A stretch of 32,000 nucleotides of DNA from an uncultured bacterium (GTDB lineage Bacteria; GCA-001730085), in the NCBI GenBank assembly GCA_964565945.1, contig CAZMGY010000035.1, positions 1-32,000 of the forward strand, read 5' to 3'. The translations under genes and the position numbers were made by a program. The notes beneath the pieces are model-generated. The model saw only the letters and a list, made by a program, of their open reading frames with translations, ran no database searches and was not told the origin of the DNA. Positions 1 to 32,000 of this stretch are shown in pieces (position 1 is the first letter of the stretch; the number at the start of each line of letters is the position of its first letter).

Positions 1-1
1 T

Positions 2-1144
2 ACAACTGGCGGTGGAAGTATTGCGATTAATGCCAAAGGTTCGGCTACTGCTGATGTAAATCTTAATGGCGGTGTGACTAGCTCAGCTGGTGGAGATATT
101 GAGATTCAGGCCAATGATAGCATTGTCTTCACGAGTGGTGAAATTACAAGTGTGAGCGGAAACGTGTTGATTCTTGGTAACAGCGATGCGGCTATTGGGG
201 ATGGTGGAGACGTGATCACTATGGATGAGGCCTCGTTTATTCGATCTGGCTCTGGCAACATAACAATAGACAATGATCGTGCTTATGGTGGTAATATGAG
301 ATTGACAGGTATTCAGACTGGTGCCTCTGCGGGTGCGATTGTGACCGTTAATGCGGGTCACAGCATCCTTGATGGTGGAGATATCAGTGTGGACATTGAG
401 GCTGGCAACGGAGGGCGCCTTAACATTGATTCCGATAAGGGTGTTGGTACTTTGTTCAATCCTTTAGAGATCAATGTGGGTACTTTGAATGCGACAGATG
501 CCTCAATTCAAGGAATATTTTTGAATGAAACAGATTCAATTGATCTAATCAATGTTATGGCTGGAATTGATGGAGCAGTTGGATGGATCAGTATCACAGC
601 TGGAACTGGAGCAAATCATCAAATTCGTATTTTTACCATTGATGGAGGTCCGATTAACTTAACGGTTGCAAATGGTGAGATCATTGGAGTGAATGAGACC
701 ATTATAGGGAATAATTTGCCAATCACATTGACAGCTGATTTTATTAAGTTGAAATTTGTGAATGGGATGATCTTTAATAGTAATTTTGTGTCTCTTGATG
801 AAACAGACTTTGTCCCTGACTTCGAAAGTGAGTTGACACCCTTTCAATTCATTGGATCTCAACCATTCATTATTCTTAATGGCGGATTGATCCCAACCAA
901 TGCAACGAATGGAGCACAACTGGTTCCAACAACAGATCGTGGAACAGTTACCACGGGTGATAACAATATCTTTGAATTGATGGAAGATGCTTCTTTGGGT
1001 ATCAATGCAGACTATATTCGTTCATTGGATGATTGGTTTGCTCCTGAATACATCAATGATGTGAGAATCATTCAGGAAGAGGGGTTGCAGTTCTTGTGGG
1101 AAGGGAAATGGGGATTGCCTCCGGTCTTATCGACTGTTGAGTAA
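2..1144 (+). CDS. C-terminal part of a very large repeat-rich, probably beta-helical secreted/surface (adhesin-like) protein; the 5' end lies upstream of the window
   Basis: The frame is open from base 2: TTGGGSIAINAKGSATADVNLNGG precedes the GTG at 74 where the ORF track starts. It has degenerate Gly/Asn/Thr/Ile-rich repeats (GGDIEIQANDSIVFTSG, GNITIDND, GGRLNIDSD, GTLNATDASIQGIFLNETDSIDLINV) like filamentous-haemagglutinin or autotransporter-passenger beta-helices. A strong terminator follows. Confidence 0.6.
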   Translation, partial: TTGGGSIAINAKGSATADVNLNGGVTSSAGGDIEIQANDSIVFTSGEITSVSGNVLILGNSDAAIGDGGDVITMDEASFIRSGSGNITIDNDRAYGGNMRLTGIQTGASAGAIVTVNAGHSILDGGDISVDIEAGNGGRLNIDSDKGVGTLFNPLEINVGTLNATDASIQGIFLNETDSIDLINVMAGIDGAVGWISITAGTGANHQIRIFTIDGGPINLTVANGEIIGVNETIIGNNLPITLTADFIKLKFVNGMIFNSNFVSLDETDFVPDFESELTPFQFIGSQPFIILNGGLIPTNATNGAQLVPTTDRGTVTTGDNNIFELMEDASLGINADYIRSLDDWFAPEYINDVRIIQEEGLQFLWEGKWGLPPVLSTVE

Positions 1145-1170
1145 AGGAGACCTTAGAGAGTTTTTGAAAA

Positions 1171-1201
1171 ACACGCCCCATCAAAGGGGCGTGTTTTTTT
1201 T
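1171..1201 (+). terminator. Rho-independent terminator after the surface-protein gene
   Basis: A 9-bp GC-rich stem (acacgcccc 1171-1179 with ggggcgtgt 1186-1194) has a 6-nt loop and is followed by a run of 8 T (1194-1201). An A-tract upstream means it could work in both directions. Confidence 0.85.
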
Positions 1202-1268
1202 ATCTCATCCGTCCGTTTAGATAATGTTTGGACTTTGAATCCTTAGTTCGATTTAGATAAACTAGGTA

Positions 1269-1277
1269 TGATACAAT
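1269..1277 (+). promoter_or_regulatory. Candidate extended -10 promoter element for glgP
   Basis: tgaTACAAT (TGn + TAnAAT) lies 28 nt upstream of the glgP ATG. aagga at 1291-1295 is a possible SD. No good -35 is seen. Confidence 0.3.
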
Positions 1278-1304
1278 GGGGCTTGGGTAAAAAGGATTAT
1301 TGGT

Positions 1305-3770
1305 ATGGCTGATCATTCCGATCTTGAAAATTTATTTGACCCTGGATCTTTAGGGTATAGTCAAGAAGACTTTAGGTTATCTATCGCGCATCACTTAGCG
1401 CATTCTTTAGGTAAAGATATTTACACCACAACCCGTCGTGATTGGTTCAAAAGTACCTCTTATGCTTTACGGGAGCGTTTGATGAACAGTTGGCATCACA
1501 CGCAACGAGCTTACTATCGCAATGATGTGAAACGTGTATATTATTTTTCGATGGAATTTCTTATGGGGCGCTCTTTGAGCAATAATATGCTTAATATGGG
1601 GGTTAAAGATGCTTGTGCTAAGGCTTTGTATGAATTGGGGCAAAAGTTAGAAACGATCCAAAGCGTGGAAGTTGACGTAGGTTTGGGCAATGGTGGCTTG
1701 GGGCGTTTAGCGGCTTGCTTTTTAGATTCTATGGCCACACATGACATTCCTGGTTATGGCTATGGTTTGCGTTATGAATTTGGTGCCTTTTCTCAGGACA
1801 TTGTTAATGGGGAGCAGGTGGAAAATGCTGACCACTGGCTGCAGTTTGGCAATGTTTGGGAGGTTGAACGACCAGAGAGTATGTATATGGTTCGCTTTGG
1901 TGGGGTTGTTAAAGATTTTGTGGATGATAAAGGGGAGTGGCGGCATGTGTGGTTGCACGATCATGGTGTGATGGCGGGGGCTTATGATACGCCGATTCCT
2001 GGGTATCGCAATCATACCGTTAATACTTTGCGCTTATGGTCGGCCAAAGCTATTGAACAGTTTGATTTTAGTTGTTTTAACGAAGGAGCCTATGTGCAAG
2101 CAGTTGAAGATCAAATTAAGATGGAAAACATATCGCGCGTGCTTTATCCAGATGATACGACTTATGAGGGGAAGGTCCTCAGGTTTAAACAACAGTACTT
2201 TTTTGTTTCGGCCTCTTTGCAGGATATTATTCGTCGCTACAAAAAAGAGAGGCAGGATTTTTCTGACTTTTCACGTAAAGTTGTGATTCAGCTCAACGAT
2301 ACGCATCCGTCTTTATCGGTTTTAGAGCTTATGCGCCTCTTATTAGACATTGAGTGCTTGGCCTGGGAGGAATCTTGGACGATTGTTACTAAGACCTTTG
2401 CTTACACCAATCATACAGTTTTGCTTGAGGCTTTGGAAAAGTGGCCGGTGCAATTGTTTGAAGAGTTTTTGCCACGTCATTTGCAGATTTTGTACGAAAT
2501 CAACCATCGGTTTTTGGCCGATGTTGAGCAAACGTTCTCTCAAGATCCCGAGGTCTTGCAACGGATGTCCTTGATTGAAGAAGGCGATGAGAAGATGGTA
2601 CGAATGTCTCATTTGGCGATTGTGGGCTCGCATCATGTGAATGGGGTGGCGGTGTTACATACCGATATTATCAAACATCACGTGTTTGAGGATTTTTATC
2701 ATTACACGCCACATAAGTTTTTGAATGTGACCAACGGTGTTTCGATACGAAGATGGTTGCTTGGCGCTAATCCTGAATTAAGTGCATTGATCACCGAGGG
2801 AATAGGTTTTGATTGGACGAATGATATTGAACAGCTGTCTCAGTTAGAGTCCTTGGCCAAAGACGCGACGTTTCAAGAAAAATGGTGCGAAGTTAAGCTA
2901 CATCAAAAGAGGTTATTAAGAGATTATATTAAAGATCATTTGCAAATGGATGTAATGAGTGAGTCGTTGTTTGATGCCCAAGTGAAACGCATTCATGAAT
3001 ACAAACGGCAGTTGCTTAAGGTGATGCATGTGATTCATTTATATGCATCAATCAAAGAACATGAGCGTGCTTCGATTCAAAACCGAACTGTTATTTTTAG
3101 TGGCAAAGCCGCTCCAGGCTATCAGATGGCCAAGGCCATTATTCACTTGATTAATGCTGTGGCTGCTGTGGTCAACAACGACCCCGAAATGGAGGGGTTG
3201 CTTAAAGTGGCCTTTATTCCTAATTATGGTGTGAGTTTGGCTGAAAGAATCATACCTGCCAGTGATGTGTCGGAACAAATTTCGACAGCAGGGATGGAAG
3301 CTTCTGGGACGGGGAATATGAAGTTTTCCCTGAATGGGGCTCTTACGGTGGGAACTCTGGATGGCGCTAATGTTGAGATTCAAGATCATGTTGGTGCTGA
3401 TAATATTTTTATTTTTGGACTGACATTACCTCAGGTTCAACATATTCGTAAAAACAGTTATGACCCTCGTGTTGTGTATGAAGAAGATTTGGCTTTAAAA
3501 CGTGTAATTGATTGGATTGCCGGGGATGTTTTTTCGCAAAGCACACCGGGTGTTTTTCAGCCGATTGTGGATGAACTTTTGCAGCGCGATTATTTTTTGA
3601 ATATTTTGGATTTTAAAGATTATGTGGTGTGTCAAAATTATGTGGAGACTGTTTTTGGGGATGTAAAGAAGTGGACAGAAAAGTCCATTTTGAATGTGGC
3701 TCAGATGGCCTATTTTTCCAGTGATCGAGCGATTCTTGAATATGCGCAACAGATATGGCATGTGAAGTGA
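1305..3770 (+). CDS. glgP: Glycogen/maltodextrin phosphorylase (GT35)
   Basis: At 821 aa it has the family-typical length. The PLP-lysine motif EASGTGNMKFSLNGALTVGTLDGANVEI is present, as are conserved blocks GLGNGGLGRLAACFLDS and LNDTHP. Confidence 0.95.
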   Translation: MADHSDLENLFDPGSLGYSQEDFRLSIAHHLAHSLGKDIYTTTRRDWFKSTSYALRERLMNSWHHTQRAYYRNDVKRVYYFSMEFLMGRSLSNNMLNMGVKDACAKALYELGQKLETIQSVEVDVGLGNGGLGRLAACFLDSMATHDIPGYGYGLRYEFGAFSQDIVNGEQVENADHWLQFGNVWEVERPESMYMVRFGGVVKDFVDDKGEWRHVWLHDHGVMAGAYDTPIPGYRNHTVNTLRLWSAKAIEQFDFSCFNEGAYVQAVEDQIKMENISRVLYPDDTTYEGKVLRFKQQYFFVSASLQDIIRRYKKERQDFSDFSRKVVIQLNDTHPSLSVLELMRLLLDIECLAWEESWTIVTKTFAYTNHTVLLEALEKWPVQLFEEFLPRHLQILYEINHRFLADVEQTFSQDPEVLQRMSLIEEGDEKMVRMSHLAIVGSHHVNGVAVLHTDIIKHHVFEDFYHYTPHKFLNVTNGVSIRRWLLGANPELSALITEGIGFDWTNDIEQLSQLESLAKDATFQEKWCEVKLHQKRLLRDYIKDHLQMDVMSESLFDAQVKRIHEYKRQLLKVMHVIHLYASIKEHERASIQNRTVIFSGKAAPGYQMAKAIIHLINAVAAVVNNDPEMEGLLKVAFIPNYGVSLAERIIPASDVSEQISTAGMEASGTGNMKFSLNGALTVGTLDGANVEIQDHVGADNIFIFGLTLPQVQHIRKNSYDPRVVYEEDLALKRVIDWIAGDVFSQSTPGVFQPIVDELLQRDYFLNILDFKDYVVCQNYVETVFGDVKKWTEKSILNVAQMAYFSSDRAILEYAQQIWHVK

Positions 3771-3796
3771 TGTGTATTAGGGAAAGGATATAGGGG

Positions 3797-4795
3797 ATGA
3801 AACGGATTTCTTGGGATGAACGGTATGTGGTGCTTAATATTTATGCCAGTTCTGTGCTTGTGCTACTTGCGGGACTTGCTTCGGGGCTTATTTTGGCAAG
3901 TATTTTTGCCATTTGCTTTTTCCCTATGATAAACAGCTTTGTACCCGTGCAAAAAATGTATGTGATTTCGCTCTGTTTTTTGGCGTTGGCTTTGTCGATG
4001 GCGGGGATTTTTGCGGCTTCGGTGGTGCGTAATAAGGTGAAAGAGTCGTGGGAAGAATTAAGTGTTTTTAGTTATGATGAACCATATACATTTTTTATTT
4101 TTCTTTTTGGCTTAGCGTTGGCGGGCTATGCCTCTTTGGGAATGGTGTCGATGTATCAGGTTCATATTTTGTCATATGTCTGGTGGTTCCCCTTGCTGAT
4201 TGCGCTGATCCTAGCGGGATTTGTTGTGCATATGTGGCGTGTTTTGCAGGAAAAGATCATAAGTTTGTTTTTTTCCATAAATCCCCTGTTTTTGGTGAAC
4301 GAAAAAAGATTTAAGGAGCAGCTTAAATTGAAGTTGTCCGAGGCCAAACGCTATGGAGGCCCTTTTGCGGTGTTGGCGATTTCGATTGATGATAAGGAAA
4401 CCTTGCTTAATGCGTATGGTAATCGCGGCTGGCAACGTTTAAATCAGGAAGTTGTTCGTTTTTTCAATATGAACACCCGCGAAACCGATGTTTTTGGCCA
4501 AATTGAAGACGGAACAATTATTATTTCTTTAACGCACACTGACCGCTATGGAGCTGAGATTGTGGCCAAACGGGTGGCTCAGCAGGTGAGTGAACGTATT
4601 TTTATGGTGGGCAAAAAAAATGTGTGCATCAGTCTTTCGGGAGGTGTGGGCTTGTTTAGTGAAAAGTTAACATCTGTCGATGAGTTGACGTTAGCGGCCA
4701 TTTTGGCAGTCAATCGAGCGACCGAGGGGGCTGGACACAGCATTGTTTTCAATGATGGTGAATTTGTCAAGGAAAGCCTTTATGAGTCAGAGTGA
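3797..4795 (+). CDS. Polytopic membrane protein with a C-terminal degenerate GGDEF domain (active site lost, RxxD I-site retained)
   Basis: The N-terminal ~165 aa carry several hydrophobic segments. The C-terminal ~160 aa align to the GGDEF fold (FAVLAISIDDKETLLNAYGNRGWQ ... RETDVFGQIEDGTIIISL ... SLSGGVGLF ... AVNRATEGAGHSIVF). The position of GG[DE]EF reads EDGTI. Confidence 0.75.
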   Translation: MKRISWDERYVVLNIYASSVLVLLAGLASGLILASIFAICFFPMINSFVPVQKMYVISLCFLALALSMAGIFAASVVRNKVKESWEELSVFSYDEPYTFFIFLFGLALAGYASLGMVSMYQVHILSYVWWFPLLIALILAGFVVHMWRVLQEKIISLFFSINPLFLVNEKRFKEQLKLKLSEAKRYGGPFAVLAISIDDKETLLNAYGNRGWQRLNQEVVRFFNMNTRETDVFGQIEDGTIIISLTHTDRYGAEIVAKRVAQQVSERIFMVGKKNVCISLSGGVGLFSEKLTSVDELTLAAILAVNRATEGAGHSIVFNDGEFVKESLYESE

Positions 4796-5450
4796 GCGAT
4801 GTCCTGATTGCTGGGAGGTTCTCGATCTGGGTTTAGGCGCCTTTGCCGAGGCGGATTATCTTCAAAAACAGTTGATTGAAAAAAAGAAAAATAAAGAATA
4901 CAATAAGGATTGCCTTATATTAGCTGAATTTAAGCCAGTTATTACAAAAGGTCGGAGATTTCAGTCGGCGAGTCTTTTATGTAACAAATCTTTTTTGAAG
5001 GATCATGAGGTTGAGTTGATCGATGTTGATCGCGGTGGAGATGTGACCTATCACGGCCCTGGCCAACTGATGGTTTATCCGGTGGCTGATTTAAGCTACT
5101 ATGGTAAGGATTTAAGGTTGTGGGTGACTGGATTAGAAGAGGCTGTGATAAGGGTTTTTCATCGTTATGGGCTCGAAGGTCGAAGAAAATCTGGTGTGCC
5201 TGGTGTATGGGTTGAGTCTCGTAAAATAGCATCGGTAGGTGTCGGCTGTACGCAATGGATGACCTATCATGGGGTGGGTTTAAATGTGACCACCGACTTG
5301 GAGCCTTTTTCGTGGATGGTTCCGTGTGGCCTCGAAGGGGTTCAGATGACCAACATGGCTTTGGAGCTTAACCGACCGATTGGTATGGCTGAAGTTAAGG
5401 CTGTGTGGAAAGAAGAGTTTTTTGACGTTGTAAGGAGTATTGGTAAGTGA
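4782..5450 (+). CDS. lipB: Octanoyl-[ACP]:protein N-octanoyltransferase
   Basis: Motifs are RGGDVTYHGPGQLMVYPV, RKIASVGV, HGVGLNV and the catalytic-Cys region VPCGLEG. I prefer the ATG at 4782 (SD aagga 4769-4773, 8-nt spacer) over the TTG at 4743 used by the ORF track. Confidence 0.9.
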   Translation: MSQSERCPDCWEVLDLGLGAFAEADYLQKQLIEKKKNKEYNKDCLILAEFKPVITKGRRFQSASLLCNKSFLKDHEVELIDVDRGGDVTYHGPGQLMVYPVADLSYYGKDLRLWVTGLEEAVIRVFHRYGLEGRRKSGVPGVWVESRKIASVGVGCTQWMTYHGVGLNVTTDLEPFSWMVPCGLEGVQMTNMALELNRPIGMAEVKAVWKEEFFDVVRSIGK

Positions 5451-6307
5451 AAACATTACCTAAATGGTTCATCAAAGAGGTTCCGACCGATCCCACCTAT
5501 GCTAAGGTGGCGGAGCTTTTAGATGATTTAGAATTGAATACGGTTTGCAAGGAAGCGAAGTGTCCCAATGTGGGGGAGTGTTACTCTCGGGGAACGGCAA
5601 CCTTTATGATTTTAGGCGATGTTTGTACGCGCAATTGCCGTTTTTGTGCCATTGCATTGGGTAAGCCACGTGCCGTTGATCTTGATGAGCCGCGGAGACT
5701 CAGAGAAGCGGTGCAGTATTTGGGCTTAAAACATGTGGTGATCACCATGGTGACACGTGATGATTTGAAAGATGGCGGTTCGGCGCATTTTGTCGCAGTC
5801 ATTCAAGAGCTTAAAAAGCATACCCAAGTGAGTATCGAAGTGTTGACCTCGGACTTTCGTGGGCGGATGGAAAGTGTGGACGAAGTGGTTTTCTCGGGCC
5901 CCGACGTTTTCAACCACAACATGGAAACGGTAGAGCGCCTTCATCTTGCGGTTAGACCGATGATGACCTATCAGAGGTCCTTGGATGTGTTGGAACGAGC
6001 TAAAAAAGTGTGCTCCGATATGATTGTAAAGTCGGGTTTGATGCTTGGTTTGGGGGAAACGCGAGGGGAAATAGAAGCTGTTTTGCAAGATTTACGTGCA
6101 GTTGAGTGCGAAGTGTTAACCCTTGGCCAATATTTGCGTCCCATGGGATCGCCTTTGGCGGTTGAAAGGTTTTTAACACCAGATGAATTTGACGATTTAG
6201 GTGATTATGCAAAGGCTTTAGGGTTCCGTTTAGTAGAATCGGGCCCGATGGTACGTAGCTCCTATCGTGCCGATGAAGCTATTAGTCATATGTCCATTGC
6301 TTCGTAA
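5447..6307 (+). CDS. lipA: Lipoyl synthase (radical SAM)
   Basis: It has the auxiliary-cluster motif CKEAKCPNVGEC (CX4CX5C) and the radical-SAM motif CTRNCRFC (CX3CX2C). The GTG start overlaps the lipB stop (GTGA). Confidence 0.95.
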   Translation: MKTLPKWFIKEVPTDPTYAKVAELLDDLELNTVCKEAKCPNVGECYSRGTATFMILGDVCTRNCRFCAIALGKPRAVDLDEPRRLREAVQYLGLKHVVITMVTRDDLKDGGSAHFVAVIQELKKHTQVSIEVLTSDFRGRMESVDEVVFSGPDVFNHNMETVERLHLAVRPMMTYQRSLDVLERAKKVCSDMIVKSGLMLGLGETRGEIEAVLQDLRAVECEVLTLGQYLRPMGSPLAVERFLTPDEFDDLGDYAKALGFRLVESGPMVRSSYRADEAISHMSIAS

Positions 6308-6327
6308 AGGAAAAGGAACAACTAAGA

Positions 6328-6585
6328 ATGAAAACCCCAACATTATTTGAAGTACCTTTGCCGTATTTAGGTGAAGGCATTGAAGAAGCGGAATTAGCTT
6401 TGTGGCATGTGAAGAAAGGTGACTTTGTTGCTTCTGGAGATGATTTGTGCGAAGTGGTTACCGATAAAGTTAGTTTTTATGTGGCTGCACCCGAAGCAGG
6501 GGTAATTAAAACAAAGTGTGCTCAAGAAGAAGATGTGATTAAAATTGGAGCTCCATTGGTTTATATGGATTTGAATAAGGAGTAA
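6328..6585 (+). CDS. Stand-alone lipoyl-attachment domain protein (85 aa)
   Basis: The sequence matches the E2-type lipoyl domain pattern: LPYLGEGIEEAELALWHVKKGDFVASGDDLCEVVTDKVSFYVAAPEAGVI. The candidate lipoyl-lysine is K47 (AAA 6466-6468) in TDK. There is no biotinyl (A/V)MKM motif and no catalytic domain attached. Confidence 0.8.
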   Translation: MKTPTLFEVPLPYLGEGIEEAELALWHVKKGDFVASGDDLCEVVTDKVSFYVAAPEAGVIKTKCAQEEDVIKIGAPLVYMDLNKE

Positions 6586-6589
6586 GGAC

Positions 6590-7774
6590 ATGGAAGAAGG
6601 GAATCGAATGAAGCGGTTACCTCCGTACTTATTTACGATTGTGGACCGTTTGAAAAAGAAAGTGAAGGCCGAAGGCAAGGATGTGATTGATTTATCGATG
6701 GGCAATCCTGACTTGCCCACACCTCCTCATATTGTGGATGAGCTGTGTGCAGCGGCCCATGCAACAGCCAACCATCGCTATTCCAAGAAAGATGAGCCTT
6801 GTGAAGTTGAACTTAGAGAAGCCATATGTTATTGGTATAAAGAGCGTTTTGACGTTGAGTTGGATCCTGAGACAGAAGTGGTTCCTTTGATTGGTTCGAA
6901 AGAAGGGATTGCGCACTTATCGACCGCTTTTTTGAATCCAGATGATATTGCTTTGGTGCCATCTCCAGCCTATCCCGTTCATTTCAATGGTGTGATCATG
7001 GCGGGGGGGATTCTTTATAATTTGCCTTTGTTGCGTGAAAATAACTTTTTGCCTGATTTGAATGCAATTCCTGTCGATGTGCTTAATCGTAGCAAGCTGA
7101 TGTTTTTGAGCTATCCTCATAATCCGACAGCCGCAGTTGCCGAACGAGGATTTTACGAAGAGGTCGTGGAGTGGATTCGAGGAAAAAATATTATTTTAGC
7201 CAGTGATGCGGCTTATTCTGATATTGTCTATGATGGTCAGCAACCGACCAGTATTTTGCAAATTGACGGTGCGCGTGATGTTGGGATTGAGTTTCACACG
7301 CTTTCTAAAAGTTACAATATGGCGGGATGGCGTTTAGGTTTTGCTGTGGGGAATGCCAATATTTTGGCCTCTCTTGAAAAAACCAAAAGTTACACTGATT
7401 TTGGTATTTTTCGTCCCATTCAAAAGGCTGCGATTGTTGCATTAACTGGTGATCAAAGTTGTGTGACCAACTTGGTGGCAACGTATAAAGAGCGGATGGA
7501 TTTCTTTATCGATGGTTTGCATCAAATGGGTTGGAAGGTCGATCCCCCTAAAGCGACTTTTTACATTTGGGCACATTTGCCCGAAAAATACAGCGCGTTA
7601 AGCTCATTGGACTTTGTGGCTCTTATGCTTAAAGAAACAGGGGTGGCTGTGGCACCAGGCAGTGGTTTTGGAGAATATGGTGAAGGCTATGTTCGCTTTG
7701 CTTTGGTTCAAGAGATCCCTCGTTTGGAAAAAGCGCTTAAGTGTATTAAAGATTTTATTTCAATCAAATCTTAG
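6590..7774 (+). CDS. Class I/II PLP-dependent aminotransferase, AlaC/YfdZ-like (probable alanine or aspartate transaminase)
   Basis: The PLP-lysine motif is SKSYNMAGWRLGF. The N-terminal LPPYLF..., DLSMGNPDLPTP and IGSKEGIAHL blocks resemble my memory of E. coli AlaC. SD aaggag at 6577-6582 sits 7 nt before the ATG. Confidence 0.85.
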   Translation: MEEGNRMKRLPPYLFTIVDRLKKKVKAEGKDVIDLSMGNPDLPTPPHIVDELCAAAHATANHRYSKKDEPCEVELREAICYWYKERFDVELDPETEVVPLIGSKEGIAHLSTAFLNPDDIALVPSPAYPVHFNGVIMAGGILYNLPLLRENNFLPDLNAIPVDVLNRSKLMFLSYPHNPTAAVAERGFYEEVVEWIRGKNIILASDAAYSDIVYDGQQPTSILQIDGARDVGIEFHTLSKSYNMAGWRLGFAVGNANILASLEKTKSYTDFGIFRPIQKAAIVALTGDQSCVTNLVATYKERMDFFIDGLHQMGWKVDPPKATFYIWAHLPEKYSALSSLDFVALMLKETGVAVAPGSGFGEYGEGYVRFALVQEIPRLEKALKCIKDFISIKS

Positions 7775-7833
7775 AGGTATAAAGTTTAGATGCAAGTCTA
7801 AGTTTTATGTGTTTCTTAGTTTTTGAAATGTCC

Positions 7834-7853
7834 TTCCCGCGAAGGCGGGAAGA
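7834..7853 (+). terminator. GC-rich hairpin downstream of the aminotransferase gene (possible weak terminator or structural element)
   Basis: cttcccgc (7834-7841) pairs with gcgggaag (7846-7853) around a GAAG loop, 60 nt after the stop at 7774. No clear U-tract follows. Confidence 0.3.
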
Positions 7854-8042
7854 TGTGTTCTTAAGAGGTTTATGGAGCCACTTTTACGAGGGAATGACAG
7901 GTAGTCGAGGACATTTTGAGAGAAGACTATCTATTGTTGAGGAGCCCGAGGCGACGCGGCATTTTAGAGAATGTAGGGGGTGTCTTTGGGAGATAGAAGA
8001 TATCGACAATACACGTCATCCCGTGGCTTGACTGCGGGATCT

Positions 8043-9716
8043 ATGAGGTTACTGCTTTGTCTTTGTCTGCTGGCTCTTGTTTCTTGTTCGTCTCCTGCTG
8101 TTAAGGAGCGTCCGAACTATAATCAGTATCTTAAAATTGCTTTTCCTGGTGAACCACAGACCTTTAACCCCCTAGTGATTACCGATGCGGTCTCGAGCAA
8201 GGTCAGCAAACTATTGTTTGATGGATTAACTCGGATGAATGGCGAAACCTATGTTATGGAACCCTCTCTTGCTCGCCATTGGGAGTGTTCCGAAGATGGT
8301 TTAACCTGGACTTTTTATTTGCGATCCGATGTGAAGTGGTCCGATGGAGAAGCCTTTGATGCCGATGATGTTCTTTTTACCTTACAAGAGGTGATGTATG
8401 ATCCCCGTATTCCGGTAAGTGTCCGCGATGGTTTTCAGGTGGGGGGGCAAGCGATTCAATGGAGTAAGTTAGACGCTTTGACGGTGCAAGCGCACTTAGC
8501 CAAACCCTTTGCTTCCTTTGTGCGTCAGTTGGCTCTGCCGATTGTGCCAGAGCATCTTTTGCGTGACTTATGGCAACAAGGACAGTTGGCCAAAGCCTGG
8601 GGAACGGGCACTGACCCTAGGGACATTGTAGGAACAGGCCCCTTTCGCCTGACTCGTTTTCGTGTGGGAGAACATCTTGTTTTCACACGCAATGAGCTTT
8701 TTTGGAGAAAGGATGAGAACGGAGAAGCCTTGCCCTACTTGGAGGGTTTGATTGCGTTTGTGATTCCTGACTCTAATGCGGCCCTTTTGCGTTTTGAACG
8801 TGGGGAGCTCGACGTATTAGGTTTAAGCGGTGAGCATTGGACGTATTTGTCTAAGCGCAATGGTTCGTTTGATATCTATGAATTAGGTCCCAGTTGGGGG
8901 ACACAGTTTTTAACTTTACATTTGCAAGACAATGTTTTTGCCGCAAAGGATAAGCATCTGTATGATTGGTTTTCCAAGACAAAGTTTCGCCAGGCGCTCT
9001 CGTTTGTGCTTAATCGTGAGCGCATGATTAAGCAACTTATGTATGGTCAAGCGTATGCTCAATATGGACCGTTAAGTGTTGCTAATAAACTGTATTACGA
9101 AGAAAAGGGGGCACGCTACCCGCATAACCCCGCGCAAGCACTAGCTTTATTGCAGAGTGAAGGCTTTGTATTGAACGAGGGTCAGTTGCATGATAGCCAA
9201 GGTCGGCCTGTTCGCTTTAAGCTAATGGTGGGTAGCGAAAGTCTGGTAGGAATGAATTTGGCGCATATGATTCAACATGATTTTAAGCAAATCGGCATTG
9301 AGCTTGTGTTAAATCCAGTGCCTTTTTCGGTGATGATTCAAAAAGTGATGCAAAACCAAGACTGGCAAGCAATGCTATTGGGTTTAACTGGTGGTGTCGA
9401 TCCCTATGGTGGCAAAAATGTTTGGACCAGCCCAGGCCATTTGCATTTTTGGAATTTACGACCAGAGCAAATCTTTGCCTGGGAGACGCGGATCGATCAA
9501 ATTTTTGCCCAAGCTGAAGGTGAATTGGATCTGGAGAAACGCCAAAAACTTTACTCGGAATGGCAACAGTTGGTGGCTAAGGAGCTGCCTTTGATTTATA
9601 CGGTAATACCAGCAAGTTTGTTTGCCGTTCATTTTCGCATAAAGGGAGAAACGCCAAGTTCTTTAGGGGGTATTTTGCATAACGTGATCACGGTGCAAAT
9701 AGCCGATAATAGTTAA
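8043..9716 (+). CDS. ABC transporter substrate-binding lipoprotein, peptide/nickel (family 5, OppA/DppA-like)
   Basis: From the ATG at 8043 the N-terminus is MRLLLCLCLLALVSCSS, a signal peptide with lipobox LVSC. The body resembles SBP_bac_5 proteins. The 7980 start in the ORF track adds 21 non-signal residues and is unlikely. Confidence 0.85.
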   Translation: MRLLLCLCLLALVSCSSPAVKERPNYNQYLKIAFPGEPQTFNPLVITDAVSSKVSKLLFDGLTRMNGETYVMEPSLARHWECSEDGLTWTFYLRSDVKWSDGEAFDADDVLFTLQEVMYDPRIPVSVRDGFQVGGQAIQWSKLDALTVQAHLAKPFASFVRQLALPIVPEHLLRDLWQQGQLAKAWGTGTDPRDIVGTGPFRLTRFRVGEHLVFTRNELFWRKDENGEALPYLEGLIAFVIPDSNAALLRFERGELDVLGLSGEHWTYLSKRNGSFDIYELGPSWGTQFLTLHLQDNVFAAKDKHLYDWFSKTKFRQALSFVLNRERMIKQLMYGQAYAQYGPLSVANKLYYEEKGARYPHNPAQALALLQSEGFVLNEGQLHDSQGRPVRFKLMVGSESLVGMNLAHMIQHDFKQIGIELVLNPVPFSVMIQKVMQNQDWQAMLLGLTGGVDPYGGKNVWTSPGHLHFWNLRPEQIFAWETRIDQIFAQAEGELDLEKRQKLYSEWQQLVAKELPLIYTVIPASLFAVHFRIKGETPSSLGGILHNVITVQIADNS

Positions 9717-9737
9717 GCTGGATGATACAATGTTTTT

Positions 9738-10682
9738 ATGAAAAAGTATGTGGACAGTTGTATAACGCTTTGGTTCGTGACCGTGGTGAGCTTTGGGATT
9801 ATTCATATGGCTCCAGGAGACATGCTGTCGACGCTAGCACTAAGCCCGCATGTATCAGCGGAGTTTATTCAAGATTTAAAGGTGCGTTTTGGCTTGGATC
9901 AACCTCTTGTGCTACAGTATGTGCATTGGCTTAAGAATTTTTTTCTTGGTGATTGGGGTTATTCTTTTGTCTATCAGCAAGAGGTTTTTCACTTGATGCT
10001 GTCACGTCTAGGCCAAACGCTGCTATTGATGGGGAGCTCTTTGATTTTATCTTGGCTGGTGGTGATTCCTATGGCCTTATGGGCTGCACGTTATCGTAAG
10101 GGATGGGTCGATCGCATAGCTTCTATGTTATCGTTGAGTAGTCTAGCCATGCCTGTGTTTGTGTTGGCGATATTAGCGTTGTTGCTGGTGTCACAGACAG
10201 CGACTTGGCCGCTATCGGGAACGGTTCGTTTGGATTATGATTTTTTGCCTTGGTACCGTCAATTGGGGGATCGCGTACAGCATTTGCTTGTGCCTTGTTT
10301 GGTGCTCAGTTTTGTGAGTGTGGGGGGGGGGTTTCGCGTCATGCGAGCCTGTGTGGAAGAACAATTGCAGGCACCCTATGTGTTGGCGTTACGGGCACGA
10401 GGGCTTTCGGAAATCCAAATTTTGTTTAAACACGTATTAAGACATGTGCTCAATCCAGTGATAACCTTGGTGGGCTTGCAATTGCCTTCTTTGTTGTCGG
10501 GGGCGGCTTTTGTTGAAATTATTTTTGCTTGGCCGGGACTGGGATCTTTGATGCTGAAAGCTGTGATGCACCAAGATTTGTTTGTAGTGATGGCTAACCT
10601 TGTGCTAAGTGCGATATTGTTAGTGTTAGGAACCACTCTGTCGGATTGGGGGCTTAAATGGCTAGATCCTCGTATTCGCTAA
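9738..10682 (+). CDS. ABC transporter permease (OppB/DppB-like)
   Basis: It is a 314-aa polytopic protein. The N-terminus (WFVTVVSFGIIHMAPGD) and the EAA-like region (YVLALRARGLSE) are typical of the DppB family. Confidence 0.9.
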   Translation: MKKYVDSCITLWFVTVVSFGIIHMAPGDMLSTLALSPHVSAEFIQDLKVRFGLDQPLVLQYVHWLKNFFLGDWGYSFVYQQEVFHLMLSRLGQTLLLMGSSLILSWLVVIPMALWAARYRKGWVDRIASMLSLSSLAMPVFVLAILALLLVSQTATWPLSGTVRLDYDFLPWYRQLGDRVQHLLVPCLVLSFVSVGGGFRVMRACVEEQLQAPYVLALRARGLSEIQILFKHVLRHVLNPVITLVGLQLPSLLSGAAFVEIIFAWPGLGSLMLKAVMHQDLFVVMANLVLSAILLVLGTTLSDWGLKWLDPRIR

Positions 10683-11599
10683 CATTTAAGTCTGTTGTGT
10701 TCGTGTGTCTCGGTCTTTTGTTTGTTATAGGGCTCGTTGGAATTGATTTCTTTTGTCCTTATCGTTTTGACCAACAGTTTGAAGACCTAACCTATCAGGC
10801 ACCAGTTTTGTGGTCTAAGACTTCCGAATCTTGCCAATGGTTTGTGAGGGGTTATGAGTATAAGGTCTTAGGGATTTCGTGTGATTGGCATTTGTGGGGC
10901 AGTTCCTCGGATCAATCGATTTTTCTTTTGGGTTCAGATCAGTTTGGGCGCGATATTTTTTCGCGTTTGGTCTGGGCGTCAAGGATCTCTTTAGGTGTGG
11001 CATGTGCTGGAGTTGCTGTTACCTTTGTGTTAGGAATGGGCTTAGGGGGTGTAGCGGGCTATTGGGGTGGTTGCGTGGATCGATTGCTGATGAGAGTCTG
11101 TGAATTATTGATGAGTTTTCCTTTTTTCTTTGTGATGTTGGCTTTGCGTGGGGTATTCCCTAGCTCGATGAGCTCGGTGCAAACCTATGTTTGCATCGTG
11201 ATTTTAATGAGTCTTGTGGCTTGGCCTGGTTTGGCTCGTGTGATTCGAGGGATGGTTTTGTCGCTCAAGGAGCGTGAGTTTGTGGTGGCAATGCGTTGTG
11301 CGGGAATGAAGCAAAGCAGCATTATTCGCAAGTATGTGTTGCCGCATACTTATTCGTATGCGATTGTGGCGGCGTTACTCAACATTCCAGTCTATATCTT
11401 GGCCGAAGCTGGATTGAGTTTTTTTGGCTTGGGGATTCAGGAGCCGTATCCCAGCTGGGGCAATATGTTGCAGGCGGCAATGAATGTAACGGTGCTTCAA
11501 ATGTACCCTTGGATGTTGTTTCCTGGTGCCGCCTTGTTCGTTGTCGTTTTTGTTGTGTTAGCTTTGGGTGATTGTAGAGTAACAAAGGAGCAACGATGA
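10658..11599 (+). CDS. ABC transporter permease (OppC/DppC-like)
   Basis: It is a 313-aa polytopic protein with LGSDQFGRDIFSRLVWASR and EFVVAMRCAGMKQSSIIRKYVLPH motifs. It overlaps both neighbouring genes, which suggests translational coupling. Confidence 0.9.
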   Translation: MARSSYSLTFKSVVFVCLGLLFVIGLVGIDFFCPYRFDQQFEDLTYQAPVLWSKTSESCQWFVRGYEYKVLGISCDWHLWGSSSDQSIFLLGSDQFGRDIFSRLVWASRISLGVACAGVAVTFVLGMGLGGVAGYWGGCVDRLLMRVCELLMSFPFFFVMLALRGVFPSSMSSVQTYVCIVILMSLVAWPGLARVIRGMVLSLKEREFVVAMRCAGMKQSSIIRKYVLPHTYSYAIVAALLNIPVYILAEAGLSFFGLGIQEPYPSWGNMLQAAMNVTVLQMYPWMLFPGAALFVVVFVVLALGDCRVTKEQR

Positions 11600-12888
11600 T
11601 CACGGTCAAAAATGTGAGTGTTAAGTATTTATATTCGGATATCCAAGCTTTACAGAACCTATCGTTCTCTTTGGAACGTGGTGAGATTTTAGGAGTGATG
11701 GGCGATTCTGGTTCGGGCAAAAGCACCTTAGCGATGGCTCTAATGGGTTTATTGGACCCAACAAAAGTGGAGCAAACGGGAATTATTGCCAGTGAGGGGG
11801 AAGACACTGTAAGGGCCATGGTGTTTCAGGATCCAGTGTTAACCTTGGATCCATTGATGACAGTTGGTGCTCAGGTGGAGGAGCTCAAAACACTTTATGC
11901 CAGCCTTGTGGACCCCACAACCTCATTGTGGGATGAGGATCTTTTTACGGCTGTAGGGCTGTCGTATATTGCAATCAAAAACAAATATCCACACCAACTC
12001 AGTGGCGGTATGTGTCAGCGGGTGGGTGTTGCGATGGCCTTAATGCGCCAGCCGCATCTATTGATTGTCGATGAGCCGACTACTGCCTTAGATCGTGAAA
12101 CGCGAGAGCAGATTTTGGCTCTTTTGCAAAATGTGACCCAAAAGTTTAATATGGCGACGGTGTTGATTAGTCATGATCCCGAAGTAATTGAACATGTGGC
12201 GAATAAGACTTTGTATTTGCAAGAAGGACGTCAGTCGGGCTCTTTTAGGGTTGACAAGGATTTATCTCCATTGAGTCGAAGAGGCGAGAGTAGCGCAGCT
12301 GTTTTGTTAGACGTGAAGAACCTTAACTGCCAGATCAAGGGGCAAACCATTTTAAGCAATGTAACGTTGTCATTGAAGGAGGGGGAAATTGTAGGTTTGT
12401 TGGGCCGAAGTGGTTCTGGCAAAACTACTTTATTGCGCTGTTTACTTAACTTAGTTCCTTTTGAAGGGCAGATTGATTATAAAGGATCTTCGCATGGCCT
12501 TCAGCCGATTTTTCAAAATCCACGTGCTTCATTGAATCCCAAAATGACGGTTCGCTCTCAACTCGAAGATATTCGTAAGCTTGCAGGGCAAGGCTCTTTG
12601 GTTGAGGTGATGGAGGATGTCCAACTGGAGCGCTCTTACCTGGATGCGTATCCCCCGCAGTTGAGTGGTGGTCAATGTCAGCGGGTGGCGATTGCGCGGG
12701 CTCTTTTGTTGCAACCCAAAATCCTTTTGGCGGATGAGCCCACGGCGTCTTTGGATGCATCTTTGCAGGTCAATGTATTGAATCTTTTGCATTACTTATG
12801 TCGCCAGAGGTGTATGAGTATGTTTTTGGTTTCGCATGACACGAAGGTGCTGAGACATTATGTGGACAATGTTTATGTTTTAGAATAA
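11596..12888 (+). CDS. Fused double ABC ATPase (OppD/OppF-like, two nucleotide-binding domains in 430 aa)
   Basis: NBD1 has GDSGSGKST, VFQDP, LSGGMCQRV, LLIVDEPT and ISHD. NBD2 has GRSGSGKTT, IFQNP, LSGGQCQRV, ILLADEPT and VSHD. SD aaggag lies at 11585-11590, and the ATGA overlaps the upstream stop. Confidence 0.9.
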   Translation: MITVKNVSVKYLYSDIQALQNLSFSLERGEILGVMGDSGSGKSTLAMALMGLLDPTKVEQTGIIASEGEDTVRAMVFQDPVLTLDPLMTVGAQVEELKTLYASLVDPTTSLWDEDLFTAVGLSYIAIKNKYPHQLSGGMCQRVGVAMALMRQPHLLIVDEPTTALDRETREQILALLQNVTQKFNMATVLISHDPEVIEHVANKTLYLQEGRQSGSFRVDKDLSPLSRRGESSAAVLLDVKNLNCQIKGQTILSNVTLSLKEGEIVGLLGRSGSGKTTLLRCLLNLVPFEGQIDYKGSSHGLQPIFQNPRASLNPKMTVRSQLEDIRKLAGQGSLVEVMEDVQLERSYLDAYPPQLSGGQCQRVAIARALLLQPKILLADEPTASLDASLQVNVLNLLHYLCRQRCMSMFLVSHDTKVLRHYVDNVYVLE

Positions 12889-12894
12889 GTTGAA
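12874..12894 (+). repeat. Left copy of a perfect 21-bp direct repeat (tatgttttagaataagttgaa)
   Basis: It is identical to 14509-14529. It covers the last four codons and the TAA stop of the ABC ATPase gene, plus 6 nt beyond. Confidence 0.95.
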
Positions 12895-14508
12895 TAGTTT
12901 TACATCTATATATGTTCTAAAATAACGGTTTTAGGATCTGAATATTTATCAAGTAACAAGAATATATATGAAGTAATTTCAGAATATTTCACTATTTATG
13001 TCAGCAGTAGCTTTTTTGAAATAATCTTCAAGAGGGTTAGAAGGTTCGACTCCTATCTTATCTCATTCCGCTTGATTGAAAGGCATTTTTTTAACTCCCT
13101 TAACGCCATATATGTCAGAATCCTGAGTCCGATTCCGATATTCGGGGCATCTGAAATACACTCAATTACATACGATAAACGTTTTTTTTGCTTTGTCAAT
13201 GTTTGTCAACAGCCGAATTATCAGTTGGGCTATATCCATCAGTTGCGATAGACTCGTATGAGGGTTTTTGTCTAACGAAGTAAACACGCGAGAGCAAGAA
13301 GTTTTGCCTACACAGGATTCAATGAGCTTATTCTATCCTCAAATTTTTGAATGATCGAAGATAAAGCATATTTTATAAGTAGAGAACGTAATGGGTTGTT
13401 TTCTGAAGATAAAGTTGTAATGTTAGCGAGTTTATCAAGGAAAGAATTTATTGCAATGTCAGAAGGATTTTCTTTTGGTATAGAGTAAGTAAAATATCTG
13501 TCAAAAATACTCCTTAGTGCATAGGCGCAGTTTATTGCGCTACTCCATAAAGTTTAGTGACGAAAAGCCTATAGTATATAGTAGCTTTATTTGTGGGAAA
13601 AGGTTTTTTAGTAAGTCAATATACTTTGATGATTGCGTTTCTCCCTTATGTTCCAAAGCAGAATTAATTGTTCCTTTTATTTTTGTGAATAACTTCATAA
13701 AATTCAGGATCAAACACCTGTATGCCCACTATTAGCAGAAGGTCTACAGTATTAATCTCTCTTTTTTGTAGTGGGAGAAAGGATTTTAAACCATTTTTGT
13801 AATGGTTAACTTTTCGGAGTGTTGGTATTTCTTTTTGGAAAGAATGACTAAAAAATTCTTTAAATTCATTCCACTATTTTTCAGGTAAAGGGATTTCAGA
13901 AACTTCAAGTACTTCGGCAACAGCTTGTAACCATAAGTCTAGTAAATTTTTATTTGATACGGCAGGTAAGTCTAGATAGATTTAGATTATTTTTCTAAAA
14001 ACTGTTCCCCTAATTTTTCATTAGTACCTGCATAGCTTTCTGAAAGAGATGAAGTAAGTATCTCTTTATCAAAGGCAAGTAGATATCTAATAGATTCAAA
14101 ATCGGCTATATGCTTGATCAGTTTGAAAACAGCTTGTAAACATAAATCTAGTTTTATCAAGACGATCTATATCATCTACTATGACCAAAAATCACTCCGA
14201 ATTAGCCTTGAGTTTCTCTTTAAATAGAGTTTCGTTTTTTCAAAACATCAGGATTATACAAGAAAGCCTCTAGAGCACCCCCAAACCCTACATCAGAATC
14301 GAAAGCTTTTTCAAGCGTATCAAAAAAATCAAATAATAACTTATTAATATTCCCACAAATCCATGAATTAAACAGAATAATCCCTAGAATGTTCATTGTT
14401 ATCCAGATGTTTTATGATGACCTCTTAGCCTAACTATTTATTGAAGCCATAATTATATACTAATTGTGAAGGAGGTCAAAATGAAAGGAAAAAATAGACG
14501 TCAGAGCA
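12895..14508. mobile_element. Remnant of an inserted element or genomic islet (AT-rich, no intact ORF, no recombinase)
   Basis: It is bracketed by the 21-bp direct repeat. Hand-counted lines give about 25-32% GC, against 55% for a line of the adjacent ATPase gene. The only recognisable coding signal is a decayed KAP NTPase gene on the minus strand. Confidence 0.55.
13311..14479 (-). pseudogene. KAP-family P-loop NTPase pseudogene (multiple frameshifts and in-frame stops)
   Basis: My own minus-strand translation gives the following fragments. 14479-14434: PPSQLVYNYGFNK* (decayed Walker A). 14396-14220: MNILGIILFNSWICGNINKLLFDFFDTLEKAF.... 14185-14150: VIVDDIDRLDKT (Walker-B-like). 14145-13987: LCLQAVFKLIKHIADFESIRYLLAFDKEILTSSLSESYAGTNEKLGEQFLEK*. 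13993-13664: KII*IYLDLPAVS...EK*WNEFKEFF...TLRKVNHYKNGLKSFLPLQKREINTVDLLLIVGIQVFDPEFYEVIHKNK. 13502-13311: DRYFTYSIPKENPSDIAINSFLDKL.... The order and motifs match the KAP NTPase family as I remember it. Decayed 3' sequence may continue toward 12895. Confidence 0.7.
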
Positions 14509-14529
14509 TATGTTTTAGAATAAGTTGAA
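14509..14529 (+). repeat. Right copy of the perfect 21-bp direct repeat
   Basis: tatgttttagaataagttgaa is identical to 12874-12894. Confidence 0.95.
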
Positions 14530-14644
14530 GGGTTTAAAATTTGTTTTGGCCGTTCCTTATTTGGCTACTAAAGTTGTGCTTCAGGTTTTGGCACAGCGAG
14601 ACGATGTGTAGCAACGAGAAATGTCCTACAAAGGTGTAGCTACC

Positions 14645-15072
14645 TCATAGGGCTTGGTGATGTCGTCGTACGTGGATGCCAAAAGTACAGTAGTCAAAAG
14701 TCTTAAGATGATGAATTTGATTAAAACATCTCACCACGATCCTACGCGAATATCGGGCACATTGTTCGTAATAGTTGTGAAGCTTGTGGGCACCGTAAAA
14801 CCAACCAACACCGATACCCTTGGCTAGCTCGACCGCGAAAAGCCAATAGATGGTGATGTGATTGATTATATTATATTGAGGTAATAGAGTTAAGTATAGG
14901 TGGTGAATACTCTGCCGCCAATAAAGGCGACTAGACAAATGTAGAGCATAATAAAGAAAAGCTCCACCAGAGTATTTGCCCACCAAGTAAGAAACACAGC
15001 AGACATTGCCTGATCCGATAGCGGATCAGGCAGCGGCGAAGATAAAGATCCCTCATGAGAACCATTGATCAT
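14645..15072 (-). pseudogene. Possible frameshifted small hydrophobic/His-rich membrane protein gene (two overlapping minus-strand ORFs)
   Basis: ORFs 15072-14890 and 14986-14645 overlap in different frames. The first encodes a hydrophobic stretch (MSAVFLTWWANTLVELFFIMLYICLVAFIGG from the ATG at 15006). The second has a TTG start with no SD and is His-rich (AHKLHNYY, IHHLK, HVRRHH). I recognise no family. Confidence 0.3.
15007..15032 (-). terminator. Perfect 11-bp inverted repeat (tgcctgatccg-atag-cggatcaggca); possible terminator of the 1153-aa gene or a protein-binding palindrome
   Basis: It forms an 11-bp perfect stem with a 4-nt loop, 69 nt downstream of the stop at 15101 (minus strand). 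The downstream minus-strand sequence atgtctgctgtgtttctt is only moderately T-rich. Confidence 0.35.
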
Positions 15073-15100
15073 GTGCTTATGTCATAAATATGAAATACCC

Positions 15101-18100
15101 TTAGCGATATTTTTGTGCACCTATCGTTCCTTGTAGGTTTTTCAGATAGGTTTTAGTTTTGAGATATTTGAGCTGTTTGGCCACAAAGGCTCTGCGTTCT
15201 TTTAAGTTCATCTCGTCCATGTTGTTTTGATTATGCTTCTGCTGCATAAACTCATCGATATACTTGAGTTGTTTTTGGAAAAACTTGGTGTCGATCCGTT
15301 GTTTTTCCTTAAGTCTTTCTTGGTACCATTTGCTTGCAAGGACTGAATCGGGGCTGAAGAGTTTACGAATCGCAGGGTTTTGCAGTGTCTTGCCCTTATA
15401 GTTTCCCTCGGCCATGATATGAATCAGAGCTTTGAGTGGTGGGCACAAATCCTGAACGGCTCTATCCTCGAGATATCCTTGAGCAACACGTTGGTGTGTG
15501 CTCATAAGATTCTGAATGCCTTCGACAAAAAGCTTTTGGTTTTGTTTTTCGGGACGAAGCATCTCTTCTGAGAACACAATATTGGGATTGTTGAAAATCC
15601 GTCCCATAAACAAGTTCACAAATTTAAGTGTGATACGGTATCCTAAAATCCTTGCTGGGACAACTTTGCCTTCGAATTCAAAGTCATTCACTTTTTCAAG
15701 ACAGCCCTGATCTATCAGAAATTGGGGGTTTTGTTCCTCGGGTGTCATGCGAGACCAAATTTCGGGAATGAGGAGGCTAATATCGTGAGCGACTTCCACA
15801 TTGGGTCCTAGAACACCTGCGGCTGAGCTGAAACCACTGTAGCCCGTGACTATATAGGACAAAAAGGCATTATTGAGATCCCCAGCTGCGGTTAAAGCAT
15901 TGAAAGGGCCCTTTGTGAGGGCCCCTTCCGAGCCAAACCCAGTGGTTGAGGGAGATTTTCCAGTAACACTGGAAATAAAATCCATGAACAATTCCGGCAG
16001 TTCTTGGTAGTGAATCGGATTATAGACGGCCAGTGCAGGAACATTATGTTTGGGGTCGGGGGCATTGTTGCGACGCCCTGGCAAAACTGCATTTACTGGG
16101 TAGATCACGGATTGTTCGATGGGAATTTGGCGATGGAGGCGTGTGGCCATCCGTGCGATATATCCTTTGAGGGGATTGACCATGTCGGATCTGTTTTGCA
16201 AATAGCGAGGGTTTTTGGTGGGTATTCCATCCACGATTCGAGGATGAGACGAAATGGAGTAAAATTCGCTGGGGTTATCGGTCAGTGAATCCTGGATTAA
16301 TTGTTGCATAGGTTCGGAGTACTTTTCGACTTGCAACACATTTGTAGCCAGCGCTTGCACTTGTTGTTGACTAAAGGGTTCAAAGTTACACAAAAAGACT
16401 CCCCCCTGTTGAGATAAGTCTTGTTCTGTCGTTACGTCTTGACCGGGATAAATTGCGTCATCGGGTCGCTGAAACAAACGGTATTCGCAATTTTGAACCA
16501 ATTTGACGCTTGGATGGGGCCACTGTGGTGATCGATAGGGTAATAGATGATGAGGTATCACAATGGAGCAGGTGATGTCGTCTTCGACCTGGAGTTTTTC
16601 CGAGATGTAAAAATCATAGCGTGTATTGAAGACGCGCCACGCTCCGGCGCTGTCAAAACCAACGCGAAAGCAGTAAGAGGTTAAAGGACGGTTACGGTAT
16701 TTGAGCTCATGCCCTGTGCTACCATTGATGATATCGACGCTAAAGTGGGGCTTCCAGTTGCCTTTCCATTCGGGCTTGTACAAACGTTTCACGGCAAAAA
16801 TAATCGTTTTAATGTGAGGTGGCAAAGAATTGAGCCATTGGTTATAATCATCTGTGAATTCGGACGAAGGTGTTAAAAGTTTGATTACAGAGCCGAGACT
16901 GCGTTCTGGGCTCAAAATCGGACGTGACTTGCGCGGTTTGCTATGTTGTTTGCAAAAACGTTTCGAAAAATCATAGGCCGTGATTATGTCAATGAGCGCA
17001 AAATCTTGTTCGATGTCGTTGACATAGATGGGGCCGATCAACATGGTGTCGGTGAGAGATTTGGAGATTTCCGACTTGCCTCCTCCAGAAACAGTGCAGG
17101 GTTTATGGCATAAGGTCCCTTCGGCTTTCGTTCCGACCAACTTCCAACGATCTTGATGCCCGTGTTTTTTCATTTGAATGCGAAACCCAGAGGGAAGCAT
17201 ATATGTTTTTTGAGGATCCAAGGGAAGTTGTTGCTGTGTTTTATCTTTGTTCCAGCTAACAGTTCCTGTCATCAGGCTAAACGAAGAATTTTCAGGAACA
17301 AAAACCAGTTCTGGGTGGGTTGTGTCGATGCCGTAATCTTCGGGTTTAAAGTGAATCTGTTCGGCATAGAGTTTTTTGAGTTGGCTCAATTTGGCTTTTG
17401 TTTTCGATTCGCTCCACTTATGTTGAAATTCTTGACCTAGATCGAAGTTAGGAAATGCAATGGCTCCTCCAGAATGTTCTTCTTCGACTAATCCAAATAA
17501 GTTAGCCGAGTAACTAATTTGAGTTTTGACCTCTTTTTTGCAATAACCAAAATAGTTATCGGCAATGATGGTTATGATAACACCTTGGGCATCACGACAG
17601 GTAATTTTGAAAGCCGATCCTTCGTTGTATTTTTCGTCGGCTTTGGACCAGCACATGCCATCGCGGTTTTGCCTTGCAGTGGCTTTGCTGACATGAGGCA
17701 GGCCGAGTTGTTTTTTGGTTAGGTGGCTGATATGGGGGGCCAAAATGACACAGCCAGTGTGTCCGGTCCAATGTTCGGGATCCAGTGCCGCATCGTTTTG
17801 TGGCATAAAAGGGTCGCCAGCATTGCCAAAAATAGACTCAACAAAGTCGAGGTTGCTAACGAGACCTCCAGGAGCAAAAAAACGAATTTCCAGGGATTTT
17901 GCACTTTGCCAACCAGGAACTTCGGGGCAAACTTTAGGTCGAAGCAATAAGGATAAAAACAAATCGGCTTGTTCAGCTTGACTGGCCGTGAAAGGAACGC
18001 GCATTTCTTCGACGGGAGGATTGAGAGCCGCCTGAAGAAGGTGCACAAAGGTAACTTTGGGAACGGCTTTTTTATCGTTAGCAATCGGTAAGCCCCCTTC

Positions 18101-18562
18101 GACCACATGAAAGCACCCTTTGGTTGTTCGGCGGTCGTGGCGAGGGTTATGGATTACGCCTTGAGGAACACGGTAAGATTTGACATATTCTGATTCAAAG
18201 CGGTTGGCATCAGGCGGTAAAGACATCTGTCGTGCCACGCCATGGCGAGCCAGTAAAAAAGTGAGAGAAGGCAATTGAGTACCCTTGAATTCAGGAATCT
18301 CCTTAAAGTAGTTTTCGAGAAACTGATGGATCCTACAATCCGCAGGACAATAGTAATTTGACAAGAGGCGTGTACGTTCTTGGTGGTGGCGCAAGAAAGG
18401 TTCGGCCATATCAAAAAACTTATTGTCTAAATTCTTTTTGAAGGGAGGATATCCTTGTGCTTTCAATTTGATATTAATGTAATGGATTAACTCTTCTTCA
18501 CTTGGACTAGGTGAAGAAGGATTGGAAAAACCTAATCGCTCGTTTAAATCATGCTCGTACAT
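15101..18562 (-). CDS. Large soluble conserved protein (1153 aa), tentatively PPi-dependent phosphoenolpyruvate carboxykinase (PEP carboxytransphosphorylase) family
   Basis: It is a single uninterrupted ORF with SD aaggag (18569-18574) 6 nt before the ATG. There is no TM segment or signal peptide. It contains a phosphate-loop-like CTVSGGGKSEISKS (17069-17089) and ADNYFGYCKKE. The ~1150-aa length and the absence of motifs from other ~1150-aa enzyme families fit my recollection of PPi-type PEPCK. I cannot align it here. Confidence 0.4.
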   Translation of the reverse strand: MYEHDLNERLGFSNPSSPSPSEEELIHYINIKLKAQGYPPFKKNLDNKFFDMAEPFLRHHQERTRLLSNYYCPADCRIHQFLENYFKEIPEFKGTQLPSLTFLLARHGVARQMSLPPDANRFESEYVKSYRVPQGVIHNPRHDRRTTKGCFHVVEGGLPIANDKKAVPKVTFVHLLQAALNPPVEEMRVPFTASQAEQADLFLSLLLRPKVCPEVPGWQSAKSLEIRFFAPGGLVSNLDFVESIFGNAGDPFMPQNDAALDPEHWTGHTGCVILAPHISHLTKKQLGLPHVSKATARQNRDGMCWSKADEKYNEGSAFKITCRDAQGVIITIIADNYFGYCKKEVKTQISYSANLFGLVEEEHSGGAIAFPNFDLGQEFQHKWSESKTKAKLSQLKKLYAEQIHFKPEDYGIDTTHPELVFVPENSSFSLMTGTVSWNKDKTQQQLPLDPQKTYMLPSGFRIQMKKHGHQDRWKLVGTKAEGTLCHKPCTVSGGGKSEISKSLTDTMLIGPIYVNDIEQDFALIDIITAYDFSKRFCKQHSKPRKSRPILSPERSLGSVIKLLTPSSEFTDDYNQWLNSLPPHIKTIIFAVKRLYKPEWKGNWKPHFSVDIINGSTGHELKYRNRPLTSYCFRVGFDSAGAWRVFNTRYDFYISEKLQVEDDITCSIVIPHHLLPYRSPQWPHPSVKLVQNCEYRLFQRPDDAIYPGQDVTTEQDLSQQGGVFLCNFEPFSQQQVQALATNVLQVEKYSEPMQQLIQDSLTDNPSEFYSISSHPRIVDGIPTKNPRYLQNRSDMVNPLKGYIARMATRLHRQIPIEQSVIYPVNAVLPGRRNNAPDPKHNVPALAVYNPIHYQELPELFMDFISSVTGKSPSTTGFGSEGALTKGPFNALTAAGDLNNAFLSYIVTGYSGFSSAAGVLGPNVEVAHDISLLIPEIWSRMTPEEQNPQFLIDQGCLEKVNDFEFEGKVVPARILGYRITLKFVNLFMGRIFNNPNIVFSEEMLRPEKQNQKLFVEGIQNLMSTHQRVAQGYLEDRAVQDLCPPLKALIHIMAEGNYKGKTLQNPAIRKLFSPDSVLASKWYQERLKEKQRIDTKFFQKQLKYIDEFMQQKHNQNNMDEMNLKERRAFVAKQLKYLKTKTYLKNLQGTIGAQKYR

Positions 18563-18599
18563 AATAAACTCCTTTGAATGTAAGTTAAGTTATTTTTGT

Positions 18600-18628
18600 A
18601 TTATAGTCTATTTGACACCGTTCTTTAA
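18600..18628 (-). promoter_or_regulatory. Candidate promoter for the 1153-aa gene
   Basis: On the minus strand, TATAAT lies at 18605-18600 and a weak -35 ttaaag at 18628-18623, with a 17-nt spacer. It overlaps the divergent plus-strand promoter. Confidence 0.3.
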
Positions 18629-18640
18629 AGTCCTTAGAAT
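18612..18640 (+). promoter_or_regulatory. Sigma-70-type promoter of the 18686-22139 operon
   Basis: TTGACA (18612-18617), a 17-nt spacer and TAGAAT (18635-18640) lie about 45 nt upstream of the first start codon. Confidence 0.6.
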
Positions 18641-18685
18641 GTACCCAGTTGTTAAAGGCTATTTATAAGAGGTGCTTGAGGGGTA

Positions 18686-19522
18686 ATGATAATGATGTTT
18701 AATGACATGTTAAAATTAAAGAAGCCCTATGTGGTTGTAGGTCTTATCATTTTGGTGGCTGCCACTCACTTTGAACTTGTTCGACACAACGACATGAAGT
18801 GGCAAAAAAAATATTCTGATCTCCAGGAGCAACATCAAAACACCGTGCGCGAGGCGGATAAGTTGCAAAAACGCTTGGAAACTATGGAGCAATTTTTGGA
18901 GGAAACCAACGTTCGTCAAGTGATTGAAGCCAATGAACACAAGGTTGCTCAAATGGCTCAGTTGCGACAACAGCTTTTAGGCTTTCAAAGTGTAGAGGCT
19001 CAATTGCGTCGTCGCTTAAGTCAGCTGGAAGAAGTGTTTGAGCACAAAGATGCCGAATGGCAAAAAGATTTAGATCGTCAGGAGAAAAATCTTCGCCAAA
19101 AAATTAGTGTTGAGCAGGGGCGTGTGCAAAAATTACGCAACGACTTGCAAGCGTTAACCCAAAGACCCCTTTATAATTTGTCCCAGAAATATGTTGCCAA
19201 TGGTGTCGATATTTCCGATTTAGTGGTAAGGCTTCGTTTTTTGAAGTACTTGTCTGAGCATGTTGAGGGCAGTATGGTGGCCAAAAAAGTAGCCTACAAA
19301 CAATTACTGGACGATTTTAGATCGGTCTTAAAGAGTGATGCCTATGTTCGCAAATTGAAACCAGTCAAAATATACCCAGATGTTCCAATCATGGCCGATT
19401 TCAAAGGTAGATATATCGACAAAAAAACCTTGAACGAAGATAATTATGTAGGTGAAAGTAATCAGCGTATCGCTGAACAATTGGGATATTTACTTGACTA
19501 TATCAAGATGACATATGTATGA
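18686..19522 (+). CDS. Membrane-anchored coiled-coil protein of unknown function
   Basis: It has an N-terminal TM segment (KPYVVVGLIILVAATHF), then ~130 aa of heptad-like Q/E/K/L-rich sequence, then an unassigned ~110-aa C-terminal domain. The start may be ATG 18692 or 18695, which have better spacing from gagggg at 18678-18683. The stop overlaps the next gene's start (ATGA). Confidence 0.7.
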   Translation: MIMMFNDMLKLKKPYVVVGLIILVAATHFELVRHNDMKWQKKYSDLQEQHQNTVREADKLQKRLETMEQFLEETNVRQVIEANEHKVAQMAQLRQQLLGFQSVEAQLRRRLSQLEEVFEHKDAEWQKDLDRQEKNLRQKISVEQGRVQKLRNDLQALTQRPLYNLSQKYVANGVDISDLVVRLRFLKYLSEHVEGSMVAKKVAYKQLLDDFRSVLKSDAYVRKLKPVKIYPDVPIMADFKGRYIDKKTLNEDNYVGESNQRIAEQLGYLLDYIKMTYV

Positions 19523-20685
19523 CGGCACTTCTTGATAAAATTTTTCATCGCCCCGCTAAAAGGGTTCTTATCCTTTATGTAAACCCTAATTCGGGTCATC
19601 ATTCGGCCGCCTTAGCCATTCAGGACGCTTTTGCTCGTGAACACCCTCAGGTCGAAACAACAGTTTTGGACTTTATGAAGTTTGTTAATCCAGTTTTAGC
19701 CCAATTGATGGGTCGAGCTTATTGGAGCGTGATTCGAAGATCTCCAGGAACTTGGCAGTATCTTTATGATAACCGTAAGGTGATGCAAGCCACTGAAAGA
19801 ATGCGTAACTTAACGACACGCTTGAACCTTAATCGTATTCGTAAAGTTATCACCGATGTGAAGCCACATGTTGTGATTTGTACGCAGGCCATTCCCTGTG
19901 GAGGTCTTGCCTACTACAAGCGTAAGAAAAATATGCCGTTTCCTTTGGTTGCGGTGAGCACCGATTTTATGGCGCATTCGTATTGGTTTCACGAGGAGGT
20001 GAATCGTTACGTTGTGCCTTCCAAGCGCGAACAGGTGCGTTTGGTCAGTGAAGGAATTAATGCGGAAACGATTCGTGATTTTGGGATTCCAATTCATCCG
20101 AAATTTTCTGAGCAGAGAGATACGATGATGATCAAAGAAAAACATGGTTTGGATCCGAATATGTTCACGTTTCTGATCATGGGGGGATCGCAAGGGCTAG
20201 GTCGAATCGATATTGTTGTCGAGCAGTTGCTAAAAATTCAAGCCGATTTTCAACTTTTGATTGTTGCGGGAACAAATAAAAGCTTGCTCAAAGACTTAAA
20301 CGGTTATCAGAAAAGAGGTAAATATGAGCGTTTGATTAAAGTGTATTCCCATGTGGATTATATCGAAGACTTGATGGCAATGGCTAATCTTTTAATCACT
20401 AAGCCGGGAGGCCTAACATGTTCGGAGGCGATGACTCAGAATTGCCCTATGATTTTGGTGCATCCTCTTCCTGGTCAAGAACGACAGAATGCTGAGTATT
20501 TGGTTTCGGAAAATGTGGCCATTGGGATTGACAGTGTGGATGAGTTGATTAAACTATTACGAAGCATTCTTAAGGATCAGAAAATTTTGAAAGAAATTAT
20601 TTTGCAACAGCAACGTTTGAGTCGACCATATGCTGCTAAAAGCATCGTGGATATGGTAATGCAGGGAGATTTATGCAATACATAG
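19519..20685 (+). CDS. Diacylglycerol glycosyltransferase, MGDG-synthase/UgtP-like (GT28)
   Basis: The N-terminus KRVLILYVNPNSGHHSAALAIQDAF resembles the MGDG_synth domain (compare B. subtilis UgtP, KRVLILTANYGNGH). The C-terminal GT-B half has IMGGSQGLG and LITKPGGLTCSEA. Confidence 0.8.
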   Translation: MTALLDKIFHRPAKRVLILYVNPNSGHHSAALAIQDAFAREHPQVETTVLDFMKFVNPVLAQLMGRAYWSVIRRSPGTWQYLYDNRKVMQATERMRNLTTRLNLNRIRKVITDVKPHVVICTQAIPCGGLAYYKRKKNMPFPLVAVSTDFMAHSYWFHEEVNRYVVPSKREQVRLVSEGINAETIRDFGIPIHPKFSEQRDTMMIKEKHGLDPNMFTFLIMGGSQGLGRIDIVVEQLLKIQADFQLLIVAGTNKSLLKDLNGYQKRGKYERLIKVYSHVDYIEDLMAMANLLITKPGGLTCSEAMTQNCPMILVHPLPGQERQNAEYLVSENVAIGIDSVDELIKLLRSILKDQKILKEIILQQQRLSRPYAAKSIVDMVMQGDLCNT

Positions 20686-21539
20686 CTTACCGCATAGCTT
20701 TTTTGATTAGGTCTTTAGGATCGTTAAAGTTTCACTATTGGGTAGGGCGAAGATTTATTGATATTTGGCTTTTGATTAAACGCAAAGATGGACGGATCGT
20801 TCATAAAAATTTAAAGAACATTGGGTTTTCCGAAAAATACATTCGTGATAACCACATGATCAAGCAAACATTTTATAATTTTGCGTATTACTGGATTGAT
20901 TTTTTGCACAGTGATGATATTTCGGAAGATGATGTGGATCAGTGCTTTGTGTGTGATCATTTGCATCATATTGACAGGCCTTATATTTTGAAAAAAGGTG
21001 TGATTCCGCTAACGGCGCATATTGGTAACTGGGAGCTTGGGGGCGTGGCTCTAGGTGTTTGGGGCTATCGGGTGAGTGTTGTGGCTTTAGATCATGCTGA
21101 CCAACGAGTAAATGATTTTTTTGTGCGTCGACGTGAGTTGAAGGGGGTCAAAACTATTCCTTTAGGCAAAGCTGGCAAAGAATGTTTGGCAGAACTTAAA
21201 AAAGGCCACCTGTTGGCGTTGGTGGGTGATCGAGTGTTTGATTCTGCGGAGAAAGTGCAACGTGTGCCTTTCTTTGGACATCACTTGAATATTCCTCGTG
21301 GGCCCTTTGTTTTGGCGTTAAAAACAGGGGCATGGATTGTTCCGACATTTTTTTTACGTGAAGGGTGTGGCTATTATCGCTTTAGCTGTCATGCACCGAT
21401 CAAGCCCGAAGACTATGCCGAACAGGATAAGGATCAAGCGTTAAGCCAAATGGCGTTGGCTTATGTTAAGGTTTTGGAGCAAGTGGTGAAGCAAACCCCC
21501 ACCCAGTGGTTTGTTTTTCAAGATGTGTGGGTGAGTTAG
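20673..21539 (+). CDS. LpxL/HtrB-type (lipid A biosynthesis / lysophospholipid) acyltransferase family protein
   Basis: It has an N-terminal hydrophobic anchor, the catalytic HX4E motif in LTAHIGNWELGG, and later blocks LVGDR and PRGPFVLALKTGAWIVP typical of the family. It overlaps the upstream gene by 13 nt. Confidence 0.8.
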   Translation: MQYIAYRIAFLIRSLGSLKFHYWVGRRFIDIWLLIKRKDGRIVHKNLKNIGFSEKYIRDNHMIKQTFYNFAYYWIDFLHSDDISEDDVDQCFVCDHLHHIDRPYILKKGVIPLTAHIGNWELGGVALGVWGYRVSVVALDHADQRVNDFFVRRRELKGVKTIPLGKAGKECLAELKKGHLLALVGDRVFDSAEKVQRVPFFGHHLNIPRGPFVLALKTGAWIVPTFFLREGCGYYRFSCHAPIKPEDYAEQDKDQALSQMALAYVKVLEQVVKQTPTQWFVFQDVWVS

Positions 21540-22139
21540 ATGTTTACAATGACGCGAGTGTTGCGAAAAACATATGATTGGATTTTGTCGTGGGCGAATA
21601 GCCCCTATGCTATTTGGGCGTTGGGTTTAGTAGCTTTGGTGGAGTCTTCATTTTTTCCGATTCCTCCCGATGTGTTGTTGATGGCCTTGTGTGTTGCTCG
21701 TCCTAATAAAGCTTGGCAATATGCTTTGGTGTGTTCGATAGGTTCAGTTGTTGGGGGAGCTCTGGGTTACGTGATTGGCCTTGCGGCTTTTGAAAGTTTT
21801 GGCTTGCCTATTTTGAATTTTTATGGCGCAATGGATAAATATGAATGGTTGAGCCATTTGTATCAAAAACATGATGCAATGGTGGTGTTTATTGCGGGTT
21901 TTACGCCAATTCCATATAAAGTGTTCACCTTAGCGGCGGGTGTTTTTCAGGTGAACTTTCCTGTTTTTATTGGGGCTTCAGTGCTGAGTCGCTCCTTGCG
22001 ATTTGTTCTGATTGCAGGGATGTTTAAAAAATTTGGCCCTAAAATCAAAGACAAAATTGATCGTTATTTTGGTTGGTTTTCTTATGGTTTTGTGATTTTA
22101 TTGGTCGCAGGATTTGCTGTGGTGAAGTTTGTTTTGTAG
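21540..22139 (+). CDS. DedA-superfamily membrane protein (YqaA-like)
   Basis: The VESSFFPIPPDVLLMAL and GFTPIPYKVFTLAAG motifs are present, with about 5 hydrophobic segments. The ATG directly abuts the upstream TAG. Confidence 0.8.
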   Translation: MFTMTRVLRKTYDWILSWANSPYAIWALGLVALVESSFFPIPPDVLLMALCVARPNKAWQYALVCSIGSVVGGALGYVIGLAAFESFGLPILNFYGAMDKYEWLSHLYQKHDAMVVFIAGFTPIPYKVFTLAAGVFQVNFPVFIGASVLSRSLRFVLIAGMFKKFGPKIKDKIDRYFGWFSYGFVILLVAGFAVVKFVL

Positions 22140-22378
22140 GTGTATGCTGTGATTGAGGGTTGCGACGAAGAGATCACGGAAGGACAGTTTAGAGAGGGAA
22201 ATATGGAACAAAAATAATTTTTTCATCTTGCGGTGGTGGTGATTTTAGGCGTGGCTATCGTAGCCTTTGCTTTTTTAGTGTGGTTGATTTATTTCTTCTT
22301 GCACGTAGGGAGTTAGTTTTTGCTTATTTGTTATCATATAATTAACTTATATTTATCATGAATAAAATGGATTGAATA

Positions 22379-23653
22379 ATGAAAGAGATTAAACTAGGAA
22401 TAGCTGGTTTGGGAACGGTGGGAGCTGGTGTTGTTGATATTTTGCAACGCCGTCGTCAAGATTTTCAAAAACTGTATGGGGTCGATATTGATATTGTAGT
22501 CATTGTTGTTCGTGATTTGAGTCATGATCGAGGCGTGGCTATAGATTCATCGTTATTAACCACTGACCGAAATGCATTAAAAGATGTTGATGTGGTGGTG
22601 GAGCTCATTGGGGGCGATACTGTGGCCAAAGAGATTGTTCTTAAAGCTTTGCAAAATGGGCAGCATGTGGTGACGGCCAACAAAGCTTTACTTGCAAATC
22701 ATTGGAATGAAATTTTTAGGGAAGTGGCTAAGGCTCAGGTGATGCTTAAGTTTGAAGCGGCGGTGGCTGGGGCGATTCCAGTGATTAAAGTGGTTCAAGA
22801 AAGTTTATCTGGTAATCACATAGAAAGTCTCAAAGGGATTATCAACGGAACAGCTAACTACATTTTATCGGAGATGGAGCAACGCCATGAGGATTTGGCT
22901 CCTATCTTGAAAGAGGCCCAAGATTTGGGTTATGCCGAAGCGGAGCCAACTTTTGATATTGATGGGATTGATGTTGCACACAAACTTTGCATTTTGGTGG
23001 CGCTAGCTTTTGGGCTAAATATATCTTTGAATGACTTTCATGTGGAAGGTATTCGTCATTTGCAGTTGGAAGACTTGGTTCATGCTCAGAAACTTGGTTA
23101 TCATATTAAACTTTTGGCAATTGCCAAAAAGCATGGGGGACAGATTGAGGCACGTGTCCATCTGGCACTTGTGCCTGATACACAGGTATTAGCGGCGGTA
23201 TCTGGGGCTTATAATGCCGTTGATATTAAAGGTAACGCCAGTGGAGATATTTTACTTTATGGTCAGGGCGCGGGACGTTATCCTACAGCTAGTGCTGTTG
23301 TGGGAGACATTCTTGATGTGGCGAGGGTATGGCCTGAAGGCCCGACTGAGATGCCATTATTAGATGCTTCGGACAAAAGTTTAATGCCGATGGGCGATGT
23401 TCAAACACGTTATTATTTACGTTTGAGTGTTTGTGATTGTCCTGGTGTGTTGGCACAAATTACCAATATTTTTGGACAGCATTCGATTGGCATCGCTTCA
23501 GTGATCCAAAAAGAGTGGTCTCAAGGCGATATGATTCCTTTGGTGATCATGACTGATATCGCCAAGGAAGCTAATGTGCAGAACGCACTGAAGGAAATAA
23601 CAAAGCTAGACACCGTAGCGACGGAATCTGTGTTGATGCGTGTGGAAGATTAA
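22379..23653 (+). CDS. hom: Homoserine dehydrogenase
   Basis: It has an N-terminal Rossmann motif LGIAGLGTVGAGVV, the VTANKALLA block, and a C-terminal ACT-like domain (YYLRLSVCDCPGVLAQITNIFGQHSIGIASVIQ). Confidence 0.93.
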   Translation: MKEIKLGIAGLGTVGAGVVDILQRRRQDFQKLYGVDIDIVVIVVRDLSHDRGVAIDSSLLTTDRNALKDVDVVVELIGGDTVAKEIVLKALQNGQHVVTANKALLANHWNEIFREVAKAQVMLKFEAAVAGAIPVIKVVQESLSGNHIESLKGIINGTANYILSEMEQRHEDLAPILKEAQDLGYAEAEPTFDIDGIDVAHKLCILVALAFGLNISLNDFHVEGIRHLQLEDLVHAQKLGYHIKLLAIAKKHGGQIEARVHLALVPDTQVLAAVSGAYNAVDIKGNASGDILLYGQGAGRYPTASAVVGDILDVARVWPEGPTEMPLLDASDKSLMPMGDVQTRYYLRLSVCDCPGVLAQITNIFGQHSIGIASVIQKEWSQGDMIPLVIMTDIAKEANVQNALKEITKLDTVATESVLMRVED

Positions 23654-23674
23654 GTTTAGAGTGAGGATAAATTC

Positions 23675-24745
23675 ATGCAAAAGTGTATGCACAACAAAGG
23701 TGTGATTGAATGTTACCGGTCCTTTTTACCTGTGAGTGATACAACGAGGGTTGTGTCTTTACATGAAGGAAATACGCCTCTTATCAAAGCCGAAAATTTA
23801 TCGAAGAAAATTTGCCCTTCTCTTGATATTTATTTGAAATACGAAGGACTCAATCCAACAGGGTCTTTCAAAGACCGTGGGATGACGATGGCTATCACTA
23901 AGGCGCACGAGGAAGGGGCAACGACTGTGATGTGTGCTTCGACGGGGAATACCTCAGCGGCGGCGGCGGCATATGCCGCAAAGTGTGGCATGACCTGTGT
24001 CGTGCTTATTCCCGAAGGGAAAATTGCTTTAGGCAAGTTGGCTCAGGCGATGATTTATAACGCTAAGGTGATTCAGGTGTGTGGTAATTTTGATGAAGCA
24101 TTGAAGCAAGTATGTACTATCACCGATAATTATCCGATCACTCTTGTCAACTCGATTAATCCTTATCGGATTGAAGGGCAAAAAACAGCGAGCTTCGAGA
24201 TTGTTGATGCTTTTGGTGATGCACCTGTTTACCAGGCCATTCCGGTGGGCAATGCAGGAAACATTACGGCCTATTGGAAAGGTTACAAAGAGTACAAGGA
24301 GGTCGGTAAAAGCACTCATTTGCCAAAAATGTTAGGGTTTCAAGCGGCGGGTGCTGCTCCGATTGTTCATGGTCATCCGATTGAAAACCCAGAAACCTTG
24401 GCCACTGCGATTCGTATTGGTAATCCAGCCAGCTGGCAAGGAGCCGAAGCTGCTCGCGATGAATCAGGCGGTTTGATTGAAGCGGTGACCGATGAGCAAA
24501 TTCTTGAAGCGTATCAAATGTTAGCTAGTCTTGAAGGTATTTTTGTTGAGCCTGCCTCGGCAGTGTCGCTGGCTGGTGTGATTCAAAAAGCTAAGCAAGG
24601 TTACTTTAGTAACGAAAAGGCTTCGGTGGTATGTACTTTAACAGGGCATGGACTCAAAGACCCTGATAATGCTATTAAGTGCACTCAAACTCCAGGAATT
24701 GTTGATAATGATACTCAAGCTATTCTTAAAGCTGTGGGACTGTAA
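23675..24745 (+). CDS. thrC: Threonine synthase
   Basis: It has the PLP-lysine motif NPTGSFKDRGM and is 356 aa long. SD gaggat lies 6 nt upstream. It sits 21 nt downstream of hom. Confidence 0.93.
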   Translation: MQKCMHNKGVIECYRSFLPVSDTTRVVSLHEGNTPLIKAENLSKKICPSLDIYLKYEGLNPTGSFKDRGMTMAITKAHEEGATTVMCASTGNTSAAAAAYAAKCGMTCVVLIPEGKIALGKLAQAMIYNAKVIQVCGNFDEALKQVCTITDNYPITLVNSINPYRIEGQKTASFEIVDAFGDAPVYQAIPVGNAGNITAYWKGYKEYKEVGKSTHLPKMLGFQAAGAAPIVHGHPIENPETLATAIRIGNPASWQGAEAARDESGGLIEAVTDEQILEAYQMLASLEGIFVEPASAVSLAGVIQKAKQGYFSNEKASVVCTLTGHGLKDPDNAIKCTQTPGIVDNDTQAILKAVGL

Positions 24746-25128
24746 ACTATTGTTTGTATAAGTTCTGTGTAGCAACTGTGATGTGATATTTTGGAATAAG
24801 GAATATGCATAATGTTTGTGTTGAAGACTCTTTCTGTTCGAAAATGAAGGAGTTTTTTTTTGCGTATTCCTTGGTTTGCTGAGCTTTGGCAATATTGCAG
24901 AAGGGTTTTTAATTGCCTCATCAGTGCCTAAGGGAGGGGGGCATGGAATCGTTACTGTTATAAAAGCTTTGGATGCGATGTCTCCCAACTACTGTATTCA
25001 GCTGTTATAAAAGCGTATGCGAGTTTAGCATCTGCCGTTGCCGAAGAACGTCTGAATGTTATGCAAGTACTGGGAAAAGTTCAAAGCTAAAGAGCGAAGC
25101 AATAAGCTCTTAATCGCATCGACCTTAC

Positions 25129-26733
25129 TCAAGTTTTATCTCTAGAAGCTTTCTTTTTGGCGTGAGTGATTAAGGGTGCTTTACCTTTGGTTTTAAAGCT
25201 GGCCACGATTGTTTCGGCTAGATCAAAAGGAACCGTTACAAAGGAAAAACTATCCAAGATTTGAATGTCGCGAATTTGCTTGATGGGCACGTTGCTTTGC
25301 GATGTGATTTTTTTAAGGAGCTTGTTAGGGGTTAAATTATCTTTTTTGCCAAGGGCTACAAATAAGCGCGTTTTGCCTTTGGTGTCGACAGATTTCTTTG
25401 AAGATGACACGTCTTTAACATCTTTGTACAGGTTGGGGTTGAGAGCGTCATCAAAGGTATAATTTAGTAAGGCCGAAATGATCTTGTGAGGAGGATGCTG
25501 GCTTAAAAGTTCTTCGGCCCAATTGGTGTATCGAAGTTCTTGGGTGCTTTCTAGGTAGCGTTGAATGTCATCTTGAAACTTTTTCTTTTTAGCTTGAATA
25601 AGTTCTTGAACTTCAGGCACTTTAGATTTTTTAATATCTGTTTTGGCTATCCTTTGGATGAACATCAGTTGTTTGTATTCTCGTGGCGTGATAAAGGTGA
25701 TCGCTGTTCCCGAATTGCCAGCACGTCCTGTACGACCAATTCTGTGGACATAGGATTCGGGATCCTGAGGTAGAGAGTAATTAATCACATGGCTGAGGTT
25801 ATCGATATCGATGCCACGGGCGGCGACATCGGTGGCAATCAAAATGGTGATGTCTTGTTTGCGAAAACGTTGAAACATTTTTTCTCGCAAGTTTTGGCTG
25901 ATATCACCGTGCACACATCCAGCATCGTAGCCACGGCTATTCAAATGACTGGTGAGGGCATCGACATCTTTTTTGGTGCGACAAAAAATCAGACCGTAGA
26001 AGGCCTCTTCCATATCGAGGATACGGCATAAAGCTTCGAACTTATCGCTTTCTTGGACTTCAAAATAAATTTGTTCGGTTAAATTGCTGGTGAGTTGTTC
26101 TTTTTTGATTGTGATTTGGTGATGCTCCGGCATGTATCTTTGGGCGAGCTTTTGGACGCCCTTGGGCATTGTAGCTGAAAATAAAAAGGTTCGTTTGTCT
26201 CGAGGTGTGTGACTCATAATGTATTCCATGTCTTCAATGAAACCCATGCTGAGCATTTCGTCGGCTTCGTCTAAAATGAGATAGCGAATGTGTGATAACT
26301 TTAAGCTACCACGCTTGATGTGATCAATGATACGTCCAGGTGTGCCGACCACAATGTGAACGCCCTTTTTGAGACGACGAAGTTGTTGGTCAATGGATTG
26401 TCCCCCGTAGACGGGTAGTGTTCTCAGTTCGGACTCTCCTCTAAAGGAGTGCATTTCTTCTGAAACCTGGAGTGCCAGTTCACGTGTCGGTGCCAAAATG
26501 AGAGCCTGAATTTGGTTGATGTTAGCATCAACCAAGTCAACCAAGGGCAATCCGAAAGCGGCTGTTTTTCCTGTTCCTGTTTGAGCTTGAGCGATAAGAT
26601 CGCGCGTTTCATTCAAAAGGAAAGGAATCGATTGCATTTGAACGGGAGTAGGCTCTTCAAAGCCTTTGGCTGTAATGGCGTTAAGTGTGGCCTTAGAAAG
26701 ATTAAGGTCTTGAAAACGAATAGTATCTGTCAT
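25129..26733 (-). CDS. DEAD-box ATP-dependent RNA helicase (CshA/DeaD-like, with C-terminal RNA-binding extension)
   Basis: It has the Q-motif region FEEPTPVQ, motif I AQTGTGKTAAF, DEAD in LILDEADEML, SAT, and HRIGRTGRAG. The basic C-terminal ~150 aa resemble a DbpA-type domain. Confidence 0.93.
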   Translation of the reverse strand: MTDTIRFQDLNLSKATLNAITAKGFEEPTPVQMQSIPFLLNETRDLIAQAQTGTGKTAAFGLPLVDLVDANINQIQALILAPTRELALQVSEEMHSFRGESELRTLPVYGGQSIDQQLRRLKKGVHIVVGTPGRIIDHIKRGSLKLSHIRYLILDEADEMLSMGFIEDMEYIMSHTPRDKRTFLFSATMPKGVQKLAQRYMPEHHQITIKKEQLTSNLTEQIYFEVQESDKFEALCRILDMEEAFYGLIFCRTKKDVDALTSHLNSRGYDAGCVHGDISQNLREKMFQRFRKQDITILIATDVAARGIDIDNLSHVINYSLPQDPESYVHRIGRTGRAGNSGTAITFITPREYKQLMFIQRIAKTDIKKSKVPEVQELIQAKKKKFQDDIQRYLESTQELRYTNWAEELLSQHPPHKIISALLNYTFDDALNPNLYKDVKDVSSSKKSVDTKGKTRLFVALGKKDNLTPNKLLKKITSQSNVPIKQIRDIQILDSFSFVTVPFDLAETIVASFKTKGKAPLITHAKKKASRDKT

Positions 26734-26905
26734 GAAAGTCTCTTTGTGTTTAGATGTGGTTTATTGATCTGTTACTTTTGTACTATATTATATAATAAAA
26801 ATAAAATAATTGCATAAAAAACATGTTTATTCATAAAAAAAAATATTTTCGGTTTTGTTCTAAGTCGTCCCGACCTAAAAGGCACGAGTTTTTTTTGTAT
26901 TTTCT

Positions 26906-26914
26906 TGGTATAAT
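26906..26914 (+). promoter_or_regulatory. Candidate extended -10 promoter (tggTATAAT) for the apgM-family gene
   Basis: TGnTATAAT ends 10 nt before the ATG at 26925, which implies a very short or absent 5' UTR. Confidence 0.35.
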
Positions 26915-26924
26915 CGCAGGCATT

Positions 26925-28112
26925 ATGAAGTATATCATTATTTGTTTAGATGGGATGTCCGATCATCCTGTGGAGATCTTGGGTGGCAAGACACCTGTTC
27001 AAGTGGCTCAAACACCTAACTTGGATCGCCTGGTGCAGCAAGGCGTGGTTGGTGCGATGCAAAACACGCCTCCAGGTCTTAAAGCTGGTAGCGATGTGTG
27101 TAATTTGTCTTTATTGGGCTATGATTGCGTGGGTTTTTATTCGGGTCGAGCACCCTATGAGGCCGCTAGTATGGGCATTGAGCAACAAGAGCACGAAGTG
27201 GTTTTTCGTTGCAATCTGGTTAATATTGTTGATGAAATAATGGTTGATTTTAGTGCGGGCCATATTGATTCATCTACAGCGGCGCCTTTGATTGAGGTGC
27301 TCAATCAGGAATTGTCCGAAGAAGGTTTGCGCTTTTATCCAGGTATTGGTTATCGTCATATTCTTTTAATCGACACGCGCAAGTATACCTATGATTTTAA
27401 AAAGTTGAACTGCACGCCACCTCACGACATTATGGGGCAAAACGTGGAGGTTCATTGGCCAAAGGGTGAAGGTGAAGAGTTGATAGACCGTTTGATGCGG
27501 GCTTCTCAGACCGTTTTGGCCAAGTATCCGAACAATCAGGGGTGCGAATATCCAGCCAATAGTATTTGGCTGTGGGGTCAAGGCGTTAAGCCTGAAGTGG
27601 AACCTTTCTTTGACAAGTTTGGCTTGCGCGGTAGCGTGATTTCGGCGGTGGATTTGGTTCGGGGGATTGGCCAATTGGCTCAATTAGATGTTCTCAATGT
27701 GCCTGGAATCACTGGCTATTACGATACCGACTATGCGGCCAAGGGCTGCTATGCCATCGACAGTCTTAACGACAAAGATTTCATTTTTGTTCATATTGAA
27801 GCCACGGATGAAGCGGGCCATAATGGCGATCACGTTGAGAAAGTGCGAGCGATTAAAAATGCCGATGCCAAAGTGATTGGCCCTCTGATGGAGGCGATGG
27901 AGGGTCGTGAATATCGTATGTTGGTGGCTCCAGACCACCCGACGCCAGTGGCCTTGCGCACGCATACTGAAGAGTATGTTCCTTTCGTGATGGCGGGCAC
28001 TGGGATTGAACAAGATGGGTGTCGCCCCTACGACGAAAATATCTTAACCGCTCAAGATGTGCCACGTTATGACCGCGGACATAAGCTGATTGCCGAGTTT
28101 CTAGCCCCTTAA
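26925..28112 (+). CDS. apgM-family (COG3635, cofactor-independent phosphoglycerate mutase-like) protein; probable non-orthologous homoserine kinase
   Basis: From the ATG at 26925 the protein begins MKYIIICLDGMSDHPVEILGGKTPVQVAQTPNLDRL...GSDVCNLSLLGYD...VVFRCNLV...DFSAGHI, the canonical N-terminus of this family. The metal-binding C-terminal blocks VHIEATDEAGH and PDHPTP are present. The 34 upstream codons in the ORF track are AT-rich, unconserved-looking sequence. Confidence 0.85.
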   Translation: MKYIIICLDGMSDHPVEILGGKTPVQVAQTPNLDRLVQQGVVGAMQNTPPGLKAGSDVCNLSLLGYDCVGFYSGRAPYEAASMGIEQQEHEVVFRCNLVNIVDEIMVDFSAGHIDSSTAAPLIEVLNQELSEEGLRFYPGIGYRHILLIDTRKYTYDFKKLNCTPPHDIMGQNVEVHWPKGEGEELIDRLMRASQTVLAKYPNNQGCEYPANSIWLWGQGVKPEVEPFFDKFGLRGSVISAVDLVRGIGQLAQLDVLNVPGITGYYDTDYAAKGCYAIDSLNDKDFIFVHIEATDEAGHNGDHVEKVRAIKNADAKVIGPLMEAMEGREYRMLVAPDHPTPVALRTHTEEYVPFVMAGTGIEQDGCRPYDENILTAQDVPRYDRGHKLIAEFLAP

Positions 28113-29683
28113 TTTTTTTTATGAAGTTTGTACTCAACGCTATCCAAAAGGGCGAGCCAGCTGGCCTCAATAATGTTTTCTGATACCCCGACTGTCGACC
28201 AGGATTGATGTCCATCGCGAGATTTAATCAGAACGCGTACTTTAGCCGCCGTAGCGTCTTGCCCATTCAGAACACGCACTTTATAATCGACCAAGTGCAT
28301 TTCGGCAAGTTTAGGATAGTAAGCCAAAAGAGCTTTGCGCAAAGCCTGATCCAAAGCGTTAATAGGGCCAGCCCCATCGGCAACCACATGCTCGCGTGCC
28401 CCTTTTACACGCATATCCACAGTCGCTTCGGCAATCATAATGCCCTCGAGATTATGGCGAATAACCGTGCGGTAATCGCGCACATCAAAGAAGGTTTTGT
28501 GCTTACCCAGAATACGATCCATTAATAGCTTAAGTGATGCATCGGCCCCTTCAAACGAATAATCTTCGTTCTCGAGTTGCTTCACTCGCTCCAAAATCGT
28601 GGTAATTTCTTCGGAGGTCTCTTCCAAATCTAAATCAAAAGCCAGTGCTTTAAGCGCAATATTGCTTTTACCCGATAACTCCGAAATCAAGATACGACGC
28701 TTGTTGCCCACCACTTCAGGCTCAATATGCTCAAAGGTTTGAGGGTTTTTCTTGACGGCGTTCACATGCATGCCCCCTTTGTGGGCAAACGCACTGTACC
28801 CAACATAGGCTTGTTTGTCGTTAGGAACCATATTGGCCAATTCACTCACATAGTAAGACACATTCATCAGTTGCTTGAGCGTACGTTTGGTCATGCATTT
28901 ATGGTCCATTTTAAGAATCAAGTTAGGAATGATTGAGCAGAGGTTGGCATTACCACAACGTTCTCCATAACCGTTGATGGTTCCTTGCACCTGTGTTGCC
29001 CCAGCATCAACAGCGGCCAAGCTATTAGCCACCGCCACTTCCGAATCATTATGACAATGAATTCCGACGGGCACAGAAAAACGCTCCACTACTTCGGCCA
29101 CACGATCACGGATTTCGAACGGCATCCGCCCTCCGTTGGTGTCGCACAGAACGAGCCAATCGGCCCCTCCGTTGACTGCCGCTTGCAATGTTTGCAAGGC
29201 ATACTCGGGATTGGCTACCGCCCCATCAAAAAAGTGTTCGGCATCATAAATCACTTCGTGACCGTGATCTTTTAAATATTTAACGGAACTCTCAATGATT
29301 TTCGAATTGTTGTTCAACGTTGTTTTCAAAACCTCGGTTACATGAAAATCCCAGGTTTTTCCAAAAATGGTCATTACGGGCGCTTCGGATTCCAAAAGCA
29401 TATTCAAATTAGCATCTTTGCCTGGAGTGATACCCTTGCGATGTGTGCTACCAAAGGCAGCCACTTTAGCATGTTTAAGCGATTCTTTTTTGATTTGGTT
29501 AAAAAAGTGTGCATCCTTAGGATTCGATCCAGGCCAACCGCCTTCGATAAAGTCAATGCCAAGTGCATCCAGTTTTTTGGCCACCTTGATTTTGTTTTCA
29601 CCGTTAAAAGAGACACCTTCCCCTTGGCTTCCATCGCGAAGCGTTGTGTCGTAAATGTAAATTTTTTGATTTTTTGCACTCAT
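28109..29683 (-). CDS. cimA: (R)-citramalate synthase / 2-isopropylmalate synthase family (LeuA-like, citramalate type)
   Basis: Motifs are IYDTTLRDGSQGEGVSF, IEGGWPGSNPKD and GIHCHNDSEVAVANSLAAV, with a C-terminal LeuA-dimer-type regulatory domain. The start is either the ATG at 29683 (MSAKNQKIYIYD) or the GTG at 29704. Confidence 0.8.
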   Translation of the reverse strand: MSAKNQKIYIYDTTLRDGSQGEGVSFNGENKIKVAKKLDALGIDFIEGGWPGSNPKDAHFFNQIKKESLKHAKVAAFGSTHRKGITPGKDANLNMLLESEAPVMTIFGKTWDFHVTEVLKTTLNNNSKIIESSVKYLKDHGHEVIYDAEHFFDGAVANPEYALQTLQAAVNGGADWLVLCDTNGGRMPFEIRDRVAEVVERFSVPVGIHCHNDSEVAVANSLAAVDAGATQVQGTINGYGERCGNANLCSIIPNLILKMDHKCMTKRTLKQLMNVSYYVSELANMVPNDKQAYVGYSAFAHKGGMHVNAVKKNPQTFEHIEPEVVGNKRRILISELSGKSNIALKALAFDLDLEETSEEITTILERVKQLENEDYSFEGADASLKLLMDRILGKHKTFFDVRDYRTVIRHNLEGIMIAEATVDMRVKGAREHVVADGAGPINALDQALRKALLAYYPKLAEMHLVDYKVRVLNGQDATAAKVRVLIKSRDGHQSWSTVGVSENIIEASWLALLDSVEYKLHKKN

Positions 29684-29763
29684 AACAAACCTATCTATAC
29701 CCACCCCTCAGGTCAGTAAGGACAAAGGTATTCATGTTTTTTATTATTCCACCGTTAGTAGTA

Positions 29764-30981
29764 TTATTTCTCCAATTCAAAAATCTTATGCAAAGCTTGA
29801 ACCGCCAACTGACCTTGTGATTCGTCAATCACGCAAGAAATTTTAATTTCCGAAGTGCTAATCATTTCAATGTTGATTTTTTCATCGGCCAAACAACGAA
29901 ATATTTTGGCGGCAACTCCCACGTGTCGACGCATACCTACACCCACCACCGAAATTTTGGCAATGTTTTTTTTGCACACCACATCTTGGGCATGCAACTT
30001 TCGAACCATATCTTGAGATACAATCATCGCTGCTTGCAAATCATCCTTCGGGATGGTGAACGAAATATCCGTAAAGTCTTCCAGGCTGATATTCTGAATA
30101 ATCACATCAATGTTGATATGGGCTTCCGCCAAAGCGGTGAAAATTTGAGCCGCCATACCAGGTTGATCAGGAACCTTCACGATAGTAAGTTTAGCTTCGT
30201 TTTTGTTCAAAGCAATCCCAGTGATAAGCACGTCTTCCATAGCATGAACCTCCTTTGTGATCAATGTGCCTGGGCCATCTTCGAAGCTCGAACGCACATA
30301 AATATCCAGGCCATATTTTTGAGCAAATTCCACTGAGCGTGAATGCAGCACCTTCGCACCCATACTGGCTAATTCCAACATTTCCTCATAAGCAATTTTA
30401 TCCAAACGTTTGGCCTCAGAAACAAGCTGTGGATCGGTGGTGTAAACACCGTCAACATCGGTGAAAATATCGCAATGATCGGCTTCTAATACAACCGCAA
30501 GCGCCACCGCAGACAGGTCTGAACCACCACGACCTAATGTGGTGATATCAAAATGTTCATTGATCCCTTGAAAGCCTGCCACAATCACAACTTTGTCTTC
30601 CTTAAGACTTTGTTGAATTCGCTCGGTTCCAATATTTACAATGCGTGCTTTATTGTGCACCGCATCGGTGCGAAAACTCACTTGAGCGGCATTAAAAGAA
30701 ATCGCCTCATGGCCTATTTCTTGAATCGCCATCGCCAAAAGAGCGATCGAGATCTGCTCTCCCGAAGCCAACAACATATCCATCTCTCGGGCACAGGGGG
30801 TCTGAGAAATTTCACGTGACAAAGACACCAACTGATCGGTGGTCTTACCCATAGCCGACACAACTACCACAATGTTTTTGCCCTGCTCCTTGGCTTTGCT
30901 CACGCGACGAGCCACGTTTTTAATTTTATCCGAAGTTCCTAGCGAGGAGCCTCCGTATTTATGCACAACCAGCAAACTCAT
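29764..30981 (-). CDS. lysC: Aspartate kinase (monofunctional, two ACT domains)
   Basis: Motifs are VHKYGGSSLG, VVVVSAMGKTTD and TLGRGGSD. The C-terminal tandem ACT region is LITGIALNKNEAKLTIVKVPDQPGMAAQIF... / ISVVGVGMRRHVGVAAKIF.... Confidence 0.93.
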   Translation of the reverse strand: MSLLVVHKYGGSSLGTSDKIKNVARRVSKAKEQGKNIVVVVSAMGKTTDQLVSLSREISQTPCAREMDMLLASGEQISIALLAMAIQEIGHEAISFNAAQVSFRTDAVHNKARIVNIGTERIQQSLKEDKVVIVAGFQGINEHFDITTLGRGGSDLSAVALAVVLEADHCDIFTDVDGVYTTDPQLVSEAKRLDKIAYEEMLELASMGAKVLHSRSVEFAQKYGLDIYVRSSFEDGPGTLITKEVHAMEDVLITGIALNKNEAKLTIVKVPDQPGMAAQIFTALAEAHINIDVIIQNISLEDFTDISFTIPKDDLQAAMIVSQDMVRKLHAQDVVCKKNIAKISVVGVGMRRHVGVAAKIFRCLADEKINIEMISTSEIKISCVIDESQGQLAVQALHKIFELEK

Positions 30982-31026
30982 TGAACGAGATCCTTTATTC
31001 AGCTTTATTCTATAAAAAAAACATTT

Positions 31027-31035
31027 ATTATATCA
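31027..31035 (-). promoter_or_regulatory. Candidate extended -10 promoter (tgaTATAAT on the minus strand) for aspartate kinase
   Basis: The minus strand reads gcaTGATATAATaaatg about 45 nt upstream of the ATG at 30981. A possible -35 ttcagc lies at 31055-31050 with a 17-nt spacer. Confidence 0.35.
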
Positions 31036-31587
31036 TGCTTTTGGCTTAAGCTGAACGTCTCCCCATGTAGTCGTTTCAAAGCGTCATTTTATGGTTCAAC
31101 AATGCCCTTCACATGACCAAAATCCGCAAAAATCACATATCACTAAAAATGGATTTATCAAAAACAGAATCGGTTGAAATACCTTGTAATATCAATGAGT
31201 TACCACAATTAATGCAGGGCTAAGATTTGTCGAATTTGAAAGGTTAGGAGTTTTATAAAATTTATGAAATGAGTGAAAGGATATTGGGGCAATATTAGGA
31301 GTAAAAAAGATAAAAACACAAAACATCTATTGATCCGCAATAGCACAGTGGAATTGGGTATCTTTACAGCGCAATCTTGGGATAAAAACATATTTAATAA
31401 TTGACGCTTTAAAACATATTGATCAGATGTTGTTTGTCGACTTTAGTGATGAACTGTAGCTGCTTCAATAGCGGTTTGAACAAGCGAGCTATGTTTTTGA
31501 GGTTATTGTGTCGAAGTCTCGACTGGATAGATAGTCTTAATCTGTTTTAATTAGTGATGGATTAATTTCGAAACAGGTCTGTTTGTG

Positions 31588-31596
31588 TGCTATAAT
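31588..31596 (+). promoter_or_regulatory. Candidate extended -10 promoter (tgcTATAAT) for valS
   Basis: TGnTATAAT lies 35 nt upstream of the valS ATG. The -35 is weak. Confidence 0.35.
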
Positions 31597-31631
31597 AAGG
31601 TTTTTGTGAGCAATTCAAAGATGTGAATATC

Positions 31632-32000
31632 ATGGCTAAATTGAATAAAATTTATAATCCTAAAGAGATCGAACAAAAGTGGTACCAAAACTCTGTTGAT
31701 AAGGGCTATTTCCATTCAGATGAATCCTCTGGAAAGCCTCCTTATACGATTGTGATTCCTCCTCCTAATGTGACAGGGGTTTTGCATATGGGTCATGCAC
31801 TTAATAATACCATCCAAGATATTTTGATACGCTACTATCGCATGAAGGGGCACAATGCTTTGTGGATGCCAGGGACCGATCATGCTGGGATTGCCACTCA
31901 GAATGTGGTGGAACGCAAGCTCAAAAAAGAGGGGAAACGTAAAGAAGATTTGGGTCGTGATGCTTTTATTGAAGATGTTTGGGATTGGAAAGCACACCAT
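31632..32000 (+). CDS. valS: Valine--tRNA ligase, N-terminal 123 codons (continues beyond the window)
   Basis: My own translation is [19 protein letters not shown]...[48 protein letters not shown]. This is the class-I HIGH region (HMGH) with ValRS-typical blocks. The frame is open to base 32000. Confidence 0.93.

What the first reader, a model, noticed from the sequence alone, without database searches (positions are those of the whole stretch)
12874..14529. Perfect 21-bp direct repeat brackets a 1.6-kb AT-rich insert at the 3' end of the ABC ATPase gene (att-like integration scar)
The sequence tatgttttagaataagttgaa occurs at 12874-12894, where it covers the last four codons (Y-V-L-E), the TAA stop and 6 further nt of the 11596-12888 ATPase gene. 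It occurs again, identically, at 14509-14529. A 32-kb window has about 5e8 position pairs and there are about 4e12 possible 21-mers, so a chance match is expected about 1e-4 times. The bracketed segment (12895-14508) is visibly more AT-rich: lines I counted by hand gave 25-32% GC, against 55% in a line of the neighbouring gene. It has no intact ORF. This is the classic signature of site-specific integration into the 3' end of a gene, where the element carries a copy of the gene end so that the target stays intact (attL/attR). Here the element has since decayed, and no integrase is left.
Basis: partly seen in the sequence, partly recalled or inferred. Interest (0 to 1): 0.7.

Follow-up and report, generated by a model that had tools for sequence, protein, structure and literature searches.

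The report
Repeat-flanked dead phage-defence gene fragment
A perfect 21-base repeat brackets a 1.6-kb AT-rich piece of foreign DNA just after a transporter gene; the piece is a broken fragment of a PifA-type phage-defence gene, most likely a scar of an old insertion, and it is real but ordinary.

Summary
TATGTTTTAGAATAAGTTGAA occurs exactly twice (12874-12894 and 14509-14529). It is the longest exact direct repeat in the window; 200 composition-preserving shuffles never exceeded 19. The left copy covers the ATPase codons Y-V-L-E, the stop and six more bases. The bracketed 1614 bp has 32% GC against 46% in the flanks, and the best-fit composition boundaries (12857, 14547) fall next to the two copies.

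The insert is not featureless. Its minus strand is a decayed KAP-family P-loop NTPase of the PifA anti-phage type. It matches positions 79-489 of a 728-position family profile firmly and about 615 weakly. It has at least five frameshifts and several stops. Walker B is intact, but the N-terminal 78 residues (Walker A) and the C-terminal 110 or more are missing.

No integrase remnant, tRNA or terminal inverted repeats were found. All ~25 public assemblies of this organism are over 99.9% identical and carry the insert. The nearest relatives (52-70% protein identity) have lost synteny, so no empty site could be examined.

Some intact PifA-like genes in metagenomes also sit between long direct repeats.

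Best reading (about 0.5): junction duplication from an old integration, followed by deletions. A recombinase-free one-step fragment insertion is a serious rival.

The parts
11596..12888 (+). Fused double ABC ATPase (430 aa), the last gene of an Opp/Nik-type peptide/nickel ABC transporter operon. It is the host gene whose 3' end lies in the left repeat copy.
   Evidence: Pfam ABC_tran x2, E 6.6e-56. NCBIfam NikD/NikE/OppF-like. The upstream SBP_bac_5 and two permeases are.
12874..12894 (+). Left copy of the perfect 21-bp direct repeat: the last four ATPase codons (YVLE), TAA and GTTGAA.
   Evidence: The YVL part is native ATPase sequence, because the closest relative ends ...DRVLILQQGKMD*.
12911..12925 (+). 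Possible third, degenerate copy of the first 15 nt of the repeat (TATGTTCTAAAATAA, 13/15), lying 16 bp inside the insert.
   Evidence: It is the only 13/15 match in the window apart from the two exact copies. Significance is marginal.
12895..14508 (.). Bracketed AT-rich insert: 1614 bp, 32.3% GC, no ORF longer than 72 aa.
13278..14381 (-). Firmly identified part of a decayed PifA-like KAP P-loop NTPase pseudogene (family-profile positions 79-489 of 728). It has at least 5 frameshifts and about 5-6 in-frame stops.
   Evidence: - Pfam KAP_NTPase, E 5e-22, 78.9 bits.
- PADLOC PifA, E 4e-30, profile positions 177-460.
- tblastn with P0274 is colinear over residues 74-484, E 2.8e-34.
- Profile of 46 full-length homologues.
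12927..13277 (-). Probable continuation of the same pseudogene (profile positions ~506-615). The last ~113 profile positions have no room before the left repeat.
   Evidence: A weak but colinear hmmsearch hit: 4.5 bits, i-E 0.014 among 30 translated frames.
14153..14188 (-). Intact Walker B segment, LVIVDDIDRLDK, of the KAP NTPase remnant.
13919..13943 (+). Internal 25-nt direct repeat, copy 1. It codes LDLWLQAV on the minus strand and is native to the gene.
   Evidence: 23/25 identity with 14128-14152 and unrelated flanks.
14128..14152 (+). Internal 25-nt direct repeat, copy 2. It sits at the frameshift just after Walker B and looks like a short templated patch duplication.
14382..14508 (.). 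127 bp between the KAP remnant and the right repeat, with no similarity to the KAP N-terminus or Walker A. It holds a sigma70-like promoter on the minus strand (14479-14452, 11/12 match).
14509..14529 (+). Right copy of the perfect 21-bp direct repeat.
   Evidence: Flank identity beyond the repeat is 11/40 on the left and 16/40 on the right, with 7 of the first 11 bases on the right matching.
14530..15100 (.). Unassigned 571-bp spacer (42.7% GC) between the right repeat and the PEPCK stop. Under the insertion model this is the native downstream flank of the ATPase.
   Evidence: No Pfam, PADLOC, PHROG, Rfam or tRNA hit. GC.
15101..18562 (-). PPi-dependent PEP carboxykinase (1153 aa), the convergent neighbouring gene.
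   Evidence: The precomputed Pfam annotation of the identical gene on L001 is PF26300 PEPCK_PPi_lobe_2; my own Pfam scan of this ORF found no family. Homologues appear.

Best explanation
The two 21-mers are the left and right junctions of one old insertion of foreign DNA immediately after the ATPase coding sequence. The most likely mechanism is site-specific (att-type) integration of a small defence-gene element.

Inferred steps:
- The recombination core overlapped the last four codons, the stop and six more bases of the ATPase gene.
- The core was therefore duplicated and the gene stayed intact.
- The cargo was a PifA-like KAP P-loop NTPase, a single-gene anti-phage defence protein.
- The element became fixed in the population.
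- The defence gene was then inactivated and eroded by frameshifts, stops and at least two deletions. These removed its first ~78 codons, its last ~110 codons and whatever recombinase or accessory genes were present.
- About 127 bp of non-KAP element DNA was left next to the right junction.

Shown directly:
- the repeat and its position on the stop codon;
- the composition block that coincides with the repeat copies;
- the identity and decay state of the pseudogene;
- the absence of a recombinase;
- fixation in all available assemblies.

Inferred only:
- that a recombinase made the duplication;
- that the element was once larger.
For: - The perfect, sharp-edged 21-bp repeat is far beyond chance.
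- The left copy spans the stop codon, so the ATPase product is unchanged.
- The composition change-points at 12857 and 14547 coincide with the two copies.
- The insert is a PifA/KAP NTPase remnant.
- This family has experimental anti-phage activity and is linked to recombinase-bearing mobile DNA (PMC13552941).
- Homologues sit among transposases and other defence-type genes.
- Of 52 metagenomic loci with full-length PifA-like genes, 6 (5 independent) have exact flanking direct repeats of 29-80 bp. The longest inverted match in any locus was 21 bp.
- In L103, a 51-bp repeat duplicates the start of a desaturase-like host gene around a 2.9-kb, recombinase-free KAP cassette of lower GC.
- In L075, the repeat lies in the 3' end of a large serine recombinase gene.
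- The insert is single-copy and always in the same context, on 21 contigs.
Against: - No integrase or resolvase remnant was found in any frame of 12889-13700 or 14397-15100.
- No tRNA or other RNA target was found.
- No empty site was found. All assemblies with an ATPase at least 90% identical carry the insert. The nearest relatives have no synteny.
- The 21-mer is absent from the metagenome and viral collections.
- The insert has no DNA-level relative on plasmids or phages.
- The insert is essentially one gene fragment missing both ends. The att model therefore needs extra deletions that spared both cores.
- The repeat is still 21/21 although the DNA between the copies has at least 5 frameshifts and about 5-6 stops. 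My rough estimate of ~0.1 substitutions per site gives only about a 5-30% chance that roughly 30 unconstrained repeat bases stayed unchanged. This is inference, not a measurement.
- Low GC is also typical of ordinary intergenic DNA here (21-43%).
Confidence: 0.5

Rival explanations
1. One-step, recombinase-independent insertion of a gene fragment with a 21-bp target duplication. Replication or repair left the chromosome just after ...GTTGAA. It then copied or captured about 1.6 kb of an already truncated PifA-like gene from an ectopic donor. It resumed 21 bp upstream of the departure point, which duplicated the 21-mer. The possible routes are template switching, a gap-repair 'templated insertion', or fill-in of a staggered break. 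The fragment was dead on arrival.
For: - The insert is almost wholly one gene fragment lacking both its 5' (~78 codons, Walker A) and 3' (~110 codons) ends.
- No recombinase, terminal inverted repeats or other element features were found.
- A second short ectopic duplication (25 nt, 23/25) sits inside the same pseudogene at a frameshift. Short templated duplications therefore do arise here without an integrase.
Against: - I know of no well-documented bacterial process that gives kilobase insertions with ~20-bp target duplications (own knowledge).
- No donor copy is visible: the 58-aa ORF of the insert occurs only in this one context.
- 127 bp of non-KAP DNA lies between the fragment and the right repeat.
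- It does not explain why the duplication sits exactly on a gene end. Intact relatives show repeat-flanked cassettes at gene ends.
Confidence: 0.28
2. The right 21-mer is a later short 'patch' copy of the ATPase gene end, dropped into an older resident pseudogene region. On this reading the repeat does not mark the borders of the insertion at all.
For: - The internal 25-nt patch duplication in the same region is a precedent.
- An intact KAP gene would have started at about 14584 or beyond, to the right of the right copy.
- The fitted GC boundary (14547, range 14517-14590) lies slightly beyond the repeat.
Against: - It requires two coincidences: the source lies exactly at the left edge of the AT-rich block, and the target lies within ~40 bp of its right edge.
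- No KAP N-terminal similarity was found to the right of the repeat, even with a 46-sequence full-length profile.
Confidence: 0.07
3. The repeat is a chance match or an assembly artefact.
For: The 21-mer is AT-rich (19% GC), and AT-rich sequences repeat more easily by chance.
Against: - 0 of 200 local-composition shuffles reached 20 nt, and 0 of 100 shuffles matched the pattern.
- More than 20 independent assemblies span both copies with identical spacing. These are k=31 assemblies, from my memory of how Logan is built.
Confidence: 0.02

Closest known systems
Integrative elements and prophages that insert into the 3' end of a protein-coding gene and restore it (e.g. e14 and phage 21 in icd of E. 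coli; own knowledge)
   Same: A direct repeat flanks foreign DNA. One copy overlaps the end of an intact host gene, and the composition differs from the flanks.
   Different: - No integrase is present, and no empty site or excision product is known.
- The repeat is only 21 bp.
- The content is a single gene fragment truncated at both ends rather than an element.
PifA of the F plasmid / PifA family in PADLOC (KAP P-loop NTPase, single-gene anti-phage defence)
   Same: - The conceptual translation matches PADLOC PifA (E 4e-30) and Pfam KAP_NTPase (E 5e-22).
- Full-length homologues P0274 and P0275 match PifA end to end.
- The Walker B segment DDIDRLDK is conserved.
   Different: - It is a pseudogene with at least 5 frameshifts and multiple stops.
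- Walker A and both termini are missing.
- It is at most 41% identical to any homologue found.
Repeat-flanked PifA-like cassettes seen here in metagenomes (L103, L089, L075/L076)
   Same: - A KAP gene of the same family lies between exact direct repeats.
- L103 duplicates the end of a host gene and has no recombinase inside.
- GC is lower than in the flanks.
   Different: - Those genes are intact and the cassettes are 2.9-4.8 kb with an accessory gene.
- Their repeats are 35-51 bp exact, with diverged extensions.
- L103 duplicates a 5' end, not a 3' end.
- There is no sequence relation between their repeats and the 21-mer.
Transposon or IS target-site duplication
   Same: A direct repeat of target sequence lies on both sides of an insert.
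   Different: - 21 bp is longer than the 2-15 bp I know for IS elements, transposons and casposons (own knowledge).
- No terminal inverted repeats and no transposase remnant were found.

Membership tests
Integrated element with attL/attR (recombinase-mediated genomic islet) | Direct repeat of the core at both ends of the inserted DNA | tested here: met
   Exact 21-mer at 12874-12894 and 14509-14529. The composition block 12857-14547 coincides with it.
Integrated element with attL/attR (recombinase-mediated genomic islet) | Integrase or recombinase gene, or a recognisable remnant, inside the element next to an att site | tested here: not met
   Translations of 12889-13700 (six frames for Pfam, three minus frames for PADLOC) and of 14397-15100 (minus frames) give no Pfam or PADLOC recombinase hit. 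The insert is filled by the KAP remnant.
Integrated element with attL/attR (recombinase-mediated genomic islet) | Empty site (attB) in related genomes, or an excised circle (attP) | tested here: inconclusive
   - All ~25 contigs of this organism carry the insert.
- The nearest relatives (52% ATPase identity, 70% PEPCK identity) lack synteny.
- The 21-mer is absent from the metagenome and viral collections.
- Reads could not be searched.
Integrated element with attL/attR (recombinase-mediated genomic islet) | Target gene left intact by the duplicated core | tested here: met
   The ATPase ORF ends with YVLE-TAA inside the left copy. YVL aligns with the relative's C-terminus.
KAP P-loop NTPase / PifA defence family | Significant match to the family profile | tested here: met
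   - Pfam PF07693: 78.9 bits against a cut-off of 20.
- PADLOC PifA: E 4.3e-30.
- My own 46-sequence profile: positions 79-489.
KAP P-loop NTPase / PifA defence family | Walker A (GxWGxGKT/S) and Walker B (DDxDR) motifs | tested here: not met
   Walker B (LVIVDDIDRLDK) is present. Walker A is undetectable in any frame of 14300-14760. A relic, VYNYGFNK, sits at the right spacing but is not significant.
KAP P-loop NTPase / PifA defence family | Intact open reading frame of ~700 aa | tested here: not met
   At least 5 frameshifts and about 5-6 in-frame stops; both termini are missing. It is a pseudogene, not a functional member.
IS element / transposon | Terminal inverted repeats and a transposase; short target duplication | tested here: not met
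   No inverted repeat at the insert ends. No transposase domain. The duplication is 21 bp.
tRNA/tmRNA-targeting genomic island | Repeat derived from the 3' end of a tRNA or tmRNA gene | tested here: not met
   ARAGORN found no tRNA or tmRNA, and Rfam found no family, in the window.
Xer/dif-dependent integrating element (IMEX) | Flanking dif-like 28-bp sites at the replication terminus | tested here: inconclusive
   - GC skew stays positive across 9000-19000, so there is no sign of a terminus.
- By eye, the 21-mer shows no dif-like dyad.
- No dif model for this lineage was available.

The most novel reading that the evidence does not exclude
PifA-like KAP NTPase genes may travel as small, recombinase-free cassettes. 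These would insert at the ends of host genes and duplicate 20-70 bp of the gene terminus, as seen in the window and in L103 and perhaps in L089. The cassettes would be moved in trans, or by a short-homology mechanism not yet described. The window would then hold a decayed example.
Probability: 0.12. Interest if true: 0.55.

Novelty: new member of a known kind. Interest (0 to 1): 0.25.

Why it matters
It documents a fixed, decaying remnant of a horizontally acquired single-gene anti-phage system (PifA/KAP NTPase) in an uncultured lineage with no close sequenced relatives. It also shows that the apparently empty AT-rich spacer is a datable pseudogene.

The wider point is only suggested here. About a tenth of intact PifA-like genes in metagenomes sit between long direct repeats, and some of these have no recombinase inside. 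This could be followed up to learn how single-gene defence cassettes move. For this locus alone the biological consequence is small: the ATPase is unchanged and the defence gene is dead.

Tried and rejected
- **Empty-site search.** The genome-contig scan with the ATPase found only distant ABC ATPases, at most 33% identical. Homologue searches with the ATPase and PEPCK, followed by contig look-ups, found either over 99.9% identical contigs with the insert or relatives without synteny.
- **21-mer in public collections.** No match in metagenome or viral contigs.
- **DNA relatives of the insert.** None in plasmids or phages.
- **KAP gene running across the right repeat.** Weak tblastn hits at 14827-14696 to residues 39-98 were not confirmed by two profiles. 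They duplicate the FNPW motif that is really at 14372, so I rejected them.
- **Circular permutation** (KAP N-terminus at the left end of the insert). No profile support.
- **Small ORFs next to the insert as homologues of cassette accessory genes.** No similarity between the 113-aa and 60-aa ORFs and the L103 or L075 small ORFs.
- **Integron cassette.** GTTGAAT at the left copy fits GTTRRRY. That is a 7-bp degenerate motif, the right copy does not fit, and there is no attC or IntI. Rejected.
- **dif/Xer site.** No terminus signal and no dyad.
- **RNA gene target.** None found.
- **Longer decayed duplication of the ATPase 3' end.** The flanks of the two copies are at background identity (11/40 and 16/40), so this was rejected.
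- **Organism identity.** The SRA accession numbers appear in no paper and no source names the proteins. The taxon remains unknown. Biosynthetic genes in the window argue against a strongly reduced symbiont.
Full report
**Observation**

The 21-mer TATGTTTTAGAATAAGTTGAA is present exactly at 12874-12894 and 14509-14529. It has no further copy in the window, even with three mismatches allowed. It is the longest exact direct repeat in the window. In 200 shuffles that preserve composition in 200-bp blocks, the longest repeat was 13-19 nt.

Translation of 12862-12894 reads VDNVYVLE*VE. The left copy is therefore the last four codons, the stop and six further bases of ORF 11596-12888.

This ORF is a fused double ABC ATPase (Pfam ABC_tran twice; NikD/NikE/OppF-like). 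It closes an operon made of a family-5 solute-binding protein and two permeases.

The bracketed 1614 bp has 32.3% GC against 42.9% for the window. A two-breakpoint likelihood fit places the low-GC block at 12857-14547, within 20-40 bp of the two copies. Outside the 21 bases the two copies are at background identity: 11/40 on the left and 16/40 on the right. Only the first 11 bases to the right are mildly similar, at 7/11.

**What the insert is**

The minus strand encodes a decayed KAP-family P-loop NTPase.
- A hand-joined translation matches Pfam KAP_NTPase (E 5e-22) and the PADLOC PifA model (E 4e-30, profile positions 177-460).
- An 81-residue open stretch (13553-13311, minus strand) retrieved two full-length 729- and 737-aa homologues from the 1.8-billion-protein library. 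Both are KAP NTPases and match PifA end to end.
- tblastn with P0274 gives a colinear chain (E 2.8e-34):

| P0274 residues | Window coordinates |
|---|---|
| 74-99 | 14381-14304 |
| 157-326 | 14212-13673 (part better read in another frame, 14139-13990) |
| 349-413 | 13683-13492 |
| 409-484 | 13505-13278 |

This chain implies at least five frameshifts and about five or six in-frame stops. Walker B (LVIVDDIDRLDK, 14188-14153) is intact.

I built a profile from 46 full-length homologues (728 positions). It confirms positions 79-489. It also adds a weak but colinear extension, positions ~506-615 at 13254-12927.

The first 78 positions, which include the strongly conserved Walker A, are undetectable in any frame between 14300 and 15100. 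Only 127 bp separate the remnant from the right repeat. The last ~113 positions have no room before the left repeat.

The insert is therefore essentially one gene fragment lacking both ends, plus 127 bp of unassigned DNA.

No integrase, resolvase or transposase remnant was found. No tRNA or Rfam family was found. No terminal inverted repeats were found.

**Comparative evidence**

The ATPase cluster at 90% identity holds five variants. Look-ups of these variants and of a 58-aa ORF inside the insert returned about 25 contigs from many sequencing runs.
- They are all over 99.9% identical to the window.
- Every contig long enough to show both copies has them 1635 bp apart, in the same context.
- The insert is therefore fixed and single-copy.

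The next relatives are too distant to help.
- The next ATPase relative (52% identity) is followed by an SNF transporter gene.
- PEPCK relatives at 70% and 59% identity have other neighbours.
- The species-representative genome collection has nothing close.
- An empty site therefore cannot be examined with the available data.

The 21-mer is absent from the metagenome and viral collections. The insert has no DNA relative on plasmids or phages.

The relative's true C-terminus is ...DRVLILQQGKMD*, read after a frameshift in that assembly. This shows that YVL of the repeat is native ATPase sequence, and that the window's ATPase ends about five residues earlier.

**The gene family elsewhere**

KAP NTPases have recently been shown to be anti-phage proteins linked to recombinases on mobile DNA (PMC13552941). 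Two homologues examined here lie among transposases, AAA_15 and STAND-type genes.

I fetched 80 metagenomic loci with full-length PifA-like genes. In the 52 loci with both flanks present, I looked for exact repeats shared by the two flanks.
- Six loci (five independent) have direct repeats of 29-80 bp. The longest inverted match in any locus was 21 bp.
- In L103, a 51-bp repeat duplicates the start codon and first 17 codons of a desaturase-like gene. It surrounds a 2.9-kb, lower-GC cassette holding a lipoprotein-like ORF and the KAP gene, with no recombinase inside.
- In L089, a ~90-bp imperfect repeat flanks the KAP gene plus an AbiV-HEPN gene.
- In L075/L076, the repeat lies inside the 3' end of a large serine recombinase gene and again after the KAP gene.
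- L073's repeat resembles a tRNA 3' end by eye (GGTTCGAAT, T-loop-like), though ARAGORN called no tRNA in L073.

Repeat-bounded insertion is thus a recurrent way in which this family arrives. In at least one case it duplicates a host gene end.

**Mechanism**

The repeat is sharp-edged and sits on a gene end. It coincides with both composition boundaries and brackets a defence-type gene. These facts are best explained by the two copies being the junctions of one insertion event.

The att-type reading (integration through a core overlapping the ATPase end, then deletional decay) fits the analogues. It also explains the 127 bp of non-KAP DNA at the right end, as the residue left by an internal deletion that removed the gene's 5' end together with neighbouring genes. 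I give it about 0.5.

Four points weigh against it:
- there is no recombinase trace;
- there is no empty site or intact relative;
- further deletions that spared both cores are required;
- the repeat is perfect while the pseudogene between the copies is heavily decayed.

On the last point, I made a rough estimate from about 5-6 stops in about 340 aligned codons, assuming that ~5% of random substitutions create stops. This gives ~0.1 substitutions per site, and hence only a 5-30% chance that about 30 unconstrained repeat bases stayed unchanged. This is inference, not a measurement.

The main rival (about 0.28) is a one-step, recombinase-free insertion of an already truncated gene fragment with a 21-bp duplication of the target, for example by template switching. 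A second short duplication supports this rival. It is 25 nt long (23/25 identical), at 13919-13943 and 14128-14152, with one copy exactly at a frameshift after Walker B. It shows that ~20-nt ectopic copying has occurred in this very segment.

A later patch copy unrelated to the insert borders (about 0.07) needs two positional coincidences. Chance or artefact is effectively excluded.

**Comparison and verdict**

The feature works like the attL/attR scar of an islet inserted at a gene's 3' end. It cannot be filed as a demonstrated member of that class, because the recombinase criterion is not met and the empty-site criterion is untestable. The cargo belongs to the PifA/KAP NTPase family by sequence, but it is a non-functional fragment.

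This is a new example of a known kind of feature, of modest interest. The only potentially new lead is the set of recombinase-free, repeat-bounded PifA-like cassettes at gene ends.

Noticed in passing
window 13919-13943 and 14128-14152: A 25-nt direct repeat (23/25 identical, unrelated flanks) lies inside the KAP pseudogene. The second copy sits at the frameshift just after Walker B and adds about 7 nt relative to homologues. It looks like a short templated patch duplication.
   Followed up: partly
window 12911-12925: TATGTTCTAAAATAA is a 13/15 match to the first 15 nt of the 21-mer, only 16 bp inside the insert. It would again read Y-V-L-K-stop. It is the only such match in the window, and its significance is marginal.
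   Followed up: partly
window 14530-15100: This 571-bp spacer has near-genomic GC (42.7%) and no Pfam, PADLOC, PHROG, Rfam or tRNA hit. It holds ORFs of 113 aa (14645-14986, minus strand, TTG start) and 60 aa (14890-15072, minus strand). Its nature is unexplained.
   Followed up: partly
window 14452-14528: A near-consensus sigma70-like promoter lies on the minus strand (TTGACC-16-TATAAT, 11/12) and points into the KAP remnant. On the plus strand the same spot reads AGGAGG-N7-ATG of a 15-codon ORF (MKGKNRRQSICFRIS*) that ends inside the right 21-mer.
   Followed up: no
L103 5287-8280; L089 3377-8241; L075 3414-6509; L073 27-7545; L063 1074-12164: Intact PifA-like KAP NTPase genes in metagenomic contigs lie between exact direct repeats of 29-80 bp.
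- L103 duplicates the 5' end of a desaturase-like host gene around a recombinase-free 2.9-kb cassette.
- L075's repeat lies in the 3' end of a large serine recombinase gene.
- L089 pairs the KAP gene with an AbiV-HEPN gene.
   Followed up: partly
L014 2700-2890: The closest ATPase relative (52% identity, ENA contig) is called with a wrong C-terminus because of a frameshift near its 3' end. Read in the other frame it ends ...DRVLILQQGKMD*, five residues beyond the point where the window's ATPase stops.
   Followed up: partly
window 1-32000 and loci L001, L015-L042, L125: About 25 contigs from at least five groups of sequencing runs differ from the window by only 1-8 substitutions over up to 21 kb. 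Even so, no GTDB species representative or named protein is close, so this is a widespread but uncharacterised organism. The window carries threonine, aspartate and citramalate biosynthesis genes, so the genome is not strongly reduced.
   Followed up: partly
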